The notes beneath the pieces were generated by a model. It was not told where the DNA came from and did no database searches. It saw nothing but the letters and a program-made list of their open reading frames with translations. 64,000 nt of DNA. Origin: an uncultured Candidatus Rokubacteria bacterium. GTDB lineage: Bacteria; Methylomirabilota; Methylomirabilia; Rokubacteriales; CSP1-6. The stretch lies in assembly GCA_963747235.1 (NCBI GenBank), contig CAVVEU010000040.1:256001-320000 (forward strand). Reading direction: 5' to 3'. Position numbers and translations under genes: made by a program. This document shows, one piece after another, positions 1 through 64,000 of the stretch; positions within the stretch are counted from its first letter, which is position 1; each line of letters opens with the position of its first letter.

Positions 1-1
1 T

Positions 2-157
2 GAGCTCTGCCTCGACCGCCTCGGGCTGCCCGCGCCGGACACCCTCTTCGTGGACGATCGCGCCGACAACATCGAGGGCGCCGCGCGGGTCGGGCTGCGG
101 ACGCTGCAGTTCGAGGGGCCCGACGCGCTCGCCCGGCTGCGGGCCCTGGTCGCCTGA
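2..157 (+). CDS. HAD-superfamily phosphatase, 3' end (partial)
   Basis: Frame 2 reads ELCLDRLGLPAPDTLFVDDRADNIEGAARVGL...*, with the HAD motif IV (FVDD..N). Confidence 0.75.
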   Translation, partial: ELCLDRLGLPAPDTLFVDDRADNIEGAARVGLRTLQFEGPDALARLRALVA

Positions 158-274
158 GCCCCTGTCCGCGCGACGGGCCAACCTGGGCAATTCCCTTCTG
201 GGCCTGGAGGAAAACTTCCGGACGCAATCCTTGCGGAGCCCACCTAACGTCTTGATTCGCCGATGCGGGAACCG

Positions 275-289
275 TGGCGTGCCTCTTGC
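275..289 (+). promoter_or_regulatory. sigma54 (-24/-12) promoter
   Basis: TGGCGTGCCTCTTGC = GG-N10-GC with TTGC, 40 nt before the ATG at 330, which has an AGGAG RBS. Confidence 0.65.
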
Positions 290-329
290 GATGGAGTCGG
301 TAGAGATGCGACCACAACAGGAGAGACAT

Positions 330-806
330 ATGAACCGATTGGCGATGGCGGTTGGACTCGGCGCGGGGCTGCTGCTCCTGGCCGGGCAGGCCGATGCGCA
401 GTGGCGCTACACCGACGACAAGGGCGCGAAGGTCACGCAGTACAAGCTCGACATCCCCACGCCGTACCGCGACGCGGCCGAGTGGATCGGGCCGGTCGGG
501 ATCGGCAAGCCCGAGCTGAGCGCGGACCAGATCCGCGCGGCGCAGCGCTGGGACGCCATCCAGCGGATCGTGGCCGCGGAGGCCGGGCTCCTGCAGTACA
601 AGACCGTGACGGCCCAGGCGCCGCCGCCCGTGGATCCGGGCGCCGGCCGGCCCCTGGCCACCATGTGCATCGCGGGCGAGCTCCGGAACATGACCTCCCC
701 GGGCATCTGGAAGGTCGTCGGCGGGTGCTCCACCGGCGCCTCCGGCTTCTCGACCGGCTACGGGACCGACGGCTACGGATCCTTCGGCGGCATCATGGTC
801 AGGTGA
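330..806 (+). CDS. Secreted hypothetical protein (DUF4124-like N-terminus)
   Basis: RBS AGGAG; signal peptide MNRLAMAVGLGAGLLLLAGQADA then QWRYTDDKG motif. Confidence 0.7.
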   Translation: MNRLAMAVGLGAGLLLLAGQADAQWRYTDDKGAKVTQYKLDIPTPYRDAAEWIGPVGIGKPELSADQIRAAQRWDAIQRIVAAEAGLLQYKTVTAQAPPPVDPGAGRPLATMCIAGELRNMTSPGIWKVVGGCSTGASGFSTGYGTDGYGSFGGIMVR

Positions 807-807
807 G

Positions 808-1362
808 CTAGAGACGGAAGCGGGCGCGGATCTCGTCGGGCCGCTCGGAGTAGGGCGGGATCGCCTCGGCCGGATCGAAGGCGATCTCGACCACGATCAG
901 CGCCGGGGCGCCCGCCCCGCGCGCGCGCGTGAACGCCTCGCGCAGCCCCGCGACGTCGCCGACCGAGGCCACGTGGCCGATGCCGGCCGCGCGCGCCAGC
1001 GCCGCCCAGTCCACCGCCACCGCGGGGAGCGCCTGCCCGCCGGAGGACTCGTACCGGCCGTTCACCCAGAGCACCATCGTCAGATTCGGCGGCGCGGCCG
1101 CGGCCACGGTGGCCAGCACGTTGGGGCTCATCAGCAGCGAGCCGTCGCCCTCGAGCGCGACCACGTGGCGGTCGGGGCGCTGGAGCGCCATGCCGAGCCC
1201 GAGCGGGATCGCCGCGCTCATCGAGTCGCACAGCGCGAACACCGGACACGGCACCGTCATGTGCGGCAGGTAGCGGGCGTTGGCGCCCAGGCAGGAGACG
1301 AGCACGTCGCGCGGCGTCAGCATCGCGACCAGCGCGTCCAGCAGCGGCTTGCGCGCGGTCAC
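808..1362 (-). CDS. ThDP-dependent decarboxylase beta subunit (sulfopyruvate/phosphonopyruvate decarboxylase ComE-like)
   Basis: EGDGSLLM...VNGRYESSGGQ ThDP-binding motif; GTG overlaps the upstream stop. Confidence 0.8.
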   Translation of the reverse strand: MTARKPLLDALVAMLTPRDVLVSCLGANARYLPHMTVPCPVFALCDSMSAAIPLGLGMALQRPDRHVVALEGDGSLLMSPNVLATVAAAAPPNLTMVLWVNGRYESSGGQALPAVAVDWAALARAAGIGHVASVGDVAGLREAFTRARGAGAPALIVVEIAFDPAEAIPPYSERPDEIRARFRL

Positions 1363-1853
1363 GCGAGATCCTCCCCGCTGATCAGCAGCACGAAGGGCCC
1401 GCGCGACTCCACGCAGAACTCGACGCCCTGTTGCACCTGATGGGCCAGGTCGCCCCGGCGGTCCGCGCGCGCGTGAGGCAGCCGCCAGGCGCGCAGCGTC
1501 TCCTCGGTCACGCGGCCCTTGGGCGCGTGGTAGTAGACCGGATCGCGATGATCGCCCCTCAGGGACACGATGAAGAAACACGGCAGATGGTAGAGCTCCA
1601 CGAGCCCGGCCAGGATCCCGCCGCAGTTGAGCAGCCCCGCGTTCTGGATCAGCACCGCGCCGCGCCCGCCGGCCAGGTTGGCGCCGCAGGCCACCGCCAC
1701 CGCCTCCTCCTCGCGGGCCACGTCCACCGCGCGCAGCCGCGGCGAGCGGCGCACCCCCGCCATCAGCCGGCCGATCCACGTATCCGGCACCGAGGCCACG
1801 ATCGAGACCTGGGCCGCCTCGAGCCCCGCGACGATCTGCTCGAGCCCGGTCAC
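1359..1853 (-). CDS. ThDP-dependent decarboxylase alpha subunit (ComD-like)
   Basis: VPDTW...REEEAVAVACGANLAG...IQNAGLLN motifs. Confidence 0.8.
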   Translation of the reverse strand: MTGLEQIVAGLEAAQVSIVASVPDTWIGRLMAGVRRSPRLRAVDVAREEEAVAVACGANLAGGRGAVLIQNAGLLNCGGILAGLVELYHLPCFFIVSLRGDHRDPVYYHAPKGRVTEETLRAWRLPHARADRRGDLAHQVQQGVEFCVESRGPFVLLISGEDLA

Positions 1854-2929
1854 CGGCCGGCCTCGGCCGTCGCGGACCCGAGCCGCATGAAGGCGTCCGC
1901 CGGCAGGTGCACCCGCAGCGCCTGGCCCGACGCGAGCGCGACCGGGGCGGGCTCGGGCACGAACACGAAGAGGCGCTGGCCGCCCGCGATCTCGACGGTC
2001 AGATCGGTCTGCACGCCCTGGTAGACCACGCCGGTGACGCGGCCGTCCACCACGTTCTCCCCCGGCCCCCCGGCGAGCCGGACGCGCTCCGGCCGGATGG
2101 CCAGCTCGACCGCCTCGCCCGCTCGAAGCCCGGGCACACCCACGACGCGGACCACCTCGCCGCCCGCGAGCGTCACCTGGTCCGCGGCGGTCGCGCGGCC
2201 GCGCAGCACGCTGGAGGCGCCGATGAACTCGGCCACGAAGCGCGTCGCCGGCCTCTCGTAGATCTCGCGCGGGGCGCCGAGCTGCTCGATGCGCCCGCCG
2301 AGCATCACCGCGATGCGGTCGGAGAGCCCGAGGGCCTCGGCCTGATCGTGGGTGACGAAGATCGTGGTGATGCCGACCGAGCGCTGGATCTCCCGCAGCT
2401 CGCTCCGCATCTCCTCGCGCAGCTTCTTGTCGAGCGCGGCGAGCGGCTCGTCCAGCAGCAGCACGCGCGGCTCGTAGACCAGCGCCCGGGCCAGGGCGAC
2501 CCGCTGCTGCATGCCCCCCGAGAGCTGGGCCGGGCGGGCCTCCGCGCGCGTGTCCAGGCGCACGAGGGCCAGCGCCGCCCGCACCCGCCGCTCGATCTCC
2601 GCCCGGGGCGTCCGTCGCTCGCGCAGGCCGAAGGCCACGTTCTCGAACACGGAGAGGTGCGGGAAGAGCGCGTAGGACTGGAACACCACCCCGAGCCTGC
2701 GCTGGTGGGCCGGCTGGTCGGTGACGTCCTGGCCGTCGATCCGGATGCGGCCGGCGGTCGGCGGCACGAATCCCGCGATCAGGTTGAGCGTGGTGGTCTT
2801 GCCGCAGCCCGACGGGCCGAGCAGCGAGAGCAGCTCGCCCTCGTGGACGACCAGGTCGAGCCCCGCGACCGCGTGGACGCCGCCGTAGTCGCGGGTGCAC
2901 CCCACCAGCTCGACCACCGCGCGCGCCAT
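1850..2929 (-). CDS. ABC transporter ATP-binding protein (PotA-like, TOBE tail)
   Basis: [23 protein letters not shown]. Confidence 0.92.
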
Positions 2930-2954
2930 CAGCCGAGCCTCCCCGGTGCCCGCT

Positions 2955-3731
2955 TCATCGGTGATGCAGGAACACGCCGCCCAGGTCCAGGAACCGGTCG
3001 GCGAGCCAGACGACCACGAAGGTACCCACGATGAAGAGCGTGGACAGCGCCGCGATGGTCGGATCGGTGTAGTTGACCACGTAGCTGAACATGGCCACCG
3101 GCAGGATCTCGGTCAGCCGCGTCGAGATGAAGAGCGAGACCACGAACTCGTTCAGCGACACGATCACCGCGAAGAGCCCCGCCGCGAGGAGACCGGGACG
3201 CAGCAGCGGCAGCGTCACCCGGCGGAAGGCCCGCCAGGGCGTGGCGCCCAGGCTGGCCGCGGCCCGCTCCAGCGTCGGGTCCAGATTCTGCACGCTCACC
3301 CACACCGAGCGCACCACGAACGGCAGGACGAGGGCCACGTGCGCCGCGATCAGCACGCTCCGGCTGCGCAGCAGGCCGAGCGCGGCCCCCAGGATCAGGA
3401 AACCCAGGCCGGCCGCGACGCCGGGCACCACGAGCGGCGAGAGGAGCACCGTGGCCCAGATCGAGGCCCCGCGCACCCGTCCGCGCGCCAGCGCCAGCGC
3501 CGCCGCGGTGCCGATCGGAATGGCCAGCGCGACCGCGCCCGCGGTCACCAGGAGGCTGTTCCACATCGCCCGCTGGAACTGGGGATAGGTGACCACGTTC
3601 ACGTACCAGCGCAGCGACAGCCCGTTCGGCGGGAACGACAGGATCGCGGTCGGGTTGAACGAGACCGCGATCACCACGACGGTCGGCAGCGTCATGAACG
3701 CGAGCAGGGCGACCACGACCAGCCGGAACAT
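2955..3731 (-). CDS. ABC permease (PotC-like)
   Basis: Hydrophobic; LERAAASLGA EAA loop. Confidence 0.9.
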   Translation of the reverse strand: MFRLVVVALLAFMTLPTVVVIAVSFNPTAILSFPPNGLSLRWYVNVVTYPQFQRAMWNSLLVTAGAVALAIPIGTAAALALARGRVRGASIWATVLLSPLVVPGVAAGLGFLILGAALGLLRSRSVLIAAHVALVLPFVVRSVWVSVQNLDPTLERAAASLGATPWRAFRRVTLPLLRPGLLAAGLFAVIVSLNEFVVSLFISTRLTEILPVAMFSYVVNYTDPTIAALSTLFIVGTFVVVWLADRFLDLGGVFLHHR

Positions 3732-3732
3732 C

Positions 3733-4527
3733 TCAGGCGCCCCGATCGGCGACCGCGGTGAGCTTCCCCGCGCCCGCCAGCAGCGCCAGCGTGATCACCA
3801 GCGCCAGCAGCGCGAAGGCCGCGCCCCCGGGCCAGTTGAACGAATCGAGCGCCAGGTCGCGGACCACGTTGGCGATCATCTTCACCCGCCCGCCGCCCAG
3901 CAGCTCGGGGGTGGCGAAGGCGCTCAGCGTCCAGGCGAAGACGATCACCGAACCGGAGACGATGCCCGGCAGCGACAGCGGCAGGGTCACCCGCCGGAAC
4001 ACGCGGGCCGGGCTCGCGCCCAGGCTGGCCGCCGCGCGCTCGTACACCGGATCGATGTGGCTGATCGCGGCGGCCAGCAGCAGGATCATGGTCGGCATCG
4101 AGAAGTGCACGAGCCCCACCAGCACCCCCCGCGGCGTGAACAGCATCGGCACCGGCCAGGTGACCACCGTGTTGCCCAGGACCAGCACCCAGGCGTACGT
4201 CCGCACGATCGCGCCGGTGAAGAACGGGGCCAGCACCAGCACGAGGAGCGCCGAGCGCACGCGGGCCGACTGGGTGCGGGCGAGCGCGTAGGCCACCGGG
4301 TAGGAGGCGACGAGGGTCAGCCCGGTGGTGGCCGCGCTCAGCACCAGCGTGTCCCACACCGCGCCCAGGTACTGCCGGCTCATGATACCGGTGAAGTTGG
4401 CGACGGTGAGGCCGCCGGTCTGCAGCGACCCCGGCACGAACTCGAGCACGCTGTAGCGCAGCAGCGCGGAGAGCGCGGCCGCGAACACCGCGACGACGAG
4501 CACGGCCGGGGTCAGGAGCAGACGCAC
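3733..4527 (-). CDS. ABC permease (PotB-like)
   Basis: YERAAASLGA EAA loop; FNWPGGAA motif. Confidence 0.9.
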   Translation of the reverse strand: MRLLLTPAVLVVAVFAAALSALLRYSVLEFVPGSLQTGGLTVANFTGIMSRQYLGAVWDTLVLSAATTGLTLVASYPVAYALARTQSARVRSALLVLVLAPFFTGAIVRTYAWVLVLGNTVVTWPVPMLFTPRGVLVGLVHFSMPTMILLLAAAISHIDPVYERAAASLGASPARVFRRVTLPLSLPGIVSGSVIVFAWTLSAFATPELLGGGRVKMIANVVRDLALDSFNWPGGAAFALLALVITLALLAGAGKLTAVADRGA

Positions 4528-4542
4528 CGCTACTTGACCCCG

Positions 4543-5571
4543 CTACTTGACGATGTTGGCGGTGAACCACTCGCGCCAGCCGGGAAGGTTCCTGGCCCGC
4601 ACGTCGTCGTTCAGGATGTAGCCCTTCTCCTTCCACTCGGCCGGGGTCAGGAAGATGCCCGGCTGGCCCCGGAAGGCGGCGGGCACGGTGGCGCCGCCGT
4701 TCACCGGCCCCGCCTTGAGCGCCTTCGCCAGCTCGGTCTGGATCTCCGTGGACAGGGCCAGGTTGATGAACTCCTGGGCCGCGTCCGCCTTCTTGGTGCC
4801 GGCCATCACCGACATGCAGTCGATCCCCACGATACCCGGATAGTCCTTGGGCTGGACCAGCTTGACCGCGATGCCCTGCTCCTGGAGGTGATAGGCGTTG
4901 ACCGACAGCATCACCTGCACCGGCGCCTGGCCGGTCTTCATCAGGTCCTGGCTCTGGGCGTCGGTCGAGTAGAAGGCCACGATGCTGGGCTTGAGCGCCT
5001 TGAGCCGCTCCTGGCCCTTCTGCCACGTCGTCTCGTTGCCACCCTCCATCAGGGCCGCGATCGTGATGATGTGCGAGGGGTCGAAGTCGGGCATCGCGAT
5101 CTTGCCCTTCAGCGACGGCTTCCAGAGATCCGACCACGACGTGATCTCCTCCTTCACCAGGTCCGGCCGGTACACGATCGTGTACACGTAGCTCCAGCCG
5201 CCCATCTGGAACTCGCTCCGCTGGGCCTCGCGCGCGGCCGCCTTCGCGTTCGGGAGCTTGGCCATGTCGAGCGGGGCGAAGAGCCCGTCCGAGACGTAGA
5301 GGCGTCCCACGTGGCTCGTGGTGAACGTGACGTCCACCAGCGGGCTACCCTTGGCCACCCGCGCCTTGGCGAGGCGGTCGATGGTGCCGCCCACCTCGAA
5401 CTCGACCGGCATGCCGGTCTTGGCGGTGAAGGCCTTCCCGATGACGCGATCCACGGTGTCCTTCCAGTTGCCGCCCCAGACGCTCACCACGAGCGAGTTC
5501 TGGGCGTGGGCGGGGGCGACGGCCCCGAAGCACAGCGCGAGCAGGGTCAACACGGCGAGGCGCGCGAGCAT
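4543..5571 (-). CDS. ABC substrate-binding protein (polyamine/PotD-like family)
   Basis: Signal peptide, WGGNW, ITSWSDLW; AGGAG RBS. Confidence 0.88.
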   Translation of the reverse strand: MLARLAVLTLLALCFGAVAPAHAQNSLVVSVWGGNWKDTVDRVIGKAFTAKTGMPVEFEVGGTIDRLAKARVAKGSPLVDVTFTTSHVGRLYVSDGLFAPLDMAKLPNAKAAAREAQRSEFQMGGWSYVYTIVYRPDLVKEEITSWSDLWKPSLKGKIAMPDFDPSHIITIAALMEGGNETTWQKGQERLKALKPSIVAFYSTDAQSQDLMKTGQAPVQVMLSVNAYHLQEQGIAVKLVQPKDYPGIVGIDCMSVMAGTKKADAAQEFINLALSTEIQTELAKALKAGPVNGGATVPAAFRGQPGIFLTPAEWKEKGYILNDDVRARNLPGWREWFTANIVK

Positions 5572-5582
5572 ATGCATCTCTC

Positions 5583-6068
5583 CTATGGCGTGCGGGGTTG
5601 AGCGACCAGCGCCTGAGCGGCCGCCTCGATGGCCTCGACGATGAAGTGGTAGCCGGTGCAGCGGCAGAGGTGCCCGGCCAGCATCTCGCGGATCTCCTCG
5701 CGCGACGGCGCGGGCCGCTCGCGGAGAAACGCGCAGGCGCTCATGATGATACCAGGGGTGCAGTAGCCGCATTGCAGCCCGTGCTTGGCCCAGAAGGCTT
5801 CCTGGATCGGGTGGAGCCCGTCGGCGGGGGCGACGCCCTCGATCGTCGAGACACCATGGCCGTCCGCCTGCACCGCCAGCATCAGGCAGGCGCGCACCGG
5901 CTCGCCGTCGAGCAGCACCGTGCACGCGCCGCACACCCCGTGCTCGCAGCCCACGTGGGTGCCGGTGAGATCGAGGTCTTCTCTGAGGAAATCGGCCAGG
6001 GTCGCGCGCACCTCGACCGTGCGCTCGTGCGCCTGGCCGTTCACGGTCACCCGGATCGCCTTGTTCAC
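5583..6068 (-). CDS. Xanthine dehydrogenase/CoxS-family 2x[2Fe-2S] subunit
   Basis: GCEHGVCGACTV, QCGYCTPG, CRCTGY. Confidence 0.92.
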   Translation of the reverse strand: MNKAIRVTVNGQAHERTVEVRATLADFLREDLDLTGTHVGCEHGVCGACTVLLDGEPVRACLMLAVQADGHGVSTIEGVAPADGLHPIQEAFWAKHGLQCGYCTPGIIMSACAFLRERPAPSREEIREMLAGHLCRCTGYHFIVEAIEAAAQALVAQPRTP

Positions 6069-6942
6069 GACGCGCTCCCTCCGCACCGCGCGAGCGCCGC
6101 GGTCAGCGTGCGCTCGGCCAGGGTGGCCGCCACCTGCCGCCGGTACGACGCGGTGGCGTGGATGTCGCCGTCGGGCGAGAGCCCCGCCGCCGCGGCGCGC
6201 GCGGCCTCGCCGATGAGGGCCGGCGTCGGCGCGCGGCCTTCCAGCGCCCGCTCCGCGGCCGCGCCCCGCATGGGCGTCCCGCCCGCGCCGAAGAAGGCCA
6301 GCCGCGCCCGCGCCACCGTGCCGTCGGCGGCGCGCGTGAGCACCGCCACCGCGCCCACCAGGGCGAAGTCGCCGTGGCGGCGCGAGACCTCCGCGAAGCC
6401 CCAGCCCGAGCCGGCCGGCGGCAGCGTGAAGCGCACCGCGGTGGCCAGCTCGTGGCCGCCGAGCGCGGTGGTCAGCGGGGCGCGGTAGAACCGGTCGGCC
6501 GGGATCATGCGCTCGCCCCGGGGCCCGCGCGCGACCACCACGCCGTCGAGGCAGAGCAGCAGCGCGGGCAGCTCCGAGGCCGGATCCGCGTGGACGAGAT
6601 TGCCCACCACCGTGCCGCGATTGCGGATCGGCGGGTGCGCCACCACCCGGAGCACACTCGGCGAAGAGCGGCGAGCCGGCCCGCCGCCCAGCGCTCGAGC
6701 GCGCGCTGGCGCACGAGGGCGCCGATGCTCGAGGATGCCGCGAGGCCTCGCGGATCCCGTCGAGTCCCCGCAGCCGGTTGATGTCCACCAGCACCGCCGG
6801 CCGCGCCAGCCGCAGCGCCAGCATCGGGATCAGGCTCTGGCCGCCGGCCAGGATCTTGGCGTCGTCGCCCGCGGTGGCCAGCGCGCCGATCGCGTCGTCG
6901 AGCGTGCGCCGGCGCCACGTAGTCGAACGGGGCGGGCTTCAT
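6065..6942 (-). CDS. CoxM-family FAD subunit (frameshifted)
   Basis: MKPAPFDY start, IRNRGTVVGNLVHADPASELP, RRHGDFA spread over several frames. Confidence 0.85.
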
Positions 6943-9307
6943 GCGGGCATCGCCTTCCGGGCCGCCGCCTGCTCGAGCAGCCCGAGCACCACCGACGGGC
7001 CCAGGGGCGTGCGGGTCACGCGCACGCCGAACGGGGCGAGCGCGTCCTCGACCGCGTTGGCGATGGCGGCGGGCGGCGAGATCGCCCCGCCCTCGCCGAT
7101 GCCCTTCAGGCCGAGCGGGTTCCGCGGCGACGGGTACTCGAGGTGCACGGTCTCGATCGGCGGCAGCTCCATCGCGGTCGGCACCAGGTAGTCCATGAAG
7201 GTCCCGGTCAGGAGCTGCGCCTGCTCGTCGTAGACCATCTCCTCCAGGAGCCCGCCGCCGACGCCCTGCGCGACGCCGCCGTGGATCTGGCCCTCGACGA
7301 TCACCGGATTGATGAGCGTCCCGCAGTCGTGGGCCACCAGGTAGCGGAGCAGCTTCACCGCCCCGGTGCCGATGTCCACGTCCACCACCGCGACGTGGGT
7401 GGCGCTCGTGTAGGTCACGGTCGGCTGGTGATGGTACACCGTCGCCTCGAAGTCGGGCGAGGCCACGCCGGGCTTGGCGAACGTGGGGATCGCGGCCCGG
7501 ATCACGCTGGCGAGCGGGATCGCCGAGGCCGGCACCCCGCGCACCGACACGACCCCGTCCGCCAGCTCGATGTCGGCGGGCGCGGCCTCGAGCAGCGCGG
7601 CGGCGGCCGCGATCAGCTTGTCTCGCACGCGGCCCGAGGCCTCGTGGATGGAGCTGCCCGCGTTGACCGCGCTGCGCGAGGCGAACGTGCCGACCCCGAA
7701 CGGGATCGCGGCGGTGTCACCGCCCACGATGGTCACCGCCTCGAGCGGGATGCCCAGCGCGTCGGCCGCGATCTGGGCGAACGAGGTCTCGTGCCCCTGC
7801 CCCTGGCAGCAGGCCCCGGTGGCGACCACCGCGTGGCCCGAGGCGTCGAGCCGCACCGTCGCGCCTTCGTAGGGCCCGATCGCGGTGCCCTCCACGTAGC
7901 TGGAGATGCCGATGCCGCGATGGATCCCCCGCTCGCGCAGCCGCGCCTGCTCGGCCCGCAGGGCGTCGTAGCCGACCGCGCGAAGGGCCGCCTCGAGGCC
8001 GGCCTTGAAGTCGCCGCTGTCGTAGACCAGCGGGTTGCCGTCGCGATACGGGATGCCGCAGCTCGTACGGCAGGTCGGCCGCGGACAGGAAGTTGCGCCG
8101 GCGCAGCTCGGCCGGGTCCATGCGCGAGCTCGCGCGCCAGGCAGTCCACGATGCGGTCCATCGCGAACACGGTCTCGGGGCGGCCCGCGCCGCGATAGGG
8201 CGCGTTCGGCGTCTTGGTGGTCACCACGCCGAGGCACTCGACGTCGAGGTTCGCCACGCGATGCGGGCCCAGCAGATGCGCCACCGTGTTGTAGGGCAGC
8301 ACGATGCCCCAGGAGTTGTAGGCGCCCAGGTCCACCCAGATGCGATCGCGCACGGCCAGCATGGTCCCGTCCCGCCGCGCCGCGATCTCGATGTCGTGCA
8401 CCTGGTGCGCGCGCGTGGGCCGAGCCCATCATGTGCTCGCGCCGGTCCTCGGTCCACTTCACCGGCCGGCGCGCCAGCGATGGCCGCGGCGGGGATCAGC
8501 AGGTCCTCCGCGTAGCCGTTGGCCTTGGTGCCGAAGCCGCCGCCCACGTCGGGGGCGATGACGCGGATCTTGTGCGGCGGCAGCCCGAGCGCGGCCACCA
8601 GGCCCTGCTGCACGAAGTGGACGACCTGGGTGCCGTTCCACGTGGTGAGCGTGCCGTCCCGCGCATCCCACTGGGCGACCACGCCGCGCGTCTCGATCGG
8701 CATGCCCACGTAGCGCGGGATCACGAAGCGCTCGCGCACCCGCGCGTCGGCCTGGCGGAAGGCCGCCTCGACGTCGCCGAAGCCCGGTCTTGAACGAGAG
8801 GGCGATGTTGTCGCCCCACGCCGGATAGAGCACGGGCGCGTCGGGCCGCGCGGCCGCCTCCACGTCGGCCAGCGCGGGCAGCGGCTCGTAGTCGACCTCG
8901 ATCAGCTCGCAGCCGTCCTCGGCCACCGCGCGGCCTGACGGCCAGCACCATGGCCACGATCTCGCCCACGTGCCGCGCCTCGTCCCGGCACATCGCGAGC
9001 TGGTGGGGCTGCTTCATGGTGACGACGACGCGCGCGGCCAGGCCGGGCGGGATCGCGCCGAAGAGCGGCAGCGGCTTCATCCACCGCTCGAGATCGGCGA
9101 AGGTGAAGACGTGGGCGACGCCGGGCGAGCCGCCGGGCCGCGTCGGTGCGGATCGCCGCGATGCGCGCGTGGGCGTGCGGGCTGCGCACGAACGCCGACG
9201 TGGAGCATCCCGGGCAGCTTGATGTCGTCCACGAAGCGGCCCTCGCCGCGGAGGTAGCGCGGGTCTTCCTTGCGTCTTACCGATGCTCCGAAGTACTTGG
9301 CGCCCAT
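6939..9307 (-). CDS. Xanthine dehydrogenase-family molybdopterin subunit (CoxL/CutL-like; frameshifted)
   Basis: RKEDPRYLRGEGRFVDD, DVGGGFGTK, PYRGAGRPE, QGQGHET, GTFASR, EGQIHGG, KGIGEGG. Confidence 0.88.
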
Positions 9308-9344
9308 GTGTTCGCCTGGCGGCTCCTGTCTCCTGCGGACTTCG

Positions 9345-9492
9345 GTTTACTTCTTCAAGCTCTTCATCTGCGGGGGCCCAGACATGGCCCCCGCACTCCC
9401 CCATGGCGGACAACCGTTTACTTCTTGAAGCTCTTCATCTGCGGGGGCCCAGACATGGCCCCCGCACTCCCCCAGATGGCGGACAACCGTTT
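9345..9492. repeat. Two tandem ~72-bp copies of a hairpin-containing intergenic repeat
   Basis: gtttacttctt(c/g)aagctcttcatc-TGCGGGGGCC cagacat GGCCCCCGCA-ctcccc...ggcggacaaccgttt, twice. Confidence 0.9.
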
Positions 9493-9510
9493 CGGCGCTT
9501 GGACTTCTGC

Positions 9511-10201
<691 letters not shown>

Positions 10202-10221
<20 letters not shown>

Positions 10222-10974
10222 CCGCTCCCAGGTAGGCGCGGATCACCTCGGGGTCGCGCTGCACCGCGGCCGGGTCCCCGTCGGCGATGAGCCGGCCGTA
10301 GTTCAAGACCAGCACGCGGTCCGAGATGCCCATGACCAGGCGCATGTCGTGCTCGACCAGGAACACCGTGATGCCCTCGTCGCGGATGCGGCCGATCAGC
10401 GCGGCCACCGCCATCTTCTCGGAGGCGGTCATGCCCGACGCGGGCTCGTCGAGCAGCAGCAGGCGGGGCCGCGCGGCCAGGCCGACCGCCAGCTCCAGCA
10501 GCCGCTGCTCGCCGTAGGAGAGCGCGGTGGCCGACTCCTCGCGGCGCGCCCCCAGGCCCACGAAGTCCATCACCCGATCCGCCTCCGCGCCGAGCTCGCC
10601 GCTCCTCGGCGCGCACCCGCCCGCGGGCCAGCAGCGCGGCGGTCACGCCCACGCGCCCGCGCAGGTGGAGGCCGGTGAGCACGTTCTCCCGCACCGTCAG
10701 CCCGGGGAAGAGGCTCGTCTTCTGGAAGGTGCGCACGAGGCCCCGCGCCGCGATGCGATGCGGCCGCCACCCGGTGATGGCCTGCGCCGTCGTGGTGCAC
10801 CGTCCCCTGGGTCGCGCGCTGAAACCCGGTGATCACATTGAACGCGGTGGTCTTCCCCGCGCCGTTGGGGCCGATCAGGCTCGTCACCGTGCCGGGCGCG
10901 ACCGCGAAGCTCACGCCGGCCAGCGCGGCCACGCCGCCGAAGCGCACCGTGAGATCCCGCGCCTCGAGCGTCAC
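10202..10974 (-). CDS. livG: Branched-chain amino acid ABC ATPase (LivG-like; frameshifted)
   Basis: GPNGAGKTT, RTFQ, LSYGEQR, VIRAYLG. Confidence 0.85.
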
Positions 10975-11957
10975 GACGGCCGCCACCGCCGACGCAGGGC
11001 GGGCCAGCCGCCCGCAGGGCTGGCCAAGCTGCCCGCAGGGCTGGGACGATCCCCTCCGGCATGAAGAACAGCACCGCGATCAGCAGGACGCCGTAGAGCA
11101 GCATCTGCCACTGGTACGAGGTCAGCTCGCGCAGCACCTCCGGCAGCACCGTGAAGAGCACGGCGCCCACCACGGGCCCGGCCAGCGTCCCCTTGCCGCC
11201 CGCCACCACCATGATCACCATCGTGACCGTGTAGGTGAAGAGGAAGACCTCCGGGCTGACGAAGCGCGTGTAGTGCGCGTAGAGGCCGCCCGCGAAGCCG
11301 GCCATCGCGGCGCTCGCCACCGCGGCCAGCACCAGGTAGTGGGTCGCGTCGATCCCCACCGAGGCGGCGAGGGTCTCGTTCTCCCGGAGCGCCACCAGGG
11401 CGCGGCCGACCCGCGAGCGAATCAGACCCAGGCAGAGCAGATAGGCCAGCACCACCGCGGCCAGCACCAGGTAGTAGTAGGCGCTCTTGGTGCGCAGCGA
11501 CAGGGCGGCGAGCCCGGGCAGCGCGATCTCCACCGGCGGCACGCCCGGGATGCCGAGCGGCCCGTTCGTCAGGTCCATCCAGTTCACGCTCACCAGCGAG
11601 ACGCAGCCCGCGAAGGAGATGGTCAGCAGCACGAAGTAGGCGCCGCGCAGCTTCAGCGCGAGCCGGCCGATGACGTAGCCGGCCAGGCCCGGCAGCACGA
11701 TGGCGGCCAGCAGGCCGAGCCACGGCGACCACTCGAGCTTGACGCTCAGCAGGGCGGAGGCGTAGGCGCCGATGCCGAAGAAGGCGGCGTGGCCGAGCGA
11801 GAGCTGCCCGGTATAGCCCAGCAGGAGATTCAGGCTCAGCGCGAGCACCGCGAAGATGCCGGCCATGATCAGCGTGTGGAGGTGATACGGGTTCCACACC
11901 CAGGCGGGCGCGGTCAGGACAACCGCGATGCCGATCACGCGCGCGAGGACGCCTCAT
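10971..11957 (-). CDS. livM: Branched-chain amino acid ABC permease (LivM-like; frameshifts at both ends)
   Basis: GYTGQLSLGHAAFFGIGAY, LKLRGAYF, GGKGT. Confidence 0.85.
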   Translation of the reverse strand: MRRPRARDRHRGCPDRARLGVEPVSPPHADHGRHLRGARAEPESPAGLYRAALARPRRLLRHRRLRLRPAERQARVVAVARPAGRHRAAGPGRLRHRPARAEAARRLLRAADHLLRGLRLAGERELDGPDERAARHPGRAAGGDRAARARRPVAAHQERLLLPGAGRGGAGLSALPGSDSLAGRPRPGGAPGERDPRRLGGDRRDPLPGAGRGGERRDGRLRGRPLRALHALRQPGGLPLHLHGHDGDHGGGGRQGDAGRARGGRRALHGAAGGAARADLVPVADAALRRPADRGAVLHAGGDRPSPAGSLASPAGGWPALRRRWRPS

Positions 11958-12828
11958 CCCACGCGCTCGGCGCGGGCGAAGAGGCCCGAGGGGCGCAGCA
12001 GCAGCACCGCGACGATCATCAGGAAGCCGACCGCGTCGCGGTAGCCGGAGGAGATGTAGCCGGCGCCCAGCTCCTCCGCGATCCCCAGCACGAGACCGCC
12101 CAGCGCGGCGCCGCCGAAATTGCCCAGGCCCCCCAGGATGACCACCGAGAACGCCTTGAGCGAGGCCAGGTCGCCCATGGACGGGTAGAGCAGGAACACC
12201 GGGCCCAGCAACGCGCCCGCCGCCGCGGCCAGCCCGGCCCCGAACGCGAAGGTCACGGTGTGGATGCGCTCGATGCTCACCCCCATGAGCGCCGCGGTCT
12301 CCCGGTCCTGGAAGGTGGCGCGCATGGCGCGGCCGAGCTTGGTGCGGCTCAGCAGGAGATGCGCGCCCAGGATCAGGAGGCCCGAGACCACGAACACGAA
12401 GATGCGGAGCGGCGCCACCGACACCGCGCCCAGCACCACCGGCTGGGTGGGGAAGGGCGTGGGCACGCTCTTGGCCACCCCGCCCCAGCCGAGCAGCTCC
12501 GCGTTCTGCATCGCGATCCAGAGGCCGATCATGACGAGCATGACCGTGTCGATGGACTGGCCGCGCAGGGGTCGCAGCAGCACCCGCTCGCAGACCGCGC
12601 CCGGCCAGCGCGCCCGGCCACGATGGCGAGCGGGATCGCGAGGAAGAAGTGCACCGAGGCGAGCGCGAGCGCGGCGAACGCGGCGTAGGCCCCGAACGTG
12701 TAGAACTCGCCGTGGGCGAAGTTCACCACGTTCATCAGCCCGAAGACCAGCGTGAGGCCGATCCCGAGCAGGCTGTAGGTGGCGCCCAGCAGCAGCCCGT
12801 TCAGCAGGTGCTGGAGAAGCTGGTCCAA
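11954..12828 (-). CDS. livH: Branched-chain amino acid ABC permease (LivH-like; frameshifted)
   Basis: GLTLVFGLMNVVNFAHGEF, KAFSVVILGGLG. Confidence 0.85.
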
Positions 12829-12850
12829 GCGCCCGCGATCGCCGGTCGCG

Positions 12851-14020
12851 CTACTTCTTGGCCGAGAACGCCGGCAGCGCGATCTTGCCGTCCTTCACCT
12901 GGACGATGAAGATGCTGGGCTTGCTCTGCCCGCTCTCCTTGCCGGCCGGCCCGTCCTTCTCGAACTTGATGGGCCCGTTGACGCCCATCACGTTCACCTG
13001 CCAGAGCGCGGCCTGCACCGCCTTCGGATCCGCCTTGCCCGCGATGCGGATGCCCTCCACCGCGGTGAGCACGCCGTCGTGGCCGCGGAAGCCCTCGGTC
13101 AGCCCCTCGAAGGGATGGCCCCGCTTGGCCCACTCGTCCACGAAGGCCTTCGCCAGCTTGCCGTCGGGCATGGCCTCCGGGAACCACGGCAGGAAGAACA
13201 GGATGTGGTACGTCCCCTCCGCCGCCGCGCCCGCCTGCTTGATGAGCTGGGACGGCGACGAGCTGCCGCCGGTGGTGATGACCTTGCGGACGAGCCGCTG
13301 CTCCTGCGCCTGCTTCAGGACCAGCGTGATCTGCTCGACGCTCGTGGTGAGGAAGAGCGTGTCGGCGCCGCCCGCCTTCACCTTGGTGATCTGCGCGTTC
13401 ATGTCGGTGGCCGCCTGCTCCATGAACTCGGCGGTGCCCACCTGCGCGCCCGAGCGCTTGAGCAGGTCGCCGAAGGCCCCGACCGCGCCGCGGCCCCAGT
13501 CCGTGTTCACCGCGAGGAAGTCGGCCTGCTTGATCCCCAGGTCCTTCATGTACTTCTCGAGGCCGAGCGCTTCCATCTCGCTGGGCGGGCTGATGCGGAA
13601 GATCCACGGGTTGCCGCGCTTGGTGATGGTGGAGGCGCTCGAGGTCTCCACCACCATCGGCACGCCGTATTCCTCGAGCTTCGGCATGGCCGCGAGCGTC
13701 ATCGAGCTACCCCAGGCGCCCACGATCACCGGCACCTTGTCGCGCACGATCAGCTTCTCGGCCGCGGTGGCGGCTTCCTTCGGGTCGGACTTGTTGTCCT
13801 CGATCAGCAGCTCGACCTTGCGGCCGAGCACGCCGCCCTTGGCATTGATCCAGTCCCGCCCGATCTCGGCGCCCATCCGGACGTAGTTGCCGGAGGCGGC
13901 CACCGAGCCCGACAGCGGCTGGATGACGCCGATCTTCACGGCTTCCTGGGCGGGCGCCGGCGCCGCGAGCGCGGCGACGACGGACAGCGCGACGAACAGG
14001 GCTCGGATTGCCTGCTTCAT
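12851..14020 (-). CDS. Branched-chain amino acid-type ABC substrate-binding protein (LivK-like)
   Basis: Signal peptide; KIGVIQPLSG, INAKGGVLGR, EDNKSDP; GAGG RBS. Confidence 0.9.
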   Translation of the reverse strand: MKQAIRALFVALSVVAALAAPAPAQEAVKIGVIQPLSGSVAASGNYVRMGAEIGRDWINAKGGVLGRKVELLIEDNKSDPKEAATAAEKLIVRDKVPVIVGAWGSSMTLAAMPKLEEYGVPMVVETSSASTITKRGNPWIFRISPPSEMEALGLEKYMKDLGIKQADFLAVNTDWGRGAVGAFGDLLKRSGAQVGTAEFMEQAATDMNAQITKVKAGGADTLFLTTSVEQITLVLKQAQEQRLVRKVITTGGSSSPSQLIKQAGAAAEGTYHILFFLPWFPEAMPDGKLAKAFVDEWAKRGHPFEGLTEGFRGHDGVLTAVEGIRIAGKADPKAVQAALWQVNVMGVNGPIKFEKDGPAGKESGQSKPSIFIVQVKDGKIALPAFSAKK

Positions 14021-14089
14021 GACCGACCTCCTCTGACCCTTACCTGGTTAGGTTCGTCCGCCACGCTGCGGTGTTCTAGGAATCGCGTA

Positions 14090-14160
14090 GTTATCCTATG
14101 TTTCATGTCACATGTCAAACGAAGACCCCGATTGACATTGCCGCAGGCCGCCCCAAGAAT
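14090..14160. promoter_or_regulatory. Divergent promoter region with CATGTCA direct repeats (putative GntR operator)
   Basis: AT-rich; CATGTCA-CATGTCA overlaps a minus-strand TTGACA; plus-strand TTGACA at 14132. Confidence 0.5.
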
Positions 14161-14168
14161 ACGGCACC

Positions 14169-14884
14169 ATGCCACCCGCGAGATCCACCGCGCCCCGCGC
14201 CCCGATCACGCCGCTCATGCACGAGAGCCTCGGCGAGCGAGTATACCGGACCGTCCGCGACCTGATCCTGAGCCAGGTCTTCCCGCCCGGCTCCAAGCTC
14301 AATGTCGAGCAGATCTGCCGCGACCTGGGCGTGAGCCGCACCCCGGTCTGGGACACGATGCGGCGGCTCGAGAGCGAGGGCCTGGTCAACACGGTGCCCC
14401 GCCACGGCGTCTTCGTGCTGAACTACGGCGCCGACCAGATCCGCGATCTCTTCGCGGTGCGCGGCGCACTGGAAGCCCTCGCGGTGCGCCAGGCCGCGCG
14501 AGAATCTGGACGACGACGCGCGCGGCGCGCTCGAGGCGGCCGTGGCAGGAGATGGAGCGCGCGGCCGGCGCGGCCGAGATCGAGCAGTACTCGCGCGCGG
14601 CCATCGACTTCCACGACCGCGTGCTCGTTGCGGCGCGGAACCCGGTGCTCAGCCGGCTCCTCGAGAACGTCTACGCCCAGATCCTGGTCCTGCGCCTGCG
14701 GTCGCTCTACCTGCCCGAGCGGGTCGAGTCGAGCGTGGCCGAGCACCGCGAGATCTTCGAGGCGGTGCTGGCCGGCGACGCCGAGCGCGGCGAGCGCCTC
14801 GCCCGGGCCCACGCGGAGCACGTGCTGCAGGACGCGCTCGAGTTCACACGCCGGCGGCCCGAGCACGCGAGCCTCACGTCATGA
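14169..14884 (+). CDS. GntR-family regulator with FCD domain (frameshifted)
   Basis: LGVSRTPV wHTH; FHD...ARNPVL, EHREIFEA. Confidence 0.88.
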
Positions 14885-15947
14885 GCGCCGCAGGCCGGGA
14901 CGCCCTGGGATCGCTACGCCGCGGCGCTGCCGGCGCATCGCGGCCGCGGTGGGCCGCACCCCGCTCGTGCGCCTGAACCGCCTCACCCGCGACGTGACGC
15001 CCGCGATCTACGTGAAGGTGGAGTGGTACGGGGCGACCGGCAGCCTCAAGGACCGCATCTATCTCCACATGTTCGAGCGGGCGGAGGCGCGCGGCGATCT
15101 CAAGCCGGGCATGCAGGTGCTCGAGTGCTCGACCGGCAACGCGGGGATCGCCTGCGCCTGGGTCGTCGGCGGTCAAGGGCTACCCCTGCACCATCGTGAT
15201 GCCGGAGGGCATGAGCGAGGAGCGCAAGAAGATCATGCGCGCCTACGGCGCCGAGCTGGTCTTCACCCCGGGCGGCGAGAGCGACGTGGATCTCTCGCTC
15301 GAGCGGCTCGCGGCAGATCCGCGACGCCGACGCCGGGGCGCTACTGGGTGCCGGGCCAGTTCGACAACCCGGACAACGTCGAGGCCCACGTCCTCACCAC
15401 CGGGCCCGAGCTCTGGGAGCAGATCGGGCGGCCGCATCGGCGCCTTCGTGGACTCGCAGGGCTCGGGCGGCCTGCTCACCGGGGTCGGCCGCTACCTGCG
15501 GAGCCGCGACCCCCAGGTGAAGCTCTACGCGGTCGAGCCCGCCGAGTGCGCGCTGCTCTCGCGCCGGGCGTGGGGCCATCACGGCATCGAGGGCATCGGC
15601 GACGGCTTCGTGCCCCGCAACCTCGACGTCTCGCTGCTCACCGGCGTGATCACCACCACCACCGAGGAGAGCGTGGACATCGCCCGGCGGCTCGCGCGCG
15701 AGGAAGGCCTCTTCTGCGGCATCTCGAGCGGCTGCAACGTGGCCGCCGCGCTCAAGCTCGCCCGCCGGCATCCCGGAGCTGCCGTCGATGGTGACGATCC
15801 TCAACGACACCGGCCAGCGCTACTTCACGACGCCCGCTCTGCGGGGAGGCCAAGCACGTGGACATCCCGGAGCGGGAGCATCCGCTGGATCCCTACACCG
15901 TCGAGCAGCTCGACCGCTACCAGAAGACCTGGGAAGTGCTCGCGTGA
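14881..15947 (+). CDS. PLP-dependent cysteine synthase-family enzyme (frameshifted)
   Basis: VGRTPLV, GSLKDR (PLP Lys), STGNAG, HGIEGIG, GISSG. Confidence 0.85.
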
Positions 15948-16911
15948 CGATCGCGCCGCGCGAGTACGACTTCGTCGCCGCGCGCGAGCGCCTCGAGGCG
16001 AAGCCCAAGTCCGCCGGACCCAAGCTCGGCTCCCTGGAGGACGCGGTCGCGCGCGTGAAGGACGGCGACCACCTGGCCATCGGCGGCTGCCTCTACTCGC
16101 GCACGCCGCTGGCCCTGGTGTGGGCGCTGCTCCGCCGCCGCCCGACGGGCCTCACCTTCTCGCGCAACCTCATGTGCTACGAGGGCGAGTGGGGCATGGT
16201 CTCGGGCGCGGTGAGCAAGGTCGTCACGTCCTGGATGGGCATCGGGCTGCCGTGGGGCCTCTCGCGCATCCAGCGCGAGTTCGTCGAGGCCGGGCGCGTG
16301 GAGTTCGAGGAGTGGAGCCACCTGGCACTCGGCCTGCGCTATCCGCGCCGCCGCCATGGGCGTGCCCTTCCTGCCCTCGCTCACCATGCTGGGCTCGGAT
16401 CTCATGGGCGTGGGCGGCTCCAAGACGATCGACTGCCCCTACACCGGCGCGAACGCTCCACGCGGTGCCCGCGCTCTTCCCCGACGTGGCGCTGCTCCAC
16501 GTGCAGAAGGCCGATCGCCTCGGCAACTGCCAGATCGACGGCTACCCGCACATGGACGCCGACATCGCCCGCGCCGCCGCCACCGTGCTGGTGACCGCCG
16601 AGGAGATCGTGTCCGAGGACGAGATTCGCCTCCACCCGGACCGGACGGTGCTGCCCGGCTTCCTGGTGGACGCGCTCGCCCACGTGCCCGTACGGCTCCT
16701 ATCCGCACGAGTGCTACGGCGTCTACGACGCCGAGCCCGACCACTTCACGACCTACGTGGACGCGCATCCTCGCGCGCGGCGCCGCCGGCGTGGCCGACT
16801 ATCTCGAGCGCTACGTCTACGCCCCGTCGAGCCACGCGGACTACCTGGCGCTCTTCGGCGAGGCGCGCCGGGCGGACGCCGCGGCCCGGGCCCGGATGCT
16901 GACGCACATGA
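15944..16911 (+). CDS. Family I CoA-transferase alpha subunit (GctA-like; frameshifted)
   Basis: VKDGDHLAIGG, EEWSH, PDVALLHVQKADRLGN. Confidence 0.82.
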
Positions 16912-17671
16912 CGCGTCAGCGCGAACGAGCTGCTCGCGGTGATGGGCGCCCGCGAGCTCCGCAACGACACCACCGTGTTCACCGGCGTCGGCGCGCCCAT
17001 GATGGCCTCGGTGCTGGCCCAGCGCACCCACGCCCCGCGGCTCACCATGATGATCGAGGGCGGCGTCGTCGGGCCCACCTGGAAGCCGGGCGAGCTGCCC
17101 ATCTCCACCAACGAGATGCGCGCGGCCTACCGGGCCCAGATGCTGCCCGGCATCACCGACGCGTTCCTGCTCGCCCAGCGCGGCTTCTTCGACGTGGGCT
17201 TCATCGGCGGCGCCCAGATCGACCGGCACGGCAACCTCAACACCAGCGCCATCGGCGGCTACGCGCGCCCCAAGGTGCGGCTGCCGGGCAGCGGCGGGGC
17301 CAACGACATCATCTCGCTCTGCCGCGAGGTGATGATCCTCACCGTGCACGAGAAGCGCCGCTTCACCGAGCGCGTGGACTTCGTCACGAGCCCGGGCTAT
17401 CTCGAGGGCGGCGACTCACGCCGGCGCGCCGGCCTGCTCTTCGGCGGCGTCTCCCGCGTGGTGACCACGCTCGGCATCTTCGGCTTCCACCCGGAGAGCC
17501 GCCGCATGCGGCTCCTGGCCCTGCACCCCGGCGCGACGGTGGAGCAGGTGCGCGAGCACACCGGCTTCGAGGTCCTCGTGAGCCCGATCGCTCACCACCA
17601 CGAAGCCGCCGACCGACGAGGAGCTGTCGATCCTGCGCATGCTCGACCCCAAGCGGCAGTTCATCGGATGA
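16908..17671 (+). CDS. Family I CoA-transferase beta subunit (GctB-like; frameshifted)
   Basis: MIEGG catalytic Glu, GGAQIDRHGNLN, LPGSGGAND, VDFVTSPG. Confidence 0.85.
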
Positions 17672-17693
17672 GCGCACGATCCATTGCCCGAGG

Positions 17694-17778
17694 CCCCCTC
17701 ACCCTGGCCCTCTCCCCCAAGGGGGAGAGGGGATCTCGATATCTCCCTCTCCCCTGAGGGAGAGGGCAGGGTGAGGGG
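17694..17778. repeat. CCCTCACCC/CCCTCTCCC-GGGAGAGGG palindromic intergenic (REP-like) element
   Basis: Two ccctctccc..gggagaggg hairpins inside an outer cccctcaccctg/cagggtgagggg inverted repeat. Confidence 0.85.
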
Positions 17779-17790
17779 CGCGGAGACCTC

Positions 17791-18726
17791 ATGACCGACT
17801 TCGGTCTGGCGATTCGCAACTTCGTGGGACCCGGCGAGGTGCCGGACATTCAGGGCGTCTACGCCTACGCGGAGCGGGCCGAGGCGCTCGGCTTCGAGTC
17901 GCTCTGGGCCTGGGACCACGTGCTGCTCGGCGTCGAGCCCTCCTTCCCGATCGTGGACTCGATCACGATGCTGGGCGCGGTCGCGGCGCGGACGCGCACG
18001 ATCAAGCTCGGCACCGGGGTGCTGGTGCTGCCGCTGCGCAACCCGGTGGTGGCGGCCAAGGCTCTCGGCAGCCTCGACGTGATCTCGGGCGGCCGCCTCA
18101 TCCTGGGCGTGGCCGCGGGCTGGTACGCGCGCGAGTTCGACGCGGTCGGCGTGCCCTTCAAGCAGCGCGGCCGGCAGTTCGAGCGCAACCTCGACATCCT
18201 GATGCGCCTCTGGACCCAGGACCGCGTGACCCTGAAGGTGGACGAGTTCAACCTGCGCGAGGCGGTGATGGTCCCCCGCACCGCGCAGCGGCCCCGGCCG
18301 CCCGTGCTCATCGGCGGCTACGTGGACGCGGTGCTCAAGCGGGCGGGCACGGTGGGCGACGGCTGGCTCACCTACTTCTACACGCCGGAGAGCTTCACCA
18401 AGGGATGGGAGAAGGTGAAGGCCTTCGCCCGCGAGGCCGGCCGCGACCCCGCCAAGCTCACCGCCACCAACCAGCTCGCGATCTACGTGGGACGCTCCCG
18501 GGCCGAGACCACCGCGGACATGCGCCAGTGGCTCTCCACCGAGTGGGACACCGCGGCCTGGAGCGAGTCCACGATCGACCACGCCATCCACGGCTCGGTC
18601 CCGGAGTGCATCGAGCAGCTCCGCGCCCACGTGAAAACCGGCGTGCACCGGATTATCCTGATCCCGTACCGCTATCAGCCCGAGCAGGTCGAGCGGATCG
18701 CCAAGGAGGTCTTGCCCAAGCTATGA
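17791..18726 (+). CDS. LLM-class (luciferase-like) flavin/F420 oxidoreductase
   Basis: GFESLWAWDH, LGTGVLVLPLRNP, LDVISGGRLILG. Confidence 0.9.
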   Translation: MTDFGLAIRNFVGPGEVPDIQGVYAYAERAEALGFESLWAWDHVLLGVEPSFPIVDSITMLGAVAARTRTIKLGTGVLVLPLRNPVVAAKALGSLDVISGGRLILGVAAGWYAREFDAVGVPFKQRGRQFERNLDILMRLWTQDRVTLKVDEFNLREAVMVPRTAQRPRPPVLIGGYVDAVLKRAGTVGDGWLTYFYTPESFTKGWEKVKAFAREAGRDPAKLTATNQLAIYVGRSRAETTADMRQWLSTEWDTAAWSESTIDHAIHGSVPECIEQLRAHVKTGVHRIILIPYRYQPEQVERIAKEVLPKL

Positions 18727-19511
18727 GCCAGCCCATCCACATCGACATCAACTGCGACATGGGAGAGAGCTACGGCCGCTGGACGCTCGGTCACGACGAG
18801 GAGGTGATGCCCAACATCACCTCGGCCAATATCGCCTGCGGCTTCCACGGCGGCGACCCGCACGTGATGCGCCGCACCGTGGAGCTGGCCGTCCAGCACG
18901 GCGTCGCGGTGGGGGCGCACCCGGGGCTGCCGGACCTGATGGGCTTCGGCCGGCGCCGCATGGACGTCTCCCCGGCCGAGCTGAAGGACATCCACCGCTA
19001 CCAGATCGGCGCCCTGGCCGCCTTCGCCCAGGCCGCGGGCACCCGGATCCAGCACGTCAAGCCGCACGGCATCCAGTACCACATGTTCGAGGAGAACCTC
19101 CCGCTCGGGCGCGCCACCGCCGAGCAGCTCCTCGAGCTCGATCCCCAGCTCATCCTGATGACCATGGCCATGACGAAGTACGACGCGGAGGCCCGCAAGG
19201 TGAAGGGCGTCCGCATCGCGGCCGAGGGCTTCGCGGACCGCGTCTACGCCGACGACGGCCAGCTCGTCACCCGCAAGCTCGGCAAGGACGCGCTGATCAC
19301 CGATCCGGCCAAGGCCGCCGACCAGGCCGTCCGCATGGCCATGGAGGGCAAGGTGCGCACGATCACCGGCAAGGTCATCGACGCCAGGGTCGAGACCATC
19401 TGCATCCACGGCGACAGCCCGGGCTCGGACAAGATCGTGGCCGCGGTCCGCGAGGGCCTGGTCAAGGCCGGCGCGATCGTGAAGCCGCTCCGGGACTGGC
19501 TGCCGCGCTAG
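18723..19511 (+). CDS. pxpA: LamB/YcsF family 5-oxoprolinase subunit PxpA
   Basis: DINCDMGESYG, SANIACGFHGGDP, HVKPHG, ICIHGD. Confidence 0.9.
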   Translation: MSQPIHIDINCDMGESYGRWTLGHDEEVMPNITSANIACGFHGGDPHVMRRTVELAVQHGVAVGAHPGLPDLMGFGRRRMDVSPAELKDIHRYQIGALAAFAQAAGTRIQHVKPHGIQYHMFEENLPLGRATAEQLLELDPQLILMTMAMTKYDAEARKVKGVRIAAEGFADRVYADDGQLVTRKLGKDALITDPAKAADQAVRMAMEGKVRTITGKVIDARVETICIHGDSPGSDKIVAAVREGLVKAGAIVKPLRDWLPR

Positions 19512-19659
19512 CAGTTCCCGACGCAGATCCTGCAGGGCCGGGTCGGACCGTCCGAAATCGGTACACTGTATTCCGATACTCGTCAGTCACCTCCGGCGAC
19601 CCCGCCGGGGAGTGTTCCGTAAGGTACCATCGCAACGTCCCTTTCCCCCCTCCCAGAAA

Positions 19660-19674
19660 TGGCACCGAGTTTGC
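19660..19674 (+). promoter_or_regulatory. sigma54 (-24/-12) promoter
   Basis: TGGCACCGAGTTTGC, a near-consensus TGGCAC-N5-TTGC. Confidence 0.75.
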
Positions 19675-19941
19675 CCTAGGGTAAGTCGGCGCAACCATGG
19701 CGGACTACGCGGACGGCAGCAGCGTGAAGGGTGTGAGACACGGCGGATGCCGGCCCGGCGAGATCAAGTCGGGCGCGGGCAGTCGCGGACATCGTCTCTC
19801 GAACCCGCACGGGCCCCGCGGAGCCTTCAGGGAGCGCCACGTCGGCCAGATCGCGCGGGCTCACCGGCTCCCGCATCACCAGCGCGGTCTGGATCGATGA
19901 GCAGTCAGGCGGAAGCCGGGAACGCCATAGGGGAGGAAATC

Positions 19942-20247
19942 ATGTCAACCACCACACTGAGACTGCTGACGGGATCGGGTTACCGGCGCGAGCCGAGCGC
20001 GATGCCTTCGGACTCGCAGATCGCGCATGCCCTGTATGACGCGCAGAGTGCTCAAACCCAGAGAAGCCTCGACGAGATCCTGGCCATGGCTCAGCGGAGC
20101 TCGGGCTGGACGCAGGTCTTCAAGCAGCTCAAGACGGAAGGCCTGATCGAGGAGCAGACGCTGGGTCACGTGGTGGCCCGCTGGACCAATCGCACGATTC
20201 GCACCCGGCGGCCCGCGCTGGCGTCGGTCGAGAACATCTCCGCCTAA
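19942..20247 (+). CDS. Hypothetical protein (101 aa)
   Basis: Strong RBS GGGAGG; alternative in-frame ATG at 19897. Confidence 0.65.
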   Translation: MSTTTLRLLTGSGYRREPSAMPSDSQIAHALYDAQSAQTQRSLDEILAMAQRSSGWTQVFKQLKTEGLIEEQTLGHVVARWTNRTIRTRRPALASVENISA

Positions 20248-20265
20248 GCAGTCCCGCTAAGAGCG

Positions 20266-21285
20266 CTACCGCACGGCCAGGATCAGCTCCAGCCGCGCGG
20301 TAGCGCGTTCCCAGTCGAACTGAGTCCCCACGAAGTCCTGCCCCTGCCGCGCGATCCGCTGTCGTAGCTCCTGATCCTCCACCAGACGGGTGAGCCCCCA
20401 GGCCAGCGCGTCCAGATCGCGCCGCGGCGACACCACCGCGGTGCGGCCGTCGATGGCGTAGTCGCGACAGCCCCCGTTGTCGTAGGTGCAGAGCGCGGCG
20501 CCGCAGGCCATCGCCTCCATCGCGGGCATGCCGAGCCCCTCGTCCCACGACGGGCAGAGGTAGATCGGGCAGCGGCTGTAGAGCCACGCCAGGCGCTCCT
20601 GCGGCAGGTTCTCGTGGAACTCGGCGAACGGCAGCTTGCGCGGCGGCGGCTTCACGCCGAAGCCCACCAGGCTCAGCTCGGGATGGCGCGCCCGCACGCG
20701 GGCGAAGGCCTCGAGACCGTCGGCCACGCCCTTCCAGGGATACTCGTGGAAGAGCATCAGCACGCGAAGGCGCCCGTCCTCCTCGACCGGCACCGGGCGG
20801 AAGAGCGCGCGGTCCACCGGGGTGACCACCACCGCGGCCGGCGTCTCGAAGCGCTCGGCCATGATGTCGGCGAGCCACGTCGAGATCACGATCTTCCGCA
20901 GCGGGACGCGGTAGGTCGCGTCCACCCGCGCCGCCTCGCCGTGGTAGAGGCTCTCGTAGTGCTGGATGAAGTAGAACTTCCGGCCGCAGCGGGTCGGGGC
21001 CGCCGCCACCGGCTCCACCGACTGCCACGAGGTGGCGATCACCGCGTCGCCATCGGGCAGCGCCGCCGCGCTCCACTCCGGCACCCATCGCACCCGGGCC
21101 CCGAGCGTCGGCATCCACTCCGGCGCGCGCTGGAAGCGATTGCGCCACCACGCGGTCAGCGCCCGGCGGGCCGGGACGACCACGGTCACGTCGTGGCCGC
21201 GCCCGGCCAGCCGGTCCGCGTGGGTGAGGATCGCCCGCACCCCGCCCGCGATCCGCAGATGCGGACAGAGGAAGGTGATCTTCAT
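20266..21285 (-). CDS. Glycosyltransferase family 4
   Basis: GGVR N-terminal motif; EGLGMPAMEAMACG. Confidence 0.9.
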   Translation of the reverse strand: MKITFLCPHLRIAGGVRAILTHADRLAGRGHDVTVVVPARRALTAWWRNRFQRAPEWMPTLGARVRWVPEWSAAALPDGDAVIATSWQSVEPVAAAPTRCGRKFYFIQHYESLYHGEAARVDATYRVPLRKIVISTWLADIMAERFETPAAVVVTPVDRALFRPVPVEEDGRLRVLMLFHEYPWKGVADGLEAFARVRARHPELSLVGFGVKPPPRKLPFAEFHENLPQERLAWLYSRCPIYLCPSWDEGLGMPAMEAMACGAALCTYDNGGCRDYAIDGRTAVVSPRRDLDALAWGLTRLVEDQELRQRIARQGQDFVGTQFDWERATARLELILAVR

Positions 21286-22949
21286 ATGGCCATGCTGACC
21301 TGGCCGGTGCGCCGGTACGCGGCCGGGTCCAGCACCACGTTGACGCAGTAGACCTCCCCCGAGCCCAGCGCGCGCTCCAGCGCCGGACGGAGCTGGCCGG
21401 GCTCGGTCACGTGGATCCCCTTGCCGCCGAGCGCCTCCACCATGCGCTCGAAGCGGGTGAACGGCAGCGAGGTGCCCACCGCCCGCTCCGCGCCGAAGAA
21501 GGAGAGCTGCGGGTTGCGGATCTGGCCCCAGCCGCCGTCATTGCCGATCACCACCGTCATGGGCAGGCCGAAGCGCACCGCGGTCTCCATCTCCATGCCG
21601 TTGAGCCCGAAGGCCCCGTCGCCCGCGATCAGCAGCACGCGCTGGGACGGCCGCAGCAGCTTGGCCGCGATCGCGAACGACGGGCCCGACGCCGAGGCAG
21701 CCGAAGGGCCCCGGATCGAGCCACTGGCCCGGGCGCGCGAGCGGCACGATCTTGGACGCGCAGCCCACCACGTCGCCGCCGTCGCCCACCACCGTGGTGT
21801 CGGCGTCCACCACCGCGGCGATCTCGTGGCCCAGGCGGTAGTGGCTGATCGGCACGTCGTCCGAGAGCCGCTCGGTCATGAGCCGGGCCTGCGCGTCGGC
21901 CTCCTTCCGCCGCACCGCGGCCTGCCAGGGCTGCGACGCGCGCCGCCAGGTCCGCGCGGCAGCGCGTCGGCGAGCGCCCGCGAGCGTCAGCCCGATGTGG
22001 CTGGCGAGGCCCACCGCCAGCGGGCGGTTGCGCCCCAGCTCGACCGGGTCGCAGTCCACCATGGCCACCTGCACGTGCTCGGCGAAGGACGGCGGGCGGC
22101 CGTAGCCCAGCCGGAAGTCGAGCGGCGTGCCCAGGATCAGCACGAAGTCGGCCTGGCCGAGCGCGAAGCCGCGCGCCTGGGCGAAGGCCTGCGGGTGATC
22201 GTGCGGGAGGCTGCCGCGCCCCGCGCCGTTCATGAACACGGGCACGCCCGCGCGCTCGGCCAGCGCCGCGAGCTCCTTCGCCGCGTCGTCCCAGTAGACG
22301 CCGCTGCCCGCCATGATCACGGGGCGCTCCGCGCGGGCCAGCAGCGCGGCCAGCTCCTGGACGGACTCGGGGTCCGGCGCGGTGGGGCGGCGGTGCGCGT
22401 AGGCGGTCGGGATCGGGGCCAGGCGGTCCTCCACCACGGTCATCAGCAGGTCCACCGGGATCTCGACGAAGACCGGGCCCGGCCGCCCGGTCAGCGCGTG
22501 CCGGATGGCGGTGGTCAGCACCTCCGGGATCTGGCGCGTCTCGCTCACCGTCCACGAGCCCTTGGTGATGGGCCGCAGCAGGTCCACCTGCTCCACCTCC
22601 TGGAGCGAGCCGAGCCCGCGCAGGCCGAGCGGCGCGGCCCCGCCGATCAGGAGCACCGGGCTGCGCGCGGAGTAGGCGTTGGCGATGCCGGTGACCGCGT
22701 CGGTGACGCCCGGCCCCGCCGTCACCACCGCCACGCCGATATTGCGGGTGAGCCGCGCGTAGGCGTCGGCGGCGTGCGCGCAGGCCTGCTCGTGGCGCAT
22801 GTCCACGACCTGGACGCTTCTCGGTGATGCAGCCGTCGTAGATCGGCAGGATGTGGCCGCCGCACAGCGTGAAGATGTGGCCGACGCCCGCCTGCTTGAG
22901 CGTGCGCGCGACGAGGTGCCCCCCATTCAGCTCCGCTCAGATCCGCCAT
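21282..22949 (-). CDS. ThDP-dependent acetolactate synthase/2-hydroxyacyl-CoA lyase-like enzyme (frameshifted)
   Basis: MRHEQ, TAGPG, DPGPFGCLG, GDGAFG...GND. Confidence 0.85.
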
Positions 22950-22951
22950 GC

Positions 22952-23369
22952 TCAGGCCGGCGGCGCGGTCGGGATATGCACGATCTCGAGCTTCACCCGG
23001 TCCGGATCCTCGAAGAACACCGCGTAGTAGCCCGGGCGGTACTCCGGGAACTCGCGCGGGGTCCCGTAGAGCGGGGCGAGCCTGCGCGGGGCCAGGAACT
23101 CGGCCTGGAAGCGATCCACGTCCTCGCGGCGGTCCACGCGGAAGGCCAGGTGGTTGAGGCCGGCCCGCTTGCGGTGAAAGCCCGGCCCGGCGTGGCGCCG
23201 GCGCCGCGGCGCCCACCCAGATGTCGGTCCCACGCCCGGAGAAGCCGGCCATCGCGTCGGTGTCGTACACGGTGCGGTACTCGAGGTACCCGAAGAGCGC
23301 CTTGTAGAACGGCAGCGAGCGCGAGGCGTCCGCCACGTTGATCTGGAGATGGTAGAGCTGCGCCTTCAC
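22952..23369 (-). CDS. VOC/glyoxalase family protein (frameshifted)
   Basis: LYHLQINV, GLNHLAF, YYAVFFEDPDRVKLE. Confidence 0.82.
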
Positions 23370-24066
23370 CAGAACTTCTCCCACTTGACGCTCTTGCGGT
23401 CCATGCCCTTCCTGACGAGCACGTCGCGCACCTTGTTGATGGTCTCCCCGCCCCCGCACACGTAGACCACGAGCTTGTCCACGCCGTACACGAGGCGCTC
23501 CACCGCCTCCGCGGGCTCGCCCTTCTCGCCGCGCCAGGTCGCGGGCGGCTCGCGCAGCACCGGCAGGTAGGAGAAGCCCGGGTAGCGGCGCGCGAGCGAG
23601 CGGAAGTCGGCGTCGTAGACGAGCCAGCCGGGATTGCGCGCCCAGTAGATCAGCGCGGTGGGCCGCCCGTAGCCCGTCTCGTAGAGGTGGGCCAGGATCG
23701 AGCGGATCGGGACGATCCCGATCTCCTCGGCCACGAAGACGGCGCGGCGCGGGTCGGCGCGGTTGAAGACGAAGCCGCCGGTCGGCCCCTTGAACTGCAC
23801 CGGATCGCCCGGCTTGAGCGCGCGCACCCACTGCGAGCCGATCCCGCCGGGGGCGACGTCGATCGAGAGCGTGAGGCCCTTGCGGGTGGGCGACGAGACC
23901 ATGCTCCACGCGCGCACGATCTTGGGGCCGAAGGGCACCGAGATCCACTGCCCCGCCTCGAAGGTGAACTCCGGCGGGCTCGAGCACGCGGAGGTCCACC
24001 TCCATGATCTCGGGCGTCAGCCGCGCGCACCGCGGTCACTTCCGCCTTGCACTCGCGCGGCTTCAT
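23366..24066 (-). CDS. FAD/NAD(P)-binding ferredoxin reductase-like oxidoreductase (frameshifted)
   Basis: RAWSM, GGIGS, GPTGGF, GIVPIRS, YVCG, EKFW C-terminus. Confidence 0.8.
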
Positions 24067-24982
24067 GCCACCGTCTGCGCGCGCGGGATGACCTCGCTCG
24101 CGATGGTCTCGAGCTGCTCCCGCTCGTCCTCGGGATCGCAGATCGCGTTCATCACGAAGTAGTGGCAGCCGGCGCGCGCGAAGCGCTCCATCTGCTCGGC
24201 GCACTGCTCGGGCGTGCCGATCACCCCGTACTTGCGGGCGAGCGGGCCGAAGTCCTGCGCGTAGCGCCGCGAGAGGATTCGCACCCAGGTCCGCTCGGCG
24301 CTCTCGTAGTCGCGGCCCACCGTGATGAACGTGAGGTGGGCGGCCACGAAGCCGTCCAGGCGGCGCCCCGCCTGCTCCGCGGCCTCGCGGATCTTGGCCA
24401 GGCTCTGGGCATAGCGCTCGGGCTGGACGACATAGGACACCCAGCCGTCGCCCTGACGCCCGGCCCGCTTCAGCGCGGCGTCCGAGCGGCCCCCGACCCA
24501 GATCGGCGGCCCGGCCGCTGCACCGGCTTGGGATCGATGCTCACGCCCTCGAACTCGGTGAAGCGCCCCTTGAACGAGGCCGGCGTGTCCCGCCAGAGCG
24601 CCCGCACCACGTCGATGCCCTCGGTGACCCGGGCCCCGCGCTCGGTGTGGGGAATCCCGCAGGCCTCGAACTCCTTCGGATTCTCGCCGCCCACCCCCAC
24701 CCCGAAGATGAGCCGGCCGCCGGAGAGCGCGTCGAGCGTGGAGGTGATCTTGGCGACCACCGTCGGCTGGCGCAGGGCGAGCAGGTACACGCCACTGCCC
24801 AGCTTGATGCGCGTGGTGATCCCGGCGTAGGAGGCCAGGAGCGTCAGCGACTCGTAGATCGGACCGTGGAAGGAGACGTGGTCGCCCGTCCACAGCGAGT
24901 CGAGCCCCAGCTCCTCGCAGCGCCGGGCGAGCGCGAACTGCTCCTCCGGCGGATGGAGCGCGAGAAATGCGCCGAACCGCAC
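24063..24982 (-). CDS. LLM-class flavin oxidoreductase (frameshifted)
   Basis: SLWTGDH, LDALSGGRLIFGVG, PPIWVGG. Confidence 0.85.
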
Positions 24983-24983
24983 C

Positions 24984-27048
24984 TTAGCGGGGGAAGGCAT
25001 CCTTGACACCGCCGTCCACCGTGATCGTGCAGCCCGTGGTCTTGGCCGAGCGGTCCGAGGCCAGGAAGAGCACCGCCTCCGCGACGTCCTCCGGCAGGAT
25101 CGGCCGGGCGAGGATGTTGCGCTTGCGGTAGAAGTCCTCGAGGTCGTCCACCGAGATGCCCTGCGCCCGCGCCCGCTCGCGCCGCACGTCCTCCGACCAG
25201 AGCTTGGAGTCGCGGAAGACGGCGTCCGGGTTCACGATGTTGGACCGGATGCCGTGGGGCCCGCCCTCGAGCGCCAGCACCTTGGCGAGCTGCGCCTCCG
25301 CGGCCTTGGACGCGGAGTAGGCCGAGAAGTCCTTGCCGGGCGACATCACGTTCTTGGTCGCCACGAAGACGAACGCGCCGCCCAGCCCCTGGGCCTTGAG
25401 CACCCGCATGCCTTCGCGCGCCACCAGGAAGTGCCCGGTGGAGTTCACCGCGAAGGAGCGCTCCCAGTCGGCGAGCTCCATCCGGTCCACCGGCGAGGAG
25501 TGCGCGGTGCCCGCGTTGGAGACCACGATGTCCACGCCGCCGTAGGTCAGCACCGCGGTCTCGAAGGCGGCGCGCACCGAGGCCTCGCTGGTCACGTCCA
25601 TGCCGAGCCCCACCGCCCGGCCCGCGCCCACGGCGCGCCACGATCTCCTCGGACGCCTTGCGCGCGCCCGCGGCGTCCAGGTCGGTCACCACCACGTGCG
25701 CGCCCTCGGCGGCCAGCCGCTGGGCCGCCGCGCGCCCGATGCCGCTGGCGCCCCCGGTGACCAGCGCGATGCGCCGGGCCAGCTCCTTCTCGGGCGGGGC
25801 CAGCGAGAGCTTGTAGAGCTCGAGCGGCCAGTACTCGACGTCGAAGGCGTCCTTGGCGGTCAGCGAGACGTAGCTCCCGAAGGACGTGGCCGCGCCCAGG
25901 ACCGAGATCGTGTGGTGGTAGATGTCGTCCACGATGCCGGCGGTGCGCCGGTCCTTGCCGGTGGCGAAGAGGCCGAGCCCGCCCACCACGACGACCCGGG
26001 GGAACGGGATCCGTCAGCTCGGCGCCCGCCGTGTTGTGGGCCTCGAAGTAGGCGGTGTAGTCGGCCACGAAGCGCTCGACCGCCTTCGTGACGCCGGCGC
26101 GGACCGACTCCGGATCCGCCGGGTTCTCGACCGGGGCGAAGCACGGCAGCCGCTTGGTGAAGATCGTGTGGTCCGGCGTGGCGGGCCCGATTTGACAGAG
26201 GGCCTCGGCCTCGCGCGAGCCCGCGAACTCCAGCACGTCCGGCGCGTCGTCGAAGAACAGCACCTGGCGCCGGTCGCGCCCGACCAGCCCGCGCAGGTGC
26301 GGCGCCACCGCGAGGGCCACGCGCCGCCGCTCCTCCGGCGGGCGGGCTCGCGAGCGCGACGCCGCCGAAGCGCGCGCGCCCCCGGGCGCGATGGGCGATC
26401 GCCTCCTCGGCGCGGCTGATCAGCTCGATCGTGGCGAGGTAGGCCTCCTTCACGGTGGCCCCCCAGCAGATCGTCCCGTGCTTCTCGAGCAGCAGCGCGC
26501 GCGCCTTCGGATGCGCCTCGAAGGTCTGCGCGACTTCCCGCGAGATGAGGAACCCGGGGCGCCGGTACGAGAGCGGGATGACGTCGTCTCCGTAGACCTC
26601 GCGGAGCACGTCACGGCTGCGGTGGTTGTTGGTGAGCGACACCACCGCGTCGGCGTGGGTGTGGATCACCGCCGTCGCGGGCAGGAAGCCGTGCAGCAGG
26701 GTCTCGATGGACGGGCGCGGGCTCGCGGGCTCCTGGAGCGCGTGGGCGAGATAGTCCACCATCTCCTGGTCGCCCATGTCCTGCCGCTCGAGGAGCGCCA
26801 GCACGTCGTCCATGCGCACGCCGGGGAAGTCCTTCGTCGGCGATGCTCTTGAGATCGGAGCCGCTGCCCTTCACGCGCAGCACGCGCGTCGGCCGGTTGC
26901 GGTGATCCCGCTCGTCCCGCTTCACGGACGTGTTGCCGCCGCCCCACACCACCAGCGTGGTCTCGGCGCCGATCAGGCGAGAGGCGTAGACGAGGAGATC
27001 GAGATCGTTCTTGCCCTGCGCGTCCGCGTCGCTCCATCGGGAGTTCAT
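24984..27048 (-). CDS. Bifunctional rhamnulose-1-phosphate aldolase/short-chain dehydrogenase (RhaD/YuxG-like; frameshifted)
   Basis: WGGGNTSVK, VKGSGSDL, PSIETLLH, HTHAD, TPDH, EYWPLE, TGGASGIG, YSASK. Confidence 0.88.
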
Positions 27049-27080
27049 GGCGCCATCACCATACCCGAATCTTCCCGCCA

Positions 27081-27152
27081 AATCACCTGGCCCGAATCAC
27101 CTGGCCCAATTCACCTGTCAACATTGACACCTCCGCGCGCGGCTCCTATCGT
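27081..27152 (+). promoter_or_regulatory. sigma70 promoter preceded by tandem AATCACCTGGCCC repeats
   Basis: TTGACA(27124)-N17-TATCGT(27147), 6 nt before GTG 27159; 14-bp direct repeats x2 plus a partial third. Confidence 0.65.
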
Positions 27153-27158
27153 AGGCGC

Positions 27159-28018
27159 GTGACCGCGTGGACGCGGCGGGCTCTCGCGCTGGGCGCGGCG
27201 CTGACTTTCACGGTGATGGGCACCGGCATCGGCCCTGGCGATCCCGGGCCGCGCGCCGCCCGCGCCGACGGGATCATGCTCATCCAGGCCGGCGCGTTCT
27301 GGATGGGGAGCGACGACGGCGCCCCCGACGAGCGCGCCGCTCCACCGCGTCTTCGTCCGCGTCTTCTGGCTGGACCGCCACAAGGTCACGAACCGGGAGG
27401 TCGCGCTCTTCCTCGAGGCGCGCGGCCTCCGGAGCGCCGAGGGCATGGACTACTTCGACGCCGGCGACCCCGATGCCCGCATCCACCGGCGCGACGGCCG
27501 CTTCACCGCCGACCCGGGCTTCGAGGACCATCCGGCCGTGGAGGTCTCCTGGTACGGCGCCCGCGACTACTGCCTCTGGCAGGGCAAGCGGCTGCCCACC
27601 GAGGCCGAGTGGGAGAAGGCGGCCCGGGGGGCGGACCGCCGCCGCTACCCCTGGGGCGACAGCCCGCCCGGGCCCGAGCACGCGGTCTTCGGACGCGCCC
27701 TACAACGCGACCGACCGGACCGATGGCCGTCCCTCGGGCGCCGGGCCGACCGGGGTCCAGGATCTCCTCGGCAACCTGCGGGAGTGGACCGCCTCCGAGT
27801 ACCGCCCCTACCCCTACCGCCCGGACGACGGCCGCGAGGCGGCCGGCCCCCGCGCCGCGCGCGTGGTGCGGGGCGCCAGCCACGACGATCCCCCGGAGAC
27901 GTTGCGGGTGACGATCCGGCGCTTCTACTCGTATGATGGACCCCACCGCGGCCTGGCCCGTGGCCACCACCACGTCGGGTTTCGCTGCGCGACCTCGGAG
28001 GACCTGGGAGGATATTGA
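27159..28018 (+). CDS. Formylglycine-generating enzyme (SUMF1/FGE-sulfatase) domain protein, secreted (frameshifted)
   Basis: FWMGS, HPAVEVSWYGA, RLPTEAEWEKAARG, YPWG, GNLREW, GFRCA. Confidence 0.88.
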
Positions 28019-28022
28019 CGCG

Positions 28023-29653
28023 ATGAAAGGCCTGATGATGGATTACCCGCTCACGCTCACCCAGTTCTTCGAGCGCACGCGGCGGCTCTTCCACCGGAAG
28101 ACCATGGCCACGCGGGTGCCGGGCGTGGGGCTCACGCGCTACACCTACGGCGACTACGCGGACCGCGTCTGCCGTCTGGCCGGCGCGCTGCGGGGGCTCG
28201 GCCTGGCCAAGGGCGCACGCGTCGGGACCTTCGCGTGGAACTCGCACCGGCACATGGAGGTGTACTTCGCGGCGCCGCTCATGGGCATGGTGCTCCACAC
28301 CGTGAACATCCGGCTCTCCGCCCAGGACATCACCTACATCATCAACCACGCGGGCGACGAGGTGCTGATCGTCGACGCGAGCCTCTGGCACATCCTCGAG
28401 CCGATCCGGAAGGACCTCACCACCGTCAAGCACGTGATCGTGATGAAGGACACCCCGAGCGCGGAGCTGCCCCCGGGCGCGCTCGACTACGAGCAGCTCG
28501 TGACGGCCACCGCACCGGTCACCGAGTGGCCGCGCATCGAGGAGACCGACGCGGCCGGCATCTGCTACACGTCGGGCACCACCGGCCACCCGAAGGGCGT
28601 GCTCTACACCCACCGCGCGATCTACCTGCACTGCTTCGCCTCGTCCACGGTGGACGTGCTCGGCATCTGCGAGCGCGACGTGATCCTGCACATCGTGCCG
28701 ATGTTCCACGCCAACGCCTGGTGCGTGCCGTTCGCGGGCGTCATGAACGGATCCACCCAGATCTTCGGCGGGCCGAACCCGCAGCCGCGCGACATCATCG
28801 AGATCGTCCACCACGAGAAGGTCACGCTGGTGGGCGCGGTGCCGACGGTGTGGATCGCCATCAATGGCATCCTCGAGAAAGAGCCCCAGTGGGACATCTC
28901 CTCGATCCGCTGCATCCCCATCGGCGGATCGGCGGCGCCGCGGAGCCTGATCGAGCTCTTCGACAAGAAGTACGGCGCCTACATGCTGCACGCCTGGGGC
29001 ATGACCGAGATGACGCCGCTCGGCAGCGTGTGCCGGCCGCGCTCCTACATGGACGCGCTGCCCGAGGACGAGCGCTACGCGGTGCGGGCCAAGCAGGGCG
29101 CGCCCGTCGCGGGCGTGGACATGAGGATCGTGGACGACGCCGGGCACGGTGCTGCCGTGGGACGGGCAAGAGCGCGGGCGAGATCCAGGTGCGCGGGCCG
29201 TGGGTCACCAGCGGCTACTACAACAACGCCGAGGGCGCGGCCCAGTTCACCGAGGACGGCTGGTTCCGCACCGGCGACGTGGCCTCGCTCGACCCCGACG
29301 GCTACATCCAGATCACCGACCGCACCAAGGACCTGATCAAGTCCGGCGGCGAGTGGATCTCGAGCGTGGACATGGAGACCACCATCATGGGCCACCCCAA
29401 GGTGCTGGAGGCCGCGGTCATCGCGGTGCCGCACGAGCGCTGGGTGGAGCGGCCGCTGGCCTGCATCGTGCCCAAGCCGGAGTTCAAGGACGCGCTCACC
29501 GGAGCCGAGATCATGGAGTATCTCAGGCCCCGCGTGGCCAAGTGGTGGCTCCCCGACGAGGTCATCTTCATCGACGCGGTCCCCAAGACCAGCGTCGGCA
29601 AGTTCGACAAGAAGGTCCTCCGCGAGCGCTTCAAGAACTGGCAGCCGAAATAG
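28023..29653 (+). CDS. Long/medium-chain fatty acid-CoA ligase (frameshift near 29148)
   Basis: [39 protein letters not shown]. Confidence 0.92.
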
Positions 29654-29654
29654 G

Positions 29655-29682
29655 ATGGGGTCAGGTCTTGAACTACGACATT
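29655..29682 (+). repeat. Single GGGGTCAGGTCTTG REP-type arm
   Basis: atggggtcaggtcttgaactacgacatt, one mismatch to the arms at 35939-36023. Confidence 0.85.
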
Positions 29683-29705
29683 CGTAGACGGCTGGCGGCG
29701 CCCGC

Positions 29706-30800
29706 CTAGCAGCGTTTGGTGAGGGCGGGCCAGTCTTCGCGTGGCAGGACGGGCTCGAACGGGCCGGGCCTGGTGGCGGCCAGGGCCTTGAGGCGGGCGA
29801 TGCGCTCGGCGGGCATCGGGTGCGAGGAGAGATAGGTGAGGGCCTTCGGCTGGGCGCCCTCCTCCTTCTGCATCTTCTCGAAGAAGGCGATCAGGCCGGC
29901 GGGGTCCACGCGGGCGGCCAGCAGCATCTTCATCCCCTCGACGTCGGCCTCCTCCTCGTTCCGCCGCGAGTAGCGCAGATCGCCGAGCGCGCGGGCGGCC
30001 TCGAGCCCGTACGCGAGCGGGCCCGTCACGTCGCCGGTCAGCGCCATCAGCAGGAGCCCGGTGCCCACGTCCTGGATGACCGCGCGCGTGGTGTGGCGTC
30101 GCAGGATGTGCTGGAGCTCGTGGGCCATCACCCCCGCCAGCTCCTCGGGCGTGCCCGTGCGCTCGAGCAGGCCGTGGAAGATCACCACGTGGCCGCCCGG
30201 CGCGGCCAGCGCGTTCACCACCGGCCGGTTCACCACGTAGACCCGCATCGTGTAGGGTGACGGCGGTCCCGCGGCCACGAGCCGCGCCACGATCGCGTCC
30301 ATCGCCGCGCCCAGGGCGGGGTCGCCGCAGCGCCGCGCGGGCGGCGCCAGGTAGGCCACCGCGGACCGGCCCAGGGTCTCCTCCCAGGCCACCGGCACGC
30401 GCGGCGTGACGAGCGCGGCCAGCAACGGGATGCCCCAGAGATAGAGCGCGACGGTGGCCGCGAGCACGCCGCCCGCCGCCACGATCGTCCACCGCAGGCG
30501 CGCGGAACGCCGGCGCGGGTCGTGGAAGCGCGCGCCCACGTGGGGCGAGGCCTCGTGCAGGCTCTGGAGGAACGCGGCGTCGGCAACCAGCAGCGTCTCG
30601 GGCAGCTCCCCGCCCCGCTCGAGCCGCACCTCCTCGCCCGCGTAGGAGCCCTGCGTCTGACGCAGCTCGCGGTAGGGCCAGAGGCGCGCCCCGCCCGCCG
30701 CGGTGGTGAGCTCGAGGCCCTCGCGCATCAGGCGGATGGTCGCCGGCTGGCGCGCCGCGGTCCGCCCGTCCAGATAGGTGCCCTGCCAGTCGGTGCGCAT
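29706..30800 (-). CDS. M48 family zinc metallopeptidase
   Basis: VNALAAPGG, HELQH, EEEAD, LSSHP. Confidence 0.9.
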   Translation of the reverse strand: MRTDWQGTYLDGRTAARQPATIRLMREGLELTTAAGGARLWPYRELRQTQGSYAGEEVRLERGGELPETLLVADAAFLQSLHEASPHVGARFHDPRRRSARLRWTIVAAGGVLAATVALYLWGIPLLAALVTPRVPVAWEETLGRSAVAYLAPPARRCGDPALGAAMDAIVARLVAAGPPSPYTMRVYVVNRPVVNALAAPGGHVVIFHGLLERTGTPEELAGVMAHELQHILRRHTTRAVIQDVGTGLLLMALTGDVTGPLAYGLEAARALGDLRYSRRNEEEADVEGMKMLLAARVDPAGLIAFFEKMQKEEGAQPKALTYLSSHPMPAERIARLKALAATRPGPFEPVLPREDWPALTKRC

Positions 30801-30822
30801 CAGGACGGGGACGCCACGCGGG

Positions 30823-31929
30823 TCAGGCGAGATCGAAGCCGGAGTCGAAGAAGCCGGAGAGCCCCTCGCCCATGGTCGACACGCGCTGCGCCTCCTGCTG
30901 GATGCGCGCGAGATCGAGCGGGCCCAGCAGCGACAGGTTGCGGAACGCGAAGTGGATGTTCCGCACGCGCACCCAGGGCCACGCGATGCCGAGCGTGCCC
31001 ACGAGCAGCAGCAGGTTCACCGCCCAGAGGCTCAGCAGGGCCCGGCCGGTCACCGTGCAGGAGAAGCGCGCGGCGCCGAACGAGGTGTGGTCCCAGAAGT
31101 AGCGGCGCTTGCGCGCGATGTACCACACCCAGCACAACCCGAGCGTCGGCAGGGTGAGCAGGATCGCCTGCACGTAGACCCAGAAGAGATCCCGCCCGCG
31201 GCCCACGAAGTCGAACCGCTCGCTCCCGAAGTACGAGTTCGAGATCATGAACGCCTGCCGCTTCACCAGGAGGATCGGATAGTAGAGCCCCAGGGTGAGG
31301 CCGGTCAGGAAGGTGCCCACGATGACGATCTTCACCAGGTCCCACACGCGCCCCCGGAACGAGAAGCGGATCCCGCGCCACGAGGTCCGGCCCAGCCGGT
31401 AGCGGCGCGCCCCCACCATCGCGACCGGGAAGAGCACGAAGAGCAGGCTGCCCGAGAGCACCCCGGCAAAAACCTTGAGGAGCACGGGCACGTCCAGCAC
31501 GTCGCGGATGATGTTGAGCAGGTAGATCGGCATGCCGAAGACGAGCACCGCCTTGAGCGTGCCCAGGAGCAGCTCCCGTCCCGTGCCGTGATAGGCAAAG
31601 CGATCGCCGTCGATCTCGGTCTGGCCGAAGAGGTACCGCCGCAGGCGCGTCTTGGCCCAGAAGTAGTAGAAGCCGATCGTCACGATCGTCAGCAGCGTGT
31701 TGACGACGTGGATGCCGAAGAGCGTGCCGCCCGTGCCGTGGAAGCTCGGGCGCCGCAGCGTGTCGGAGGGCGGCACGGGCAGGTTCTCGGGGGCACCCGG
31801 CGTGAGCGGCCGCGCCGGTGATGGCGGTACGGGCGGCGGCGGCGCGATCGGCCGGCGGGGAGCGGAACTCCCGTCGGGCGCGGGCTTGCGGAAGAACGAC
31901 GGCCGCTCCGCGGATTCCTGCCCGTCCAT
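30823..31929 (-). CDS. YjgN/DUF898 family membrane protein
   Basis: FHGTGG, LTIVTIGFYYFWAK, TSWRGIRF; usual partner of the M48 peptidase. Confidence 0.88.
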   Translation of the reverse strand: MDGQESAERPSFFRKPAPDGSSAPRRPIAPPPPVPPSPARPLTPGAPENLPVPPSDTLRRPSFHGTGGTLFGIHVVNTLLTIVTIGFYYFWAKTRLRRYLFGQTEIDGDRFAYHGTGRELLLGTLKAVLVFGMPIYLLNIIRDVLDVPVLLKVFAGVLSGSLLFVLFPVAMVGARRYRLGRTSWRGIRFSFRGRVWDLVKIVIVGTFLTGLTLGLYYPILLVKRQAFMISNSYFGSERFDFVGRGRDLFWVYVQAILLTLPTLGLCWVWYIARKRRYFWDHTSFGAARFSCTVTGRALLSLWAVNLLLLVGTLGIAWPWVRVRNIHFAFRNLSLLGPLDLARIQQEAQRVSTMGEGLSGFFDSGFDLA

Positions 31930-31977
31930 AGGCTCCGACTATGGGCGGAATCCGCGCGGCGAGTCAACTTTTGCCCG

Positions 31978-33108
31978 TCAGTTGGCCGCGAACCGCTCCA
32001 GGTGATGCTCGGCGTCGCCGAAGAGCTGGCCGATCATGGTGAGCCGCCGGAACGTGTGGCTGATCTTCAGCTCCTCGGTCATGCCCATGCCGCCGTGGAG
32101 CTGGACCGCCTCCTGGCTGACGTGCCGGCAGGCGTCCGCCACCTTGATCTTGGCCGCGGAGACCGCGCGGGTGCGCTCCGCGGGCGGTGCGCTGTCCACC
32201 TTCACGCACGCCAGGCACGCCATGGACCGCGCCTGCTCGTAGCTGATCACCATGTCCACCATGCGGTGCTGGAGCGCCTGGAAGCTGCCGATCGGCACCC
32301 CGAACTGCCGGCGCGTCTTGAGGTACTCGAGCGTGGCCTCGTTGGCGTAGCGGATGGCGCCCACCGCCTCCGCGCAGAGCAGCGCGGTGGCGTAGTCGGC
32401 CGCGTCCTCGATCAGCGGCAGCGCGCGGCCCTCTTCGCCCAGGAGCGCGTCCGCGGGCACCGTCACGTCGGTGAGCCAGACGTCGGCGGCCCGCAGCTCG
32501 TCGATCGTGCGGTACTCCTTGAGGGTCACGCCCTTCGCCCCGCGGTCCACCAGGAACAGGCTGATGCCGGCCGCGTCGGTGTCGCCGCCCGACGTGCGCG
32601 CGGAGACGATCAGCGTGTCGGCGGAGCCGCCGTGGAGCACCGCGCGCTTCTCGCCGTTCAGCGTGAAGCCGCCCCCGCCACGCTTGGCCCGCGTGCCCAC
32701 GTGGCCGAGGTCGTAGCGGGCACTGCTCTCGGTGTGGGCGAAGGCCAGGCGGTGCTTGCCCTGGATCAGCTCGGGCAGGATGCGCTTCTGCTGGGCCACC
32801 GAGCCGCCGTGGGCGATCAGGCGCCCGCCGAGGCCGACGTTGACCCAGTACGGCTCGACCACGAGGCCCTCGCCGAGCGCTTCCATGACCAGCATCACGT
32901 CCACCGCGGTGCCGCCGAAGCCGCCGTGCTCCTCCGCGAAGGGCACGCCCAGCAGCCCCATCTCGGCGAAGGCCGCCCACACCGTCTCGCTCCAGCCGGT
33001 GGCGGAATCCACGATCTTGGCCCGCGTGTCGATCGAGTACTCGTTGGTCAGGTACCGCTTGAGGCTGTCGGCCAGGAGCTGCTGCTCTTCGGTCAGATCG
33101 AAGTTCAT
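31978..33108 (-). CDS. Acyl-CoA dehydrogenase (PimD-like small subunit)
   Basis: MNFDLTEEQ, RRQFGVPIGSFQALQH, QLHGGMGMTEE. Confidence 0.9.
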   Translation of the reverse strand: MNFDLTEEQQLLADSLKRYLTNEYSIDTRAKIVDSATGWSETVWAAFAEMGLLGVPFAEEHGGFGGTAVDVMLVMEALGEGLVVEPYWVNVGLGGRLIAHGGSVAQQKRILPELIQGKHRLAFAHTESSARYDLGHVGTRAKRGGGGFTLNGEKRAVLHGGSADTLIVSARTSGGDTDAAGISLFLVDRGAKGVTLKEYRTIDELRAADVWLTDVTVPADALLGEEGRALPLIEDAADYATALLCAEAVGAIRYANEATLEYLKTRRQFGVPIGSFQALQHRMVDMVISYEQARSMACLACVKVDSAPPAERTRAVSAAKIKVADACRHVSQEAVQLHGGMGMTEELKISHTFRRLTMIGQLFGDAEHHLERFAAN

Positions 33109-34283
33109 AGCCCCAGCGTCGCCTTCGCGATGATGTTCCGCTGGATCTCGTTGGAGCCCGCGTAGATCGTGGCTTTTCTCAGGTTGCAGTACCGAGGCGC
33201 GAGGCGGGCGGTGAAGTGGTCGAAGTCCATCGCGTCCACCGGCCGGAAGGCCTGGGCCAGCGGGCCCGCGGCCTGCATCATCAGCTCGGTGATGGCCTGC
33301 TGGATCTCGGTGCCCTTGATCTTGAGCATGGAGACGTCGGCGCCCGGGGGCTTCCCGCTGCGCCGCATCTGGTCGAGGAAGCGGAGGTTGGTGATCTCGA
33401 GCGCCATCAGCTCGACCTCCACGCGCGTGAGCCGGTCGCGGAAGCGCGGGTCCTCCATCAGCGGACGCCCGTCCTTCATCTGCTCGCCCGCCAGCTCCTT
33501 CAGCTTGGTCAGCTCGCGCTTGGAGGCGCCGATGCGACCGGTGCCCATGCGCTCGTAGCCCAGCAGGTACTTGGCCACCGTCCAGCCCTTGCCTTCCTCG
33601 TGCACGAGGTTCTCGGCGGGCACCTTGACCTCGTCGAAGAAGACCTCGTTGACCTCCTTGCTGCCGTCCATCAGGACGATCGGCCGCACGCTGATGCCGG
33701 GCGTCTTCATGTCGATCAGCAGGAAGGAGATGCCGTCCTGGCGCTTGCCGGTGCCGTCGGTCCGCACGAGGCAGAAGATCCAGTCGGCGTGCTGGGCCAG
33801 GGTCGTCCAGATCTTCTGGCCGGTCACCACGTAGTGATCGCCCTGGCGCACCGCGCGCGTCTTGAGCGAGGCCAGGTCCGAGCCCGAGCCCGGCTCCGAG
33901 TACCCCTGGCACCAGAAGTCCTCGCCCTGGAAGATGCGGGGCAGGAACTTCTTCTTCTGGGCGTCGGTGCCGAACTGCAGCAGCACCGGCGCGCACATGC
34001 GGAGCCCGAACGGGATGAGCGGCGGCGTGGCCGCGAAGCCGCACTCCTCCTCCCAGATGTAGCGCTGGACCAGGTTCCAGTCGGTGCCGCCCCACTCGGT
34101 CGGCCAGTCCGGCGCGACCCAGCCCTTCCTGGCCAGGATCTTGTGCCAGCGCAGGAGATCGTCCTTCGAGAGCTCCTGGTAGCCTTCCATCTTGGCGCGC
34201 AGCTCGTCCGGCAGGTTGCTCTTCAACCAGCCGCGGACCTCGTCGCGGAAGGCCAGCTCGTCGGGCGAATAGTTCAGATCCAT
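33105..34283 (-). CDS. Acyl-CoA dehydrogenase (PimC-like large subunit)
   Basis: WCQGYSEPGSGSDLASL, GQKIWTT, TIYAGSNEIQRNII. Confidence 0.9.
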   Translation of the reverse strand: MDLNYSPDELAFRDEVRGWLKSNLPDELRAKMEGYQELSKDDLLRWHKILARKGWVAPDWPTEWGGTDWNLVQRYIWEEECGFAATPPLIPFGLRMCAPVLLQFGTDAQKKKFLPRIFQGEDFWCQGYSEPGSGSDLASLKTRAVRQGDHYVVTGQKIWTTLAQHADWIFCLVRTDGTGKRQDGISFLLIDMKTPGISVRPIVLMDGSKEVNEVFFDEVKVPAENLVHEEGKGWTVAKYLLGYERMGTGRIGASKRELTKLKELAGEQMKDGRPLMEDPRFRDRLTRVEVELMALEITNLRFLDQMRRSGKPPGADVSMLKIKGTEIQQAITELMMQAAGPLAQAFRPVDAMDFDHFTARLAPRYCNLRKATIYAGSNEIQRNIIAKATLGL

Positions 34284-34336
34284 GTCAGGGCTCCTGTGGA
34301 ATCGTCGTTGATCGTGCGGCTCGACCGACCGCCATG

Positions 34337-35372
34337 CTATCGCAGGGCGCGAACGAGGTCCAGCAACCGGCCCAGGGTGGCGAGCCGGGCCGCGAGCCCC
34401 TCGCCGCCGGGCTCGACCCGCAGCGTGGTGACGCCGGCGCGCTGGTAGGCCAGAAGCCGCGCGCGCACCATGGCGTCGGTGCCGAGCAGGTTGGTCTGGA
34501 GCACCAGCTCGTCGGGCACGCGGGCCGTCGGCGTCGTCGCGCCGGCCGTCGAGCCACAGGCGCTGCACCTCGGTGGCCGCGTCCACGTAGCCCGCCCGGC
34601 GGTAGGCGTCGTTGTAGAAGTTGTGCTGGCGCGAGCCCATGGCGCCCAGGCTGAAGGCCAGGCCGGGCTTGCGCGGCGGGATCAGCCGCTCCACGTCGTC
34701 GCCGAAGGCGACGTAGCCGCCCGCCTGCAGGTCGAGCTGCGCGAGCGAGCGGCCCGCGCGCGCCGCGCCGGCGGCCAGCGAGTCGAAGAAGACGTGGGCG
34801 TGCTCGGGCATGAACGAGGTGCCGAGCCAGCCGTCGGCGATCTCGCCCGTCATCTCGAGGCTCTTCGGCGAGAGCGTGGCCAGGTAGATCGGCAGGTTCG
34901 GCTGGGGCGGCGCGGCGGAGCGGAGGGCCTTGCCCTCGCCGCCGGGCAGCGGCAGCTCGTAGACCTTGCCCTTGTACTCGAGGCGCTCGCCCCGGATCGC
35001 CCGCCGGACGATCTCGACGGTCTCGCGCATGCGCTGCACCGGCCGGTCGAAGCGGATGCCGTGCCAGCCCTCGATCACCTGCGGTCCGCTCACGCCCAGG
35101 CCCAGCAGGAAGCGGCCATTGGACATGGACTGCATGCTCATCGCGGTCATGGCCAGCAGCGCGGGCGTGCGGGTGCCGGCCTGCATGATGCCGGTGCCGA
35201 GGCGGATGCGCGAGGTGCGCGCGGCCATGAAGGCCAGCGGGGTGACGCCGTCGTGGCCCCAGGCCTCCGCGGACCAGACGTCGTCCACGCCCAGGCGCTC
35301 GGCCTCGGTCACGTAGCTGCTCGCCTCCGCCCAGTCGGTCTGGGCCAGGCGCAGCGAGATCGAGACGCGCAT
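34337..35372 (-). CDS. LLM-class F420-dependent oxidoreductase (frameshift near 3' end)
   Basis: WSAEAWGHD, GRFLLGLGVSGPQVIEGWHG. Confidence 0.88.
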
Positions 35373-35899
35373 CAGGCGGGGCGCGACGCCGCGAGAGCCG
35401 TCGCGATCTTCTGGAGCTGGCCGGCGTGATCGAGGTCGTGCAGCCGGGTGAAGAGCAGCGTCTCCCGCCAGGTGAGCGGGCCGAACATCGGGTGCTCGAT
35501 CCGCGCATCGGGGCCGGCGGCCGGATCGGCGGCGAGGACCTTCGCGAACAGAGCGCCGCGCTGCTCCGCGAGGAGGCGACACCACGCCTCGGCCGAGCGC
35601 ACGGGCGCGTCCTCGATGATCCCGCGCCCGTCTGATCGCGGGAGCGGCGGCCCGCCATCGAGCACGCTCACGATGCTGCCGGCGAAGTAGAGATCGGCCG
35701 CCAGCACGTGGGCCATCACCTCGTTGCCGCTCCACTCCTCGGGCGCGGGCCGCTCGCCGAAGCGCGCCGCCGGCACCGCCGCGGCCGCCGCCTTCAGGTC
35801 CGCCATCGCCTGCTGCACCTTCTCCACGATGGCCGCGGGCGTCAGCTTGGCCCCCTGCGCCACCAGATACCCCCGGATCCGCGCCTGCTCCTCGTCCAT
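35372..35899 (-). CDS. DinB-family protein
   Basis: EWSGNEVMAH, HPMFGPL, HDLDH. Confidence 0.82.
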   Translation of the reverse strand: MDEEQARIRGYLVAQGAKLTPAAIVEKVQQAMADLKAAAAAVPAARFGERPAPEEWSGNEVMAHVLAADLYFAGSIVSVLDGGPPLPRSDGRGIIEDAPVRSAEAWCRLLAEQRGALFAKVLAADPAAGPDARIEHPMFGPLTWRETLLFTRLHDLDHAGQLQKIATALAASRPA

Positions 35900-35938
35900 G
35901 GCGGCTGACTCTATCCCGCCCCCGCCCGCCCCGCAATG

Positions 35939-36023
35939 GGGGTCAGGTCTTGAATTACGACATTTCCGCTCGGCCGGACTTCGCCGTGAGGCGGCTAAAT
36001 GTCGTAATTCAAGACCTGACCCC
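35939..36023. repeat. REPIN-like element: 27-bp perfect inverted repeats around a 31-bp spacer
   Basis: ggggtcaggtcttgaattacgacattt ... aaatgtcgtaattcaagacctgacccc. Confidence 0.92.
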
Positions 36024-36025
36024 AT

Positions 36026-36862
36026 CTAGACGCCGACGGTGGCGAGGAAGGCGGCGATGACGGCCTGGACTTCGGCGCGGTGGGTGCGGTTGGGGAAGTG
36101 GGGGCCGCCCTCCACCACGTGCAGACGGGCGCCGGGGATGGCGTCGGCGACGCGGCGGGACATGGCCACGGTGGGGAAGCTGTCCTCGGAGCCCGCGATG
36201 ACCTGGACCGGGCAGCGGATGCGGCGGCAGTCGTCCAGCCACTCGACGCGGCTGTAGGTCTCGTCGAGCAGCGCGAGGAGCGAGGCCACCGAGTGGCGGC
36301 GGAGCGCGCCGGTCAGCTCCGCGTACCGATCGGGCCGCGCCTTGAGCCGGGCCAGCGCGGCCTCGCCCATGCGCAGGCGCACGTTGGCGTCGAAGTACTC
36401 CTCGAAGCGGCCCTCTTCCACCAGGGGCCGCTGGCGGGCCCACCAGGCCTTGTCCTCGTCGCTCGGCACGAAGGGCGGCCCGCTGATGGAGATGACCGCC
36501 CGCGCGCGCTCCGGGGCGTGCGCCGCGATCCACAGCGAGAGCGCGCCGCCCATGGACACCCCGCCCCACACCGCCTCGCGGATCCCGAGGCCGTCGAGCC
36601 ACGCCAGCAGGTCCTCTGCCTTGCGCGCGTAGGTGTAGTCCTCCACCCGCTCGAAGCGCGAGGAGAGCCCGTGGCCGCGCGTGTCGGGGAAGAGCGCGCG
36701 CACGCGCCCGAAGAAGGGCTCGAGATCCGCCACCATCACCGAGGAGTCTTCCACCGAGCCCCCGTGAATCCACACCACGACCGGAGCAGCAACAGGGCCC
36801 GCGGCGAGGCCGGCCTCCCGCCAGTGCAGGCGGACGCCGGTGGGCAGGACGACTTCAGGCAG
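36026..36862 (-). CDS. Alpha/beta hydrolase
   Basis: HGG, DTRGHG, GVSMGG nucleophile elbow, GGPHFP; start uncertain (CTG 36862 or GTG 36778). Confidence 0.85.
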   Translation of the reverse strand: MPEVVLPTGVRLHWREAGLAAGPVAAPVVVWIHGGSVEDSSVMVADLEPFFGRVRALFPDTRGHGLSSRFERVEDYTYARKAEDLLAWLDGLGIREAVWGGVSMGGALSLWIAAHAPERARAVISISGPPFVPSDEDKAWWARQRPLVEEGRFEEYFDANVRLRMGEAALARLKARPDRYAELTGALRRHSVASLLALLDETYSRVEWLDDCRRIRCPVQVIAGSEDSFPTVAMSRRVADAIPGARLHVVEGGPHFPNRTHRAEVQAVIAAFLATVGV

Positions 36863-37532
36863 GGCCGATCCTCTTCTCCAGGTAGCGCGCGTAGCGGGAC
36901 ATGGAGTAGGTGCAGACCCAGTAGACCACCGCGATGAAGAGGTAGAGCGGGAAGGGGCGGATCTCGCGGTTGTTCACCACCTGGGCGGCCTTGGTCAGGT
37001 CCATGAAGCCGATGATGGAGGCGAGCGAGGTGTCCTTGAAGAGCACGATGAACTGGGTCACCAGCGACGGGATCATGTTCTTGAGCGCCTGGGGCAGGAT
37101 CACGTAGCGCATGCCCTGCGACCCGCTGAGCCCGAGCGCGGTGCCCGCCTCGACCTGGCCGCGCGGCACCGACTGGATGCCCGCGCGCACGATCTCGCCC
37201 AGGTAGGCCGCCTCGAAGACCACGAACGCGGTCAGCGCCACCCCGAACTCCGGGATGGACGTCTTGAGCACGATGGGCATGATGAACCACATCCAGAAGA
37301 TCACCATGACCAGCGGGACGCCTCTGAAGAACTCCACGTATACGGTCGCCGGCATGCGGATCCACCACTGGGGGGCCAGGCGCGCGATGCCGATGAAGAT
37401 GCCGAGGAGGAAGCCCAGGATGATGGACGGGATGGCCAGGCGCAGGGTGCCGCCCACGAAGTTGCCGATGCCCAGGAAGCCCTGGAGCATCAGGAACGGC
37501 AGGTTGCGCCAGATGACGTCGAGATCGAGCAT
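36855..37532 (-). CDS. Polar amino acid ABC permease (GltK-like)
   Basis: FFRGVPL, EIVRAGIQS, FKDTSL. Confidence 0.88.
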   Translation of the reverse strand: MLDLDVIWRNLPFLMLQGFLGIGNFVGGTLRLAIPSIILGFLLGIFIGIARLAPQWWIRMPATVYVEFFRGVPLVMVIFWMWFIMPIVLKTSIPEFGVALTAFVVFEAAYLGEIVRAGIQSVPRGQVEAGTALGLSGSQGMRYVILPQALKNMIPSLVTQFIVLFKDTSLASIIGFMDLTKAAQVVNNREIRPFPLYLFIAVVYWVCTYSMSRYARYLEKRIGPA

Positions 37533-37534
37533 GG

Positions 37535-38258
37535 CTAGCGCCGCTGCCGCCCGCCGACGATGAGGCCGGGGATCGCGGTGCGCCGCTCCACCCAGGACAT
37601 GATCGAGGCGAGGGAGACGCAGAGCACCAGGTAGATGAGCGTGCCCGCGGTGAGCGCCTCGATGGCCTTGGCGGTGTAGGTCTCGATCTGGCGCGTCTGG
37701 AACGTGAGCTCGGCCACGCTGATGGTGAGCGCGACCGACGAGTTCTTGAGCAGGTTCAGGGACTCGTTGGTGCCCGGCGGAATGATGAGCCGGAGCGCCA
37801 CCGGCAGGATCACGTAGCGGTAGGCCTGGAAGGTCGTGAGCCCGGAGGCCACCGACGGCCTCGAGCTGCGTCTTCGGGATGGACTGGATGCCGGAGCGGA
37901 GGACCTCGGAGAAGCGCGCGCCGCTGTAGACGCCGAGCGCGAACACCGCGGCCCAGAACTCGAGCCCGTTGGCGAAGAGCCACTGCTGGACCGCCTCGGG
38001 CAGCAGCGGCGGCACCGCGAAGTACCAGAAGAACATCCAGACCAGCAGCGGCACGTTGCGGAAGAACTCCACGTAGAACGTGGCGGCCGCGCGCAGGGGC
38101 CAGAAGCGCACGGTGCGGAGCGAGCCGGAGACGATCCCGAGCGCGACCGCGATCAGCCAGGCGACGGCCGAGAGCTCGAGCGTCATGATGAGGCCGCTCA
38201 GCAGCCACTGGCCGGACTCGCCGGTCCAGAGCACCGACCACTTGAACTGGTAGTTCAC
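37535..38258 (-). CDS. Polar amino acid ABC permease (GltJ-like; frameshifted)
   Basis: FRNVPLLV, EVLRSGIQS, LKNSS. Confidence 0.85.
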
Positions 38259-38279
38259 CCGGCTCCTTCAGCCTTCAGC

Positions 38280-38326
38280 CCCCTCACCCTGCCCTCTCCC
38301 CTGAGGGGAGAGGGCAGGGTGAGGGG
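38280..38326. repeat. REP-like 22-bp perfect hairpin
   Basis: cccctcaccctgccctctcccc TGA ggggagagggcagggtgagggg. Confidence 0.9.
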
Positions 38327-38339
38327 TGGTTCGCGTGCC

Positions 38340-39204
38340 TTACTTGGGGACGACCTGGAGGAGCATGAAGCTGCGGACCTGGGGCGCCATCGGGTACGGC
38401 AGCTCGCCCTTGGCCCCGAACCACTTCTCGTAGATCTCGAAGAACTTGCCGGACTCGATGCCGTCCATCAGCCCGCCGTTGACGACGTTGCGGAAATCCG
38501 CGTCGCCTTTCCGCATGGCCATGCCGTAGGGCTCGTAGGAGTAGAAGTCGCCGACGATGTCCCACAGCGGCCGGATCCGGCGCCTTGGCCTTGAGCCCGG
38601 CGAGCTGGATGCCGTCATTGGTGTAGGCGTCCACCTGCCCCTGCACCAGCGCCTGGAAGGCGGCCGGCTGGTCCGGGAACTCACGCAGGATGCGCCTTGG
38701 GCGCCTTCTCCCGGATGATGCGGGCGTTGGTCGAGCCCTGCTGGGCGGCGATGCGCTTGCCGTCGATGTCCTTGATGCCCTTGATCGGGCTGCCCTTCTT
38801 GACCAGGAACTGCGCGCCGGTGACGAAGAACGTGATCGAGAAGTCCACGCTGTCGCGCCGCGTCCGCGTGTCCGTCATCGTCTCGGCGATCAGGTCCACC
38901 GCGCCGGAGGACAGGAGCGGGATCCGGGTCGGCGGCGCGCTCTCCTTCTTCTCGACCTTGATCGGCTTGCCGAGCTTCTTCTCGACCGCGGGCCTGATCA
39001 GCTCCTCGACCAGGTCGATGGAGAAGCCGACCCACTCGTTCCGGGCATTGACGTACGCGAACGGCGGCGACCCGGTCCGGGTGCCGATCGTCAGCGGCCC
39101 GTCTCGCTGATCTTGTCGAGGGTCATCTTCGTTTGCGCCGCCGCGGGCATCACCGACACGGCCAGCAGCGCCAGCACCATCACCACTCCAATGAATCTCC
39201 GCAT
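38340..39204 (-). CDS. Polar amino acid ABC substrate-binding protein (GltI-like; frameshifted)
   Basis: Signal peptide; PPFAY, GFSIDL, RIPLL, VDFS, EPYGM. Confidence 0.85.
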
Positions 39205-39226
39205 GCACATCCTCCTTGGTGAAGTC

Positions 39227-39967
<741 letters not shown>

Positions 39968-39969
39968 GG

Positions 39970-40467
39970 CTATTCGATAACCAGCAGGACGTCCCCGGGG
40001 TTCACCACCTGGCCGGCCGCGACGCGAATCTCCTTCACCGTCCCCGCCACCTGCGCCTTGAACTCGTTCTCCATCTTCATGGCCTCCAGCACGATGAGCC
40101 CGTCGCCGGGCGCGACGGCCTGGCCCACCGCGACCTCGATCAGCGTCACCTTCCCCGGCATCGGCGCCTTCAGCACCTGGCCCGCCACGTTGCCCTGGGC
40201 CCCGCGCGTCCGGATGATGTAGCGCGATTCCTCCTCGACGCGGATCGCGTAGCGCTCGCCCGCCACGTCCACCACGTAGACGCCGTCCTGCTCGGTGACG
40301 TCGGCCACGTGCGAGGCGCCGCCCAGCAGGATGGACCAGATGCCCTCGCCGGTCTCGCGCGCGTCCACCGCGAGGCGCTCGTCGCCGATGGTGACGGTGA
40401 AGCGGCCCTCGGCGCCCGCGATCTCGATGGGGATCGTCTCCCCGCCCGCCTGCGCCTCGAACTTCAC
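39970..40467 (-). CDS. Biotin carboxyl carrier protein
   Basis: APMPG, EAMKMEN; own GGAGG RBS before GTG. Confidence 0.85.
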
Positions 40468-41986
40468 CGAGCTCCTCCAGCCCGGCCGCAGCGCCTGCCG
40501 CCAGGCGCCGGGCGTCGTGGCGGGCCCGCTGGGCGAGCCTCCGGCGGACGCCGGGCGCCCCGCGCGCTCGTAGGCGGTCAGCGCCGCCGCGATCAGCGCG
40601 ATCGTGCGGTGCCGGCCCGCCGCCTCCGGCTTGTCCGCCGCCAGCAGGCGCTCCATGAAGCCGGTGGAGAGGCGACCCGCCACGAAATCCGGGTGCGCGA
40701 TGATGCGCTGGAGGATCGGGATCGTGGTCTGCACGCCGGCCACCGTGTACTCGCCGAGCGCGCGCGCCATCCGCGCGATCGCCGCGTCGCGGTCGGGGCC
40801 CCAGACGATCAGCTTGGCCATCAGCGTGTCGTAGAAGCGCGGGATCGTGCAGCCCGCGTAGACGCCGGTGTCGTCGCGCACCCAGGGCCCGCCGGGCGCC
40901 CGCAGCCCCACGACCTTGCCGGGCGACGGGATGAACCCCGCGAACGGGTCCTCCGCGTTGACGCGGCACTCGATGGCCCAGCCGTGGAGCGCGACGTCGT
41001 CCTGGCCGAAGCCGAGCTTCTCTCCCGCCGCGATGCGGAGCTGGTCTCGCACGAGATCGCGCCCGGTCACCAGCTCGGTCACCGGATGCTCCACCTGCAG
41101 GCGCGTGTTCATCTCGAGGAAGTAGAAGTTGCGCTCGCGGTCCACCAGGAACTCCACGGTGCCCGCGTTCACGTAGCCGACCGCGGCGGCCACCTGACAG
41201 GCGGCCTCGCCCATGCGACGCCGCATCTCGGGCGTGACGAAGGGCGACGGGCTCTCCTCCACCAGCTTCTGGTGGCGGCGCTGGATCGAGCACTCGCGCT
41301 CGCCCAGGTACACGACGCCGCCGTGCGCGTCGGCCAGCACCTGGATCTCGATGTGCCGCGGCTCCTCCACGTAACGCTCGATGTAGACCGCGGCGTCGCC
41401 GAACGCGGCGCCCGCCTCCGAGCGCGCGGCCCGCAGCGCGCCGGTCAGCTCGCCGGGCGTGCGCACCAGGCGCATGCCCTTGCCGCCGCCGCCCATGGCC
41501 GCCTTCAGCATGACCGGGATAGCCCACGCGCTCGGCCACGCGCACCGCCTCCGCGTCGTCCGAGACCGGCTCCTCGGTGCCGGGCACCACCGGCACGCCC
41601 ATCTTGATGGCCACGCGGCGGGCGGCCATCTTGTCGCCCATCGCCCGGATGGCGGCCGGCGGCGGCCCGATGAAGGTCAGCTTCGCGTCGAGACAGGCCT
41701 GGGCGAACTTCGCGTTCTCGGCCAGGAAGCCGTAGCCCGGGTGCACCGCCTCGGCCCCGGTGGCGCGGGCGGCGGCGATCAGCTTGTCGATGACGAGGTA
41801 GCTCTCGGCGGCCGGCGGCGGCCCGATCGGCACCGCCTCGTCCGCGAGCAGCACGTGGAGGGACTCGCGATCGGCTTCGGAGAAGACGGCGACGGTCTGG
41901 ATGCCGAGCTCGCGGCACGCCCGGATGACCCGGACGGCGATCTCGCCGCGATTCGCGATGAGGACCTTCCCGAACGGGGCGCTCAC
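40464..41986 (-). CDS. accC: Acyl-CoA carboxylase biotin carboxylase subunit (frameshifted)
   Basis: [48 protein letters not shown]. Confidence 0.88.
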
Positions 41987-42028
41987 GTCAGCGAGCATGA
42001 TAGCAGCTAAACCCGCGCCCCCGCTGAC

Positions 42029-43063
42029 TTATTTGTCGAGCGCCTTGACGGCCTCCTCCACGAAGGAGGTGTCCACGATGGACCGCAGCGGCAGCGTCTT
42101 CTTCATGAAGCCGTTGGCCGTCCACCAGGCCATCTGCCGCTCGATGTCGGTCACGAGCAGGCGACCGTTGCGGTCCTGGAACGGAAAGCCGAGCCTGATG
42201 TTCTCGGGCCGGGCCCCCGTGTACTTCGCCGTGATCTGCACGACCTCTTCGTAGCCGGCGCCGGGCACGAGGCGGCCGTCCTTCTGCACCAGCGCGGCGT
42301 CGTGGTAGTGGCGCGAGGCCTTCACGTAGCCCTTCATGAAGGCCACCGCGCGGGCGCGATCGGTCGCGAGCTTGCCGGAGTAGAAGATGGTCGCGATCTG
42401 CCAGGGGTAGAGGTCCCCCGCCCACGCCATGATCTTGCCGAAGCCCTGCGCCTCCGCGGCGCCCGGGAAGGGCTGCGGCACCAGGATGGCGTCCACCTGC
42501 TTGCCCTTCAGCGCCTCCATGGTGGCCGGCATGGCCTGGAGCGGCACGATCTTCACGTCGGCCAGCGTCAGCCCGTCCTTCTCCAGGATGTTGCCGATGT
42601 GGTAGTGGAACGTGGAGCCGATCTGGGTGACGCCGATCCGCTTGCCCCGGAGATCCTTGATGGTCCGCAGCGCGCCGCTGTCCCACAGCTCCTTCTGCAC
42701 CACGATGGCCACCAGCGGGTACCCCGGCCACTCGCGCCCCTTGTCGGCCACGATCCAGAGCTTCTCGCCGCCCAGCACGATGTTGTAGAGCGCGGCGGTG
42801 AGGCCGGTGGCGCCCACGTCGAGCTGGCCCGCGGCCAGCGCGGTGGCGATGGGCGCCGCCGCCTGGAAGTAGACCAGCTCGGGCTCGACGCCGAACTCCT
42901 TGAAGTAGCCCTTCTCGACGCCGATGAAGATCGGCGCGGAGGACGTGAGCTTGAGCACGCCGACCTTGAGCGGCGCGGGCGCCTGCGCCTCCGCGCCGGG
43001 CGAGAGAGCGATGCCGCCCGCGAGTGCCGCGAGAGCCAGGACCAGCCAGGAGAGTCGTCGCAT
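42029..43063 (-). CDS. ABC substrate-binding protein (SsuA/TauA/NMT1 family)
   Basis: Signal peptide; EKGYFKEFG, DLRGKRIG. Confidence 0.85.
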   Translation of the reverse strand: MRRLSWLVLALAALAGGIALSPGAEAQAPAPLKVGVLKLTSSAPIFIGVEKGYFKEFGVEPELVYFQAAAPIATALAAGQLDVGATGLTAALYNIVLGGEKLWIVADKGREWPGYPLVAIVVQKELWDSGALRTIKDLRGKRIGVTQIGSTFHYHIGNILEKDGLTLADVKIVPLQAMPATMEALKGKQVDAILVPQPFPGAAEAQGFGKIMAWAGDLYPWQIATIFYSGKLATDRARAVAFMKGYVKASRHYHDAALVQKDGRLVPGAGYEEVVQITAKYTGARPENIRLGFPFQDRNGRLLVTDIERQMAWWTANGFMKKTLPLRSIVDTSFVEEAVKALDK

Positions 43064-43078
43064 ACGAGCAGCCTCCGA

Positions 43079-43875
43079 TCAGGTGTGACGCCAGCGGATC
43101 ACCGCGCGCTCGAGCCCGGAGAGCCCCCAGTGCGAGAGGACGCCGAGCAGCGAGAGCACGACGATGCCGACCATGAGCTTGGTGGTTTCCATCAGGTTGC
43201 CGGACTGCAGAATCAGGAAGCCGATGCCCGCGTCGGCCGCGATCTGCTCGGCGGCCACCAGCAGGAGCAGCGCGATCCCCGCGCCCAGCCGCAAGCCCGC
43301 GAAGACCATGGGCAGCGCCGAGGGCAGGATGACCTTGCGGATCACGCTCCACCGCCCCGCGCCGAAGGAGACGGCGGCCCGGATCAGCAGCGGATCGGCC
43401 TGGCGGACGCCCGAGTAGGTGTTGATGGCCATCGGAAAGAAGACGCCGAGCGCCACCACCGCGACCTTGGAGGCCTCGCCGATGCCGAGCCAGAGGATCA
43501 GCAGCGGCAGCAGCGCGATCTTGGGGATCGGGAACGTGGCCGCGATGAGCGGCTGCACCACCGCGTCGGCGAGCGAGAAGAAGCCCACCGCCACGCCCAC
43601 GCTGATGCCGGCCAGCGCCCCGATCGCGAAGCCCCAGGCCAGGCGCTCGAGGCTGGTCACGAGGTGCACGTGGAGCTGGCCGGAGACGGCCATGTCCCAG
43701 CCCTCCGCCAGCACGCCGATCGGCGACGGCAGGAAGAGCGAGGAGACGAGACCGGTGCGCGTGATCAGCTCCCACAGCACGACCAGGCCCACCAGGGCGA
43801 GGACGCGCACCGTGCGGTAGTCGGGCCGGCGCAGGAACGCGGTGCGGTCGTCCACGATGAAGCGCTCCACCGCCA

Positions 43876-43876
<1 letters not shown>
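43079..43876 (-). CDS. ABC permease (SsuC/TauC-like)
   Basis: PIPKIALLPL, LPSALP, VAAE. Confidence 0.88.
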
Positions 43877-44673
<797 letters not shown>

Positions 44674-44674
44674 C

Positions 44675-46232
44675 CTAGCGCCGCCGCAAGGCGAACCGCT
44701 GGATCTTGCCGGTCGTGGTCTTGGGCAGCTCGGCCACGAAGTCCACCCAGCGCGGCGACTTGTAGCCCGCCAGGCGCTTGCGCACCAGCGCCTGCAGCTC
44801 GGCGGCGAGCGCGTCGGTGCCGGGCTCGCCGTCGCGCAGCACGCAGAAGGCGTGGGCCTTGGTGAGCCCGTCGGCGTCCCCGCGCCCGACCACCGCGGCC
44901 TCCAGCACCGCCGGGTGCTCGCCCAGGCACGCCTCGATCTCGACCGGCGACACCCACATACCGCCGACTTTCAGCATGTCGTCGCCCCGGCCGCAGAAGT
45001 AGAAGTAGCCGTCGGTGTCCTGGTAGAACATGTCGCCGGTGCGCAGCCACTCGCCCTGCATCGTGGCCCGGGTGCGCTCGTGGCGGTTCCAGTAGTACGC
45101 CGCGGTGGAGTCGCCCTTGATCAGGAGCTGGCCCACGAAGCCCGGCGCCACCGGCCGGTCCTGGTCGTCCACCAGCCGCGCCTCGTAGCCCGGGATCACC
45201 CGCCCACTCGAGCCCGGCCGCGCCTCGCCCGGCCGGTTGGCGATGTAGTCGTGCAGCGCCTCGGTGGAGCCCACCACGTCCAGCAGCTCGTGGCCGAAGC
45301 GCGACTTCCAGGCGTGGAAGATCGCCGGCGGGCAGCGCCTCGCCGGAGGACACGCAGAGCCGGAGCGAGGAGAGATCGAACCGCCGCTCCGCCCCTTCGA
45401 CCTGCAAGAGCCGGCGATACATGGTGGCCACCGCGAACAGCATGCGTGGGTCGCTCGGCCTGGATCAGCTCGAAGATCGCGCTCGGCCTCCAGGCGCTCC
45501 GGCACCAGCACCGACGCGGCGCCCACCAGCGCCGGGAAGTAGAGCGAGTTGCCGAGGCCGAACGCGAAGTGGAGCTTCGACGCCGAGAAGATCACGTCGT
45601 CCGCCGCGATGCCGAAGGTCCCCCGCCCCACCCGCTCCGCCGCGTGGACCAGGTTGCGATGCAGGTGCACCGCGGCCTTCGGGCGCCCGGTCGAGCCCGA
45701 GGTGTAGAGCCAGAGCGCCACGTCGTCGCGGCTCGTGTCCGCCGCGGCCAGCTCGGGCGAGGCCTTCTCCAGCAGCCGCTCGTACTCGAGCGCGCCGCGC
45801 CGGCGGCCGCCCACCACGATCACGCTCTCCAGCGCCGGGCACTGGGCGCCGGATCTTCAGGATCTCGGCGGCGGCCGTCTCGGAGGCGATCACCGCCCGG
45901 GCACGGCTGTCCTGGAGCAGGAACGCCAGCTCCTCGGCGGGCAGCGCGTCGCTCACCGGCACCGGCACCGCGCCGATCTTCATCGTGCCCCAGAAGGCCT
46001 CGGCGAACTCGGGCCGGTCCGGCAGGGCCAGGAGCACGCGCTGCTCCATCTGGACGTCGCGGGCCAGGAGCGCGTTGCCGAGACGGTTGGCGCGGAGGGC
46101 GATCTCGCCGTAGGTGACGTCGCGGCCGGCGAAGCGGAAGGCGGTGCGGGCGCCGCGGCCCTCGGTGACGTGGCGGTCGAGGAAGTGGGTGGCGGCGTTG
46201 AACCGATCGGGGACGTCGATGGCCGCCGCCAT
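44675..46232 (-). CDS. Benzoate-CoA ligase family protein (frameshifted)
   Basis: [33 protein letters not shown]. Confidence 0.88.
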
Positions 46233-46321
46233 GCGCCCGATTCTAGCAGCACCTCCCCGATCCGCGCGCTCTTGACTGCCCCGCGGCGTCGGGCACGCCG
46301 GGGCCCTCGAGCCCGACGGAT

Positions 46322-47173
46322 CTAGAGGGCGCGACCGATCCGATCGTGGCGGAGGTAGTGGAGTGAGCCGTCCCACGACCAGTAGATGACGAAGACTCGA
46401 CCGACGATCTTGTCCCGCCGGATGACGCCCCAGTATCGGCTATCCTGGGAGTTGCCTCGATTGTCACCCATCACGAAGTACGACCCCACCGGCACCGTGA
46501 CCGGCTCGCATCCGTATGCGAACTCGCACCGGCCGGCGAGCGGCACGCCGGCGCCCTTGAGGTAGGGCTCGGCGAGCAACTCGCCGCCGATGTAGACCTC
46601 ATTGCCGCGGACGAGGAGCTGATCGCCCGGCATGCCAACGATCCGCTTGACGAAGTCCCGCCGCTCATCCTGCGGGTACTTGAAGACGATGATGTCTCCG
46701 CGCCGGGGCGCCCCGCCGCGATAGACGGAGTTGTCGGTCAGCACGTAGTCACCGATGAGCAGGGTCGGCTCCATCCCCGCGGACGGAATCGTGAACCCCT
46801 GCGCGCCGTGGGCGCGGTAGTACGCTCGGAGCGGCGCGTCGATCGCCCAGCCGCCGACCAGGATCGCCACCCACGCGACGAGCACAACCTTCCACGACAT
46901 CCGGCCGGCGGGCATCAGCCCTGTGTCCATCACGCAGACCAGGCGTGTCACGATCCCGAACGCGACGATCCCCACGAGGGTCCAGAAACTGACCGGGAGG
47001 AGAACCAGGAGGCCCAGACCAATAACTGGCGCACCAACCGCCCAGGCCACGCCGCGCCGATTGCGGCCCAGCAGGAAGTGTCCGGATCCCGGCGAGACGA
47101 GCGACAAGACACACGCGACTACACGCCGCGTGCGCTCGAAACGCTGCCCCTTGATCTCTTCCCGTGAACCCAT
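46322..47173 (-). CDS. Signal peptidase I homologue with N-terminal membrane extension
   Basis: IPSAGMEPTL, FVKRIVG, GDNRGNSQDSR. Confidence 0.88.
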   Translation of the reverse strand: MGSREEIKGQRFERTRRVVACVLSLVSPGSGHFLLGRNRRGVAWAVGAPVIGLGLLVLLPVSFWTLVGIVAFGIVTRLVCVMDTGLMPAGRMSWKVVLVAWVAILVGGWAIDAPLRAYYRAHGAQGFTIPSAGMEPTLLIGDYVLTDNSVYRGGAPRRGDIIVFKYPQDERRDFVKRIVGMPGDQLLVRGNEVYIGGELLAEPYLKGAGVPLAGRCEFAYGCEPVTVPVGSYFVMGDNRGNSQDSRYWGVIRRDKIVGRVFVIYWSWDGSLHYLRHDRIGRAL

Positions 47174-47276
47174 CGTCCTCCTTCCCGGCGGGACGCTCTT
47201 CAGGCAACGCTAGTCGTCGCATCCTTACTTTGTCCAGGCTCGCGTGCCCTTACACGGTGGTCACCACCAGGCGCGC

Positions 47277-47372
47277 CTACCTGGTCGTGAAGAAGTAGTA
47301 GTCCGCCGTGTAGTTGATGCGGGCCGAGGTCCCGGCGGTGGCCTCGGAGCAGCCCGTCGTGGGCACGACGCT
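47277..47372 (-). pseudogene. 3' remnant of a DUF3455-like gene
   Basis: Reads VVPTTGCSEATAGTSARINYTADYYFFTTR*, resembling the DUF3455 C-terminus; no start codon or upstream body. Confidence 0.6.
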
Positions 47373-47422
47373 CTGATCTACCTCTTCCGCGTCTTCAAAC
47401 CGCGCTAGGGCAGCTTCAGGTG

Positions 47423-50400
47423 TCATCTGAGGGCCTCGATTTCCACCGCCGTCTGCTCCAGCCAGAACTGCATATCCATCTCGCGGTAGCTCGCCGTCGC
47501 CATGGTGAGGTACTCGCGGGCCTGCGCGAGCCTGTCGGTACGCCGATAGAGCTTGCCGAGGCCGAGGTGGCAGTGGGCGACGAGCGGGCGCATGCCGCGC
47601 GGCTCGGCGAGCGCCAGGGCCTCGCGATAGTAACCCTCGCCACGGTCGGCGTCGAAGCAGTCGGAATGGGTCGCGATCTCGCCGAGCAGATGTATTGCAT
47701 GGGCAACGGTGCCACGGCGAAACGAAGTGTCTCTGACCGCGCGTTCGCTCAGACTCCGCGCCTCGTCGAGCCGGCCGAGCAGGAAAGCCGCCTGTCCCAG
47801 CGACATGAGACCTCCGACGCCACGCGCCGGCGAACGTTCGAGGAGCTGCTCGCCCTCGCGGAGTTGGGTCAGCGCCTCGGCGGACTCGCCGAGCTGGGCC
47901 AAGATCCAGGCGGACGAAGCGATGGCGGCCGGGAGGTTGAGCACGACGTTTCCCGCTCGAACCACGGCAATCCCACGCTCGACCAGTGAGTTCGCCTTCG
48001 CCCAGTCACCTTTGTGGAGGTCGATCCAGCTCGCGCAGAAGTAGGCTTCGGCGATGGTGAACGGGCGCTGCGTTGGCTCCGCGAGCCGGAGCACGTCCGC
48101 CGCATAGTGGGTGGCTTCCGCGAATCGGCCGAGTTCGGCGAGGCTGTACACGAGCCACAGGCGATTGTAGGCCGGGATCGGCATGCTGATGCTTCCCGGC
48201 TCGTCGACCCAGTCGGCGGGCAACGCCGCGAGGTTATCGGTGGCCAGCTCGACCGCCCGGGCGAAGTCGCCCCGATAGAAGTGGGTCTGCGCGAGATAGG
48301 TCGTGGCCCATATCTGGATTCGCAGGTCCCCGGAACGTACCGCAATCTCCAGCGCGCGGGCGCCAGCCACCAGCGCCTCGTCCAGCTCGCCGAGCAGGGC
48401 GAGGACGTTCACCATGAACAGGCGGACACGCCCCCGCCTGCGGTCGTCGTCCAGGCGCTCGGCGAGGACCTCCGCCTCGCGTAGCCGCTCGAGCACCTGC
48501 CGCACACTACCGAGCAGGTTCAGCACCCGTCGAAGCTCGAGGCGGACATCGAACCCCTGCTCCAGTGTGGACGAGCTTTCCGGCAACCTGTCGAGTACGG
48601 CCAGGGCCTGCTCGAAGCAGACCCTGGCTTCCTGGAGCGCCGACCGTTCGGCCGCCTTGAGTCCAGCCCGCCTGAGATACGGGACCGCCATCTCCCATGC
48701 CTCGGCGCAGAGCGCGTGATGGGCGAGCCGCTCGATGTGCTCCCCGAGACGATCTCGGTAGAGGCGTTCCATGGTCTCCGCGATCCGAGCGTGGAGGCTG
48801 CGCCGCCGATCGGCAAGGAGGCTCCCATAGGCCATCTCGTGGGTCAGCGCGTGCTTGAAGCTGTAGGCGAGATCGGGGAAGAGAGACGCCTCATGGACGA
48901 ACTCGGCCGCTTGAAGATGAGCCAGCCCACGACGGAGCGTCTCCTCGCTCTCGTCCGCGACAGCCTGCAGGAGGGTGAGGGGGAAGTCCCTCCCGATCAC
49001 CGCGGCAATCTCGAGGAGCCGCTTCTCCCCGGCCGGCAGGCGGTCGATACGCGCGGTCAAGATGGCCTGCACCGTGCCGGGCACCTGGATTGCGGGCAGG
49101 TCGTGCGCCAGCTGGTACTTGCCGCGCTCGCCCGTCAAGGCACCCGTCTCGGCCAATGCCCGGACGCTCTCCTCGACGAAGAGCGGATTGCCCTCCGTGC
49201 GCTCGATCAGGAGCTGCTTGAGCGGACCCAGCCCGGGGGCGGTCCCGAGGAGCACCTCGAGCAGCACTTCGGCACTCGGCCGTGGCAGCGGGTCGATCCG
49301 GAGCTGGGTGTAGGAGGTCTGGCCGGGCCCGCCATGCGAATACTCGGGCCGATGGCTGACGAGCAGCAGGAGTCGCGCACCCGGGAGGCTCTCGAACAGG
49401 GTCTCGAGCAGCGCCTGCGTCGCGCCGTCGATCCACTGCAGGTCCTCGAACACGAGCGCCAGCGGCTGCACCTGGCTCTCCCGCAGCAGCAGGCGCTTGA
49501 GAGCATCCAGGGTCCGCCGCCGGCGCCCGCCGGGGTCGAGCGCGTGCCATTCCGGGTCGTCCACCGGGACGTCGAGCAGGGTGAGGAACGCCGGCAGCGC
49601 GACCTCGAACGCCGGGTCCAGGGCGAGGATCTTGCCGGTAACCTTCTCGCGGATCGCGCGCGGGTCATCGCGCTCGCCGATCCCGCAGTAACCCTTGAGC
49701 AGGTCGATCACGGGGAGATAGGGCGTGGTCTTGCCGTAGGGGACGGCGCCCGCTTCCAGCACGAGCCAGCCGGCGACGTGCACCGAGTGGGTGAACTCCC
49801 ACAGAAGGCGTGACTTGCCCACCCCGGGCTCCCCGACGACGGCCACCGCCTGGCCATGCCCGTGCGCCGCGGCAGCCAAGCGGCCCCGCAAGACCTCGAG
49901 CTCGTCATGACGTCCGACGAACTGCGTCATCGCGCCCCACAGCCCCAACCCTCCGCGTTCCTGCCCCGTGAGGCGATAGATCTGGTCCGCGCTCCCGGCT
50001 CCGCCGCCGATCGGGACGAGCTCGAACCGGCGCTCCAGGAAGGGCGCGGCGCCTGCACTCGCCACCGTCTCGTCCGTCCCGGCGGTCCTCAGGAGCTGAT
50101 CGAGGAGCGGCCCCTGCGCGCGCTGCGCATCCGCGTCGATGTCGAGACCGCTCGCCGAGCGGGCAACGAGAACTTGAGCCACGTGTATGCCGATCTTGAC
50201 CCCGGGCAGCCCGCTCTTGTCCCCGTGGGCGCGCCCGGCGGTCTTGTGAATGACGATCGCGGTGTGTGCAGCGCGCCGCGGCGCATCCTCGACCGGATCG
50301 ACCCCGAACGAGGCCACGACCCTGGTCGGGGTCAGCTCTTCGACGCGGCCGCCGAACGTCTGCAGCTTGTCGATCACGACCTCGAGCGCCCGGCTCGTGT

Positions 50401-51511
50401 GCGTCCTCGCGTCGCCCCCGTCCGGCTCCCCGAGGGCGGCGCAGAGGAGCGTGATCCGCCGGCGTTCCCACTGAATCTGCGTGCCCGTGGGCGCCGGGGC
50501 CATGGCGGACGCGGGCCGAGCGCGGCGGTGGGGATGACCGCGATGGCCACGCACGCCGTACTTCTCGAGGCGCGCGTAGAGCGTGTTGCGCGCGATACCC
50601 AGCCGGGCCGCGGCGTGCGAGATGTTCCCCGCACTCTGCTCCAGCACACCCGCGAGATACTGGCGCATCACCGCTTCGGGCGTGACGGCGCCGGCGCTCG
50701 CGCCGACCGCGGGAGCCGCTGGGTGGGTCGCTTCCGCGGACAGCGGCTCCAGCATCGCTCCGGTGACCACGGGAGAATCGGCGAAGAGCGCCGCGCGCTC
50801 CATCACGTTGGCGAGCTCGCGGATATTCCCGGGCCAGCGATAGGCGAGCAGGCGGGCCAGCGCCTGCTCGCCCAGGGTCTTCGGCGGCAGCCCATGGTCG
50901 GCGCAGGCGCGGGCGAGGAACCGCTGGGCGAGGAGGAGCACGTCGCGCCCCCGTTCCCGCAGCGCGGGCATGTCGAGCGTGATCACCGCCAGCCGGTGAT
51001 AGAGGTCCTCCCGGAAGCGCCGCGCGCGAAGAGCCGCCCGCAGGTCGGTGTTCGTGGCACTGATGAAGCAGACGTCGACCGCCTCCGGCCGGGTGCTGCC
51101 GAGGCGGCGGACGACACGCTCCTCGATGACGGTGAGGAGCTTGGCCTGGGCCGATTCGGGCAAGAGGCCGACCTCGTCGAGGAAGAGCGTGCCCCGGTGC
51201 GCAGTCTGAAGGAGGCCGGGCTTGGCGCGGCGGGCGTCCGTGAAGGCGCCCTGCTCGAAGCCGAACAGCTCCGCTTCGAGGAGCGTCTCCGGCATCGCCG
51301 GGCAGTTGATGTCCACGAACCGGCCGTCCTTCCGTGGCCCCATGCGATGCACGAGCCGGGCGACGAGTCCCTTGCCGGTGCCGGTCTCCCCCTGTAGGAG
51401 GATCGCGGGCAGGCGGCCCCCGGCCGGCGGGTGCTTCAGGAGCTGGCGCAGCTTCTCCCGGACGGCGTTGATAGCCGGGCTCTCACCGAGCAACTCAGCC
51501 AGCCCTTCCAT
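47423..51511 (-). CDS. sigma54 activator AAA+ + Fis-HTH + degenerate class III cyclase + STAND NTPase + TPR fusion (1362 aa)
   Basis: GETGTGK, ELFGFEQGAFTDA, LFLDEVG, RFREDLYHRL, WPGNIREL, HTH LGIARNTLY; FVGR..GEPGVGKS, FEDLQWID, GNPLFVEE; helical repeats. Confidence 0.9.
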   Translation of the reverse strand: MEGLAELLGESPAINAVREKLRQLLKHPPAGGRLPAILLQGETGTGKGLVARLVHRMGPRKDGRFVDINCPAMPETLLEAELFGFEQGAFTDARRAKPGLLQTAHRGTLFLDEVGLLPESAQAKLLTVIEERVVRRLGSTRPEAVDVCFISATNTDLRAALRARRFREDLYHRLAVITLDMPALRERGRDVLLLAQRFLARACADHGLPPKTLGEQALARLLAYRWPGNIRELANVMERAALFADSPVVTGAMLEPLSAEATHPAAPAVGASAGAVTPEAVMRQYLAGVLEQSAGNISHAAARLGIARNTLYARLEKYGVRGHRGHPHRRARPASAMAPAPTGTQIQWERRRITLLCAALGEPDGGDARTHTSRALEVVIDKLQTFGGRVEELTPTRVVASFGVDPVEDAPRRAAHTAIVIHKTAGRAHGDKSGLPGVKIGIHVAQVLVARSASGLDIDADAQRAQGPLLDQLLRTAGTDETVASAGAAPFLERRFELVPIGGGAGSADQIYRLTGQERGGLGLWGAMTQFVGRHDELEVLRGRLAAAAHGHGQAVAVVGEPGVGKSRLLWEFTHSVHVAGWLVLEAGAVPYGKTTPYLPVIDLLKGYCGIGERDDPRAIREKVTGKILALDPAFEVALPAFLTLLDVPVDDPEWHALDPGGRRRRTLDALKRLLLRESQVQPLALVFEDLQWIDGATQALLETLFESLPGARLLLLVSHRPEYSHGGPGQTSYTQLRIDPLPRPSAEVLLEVLLGTAPGLGPLKQLLIERTEGNPLFVEESVRALAETGALTGERGKYQLAHDLPAIQVPGTVQAILTARIDRLPAGEKRLLEIAAVIGRDFPLTLLQAVADESEETLRRGLAHLQAAEFVHEASLFPDLAYSFKHALTHEMAYGSLLADRRRSLHARIAETMERLYRDRLGEHIERLAHHALCAEAWEMAVPYLRRAGLKAAERSALQEARVCFEQALAVLDRLPESSSTLEQGFDVRLELRRVLNLLGSVRQVLERLREAEVLAERLDDDRRRGRVRLFMVNVLALLGELDEALVAGARALEIAVRSGDLRIQIWATTYLAQTHFYRGDFARAVELATDNLAALPADWVDEPGSISMPIPAYNRLWLVYSLAELGRFAEATHYAADVLRLAEPTQRPFTIAEAYFCASWIDLHKGDWAKANSLVERGIAVVRAGNVVLNLPAAIASSAWILAQLGESAEALTQLREGEQLLERSPARGVGGLMSLGQAAFLLGRLDEARSLSERAVRDTSFRRGTVAHAIHLLGEIATHSDCFDADRGEGYYREALALAEPRGMRPLVAHCHLGLGKLYRRTDRLAQAREYLTMATASYREMDMQFWLEQTAVEIEALR

Positions 51512-51539
51512 GGCCGGCTAGCCTACTCGCCTGCTCAAG

Positions 51540-51574
51540 TCACTGCTCAGATTTCCGAACACTCTGAGCAGTGA
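51540..51574. promoter_or_regulatory. 12-bp perfect inverted repeat, putative upstream activator site/operator
   Basis: TCACTGCTCAGA-N11-TCTGAGCAGTGA; extra half-site CTGCTCA at 51531. Confidence 0.65.
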
Positions 51575-51643
51575 TCGGCCGCGCTGCCGCCGGCCGCGCG
51601 CCGCAAGTCCTCGGAATGCCTCGAACCAGGGCGGTCCACGAGA

Positions 51644-51659
51644 TGGAACGCTTTGCGCA
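51644..51659 (+). promoter_or_regulatory. Candidate sigma54 promoter
   Basis: TGGAACGCTTTGCGCA = GG-N10-GC; lacks TT before GC. Confidence 0.45.
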
Positions 51660-51744
51660 TCCTTGGATACCGGAGGGCAGGTGCGCGGAGTGTCCGCAGG
51701 CGGTCCTTCTCGAACCAATCACTTCGATCCAAAGGAGGAAACAG

Positions 51745-52182
51745 ATGCGCTCAGTCAGAAGTCTCCTGGTGGTGACCGGCACCATGTTGGCGCTCGCGAT
51801 CCTCACCCCATCGCGGCCCTCTGCCGCCGACGGACCCGTTACCATCGTCATAGACAAGGAATGCTCTGAATTCACCGGCAACGTCCCCAGCTTTTGCACG
51901 ATCACCGGATCGACCTTCTCCGCGATCCCTGCGGGAACCAAGGTCCTCTACTGGGGGCCGCTGATCAGCGACCCCGACTACACTAGCAGCGTGGTCGTCA
52001 TCAACGCCGGGCGCGGCAACAGAGCGACCGGTTACTGCAGCCTCCTGGGCGATGTCGGAGCGTGCTCATTCTGGGAGGGGAGCGGGACCTTGCGGGGGTT
52101 TCATGCAGCCTTCCAGGTCACGCATCCCGGCGGACCAAACTTCATCTGGACCGGGACGTACCGCTTGGACCATCAGCGCTGA
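51745..52182 (+). CDS. Small secreted beta-rich protein with four Cys
   Basis: AAGGAGG RBS; signal peptide; KECS..FCTI and GYC..GAC; Gly-rich strands. Confidence 0.8.
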   Translation: MRSVRSLLVVTGTMLALAILTPSRPSAADGPVTIVIDKECSEFTGNVPSFCTITGSTFSAIPAGTKVLYWGPLISDPDYTSSVVVINAGRGNRATGYCSLLGDVGACSFWEGSGTLRGFHAAFQVTHPGGPNFIWTGTYRLDHQR

Positions 52183-52251
52183 GCTGAAGCGGCCAGCGGC
52201 AGCGGATCGCCCGTTACCGCCCGGCAGGCCTGTTCCGGTACGGCTCGAGAG

Positions 52252-52278
52252 GGAGCCGGGGACGTGATCCCCGGCTCC
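52252..52278 (+). terminator. Hairpin (probable terminator)
   Basis: GGAGCCGGGGA cgtga TCCCCGGCTCC followed by TT. Confidence 0.5.
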
Positions 52279-52634
52279 TTCGCGCCCGCCGATGGAGGCG
52301 TCTTCACGCGTCGGCGCGGCACCACCAGCGCGGCACGAATCAGGCCGGCCACCCGGGCCCGCGCGTCCTCTAGGTTTCGCCCCTGGTTGCGCGTGACCTG
52401 GCTGACGACGACCAGGTGTCCGTCGGCGTCGAGCCGGTTCTGCGCCAACCGGTAGAGCCGCGCCCGTGCGTCGTCTGGCAGACCCTCGATCGCGGGAAGG
52501 TCCACGCGCAGATCGATCTTGATCGAGACCTTGTTGACGTTCTGGCCGCCCGGCCCCGAGGCCCGCGCCGCGTGCACGTGGAGCGCGGAGGCCGGCACGC
52601 GGACGTCCGCGGTCACGACGATCGGGTCGGCCAT
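52278..52634 (-). pseudogene. arfB: Truncated duplicate of arfB lacking the basic C-terminal tail
   Basis: MADPIVVTADV...SGPGGQNVNKV... matches 54471-54902 up to SAGAK, then diverges. Confidence 0.8.
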
Positions 52635-52952
52635 GGCGCGGGCCCGGTGGGAAGCTCGGCGTGGAGCGCGGTGACGAACTCGTCGGGCCGCCTCGGCGAG
52701 AGCACGACGAGCCCGCCGCGGGTGGGCAGGTACACTAGGTCGTCGGTATTGGTGATCGCGAGGTAGTGCCAGCCGGTGCGCGGATTCCAGCGCGGCCCGT
52801 GGGAGCAGAAGAGGTCGTTGACGCCGGCGGCGCGCAGGCCGCCGATCGCGCGCGGCTCGCGATCGCAGCCCGTGATGCACTCGTAGGGGATGAGCTTGCG
52901 CGCCCAGCGGCGCTCGAGCCGCAGGCCGCCCTCCTCGAGGGTGTAGCCGCTC
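52613..52952 (-). pseudogene. 5'-truncated duplicate of the PH-like membrane protein gene
   Basis: SGYTLEEGGLRLERRW...PWPTRSS* matches 54881-55222; N-terminal TM part absent. Confidence 0.8.
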
Positions 52953-52991
52953 TCGTCGCGAAGCCTCGCCAATAGGCCGCCCTTCCCCCGA

Positions 52992-53023
52992 TGGCCCTCT
53001 CCCCTGCGACGGGGAGAGGGCCA
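52992..53023. repeat. REP-like hairpin (CCCTCTCCC family)
   Basis: tggccctctcccc tgcgac ggggagagggcca. Confidence 0.8.
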
Positions 53024-53119
53024 GATGAGCCGGACCGGCCCTCGAGCGCTTCCGGCCACTCCGTCCGCAAGAAACCGCGAGTGCCAGCGTCGTCCTGGCG
53101 GTCTACCATAGACCTCGCC

Positions 53120-53170
53120 ATGACCGACCTCCTCGCCGCCCGCTCGCAGATGGCGATGCCGCTCGGCTTC
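53120..53170 (+). pseudogene. cydA: 5' remnant of cytochrome bd oxidase subunit I
   Basis: MTDLLAARSQMAMPLGF resembles the CydA N-terminus (..LLAARxQMAxSLGFH); similarity stops abruptly. Confidence 0.55.
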
Positions 53171-53220
53171 CTCGGTGGCTGGGCGCCCGCCCAGTACCCC
53201 AAGCAGTCCCCGGCCCGGCC

Positions 53221-54069
53221 GTGAGCCTCACCGTCTTCTCGCTCGCGGTCCTCTTCACGTCGGTCGGGGCGGGCGCGGTCGGCTCCATCCTGGGCCTGGG
53301 CGGCGGCATCCTGCTGATCCCGATCCTCACGATCTTCTACGGGGTGGATCTCCACTACGCGATGGGGGCCAGCATCATCTCGGTGATCGCCACGTCGAGC
53401 GGCGCGGCCGCCTCGTACCTGCGCACCGGGCTCAGCAACCTGCGCGTCGGCCTCTTCCTGGTCATGGCCACCATCAGCGGCGCGCTGGTGGGCGCGCTCC
53501 TGGCCGGGGTGGTGCCGGTGCGCGCGCTCGAGCTGATCCTGGGCCTGGCGCTCTCCTACTCCGCGTTCACCACCATCCGGCAGCTCCACGACGAGCTGCC
53601 GGAACACCTTTCCGAAGATCGCCTCGCGCTCCGCTTCGGCCTCGAAGGCCGCTACCACGACCTCCGGCTGGAGCACGAGGTGGCTTATCGAGCCCAGCGG
53701 GTGGCCCCGGGCTTCGTGGCCATGTTCGGGGCGGGCCTGCTTTCGGGCATGCTGGGCATCGGCAGCGGCGCGTTCAAGGTGCTCGCCATGGACTACCTCA
53801 TGCGGCTCCCGATGAAGGTCTCGACCGCGACCAGCAACTTCATGATCGGCCTCACCGCCTCGGCCAGCGCCGGCATCTACTGGAGCCGCGGCGACATCAA
53901 CGTGCTGATCGTCGCGCCGGTGGCCATGGGCGTGCTGGCCGGGGCGTACCTGGGGACGATGCTGATGGCGCGGATGCGCAACACCACCGTGCGGAAGCTG
54001 TTCCTGCCCATCGTGGTGTACCTGGCGCTTTCGATGATCCTGCGTGGCCTGGGCATCCACCTGTTATGA
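53221..54069 (+). CDS. Sulfite exporter TauE/SafE family
   Basis: LGLGGG, GIGSGAFKV, STATSNFMIG. Confidence 0.9.
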   Translation: MSLTVFSLAVLFTSVGAGAVGSILGLGGGILLIPILTIFYGVDLHYAMGASIISVIATSSGAAASYLRTGLSNLRVGLFLVMATISGALVGALLAGVVPVRALELILGLALSYSAFTTIRQLHDELPEHLSEDRLALRFGLEGRYHDLRLEHEVAYRAQRVAPGFVAMFGAGLLSGMLGIGSGAFKVLAMDYLMRLPMKVSTATSNFMIGLTASASAGIYWSRGDINVLIVAPVAMGVLAGAYLGTMLMARMRNTTVRKLFLPIVVYLALSMILRGLGIHLL

Positions 54070-54458
54070 GCGTGCGGTCCGTCGAGTACCTCGTCGCGCG
54101 CACGCTCCTGGCGGGCGGGCTCATCGGCATCGCGCTGATCCTCGCCGGAGGCGCGCTCTACGCGCTCCACGGAGGCTTTCACCACCACGCGGTCCACCTG
54201 ACCCGGCCGGGCGACGGCAGGGCGCCGGGCGTCTTCACCTCTGTGCGCCAGGTGGTTGATGGGCTCCGCGGGCGGCCCATGGATGCCCTCGCGGTGACCG
54301 CGCTCGGGCTCGTCGCGCTGATGGCCACGCCGATCGTCGCGGTCGCGCTGGCGATCCCGGCCTTCCTGCGTGCGGGCGACCGGCGCTATGCCGCGATCGC
54401 CGCGATCGTGCTCGCGATGCTCGTGGTGAGCCTGGCCGTGGCGGGCGGCATTCACTAG
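54066..54458 (+). CDS. DUF1634 family membrane protein
   Basis: Four hydrophobic segments, LMATP motif; usual TauE partner; ATGA overlap. Confidence 0.75.
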   Translation: MSVRSVEYLVARTLLAGGLIGIALILAGGALYALHGGFHHHAVHLTRPGDGRAPGVFTSVRQVVDGLRGRPMDALAVTALGLVALMATPIVAVALAIPAFLRAGDRRYAAIAAIVLAMLVVSLAVAGGIH

Positions 54459-54470
54459 CGCCGGGCGGGC

Positions 54471-54902
54471 TCAGTCCCCCTCGCCCGGCCGCGCCCGCCA
54501 GCGCTTCACGTTCGCCCGCCGCTTCTTGCCCGCCAGCCGCCGCCCTTTCGCGCCCGCGGAGGGCCGCGTCTTCACGCGCCGGCGCGGCACCACGAGTGCG
54601 GCGCGGATCAGCTCGGCCACGCGGGCGCGCGCGTCCTCCAGGTTGCGCGCCTGGTTGCGCGTCACCTGGCTGACGACCATCAGGCGCCCTTCCGCGTCGA
54701 GCCGGTTCTGGGCGAGGCGAAGCAGGCGCGCCCGCGCGTCGTCGGGCAGCCCCTCGATCGCGGGCAGGTCCACGCGCAGGTCGATCTTGGTCGAGACCTT
54801 GTTCACGTTCTGGCCACCCGGCCCCGACGCCCGCGCCGCGTGCACGGTCAGCGCGGAGGCCGGCACGCGCACGTCCGCGGTCACGACGATCGCGTCGGCC
54901 AT
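54471..54902 (-). CDS. arfB: Ribosome rescue peptidyl-tRNA hydrolase ArfB
   Basis: SGPGGQNVNKV, RNQARN, basic tail RRLAGKKRR. Confidence 0.92.
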   Translation of the reverse strand: MADAIVVTADVRVPASALTVHAARASGPGGQNVNKVSTKIDLRVDLPAIEGLPDDARARLLRLAQNRLDAEGRLMVVSQVTRNQARNLEDARARVAELIRAALVVPRRRVKTRPSAGAKGRRLAGKKRRANVKRWRARPGEGD

Positions 54903-55406
54903 GGCGCGGGTGTCGCGGGCAGTGCGGCGTGGAGCGCGGTGACGAACTCGTCGGGCGCGGCTCGGCGAGAGCACGACGAGGCCACCCCGAGTGTGGACGA
55001 ACACCAGGTCGTCGGTATTGGTGATCGCCAGATAGTGCCAGCCGGTGCGCGGGTTCCAGCGCGGCCCGTGCGAGCCGAAGAGGCCGTTGACGCCGGCGGA
55101 GAGCAGGCCGCCGATCGGGCGCGGCTCGCGGTCGCAGCCGGTGATGCGATCGTAGGGGATGAGCCGCCTCGCCCAGCGCCGCTCGAGGCGCAGGCCGCCT
55201 TCATCGAGCGTGTAGCCGCTCGGCGCGAAGCCCTGGATCATCCAGAGCGCGCCCAGGAACGGCAGCGGCAGGATGAGCAGGCTCGCGTCGCCGGAGCTGG
55301 CGACCAGCGCGACCGACAGGAGAAACGGCCCGCCGAAGCCGAGCCCGATGCCCACCACCCCGGCGAGGAGTCGCTGCTTTCGCCCGAGGACGGCCGGGAA
55401 GTGCAC
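54881..55406 (-). CDS. Membrane protein with bacterial PH-like domain (frameshift near 54957)
   Basis: Two TM helices, then GYTL..GLRLERR, GVNGLFG, VVLSP..PDEF. Confidence 0.7.
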
Positions 55407-55419
55407 GCGGCCTCCCCGG

Positions 55420-55845
55420 CTAGCGGGGGAAGATCTCGAGCGCGCCGAAGAAGTAGGGGATCTCGAAGGCGGCCGACTCGGGCGAGTCGGAGCCGTGGAC
55501 CGCGTTGGCCTCGATCGACGACGCGAAGTCCTTGCGAATCGTCCCCGCCGCGGCCTTGGCCGGATCCGTGGCGCCCATCAGCTCGCGCAGGCGCGTGATC
55601 GCGCTCTCGCCCTCGAGCACGATCGGCATGCACGGGCCCTGGGTCATGAACGCGCAGAGGCTCGCGTAGAACGGCCGCTCCTTGTGCACGATGTAGAAAC
55701 CGCCGGCCTGGGCCGCGCTCAGATGGATCAGCTTGGCGGCGAGCACCTTGAGGCCCTCCTGCTCGAAGCGGGCGATGATCTGCCCCGACACGCCCTTGGC
55801 GACGGCATCCGGCTTGATGATGGTGAGAGTGCGCTGGACGGCCAT
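55420..55845 (-). CDS. ndk: Nucleoside diphosphate kinase
   Basis: [22 protein letters not shown]. Confidence 0.95.
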
Positions 55846-55858
55846 CGCGGAGGGGTCC

Positions 55859-56737
55859 CTACCCTTTCTTGCCCACCACACGCGCCACGGTGGCGCCCAT
55901 GTCGGCGGGGCTCTTGACGGTGGTGATGCCGGCGGCCTCCATGGCGGCCATCTTCTCCGCGGCGGTGCCCTTGCCGCCCGCGATGATGGCGCCGGCGTGG
56001 CCCATGCGGCGGCCGGGCGGCGCGGTTTGACCACAGATGAACCCGACGACCGGCTTGGTGACGTGGGCCTTGATGTAGGCGGCAGCCTCTTCCTCGGCGG
56101 TGCCGCCGATCTCGCCGATCATCATGATCGAGGTCGTCTCGGGATCGGCCTGGAAGAGCTTCAGCACGTCGATGAAGTTGGTGCCGTTGACCGGGTCGCC
56201 CCCGATGCCGACGCAGGAGGACTGCCCGAGCCCGCGCTGGGTGAGCTGGTGGACGACCTCGTAGGTCAGCGTGCCGCTGCGCGAGACCACGCCCACGTTG
56301 CCGACCTTGTGGATGTGGCCCGGCATGATCCCGATCTTGGCCTGGCCCGGCGTGATCAGCCCCGGGCAGTTCGGCCCGATGAGGCGGCTCGAGGTGCGGG
56401 CGAGAAAGGCCTTCACGCGCACCATGTCCGCGACGGGCACGCCCTCGGTGATGCAGACGACGAGCGGCACGCCCGCGTCGGCCGCTTCCATCATGGCGTC
56501 GGCCGCGGCGGGCGGCGGCACGAAGATCAGCGCGCAGTCGGCGCCGGTGGCCTTGACCGCCTCCTCCACCGTGTTCCAGACCGCGAAGCCCTCGTGGGTC
56601 GTCCCGCCCTTGCCCGGCGTCACGCCACCCACCACCTGGGTGCCGTACTCCTTGCACCGCGCGGCGTGGAAGGCGCCCTCCTTGCCGGTGATGCCCTGCA
56701 CCAGCACCCGCGTGTTCTTGTCGACCAGGATGCTCAT
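55859..56737 (-). CDS. sucD: Succinyl-CoA synthetase alpha subunit
   Basis: [26 protein letters not shown]. Confidence 0.96.
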
Positions 56738-56814
56738 CTATCTAGCCTTACCGCGATCTTTCTTCGGTTTGGCGGTTGGGCCTCTTCGCCCGGCGGGCTC
56801 ATCGGGGCGCCTGA

Positions 56815-57984
56815 TCATCGCGATGCCCCCCGCGCGAGCGCGACCACCTTCTGCGCGCCCTCGCCCATGTCGTTGACCATGACGAGGGCCAGGCCCGACT
56901 CGGCCAGCATCTTCTTGCCCTGCTCCACGTTGGTGCCCTCGGCGCGCAGCACCACCGGCAGCGTCAGGCCCAGCTTCTTGACCGCTGAGATGATGCCCTC
57001 GGCGAGCCGGTCCACCCGGAGGATCCCCCCGAAGACATTGATGAAGATCGCCTTCACGCTCGGTCCGACGAGATGATGCGGAAGGCGCTCTCGATCTGCT
57101 CGGGCGAGGCGCCGCCGCCCACGTCCAGGAAGTTGGCGGGCTCGCCGCCGGCCAGCTTGACGATGTCCATGGTGGCCATCGCGAGGCCCGCCCCGTTGAC
57201 CATGCAGCCCACGTTGCCGTCGAGCTTGATGTAGTTGAGGCCGTGCTTCGAGGCCTCCACGTCGAGCGGCGTCTCCTCGTTGATGTCGCGGAGCGCGACG
57301 ACGTCCTTGTGGCGGTAGAGCGCGTTGTCGTCGAAGTTGAGCTTGGCGTCGAGCGCCAGGACGCGCCCGTCCTTGGTGACCACCAGAGGGTTGATCTCGG
57401 CCAGCGAGCAGTCCTCGGTCGAGATAGGCCCGGAAGAGATTCATGATCAGGGCCACGCCCGCCTTGAACTGATCGCCCGTGAGCCCCAGGCCGAAGGCCA
57501 GGTTGCGGGCCTGGAAGGCCTGCAGCCCGAGCGCGGGGTCCGTCCACTCCCGGATGATCCGCTCCGGGTGCGTGGCCGCGACCTCCTCGATGTCCATGCC
57601 GCCGGCCTGCGAGGCCATCACCACGTGGGTGCCGCGGCCGCGGTCGAGCGTCATCGAGAGGTAGAGCTCGGTGGCGATCGGCGAGGCCTCCTCCACCAGC
57701 ACCTTGAGCACCTTGATGCCCTCGGGCGGGGTCTGCGGGGTCTTGAGCATCATGCCGAGGATCTGCTTGGCCGCGGCCTCGGCGCCCGCCGCGTCGTCGG
57801 CCAGCTTCACGCCGCCGGCCTTGCCGCGCCCGCCCGCGTGCACCTGGGCCTTCACCACGACTCGGCCGCCCAGCTTCTGGGCAATGGCGCGGGCCTGGGC
57901 CGGGGTCTCGGCCACGTCCCCGTTCGGCACGGGCACGCCGAACTCCTTCAGGATCGCCTTGCCCTGATACTCGTGGATCTTCAT
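56815..57984 (-). CDS. sucC: Succinyl-CoA synthetase beta subunit (frameshifted)
   Basis: [33 protein letters not shown]. Confidence 0.93.
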
Positions 57985-57988
57985 GCGA

Positions 57989-58744
57989 TCAGGGCGTCGC
58001 CTTCTTGTGGCCCCGGAGCTTCCGGACCACCCACACGATAGGATCGAAGTTGTCGGCCATCCGCTCCTTGAGCGGGATGATGCCGTTGTCGGTGATGTGG
58101 ATGTGCTCGGGGCAGACCTCGGTGCAGCACTTGGTGATGTTGCAGAGCCCGACCCCCGCCTGCTCGCGCATGAACTCGGTGCGGTCCCGGGTGTCGAGCG
58201 GGTGCATCTCGAGCCCGGCGATCTTGATGAAGAAGCGCGGGCCCGAGAAGCTCTTCTTCAGGTCGTGGTCGCGGATGACGTGGCAGACGTCCTGGCACAG
58301 GAAGCACTCGATGCACTTGTGGAATTCCTGGCCGCGATCGACGTCCTCCTGCATCATCCGGTACTTGCCGTCGGCATCCGGCGGCTTCAGTCGCAGCGGC
58401 GGCACCTGCTTGGCCTTCTCGTAGTTGTAGGAGACGTCGGTGACCAGGTCCCGGATCAACGGGAAGGCCCGGATGGGCGCCACCGAGATGGGTTCGCCCT
58501 CCTTGAAGATGTCCATCCGGGTCATGCACATGAGCCGGGGCTTGCCGTTGATCTCCGCGCTGCACGAGCCGCACTTGCCCGCCTTGCAGTTCCAGCGGCA
58601 GGCCAGGTCGTGGGCCTGGGTGGCCTGGATGCGGTGGATGACGTCGAGCACGACCATGCCCTCGCCGCCCTCGACCTGGTACTCCTTGAAGTCGCCGGCC
58701 TCCGGGCTGCCGCGGAACACGCGCATCGTGAAGGTCGTCGCCAT
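57989..58744 (-). CDS. sdhB: Succinate dehydrogenase/fumarate reductase iron-sulfur subunit
   Basis: CKAGKCGSC, CIECFLCQDVC, CNITKCCTEVCP. Confidence 0.92.
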   Translation of the reverse strand: MATTFTMRVFRGSPEAGDFKEYQVEGGEGMVVLDVIHRIQATQAHDLACRWNCKAGKCGSCSAEINGKPRLMCMTRMDIFKEGEPISVAPIRAFPLIRDLVTDVSYNYEKAKQVPPLRLKPPDADGKYRMMQEDVDRGQEFHKCIECFLCQDVCHVIRDHDLKKSFSGPRFFIKIAGLEMHPLDTRDRTEFMREQAGVGLCNITKCCTEVCPEHIHITDNGIIPLKERMADNFDPIVWVVRKLRGHKKATP

Positions 58745-60546
58745 CACTTTCTCTCCTGGAAGAGGGCCCGGAGCTCGGCGGGCATCTGGGGCAGCGGCTC
58801 GCGCCGGAGCTCGAGCGCGCCGTCGCGCTGGCGCAGCACCAGGTTGACGGTGCCCCACTGGTCGTCCGTGTACGGGTGGTCCTCGCGGGTGTGGCCTCCG
58901 CGGCTCTCCTTGCGCTCGAGCGCCGCCATCGCGCAGCACTCGGCCACCGTGAGCAGCGAGCCGAGGTCGAGCGCGGTGTGCCAGGCCGGGTTGTAGATTC
59001 GCCCGCCCTCCACGCGCACCTTCCCGGCGCGCTGCTTGAGCCCTTCGAGCTTCTTGAGGGCCTCCTTGAGCTCCGCCTCGACGCGGATGATCCCGACCAG
59101 GTTCTGCATCGTCTCCTGCAGATCGGCCTGGATCGAGTAGGGATTCTCGCTGCCGGTGCGGCTGAAGGGCTCGAGGATCTGCCGGGCGAGGGACTCCACC
59201 TGCCCCGAGTCCACCGCGATCTGCCCGCCCATGTTCTTGGCATAGAGTGCCGCGTGCAGTCCCGCGCGGCGGCCGAAAACCAGGAGATCCGAGAGTGAGT
59301 TGCCGCCGAGACGATTGGAGCCGTGGAGCCCGCCGGCCGCCTCGCCGGCCGCGAAGAGACCGGGCACCGTGGCGGCGGTGGAGTCGGCATCGACCCGCAC
59401 CCCGCCCATCACGTAGTGGCAGGTGGGCCCGACCTCCATCGGCTCCTTGGTGATATCCACGCCCGCCAGCTCCTTGAACTGATGGTACATGGACGGGAGC
59501 CGCTTCCGGATGTAGTCGACCGGCCGGCGCGAGGCGATGTCGAGGAAGACGCCGCCGTGCGGGCTTCCCCGACCGGCCTTCACCTCCGAGTTGATGGCGC
59601 GGGCGACCTCGTCCCGGGGCAGCAGGTCGGCGGTGCGGCGATTGTTCTTCTTGTCGGTGTACCAGCGGTCGGCTTCTTCTTCGTTGTCCGCGGTCTCTCC
59701 CTTGAAGAACTCGGGGATGTAGTTGAACATGAACCGCTCACCCTTGTTGTTCTTGAGCGTCCCGCCGTCACCCCGCACGCTCTCCGTCACCAGGATGCCG
59801 CGCACCGACGGGGGCCATACCATGCCCGTCGGGTGGAACTGGACGAACTCCATGTCGATCAGGTCCGCCCCCGCCCAGAGCGCCAGCGATTGGCCGTCGC
59901 CGGTGTACTCCCAGGAGTTGGAGGTGATCTTCCAGGCCTTGCCGATGCCGCCGGTGGCCAGCACCACCGCCTTGGCCTTGAAGAGGACGAACTTGCCGGT
60001 ATTGCGCCAGTAGCCGAAGGCGCCGGCGACGCGGTCGCCGTCCTTGAGCAGCCGCTCGATCTTGCACTCCATGTACACGTCGATGCCCTGGTGGATGCTG
60101 TGGTACTGGAGCGTGCGGATCATCTCGAGCCCGGTGCGGTCGCCCACGTGGGCCAGGCGCGCGTACCGGTGCCCGCCGAAATCACGCTGGAGGATGAGGC
60201 CGTCCTTGGTGCGGTCGAAGAGCGCGCCGTAGCGCTCCAGCTCCAGCACGCGGTCCGGCGCCTCCTGGGCGTGGAGCTGGGCCATGCGCCAGTTGTTGAG
60301 CATCTTGCCGCCGCGCATGGTGTCCCGGAAGTGGACCTGCCAGTTGTCCTCCGGGTAGACGTTGCCCATGGCCGCGGCGATGCCGCCCTCGGCCATCACG
60401 GTGTGGGCCTTGCCGAGGAGCGACTTGCAGACGAGCCCCACCGACGCGCCCTGAGCGGCCGCCTCGATGGCCGCCCGCAGGCCGGCGCCGCCCGCCCCGA
60501 TGACCAGGACGTCGTGCTCGTGCGTCTCGTATTCCACGGTCGCCAT
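58744..60546 (-). CDS. sdhA: Succinate dehydrogenase/fumarate reductase flavoprotein
   Basis: GAGGAG, KAHTVMAEGG, QFHPT, HYVMGG, HGSNRLGGNSL. Confidence 0.93.
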   Translation of the reverse strand: MATVEYETHEHDVLVIGAGGAGLRAAIEAAAQGASVGLVCKSLLGKAHTVMAEGGIAAAMGNVYPEDNWQVHFRDTMRGGKMLNNWRMAQLHAQEAPDRVLELERYGALFDRTKDGLILQRDFGGHRYARLAHVGDRTGLEMIRTLQYHSIHQGIDVYMECKIERLLKDGDRVAGAFGYWRNTGKFVLFKAKAVVLATGGIGKAWKITSNSWEYTGDGQSLALWAGADLIDMEFVQFHPTGMVWPPSVRGILVTESVRGDGGTLKNNKGERFMFNYIPEFFKGETADNEEEADRWYTDKKNNRRTADLLPRDEVARAINSEVKAGRGSPHGGVFLDIASRRPVDYIRKRLPSMYHQFKELAGVDITKEPMEVGPTCHYVMGGVRVDADSTAATVPGLFAAGEAAGGLHGSNRLGGNSLSDLLVFGRRAGLHAALYAKNMGGQIAVDSGQVESLARQILEPFSRTGSENPYSIQADLQETMQNLVGIIRVEAELKEALKKLEGLKQRAGKVRVEGGRIYNPAWHTALDLGSLLTVAECCAMAALERKESRGGHTREDHPYTDDQWGTVNLVLRQRDGALELRREPLPQMPAELRALFQERK

Positions 60547-61367
60547 CAGATGATCCTCCAGTCGCGGATGATCCCCATGGAGACCAGCCGGATGTAGAGA
60601 TCCGTCAGGCCCACGCTGAAGAGGGACAGCCAGGCGAACATCGGGTGCTTCTCGTTGAGCCGGGTGATCCCGCGCCACAGGCTATGCCGCACCGGAGCCT
60701 TCGAGAAGACGTCCACCACCCCGCCGCACACGTGCCGGCAGGAGTGGCAGGAGAACGTGTAGCCGGCCAGGAACACCACGTTGATCCACATCACGATGGT
60801 CCCGACCCCGATCCCGAAGCCGTCCTTGAAGCGGAAGGCCAGGATCGCGTCCCAGGTCAGCATCACGATGAACAGCACCGCCACGTACCAGGTGTAGCGG
60901 TGGAAGTTCTGGAGGAAGAGCGGGAAGCGCGTCTCCCCGGAGTATCCGGACTTGGCGTCCCGCACCGCGCAGGCCGCCGGGGCCAGCCAGAAGGAGCGGT
61001 AGTAGGCCTTGCGGTAGTAGTAGCAGGTGAGGCGGAAGAGGCCCGGGCCCCCCAGGATGAGGAACGCGGGCGACACCACGCCGATGATCGGGAACGTGAA
61101 GTCGGGCAGGGTCCACCCGCCGAAGCTGTGGTGCAGGCACGCCTTGGTGAGGCAGGGCGAGTAGAAGGGCGAGAGATACGGGTCCACGAAGTAGTGCGCG
61201 CCCTGGAACGCGGCCCACGTCGAGTAGACGATGAAGGACAGCAGGACCACCACCACCGTGAGCGGCAGCGCCCACCACGAATCCTTCCGCAGGTGCGCCG
61301 CCGCGATCGGCGGCCGCGCCTCCCCGAGGATCCGCCCGCCCTGCCTCTGCGCCGTTGCGCCGTTCAT
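60546..61367 (-). CDS. Succinate dehydrogenase membrane anchor (Rv0249c/Sdh1 type)
   Basis: YLSPFYSP, FRLTCYYYRKAYYRSF, CHSCRH motifs. Confidence 0.8.
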   Translation of the reverse strand: MNGATAQRQGGRILGEARPPIAAAHLRKDSWWALPLTVVVVLLSFIVYSTWAAFQGAHYFVDPYLSPFYSPCLTKACLHHSFGGWTLPDFTFPIIGVVSPAFLILGGPGLFRLTCYYYRKAYYRSFWLAPAACAVRDAKSGYSGETRFPLFLQNFHRYTWYVAVLFIVMLTWDAILAFRFKDGFGIGVGTIVMWINVVFLAGYTFSCHSCRHVCGGVVDVFSKAPVRHSLWRGITRLNEKHPMFAWLSLFSVGLTDLYIRLVSMGIIRDWRII

Positions 61368-61942
61368 GCGTTCTCCCTCGCGTAGGCCTTCATGCCGTCC
61401 TGGTAGAGATCGCCGCCGTGGCAGTCGTTGACCACGATGGCGGGGAACCCCGCGACCTCGAGCCGGCGGATGGCCTCGGTGCCCAGATCCTCGTAGGCCA
61501 CGATCTCGAGCTTCTTCACGAAGCCCGAGAGCACCGCGCCCGCGCCGCCGATGGCCCCGAAGTAGACGCCCTTGTGCTGGCGGAGCGCGTCCTTGACCGG
61601 CTGGGAGCGCACGCCCTTGCCGAGCGTGCCCTTGAGCCCCAGGGCCAGGAGCTTCGGGGTGAACTTGTCCATGCGCCCGCCGGTGGTGGGGCCGATGGAG
61701 CCCACCACGTCGCCGGGCCGCGCGGGCGAGGGCCCGGTGTAGTAGATGATCTGGCCCCGCACGTCGATGGGCAGCGGCTGGCCCGCGTCCATCAGCGGCA
61801 GCAGGCGCGCGTGCGCCGCGTCGCGCGCGGTGTACATCACCCCGGTGATGCGCACCCGGTCCCCCGCCTGGAGCGATTCGATGTCGGCGTCGCTGAGCGG
61901 CGGCGTGACGTCCTTGATCCCGTCCGCGCCGGTGGTGATCAT
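61364..61942 (-). CDS. Class I fumarate hydratase beta subunit
   Basis: TARDAAH, GPTT, GKG, EDLGTEA. Confidence 0.9.
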   Translation of the reverse strand: MITTGADGIKDVTPPLSDADIESLQAGDRVRITGVMYTARDAAHARLLPLMDAGQPLPIDVRGQIIYYTGPSPARPGDVVGSIGPTTGGRMDKFTPKLLALGLKGTLGKGVRSQPVKDALRQHKGVYFGAIGGAGAVLSGFVKKLEIVAYEDLGTEAIRRLEVAGFPAIVVNDCHGGDLYQDGMKAYARENA

Positions 61943-61953
61943 CGTCCCGCTCT

Positions 61954-62049
61954 CCCCTCTCCCCTCTGGGGAGAGGGCCAGGGTGAAGGGCTCGAACGCG
62001 CGAGCCCTTCCACCCTCACCCCTACCCTCTCCCTGGAAGGGAGAGGGGG
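61954..62049. repeat. REP-like composite palindrome (CCCTCTCCC family)
   Basis: ccctctcccc tct ggggagaggg ccagggtgaaggg ... ccctcacccctaccctctccc tggaa gggagaggg. Confidence 0.85.
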
Positions 62050-62058
62050 TCGGAACGC

Positions 62059-62901
62059 TCACAGCGAGACCTCCTTGTGGCGATGCGCGTGGCACTCGAT
62101 CGTCACCGCCACCGGCAGGCTCGTGATGTGGCAGGGGTACGTGAGGATGTGGATGCCGAACGCGGTGGTGTCGCCGCCGTAGCCCTGGGGCCCGATGCCG
62201 AGCCGGTTGGCGCGCTCGAGGACTTCATGCTCGATCGCCGCGACCGTCGGGTCCGGATTGGGCGCGCCCAGCTCGCGGAAGAGCGCCTTCTTGCTGAGCC
62301 GCGCGGCCTGCTCGAAGGTGCCGCCCACGCCGACGCCCGCGATCAGCGGCGGGCAGGCGTCGGGGCCCGCGGTGCGGATGCACTCGAGGATCCACTCCTT
62401 GACGCCGTCCACGCCCTCGGCGGGGGTGAGCATCTTGTACTTCGAGCGGTTCTCGCAGCCGCCCCCCTTGGCCATGATCTGGATGTGGAGCTCGCTGCCC
62501 GGCACCACGTCCAGGTGGATCACCGCCGGCGTGTTGTCGCCGGTGTTCACCCGGTCGAAGGGCGAGCGCACGATGGAGGCGCGGAGGTAGCCCTCCTTGT
62601 AGCCCTGGCGCACGCCCTCGTTGATGGCCTCGTAGAGGCCGCCGCCGGTGACGTGCACGTCCTGCCCCAGCTCGAGGAAGCAGACCACGAAGCCGGTGTC
62701 CTGGCAGTACGGGATCTTCTTGGTCCGCGCCAGCTCCGCGTTCTGCTGGAGGATCTGGAGCACCTGCCGCCCGGCCGGGGAGCGCTCGGTCTGGAGCGCG
62801 CCCGCGAAGGCCCGCAGCATGTCGGGCTCGAGCGAATAGTTCGCCTCCATGCAGAGCTTCTTGACCGCGTCGACGATCGCGGAGACGTGGATCTCGCGCA
62901 T
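62059..62901 (-). CDS. Class I fumarate hydratase alpha subunit
   Basis: CQDTG, KGGGCEN, CPP, CHAHRH. Confidence 0.92.
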   Translation of the reverse strand: MREIHVSAIVDAVKKLCMEANYSLEPDMLRAFAGALQTERSPAGRQVLQILQQNAELARTKKIPYCQDTGFVVCFLELGQDVHVTGGGLYEAINEGVRQGYKEGYLRASIVRSPFDRVNTGDNTPAVIHLDVVPGSELHIQIMAKGGGCENRSKYKMLTPAEGVDGVKEWILECIRTAGPDACPPLIAGVGVGGTFEQAARLSKKALFRELGAPNPDPTVAAIEHEVLERANRLGIGPQGYGGDTTAFGIHILTYPCHITSLPVAVTIECHAHRHKEVSL

Positions 62902-62910
62902 CGGATTCGG

Positions 62911-63843
62911 CTAGAGCTTGAGCTTGTCGACCAGCTCGCGCACCGCGGCGGCCGACTTGTCGAAGGCGGCCTGCTCGTCGGTCGGGAGCTTGATCTCGAT
63001 GATCTGCTCGACGCCCTTGCGGCCGAGCTTGACCGGCACGCCCACGTAGAGCCCCTTGGTGCCGTACTGGCCGGTCAGGTAGGCCGCGCAGGGCAGGATC
63101 TTCTTCTTGTCCTTGAGGATCGCCTCCACCATCTCCACCGCGGAGGCGGCCGGCGCGTAGTAGGCGCTGCCCGACTTGAGGAACGCCACGATCTCGGCCC
63201 CGCCGTTGGCGGTGCGCGTGACCAGGGCCTGGATCCGATCCGCCGGCAGCAGGTCCGTGATCGGGATGCCCGCCACCGTGGAGTAGCGCGGCAGCGGCAC
63301 CATGGTGTCGCCGTGGCCGCCCAGCACGAACGCGGTCACGTTCTCCACCGACACCTGCGAGCTCCTGGGCGATGAAGGTGCGGAAGCGCGCGGAGTCGAG
63401 CACCCCCGCCATGCCGATGACCCGCTCGGTGCGGGAAGCCCGACTTCTTCCAGGCGAGCTGCACCATGGCGTCGAGCGGGTTGGTGACCAGGATCAGGAT
63501 CGCGTTCTTCGAGCGGCTCACCACCTGCTCGACCACCGAGCCCACGATCTCCGCGTTCTTGAACAGGAGGTCGTCGCGGGTCATGCCCGGCTTCCGGGCC
63601 AGGCCCGCGGTGATCACCACGATGTCGGAGTCCGCCGTCTCGTCGTAGCCGTTGGTGCCGATCAGGCGGGAGTCGTAGCCGTGGATCGGGCCCGGCCTGG
63701 GCCAGGTCGAGCGCCTTGCCCTGCGGGATCCCCTCGACCACGTCCACCAGGACCACGTCGCCCAGCTCCCGCTCGACGGTGTACTGGGCGACGGAGGCGC
63801 CGACGTTGCCGGCGCCGATGACCGAGATCTTGGGCCGCGCCAT
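62911..63843 (-). CDS. mdh: Malate dehydrogenase (LDH-like; frameshifted)
   Basis: [32 protein letters not shown]. Confidence 0.93.
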
Positions 63844-64000
63844 TTACAGGCGTCTCCATGCTCTTGATGATGGCGGTGCCGAACTCCGAGCACTTCACTT
63901 CCTTGGCCCCGTCCATCAGTCGGGCCAGGTCGTAGGTCACGACCTTCTGGCCGATGGTCTTCTCGATGCCCGCGATGATCCGGTCGGCCGCCTCGTTCCA
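63844..64000 (-). CDS. icd: NADP isocitrate dehydrogenase, 3' end (partial)
   Basis: WNEAAD...VTYDLARLM...VKCSEFG. Confidence 0.88.

Follow-up and report, generated by a model that had tools for sequence, protein, structure and literature searches.

A candidate one-component sigma-54 regulator with a MalT-like STAND sensor, divergent from a gene for a small predicted secreted protein, in a soil Rokubacteria genome

The locus described here lies in a 64,000-nucleotide stretch of contig CAVVEU010000040.1 from an uncultured soil bacterium of the Candidatus Rokubacteria, referred to below as the window, and consists of a large regulator gene and a small divergent gene (Table 1). The regulator gene is the longest open frame at the locus and a single intact ORF, in which all motifs named in a first-pass annotation are present. 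Since the ORF already opens with the first start codon that follows a stop, it cannot be extended N-terminally, and its start residue is the same in orthologues (MEELAELLGESPAIN, MDELAQLLGESPAIN). The divergent gene was likewise found where it had been placed, across an intergenic span of 51512-51744. Past its stop codon lies a GC-rich hairpin, which lacks a T-run and was not called by the terminator scan; it is possibly a terminator, which would make the small gene monocistronic.

Table 1. Positions in the window of the features of the regulator locus
Feature	Position	Strand	Details
Regulator gene	47423-51511	-	1362 aa; stop codon 47423-47425
TPR / MalT-like TPR sensor region	47426-48439	-	residues 1025-1362; Pfam
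Helical arm between NOD and TPR	48440-49363	-	residues 717-1024; GNPLF (774-778) at 49178-49192
STAND nucleotide-binding oligomerisation domain (NOD; AAA_16)	49364-49924	-	residues 530-716; Pfam and motifs
STAND Walker B VFEDLQWID	49427-49453	-	residues 687-695
STAND Walker A GEPGVGKS	49811-49834	-	residues 560-567
STAND FVGR	49910-49921	-	residues 531-534
Pseudo-cyclase (cyclase-homology domain)	49952-50473	-	residues ~347-520; without catalytic Asp
Fis-type HTH_8 DNA-binding domain	50558-50665	-	residues 283-318; Pfam
bEBP AAA+ module	50720-51490	-	residues 8-264; Sigma54_activat and AAA_lid_14
AAA+ sensor II WPGNIREL	50813-50836	-	residues 226-233
AAA+ R-finger region FREDLYHRL	50990-51016	-	residues 166-174
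AAA+ Walker B LFLDEV	51170-51187	-	residues 109-114
AAA+ GAFTDA loop	51233-51250	-	residues 88-93
AAA+ Walker A GETGTGK	51371-51391	-	residues 41-47
Perfect inverted repeat TCACTGCTCAGA-N11-TCTGAGCAGTGA (12-N11-12)	51540-51574		candidate enhancer
Sigma-54 type -24/-12 element TGGAACGCTTTGCGCA	51644-51659	+	GG 51645-51646, GC 51657-51658
Shine-Dalgarno GGAGG of target gene	51734-51738		
Target gene	51745-52182	+	145-aa predicted secreted protein; four invariant Cys
GC-rich hairpin	52246-52284	+	17-nt arms; 64 nt past the small gene's stop codon

A Pfam search bore out the domain order that had been proposed. The protein opens directly with a bEBP AAA+ module, in which Sigma54_activat covers residues 8-179 (E 3.4e-57, profile positions 2-167 of 168) and AAA_lid_14 residues 185-264, and the search reported no receiver, GAF or PAS domain. 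It is followed by HTH_8 (E 3.7e-10), a second P-loop domain of STAND type (AAA_16, E 3.3e-30) and a tail matching TPR_12 and TPR_MalT over residues 1025-1260 (1.2e-16 and 1.3e-11, respectively, the latter over residues 1025-1256). We call residues 717-1024, which are covered by a match to the TIGR03903 profile, an arm by analogy with MalT. Solved ZraR, NtrC1, PspF and FleQ align along the entire AAA+ module (E to 7.5e-61), and the host genome contains rpoN as an intact 477-aa frame. Instead of the GAFTGA loop of enhancer-binding proteins the regulator carries GAFTDA, which is listed for D. vulgaris DVU2106 among loop variants expected to keep activation (PMC4641369).

The first-pass annotation had also recognised a cyclase-like domain, and modelling bears out the fold. 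Pfam Guanylate_cyc (PF00211) gave no match in the regulator at E<0.01, and the residues of the domain showed no sequence match to any solved cyclase. An AlphaFold model of residues 330-540 (pLDDT 78.9) matches class III cyclases in Foldseek (best E 5.6e-12, TM 0.6-0.75; 188 matches at E<=0.001), so that by its model the domain has a cyclase fold. Both metal-binding Asp positions are lost, and the domain is a catalytically dead pseudo-enzyme. It is probably a dimerisation module: a homodimer model scored 0.72 against 0.00 for the best control, with at least 62% of contacts agreeing between runs and a partner pLDDT of at least 77. Of 30 solved homo-pairs, 20 reached the mark that it passed, as did one of 23 proteins solved as single chains; it may have passed because the predictor had memorised cyclase dimers of known structure.

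The regulator is not a one-off; it is a member of a large, widespread and unstudied family annotated generically as “sigma 54-interacting transcriptional regulator”. The fusion is common to 118 of the 120 best database relatives listed (both PF00158 and PF13191), and about 101 of the 150 phylum matches listed, counted by hand, span residues <=6 to >=1310 in one frame. About 100 full-length copies are found among the matches listed across 251 genomes of the phylum Rokubacteria/Methylomirabilota, with several paralogues per genome. The only RNA run yielded no RNA evidence for the gene, its matches being fragments of the conserved AAA+ region at 90-95%. The motifs of both ATPase modules are retained (GAFTDA in 117 of 121 family proteins, the NOD Walker motifs in about 118 of 121), and these modules rank as the most conserved parts of the family. 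Measured as mean identity to the window protein, conservation is 0.75 for AAA+, 0.74 for HTH, 0.70 for NOD, 0.59 for the pseudo-cyclase and 0.54 for TPR, the least conserved folded part, and falls to 0.38-0.42 in the linkers, including the poorly conserved linker of ~28 residues (319-346) that precedes the pseudo-cyclase. This pattern is consistent with a pair of functional ATPases, flexible tethers and a sensor that varies.

The intergenic span contains a perfect palindrome, 29-63 nt upstream of the activator start codon, which occurs once in the window (none expected) and is conserved in four orthologous loci (WIN, L015, L044 and L026). We propose that it serves as enhancer (UAS) and autoregulatory operator; since it abuts the activator's own putative promoter, the regulator probably represses its own expression. 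Related ACTG(C/G)T(C/A)A half-sites occur at the same place in paralogues of the same genome, so that either a few bases and the spacing confer specificity or something else binds the element. The -24/-12 element is directed toward the small gene, with a predicted transcript start near 51670. It has three mismatches, and the GC-rich window contains 42 matches as good, against 91 expected; since such matches are not rare, its weight comes wholly from position and conservation. It is kept at the same position in orthologues, and L044 and L026 have TGGCACGCCnTTCGCT, one mismatch from consensus. Of 32 family copies, 23 carry an element in the same orientation at a distance of 99-180 nt from the activator start: 10 of 12 in a first sample (99-178 nt) and 13 of 20 further copies from other genera (111-145 nt). 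Calls required at least nine of 12 consensus positions plus the GG and GC cores, at which threshold the motif is missing from its stereotyped place in nine of the 32; the background probability of a match within 80 nt is 0.02, or about 2% for each copy, and the copies are mutually related, so that the counts overstate independence. Given the conservation in orthologues and this recurrence, the claim that the regulator switches on its divergent neighbour through sigma-54 is, on comparative sequence grounds, well supported.

The first-pass annotation had further asked whether the divergent target is conserved. The promoter layout recurs in those 23 of 32 family copies, whereas the secreted gene is kept solely among close orthologues; the divergent genes of paralogues differ and often encode ROS/MucR regulators, but also solute-binding proteins and small exported proteins. 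The N-terminal segment of the 145-aa protein resembles a signal peptide, as judged by inspection. The protein is tentatively a beta-barrel: of five structure models, only one reached a confident score (pLDDT 75 versus 38-49); Foldseek E-values are weak (5.5e-3), and the model aligns to 2q03 (Z 11.7, rmsd 2.8, 105 residues), Cyc15 Diels-Alderase (Z 10.3), a dirigent domain (Z 10.2), allene oxide cyclase (Z 9.8) and pyocyanin demethylase (Z 9.4). A lead from the Atlas, with a score of 0.89, is a cluster in which 11% of the members carry the DUF3224 family. In modelled structure the protein is thus like the eight-stranded beta-barrels of dirigent, allene-oxide-cyclase and DUF3224 type; no sequence-level relation to these was found, and the putative signal peptide together with two probable disulfides is specific to its own family.

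We favour, with confidence that goes about halfway, a one-component sigma-54 regulator in which a MalT-like STAND NTPase is the sensor and assembly drives activation. At rest, a regulator dimer held by the Fis-type HTH and the dead cyclase-homology domain would sit on the palindrome beside its own start codon. A cytoplasmic ligand would bind the TPR/arm sensor and open the NOD, leading to exchange of ADP for ATP and STAND oligomerisation, which would raise the local concentration of the flexibly tethered AAA+ modules until they close into a hexameric ring. Through its GAFTDA loops and ATP, the ring would open sigma-54 holoenzyme at the -24/-12 element ~90 bp away, and the divergent gene would be transcribed. 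Enhancer-binding proteins are described as active in hexameric rings (PMC2941729), and STANDs as activated by inducer-dependent assembly following NOD opening (PMC4381067). From MalT and the enhancer-binding proteins we infer that ligand-driven STAND oligomerisation assembles the AAA+ ring; the oligomer order of the STAND part need not equal the hexamer. Likewise inferred are that the regulator binds the palindrome and senses a ligand, and which way control runs, by assembly as against relief of inhibition.

Activators that consist of AAA+ and HTH alone, PspF among them, work constitutively and are under negative control, so that the C-terminal module may inhibit rather than assemble. In this serious rival, which we consider less likely but which fits the sequence equally well, the AAA+/HTH part would be intrinsically active, the pseudo-cyclase/STAND/TPR part would keep it inactive, dimer-locked or occluded, and ligand binding with exchange of nucleotide would set it free. 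The first 320 residues make up a minimal activator that is complete and lacks any regulatory domain, and the predicted pseudo-cyclase dimer could separate the AAA+ domains in the manner of the receiver domains of NtrC1 and DctD. A closed, autoinhibited resting state is moreover described as a general STAND feature (PMC4381067). However, STAND effectors are typically switched on through induced proximity, beyond mere release, and the near-invariant NOD Walker motifs suggest that oligomerisation and the ATPase cycle itself matter. Neither model needs a trans-acting inhibitor, and sequence alone therefore cannot choose between them.

It is improbable that the cyclase-homology domain is the true sensor, binding a nucleotide without catalysis and thereby setting activator activity, while STAND/TPR is a mere scaffold or partner platform. 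The nucleotides concerned would be ATP, GTP or cyclic nucleotides from the genome's true cyclase-STAND paralogues. The genome holds at least nine cyclase-STAND-TPR paralogues without the activator part, the pseudo-cyclase is moderately conserved, and 20 of 121 family members keep an Asp at the first metal position (RAD); yet the variability of both metal-binding Asp positions within the family speaks against conservation of a nucleotide pocket, and NOD and TPR are kept as well as in bona fide STAND regulators. Still less credit goes to an NLR-like immune sensor, in which TPR would recognise a phage or other foreign protein and switch on a defence transcript through sigma-54. Many prokaryotic STANDs are described as sensing phage proteins (PMC13581612), and the family has expanded to several paralogues per genome with variable TPR. 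The only defence-library (PADLOC) matches are CARF-AAA-HTH (RtcR-like) models, a sensor fused to the same sigma-54 motor, but they are confined to the sigma-54 module, and the STAND part matched none of the Avs or NLR models of that library. Moreover, the neighbours are of housekeeping type (signal peptidase, ABC transporter, AMP-binding enzyme, TauE), and no known toxic effectors appear among the paralogue targets; no link to the anti-phage role suggested at first was found. An assembly chimera or decaying gene without function, a concern raised by the metagenome-assembled source (88% complete, 4.9% contamination) and by a frameshifted paralogue in the same genome (C13:45054-49125), is negligible and refuted for practical purposes by the intact frame, the conserved motifs, the numerous full-length relatives in independent assemblies and an independent, identical 878-nt contig in run X1 that bridges the AAA+, HTH and cyclase-domain junctions.

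With NtrC, PspF, ZraR, NorR and RtcR the regulator shares the full Sigma54_activat AAA+ with lid and the Fis-type HTH, and its locus resembles pspF-pspA in having regulator and target divergent, a palindrome upstream and a -24/-12 promoter. The sensors of enhancer-binding proteins are usually N-terminal (receiver, PAS, GAF, PRD or V4R; PMC12316311), and that of RtcR is CARF, whereas the sensor of the regulator is C-terminal to the HTH, comprises ~1000 residues and is itself an oligomerising NTPase. Its domain order from the cyclase-homology domain through FVGR and the P-loop NOD to TPR is that of cyclase-STAND-TPR proteins. Positions 263-1134 of TIGR03903 (TOMM kinase/cyclase fusion) align to residues 328-1184 (E 3.5e-83), with a score of 280, far under the cut-off of 705.75, and no kinase in the regulator. 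Near relatives in architecture are the mycobacterial cyclase-ATPase-TPR-LuxR proteins of Rv0386 type, Rv0386 being described as a class III cyclase with MalT-like ATPase, TPR and HTH (10.1101/2024.03.06.583649). Compared with cyclase-STAND-TPR proteins, the regulator has lost the metal-binding Asp and the PF00211 match and has gained an activator/HTH module in front, so that its output is transcription in place of the synthesis of cyclic nucleotides.

The first-pass annotation had proposed, as a candidate new module, a one-protein NLR-to-transcription switch. The concept is not new: in MalT, LAL, GutR and AfsR, too, a P-loop NOD, arm and TPR-type sensor control a DNA-binding activator within one polypeptide. 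MalT-class activation is described as inducer-dependent multimerisation (PMC4381067), and MalT, GutR and AfsR are listed among non-immune STANDs (PMC13581612). No sequence-level match to solved MalT or AfsR was found, and the literature searched yielded no description of a sigma-54 activator/STAND fusion. What is new is the sigma-54 output: in the MalT class the output is only DNA-binding (LuxR or SARP type) and acts on sigma-70 holoenzyme, whereas here it is a second, mechanically active ATPase, N-terminal and with its own HTH, separated from the NOD by an inserted pseudo-cyclase.

The 1362-aa regulator joins a sigma-54 activator to a STAND NTPase in a single chain, and it faces a small divergent gene across the intergenic span 51512-51744. 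It is encoded in a window of about 70% G+C on contig C40 of a metagenome-assembled genome (5.57 Mb, 42 contigs, 88% complete, 4.9% contamination). All motifs that the first-pass annotation had named were located in the protein, and its claim that receiver, GAF and PAS domains are absent agrees with Pfam, which reports none of them. Of the domain assignments proposed there, Sigma54_activat, HTH_8, AAA_16 and TPR were matched by their profiles, while the middle, cyclase-like domain had no match to the Pfam cyclase profile (PF00211) at E<0.01.

Positions of features in the window, in the regulator (residues) and in related loci
Feature	Position	Strand	Details
Regulator gene	47423-51511	-	1362 aa; frame intact, upstream extension impossible
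Sigma54_activat (PF00158)	residues 8-179		Pfam E 3.4e-57, profile 2-167 of 168
AAA_lid_14	residues 185-264		Pfam
HTH_8	residues 283-318		Pfam
AAA_16 (PF13191)	residues 530-716		Pfam E 3.3e-30
TPR_12 / TPR_MalT	residues 1025-1260		Pfam E 1.2e-16 / 1.3e-11
Palindrome	51540-51574		perfect 12-N11-12 inverted repeat
-24/-12 element	51644-51659	+	TGGAACGCTTTGCGCA; GG and GC at -24/-12 spacing, directed at small gene
Small gene	51745-52182	+	145 aa; GGAGG as a strong ribosome-binding site, six bases from the ATG
GC-rich hairpin	52246-52284		downstream of small gene
S26 signal peptidase I	46322-47173	-	250 nt downstream of regulator, same strand; N-terminal extension of roughly 115 residues
bPH_5/RF-1 gene, first	52176-53059	-	domains in overlapping ORFs of different frames, 52176-52880 and 52616-53059
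bPH_5/RF-1 gene, second	54474-55406	-
Own-genome family locus	C25:49901-54005
Own-genome family locus	C13:45054-49125		activator-STAND fusion, frameshifted/with stops
Own-genome family locus	C14:286350-289013
Own-genome family loci, others	L003-L013
Tandem fused regulators	L016:1586, L016:5772		both full-length
Exported-protein target	L015:3283-3759	-	159 aa
Exported-protein target	L074:3317-3814	-	166 aa
Exported-protein target	L032:2548-3861	-	438 aa
ROS/MucR zinc-finger targets	L108, L112, L115, L119, L122		also L011 in own genome

The first 320 residues of the regulator align end to end with the solved ZraR, NtrC1, NifA, FleQ and PspF, and Walker A, Walker B, R-finger and sensor II of a sigma-54 AAA+ domain are all located there. 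The predicted sigma-54 contact loop reads GAFTDA, a variant of GAFTGA in which F and T are kept; 117 of 121 family proteins have it. The same loop is given for D. vulgaris DVU2106 among the variants expected by the authors to retain activation (PMC4641369). The second P-loop is of the STAND type, with an acidic Walker B (VFEDLQWID) and a Walker A of the GxxGxGKS form that reads GEPGVGKS in the window protein and is shared by about 118 of 121 family proteins, and the Pfam order follows the tripartite STAND plan of effector, nucleotide-binding domain (NOD) plus arm, and C-terminal repeat sensor. Within the arm sits GNPLF, a motif typical of the STAND class. In a sequence search against solved structures, residues 521-1362 gave weak TPR matches (LGN/Pins) only, and neither MalT nor AfsR. 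Residues 328-1184 align to the cyclase, ATPase and TPR part of the NCBIfam profile TIGR03903; membership in this family of TOMM system kinase/cyclase fusions was rejected at 280.2 bits against a cut-off of 705.75, and its N-terminal kinase is ruled out, as the profile match begins at position 263. Over 112 full-length family proteins, mean identity to the window protein is 0.75 in the AAA+ domain, 0.74 in the HTH and 0.70 in the NOD, and declines to 0.59 in the middle domain, 0.54 in the TPR and 0.38-0.42 in the linkers, a pattern that fits two working ATPases with a diversifying sensor and flexible tethers.

The fusion is widespread. Among database relatives, 118 of the best 120 match both PF00158 and PF13191; their identities are 51-82%, most are 1350-1415 aa long, and they are annotated merely as "sigma 54-interacting transcriptional regulator" or similar. 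A soil metagenome run, which may be the source sample of the window, contains an identical contig of 878 nt that bridges the junctions of the AAA+, HTH and cyclase domains. These observations, with the full-length matches that follow, contradict an assembly chimera, the artefact that the first-pass annotation had considered. Species-representative genomes yielded full-length matches in four Rokubacteria-like loci, L015 among them (72-79% identity), and in a betaproteobacterial MAG (46%), as well as a match limited to residues 4-899 in a deltaproteobacterial MAG (42%). In a survey of 251 genomes of the phylum, including three unpublished ones (G076, G216, G217) and scoring two candidates per genome, 191 had a match at E<=1e-100; by hand count, 101 among the 150 matches listed start at residue 6 or earlier and reach residue 1310 or later without a change of frame, three of them with one stop. 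The three unpublished genomes enter this tally only, and no single statement depends on them. The family is strongly expanded in the window's own genome, which carries three further activator-STAND fusions as well as nine or more cyclase-STAND-TPR paralogues that lack the activator module. One locus, L016, holds two fused regulators in tandem, whose first 330 residues match those of the window protein at 78-79% identity, and a divergent small gene and promoter are present at the first of them only. Another, L015, is titled as the archaeon Nitrosotalea sp. and has a regulator 75% and a small protein 81% identical to those of the window, together with the operator and promoter seen there; almost certainly this Rokubacteria-like contig was placed in the wrong genome bin.

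The genome contains rpoN, and the intergenic span carries both a -24/-12 element and a palindrome that is unique in the window, with none expected. Matches to the -24/-12 consensus with up to three mismatches are no commoner in the window than in shuffled sequence (42 found, 91 expected), so that the window match taken alone means little and the weight rests on comparison. Both elements align with their counterparts in the three orthologous loci L015, L044 and L026, and in the latter two the -24/-12 element reads TGGCACGCCnTTCGCT, one mismatch from the consensus. With the GG and GC cores and a minimum of 9 of the 12 consensus positions required, we found a divergent element 99-178 nt from the regulator start in 10 of 12 family copies. 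Of the two exceptions, one is the second member of a tandem pair and the other has its element at 327 nt. Among 20 further copies from other genera, the element lies at 111-145 nt in 13 and at 246-311 nt in three, an 8-of-12 version occurs at about 112 nt in two, and two have none. Overall, 23 of 32 copies have the element in its stereotyped place, against a background of 0.02 (the chance per 80-nt span, from motif density over 1.8 Mb of strand); as the copies are mutually related, the independent observations are fewer than this count, and even so the pattern spans many genera.

By inspection, the regulator start region shows a TAnnnT hexamer about 8 nt before the ATG and TTGACC or TTGAGC about 16 nt beyond it on the regulator's strand, and no ribosome-binding site is seen by eye at 51512-51540 in the window or at the same place in L107-L126. 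These features suggest a leaderless or near-leaderless transcript from a putative sigma-70 promoter common to the paralogues; a sigma-70 promoter scan of 47000-52500 called none, this site included. Directly beyond this putative promoter, the paralogues carry palindromic half-sites that read ACTG(C/G)T(C/A)A, set out as ACTGGTAA-N5-TTACCAGT in one own-genome paralogue and with one extra helical turn between the arms in the window group, followed by an A+T-rich tract and then the -24/-12 element. The palindrome, whose centre precedes the predicted transcript start of the small gene by about 110 bp, is probably an enhancer bound by an HTH dimer. With the putative promoter of the regulator directly beside it, it may also mediate autorepression, as at pspF. 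A terminator scan returned a single terminator-like site, inside a neighbouring gene, and Rfam had no match in 46000-54000. The one RNA sequencing run that shares words with the window, X20 (share 0.06), contained pieces of 90-95% identity on the conserved AAA+ region only and is uninformative on transcription of the locus.

The small protein has a signal-peptide-like N-terminus, as judged by inspection, and no match in Pfam, NCBIfam or PADLOC. Its close relatives are few and fall into 24 clusters, hypothetical throughout, in which four Cys are invariant. A profile search extended to 613 clusters at E<=0.001 (261 at <=1e-10), none of 34 sampled clusters had a Pfam family on this domain, and the profile gave chance-level matches only against solved structures. 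The one confident model of five (pLDDT 75 vs 38-49) is an eight-stranded barrel. Foldseek matched it weakly to a dirigent protein (E 5.5e-3), the wider structure aligner VIA gave Z 11.7 to a DUF3224-like protein and Z 9.4-10.3 to Diels-Alderases, dirigent proteins, allene oxide cyclase and pyocyanin demethylase, and an Atlas lead likewise pointed to DUF3224 (score 0.89). Tentatively, we regard it as a secreted barrel of the small-molecule-binding type. It occurs in seven of the 251 phylum genomes and divergently adjoins a fused regulator in the window and in four of the six others; in one genome a second secreted ORF precedes it. Two genomes of another family of the phylum have a homologue that does not adjoin a STAND-fused activator: in G242 there is none within 7 kb, and G236 has a plain activator (40% identity).

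The targets differ among paralogues, and hence the secreted barrel is a target within a single orthologue group and not throughout the family. Of the divergent gene and promoter whose conservation the first-pass annotation proposed to test, the promoter is conserved in the three orthologous loci and recurs across the wider set of copies, and the secreted gene is confined to this group. We scanned 20 of 30 candidate target ORFs, from 12 loci. Five of these, behind divergent -24/-12 promoters, encode ROS/MucR regulators, which suggests a two-step transcription cascade. Other paralogues face SoxY-like proteins, family-5 solute-binding proteins, a secreted beta-helix/NosD protein or an RsbW-like kinase. 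Eight of the 20 ORFs had no family, several with hydrophobic N-termini, and proteins without family that are predicted to be exported appear to recur as targets. The family copies at L015, L074 and L032 each face a protein with a signal-peptide-like N-terminus and no Pfam family. On the regulator's other side, the S26 signal peptidase, suggestive beside a regulator of a secreted protein, was considered as an operon partner and rejected: S26 is found in none of the 106 fetched loci L001-L106, orthologues included, besides the window's own, and its position is probably coincidence. Further along the window, two genes combine a bPH_5 domain with an RF-1 type peptidyl-tRNA hydrolase domain, and the first of them may be frameshifted.

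The middle domain gave chance-level matches only in a sequence search against solved structures, and its fold was therefore tested through a structure model (pLDDT 78.9, pTM 0.75). Class III adenylyl and guanylyl cyclases occupied all listed Foldseek rows (best E 5.6e-12, TM 0.6-0.75, 188 matches at E<=0.001), from which the model assigns the domain a cyclase-homology fold. In an alignment of 13 rows (the window protein, 10 family copies and two true-cyclase paralogues), the metal-binding Asp motifs FADL and GDG of the true cyclases are replaced by CAAL and PTR in the window protein. Across the 121 family proteins, the first metal-Asp position reads RAD in 20, RAA in 14, CAA in 11 and other forms in fewer, with 41 unmatched by the pattern used. 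Given the loss of both metal-Asp positions and the missing profile match, the domain is a pseudo-cyclase and not a class III cyclase in the enzymatic sense. A two-copy model scored 0.72 against 0.00 for the best control (0.72, 0.68 and 0.72 in three runs; contact agreement >=62%, partner pLDDT >=77), on a measure whose mark 20 of 30 solved homo-pairs attain, against one of 23 proteins solved as single chains. The modelling supports a symmetric pseudo-cyclase dimer; as solved cyclase dimers exist, this pass may reflect memory and not independent evidence.

Enhancer-binding proteins are active only as hexameric rings (PMC2941729), and STANDs, closed while they hold ADP, open in the ATP form and multimerise once an inducer is bound at sensor and arm, as is known for MalT (PMC4381067). 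MalT, GutR and AfsR are known STAND transcription factors (PMC13581612). Our preferred model, to which we give about even chances, is control by induced proximity: regulator dimers would occupy the operator, ligand binding would trigger STAND assembly and gather the AAA+ modules into a ring, and this ring would open the sigma-54 promoter. The main rival is relief of inhibition, which draws its strength from an N-terminal part that is a complete PspF-like activator, and which we consider rather unlikely. We rank below it, as improbable, a role of the pseudo-cyclase as nucleotide sensor. An anti-phage role, raised in the first-pass annotation, is very improbable, since PADLOC (2023 library) matched RtcR/PspF-type proteins on residues 19-320 and nothing on the STAND-bearing residues 330-1362, and the neighbouring genes are ordinary.

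We put forward with some hesitation a broader reading, in which two different oligomerising ATPases would act in series in one chain. The sigma-54 AAA+ hexamer would be templated on DNA by a STAND platform that is triggered by ligand and belongs to the type behind inflammasomes and resistosomes, and the NLR-like "effector" would be a transcription motor. The several paralogues per genome, each with its own variable TPR sensor, a variant of the shared palindrome and a divergent sigma-54 promoter, often before a MucR-type regulator or a small exported protein, might then form a modular repertoire by which Rokubacteria recognise ligands inside the cell. Among assembly switches, enhancer-binding proteins and STAND NTPases are two of the best-studied classes, each studied alone, and with a natural fusion present in roughly 100 full-length copies within one soil phylum it can be tested directly whether STAND oligomerisation gates a second ATPase ring. 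As the cassette of regulator, operator, -24/-12 promoter and target is compact and stereotyped, it should be readily transferable to a reporter host and could open a first way into how uncultured Rokubacteria sense ligands. Even if the mechanism turns out to be relief of inhibition of the ordinary sort, the proteins form a well-defined new family of enhancer-binding proteins.

With respect to known systems, the N-terminal part of the regulator is a standard enhancer-binding module with a variant contact loop. The sensory modules usual in such proteins are given as receiver, PAS, GAF, PRD and V4R (PMC12316311); the regulator differs from them in that its sensor lies C-terminal to the DNA-binding HTH, and the fusion would give the sigma-54 system a new kind of sensory module. 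In full text, supplementary tables aside, we found no description of a sigma-54 activator fused to a STAND NTPase, which the architecture tables of PMC12316311 may list. What appears to be new is this combination in one chain, in a fusion that is widespread. The C-terminal 1035 residues belong with the cyclase-STAND-TPR proteins, of which mycobacterial Rv0386 is an example that also has an HTH (preprint 10.1101/2024.03.06.583649). Seen against these proteins, the family shows a cyclase-STAND signalling protein rewired from second-messenger output to transcription, with the cyclase left as a structural relic.
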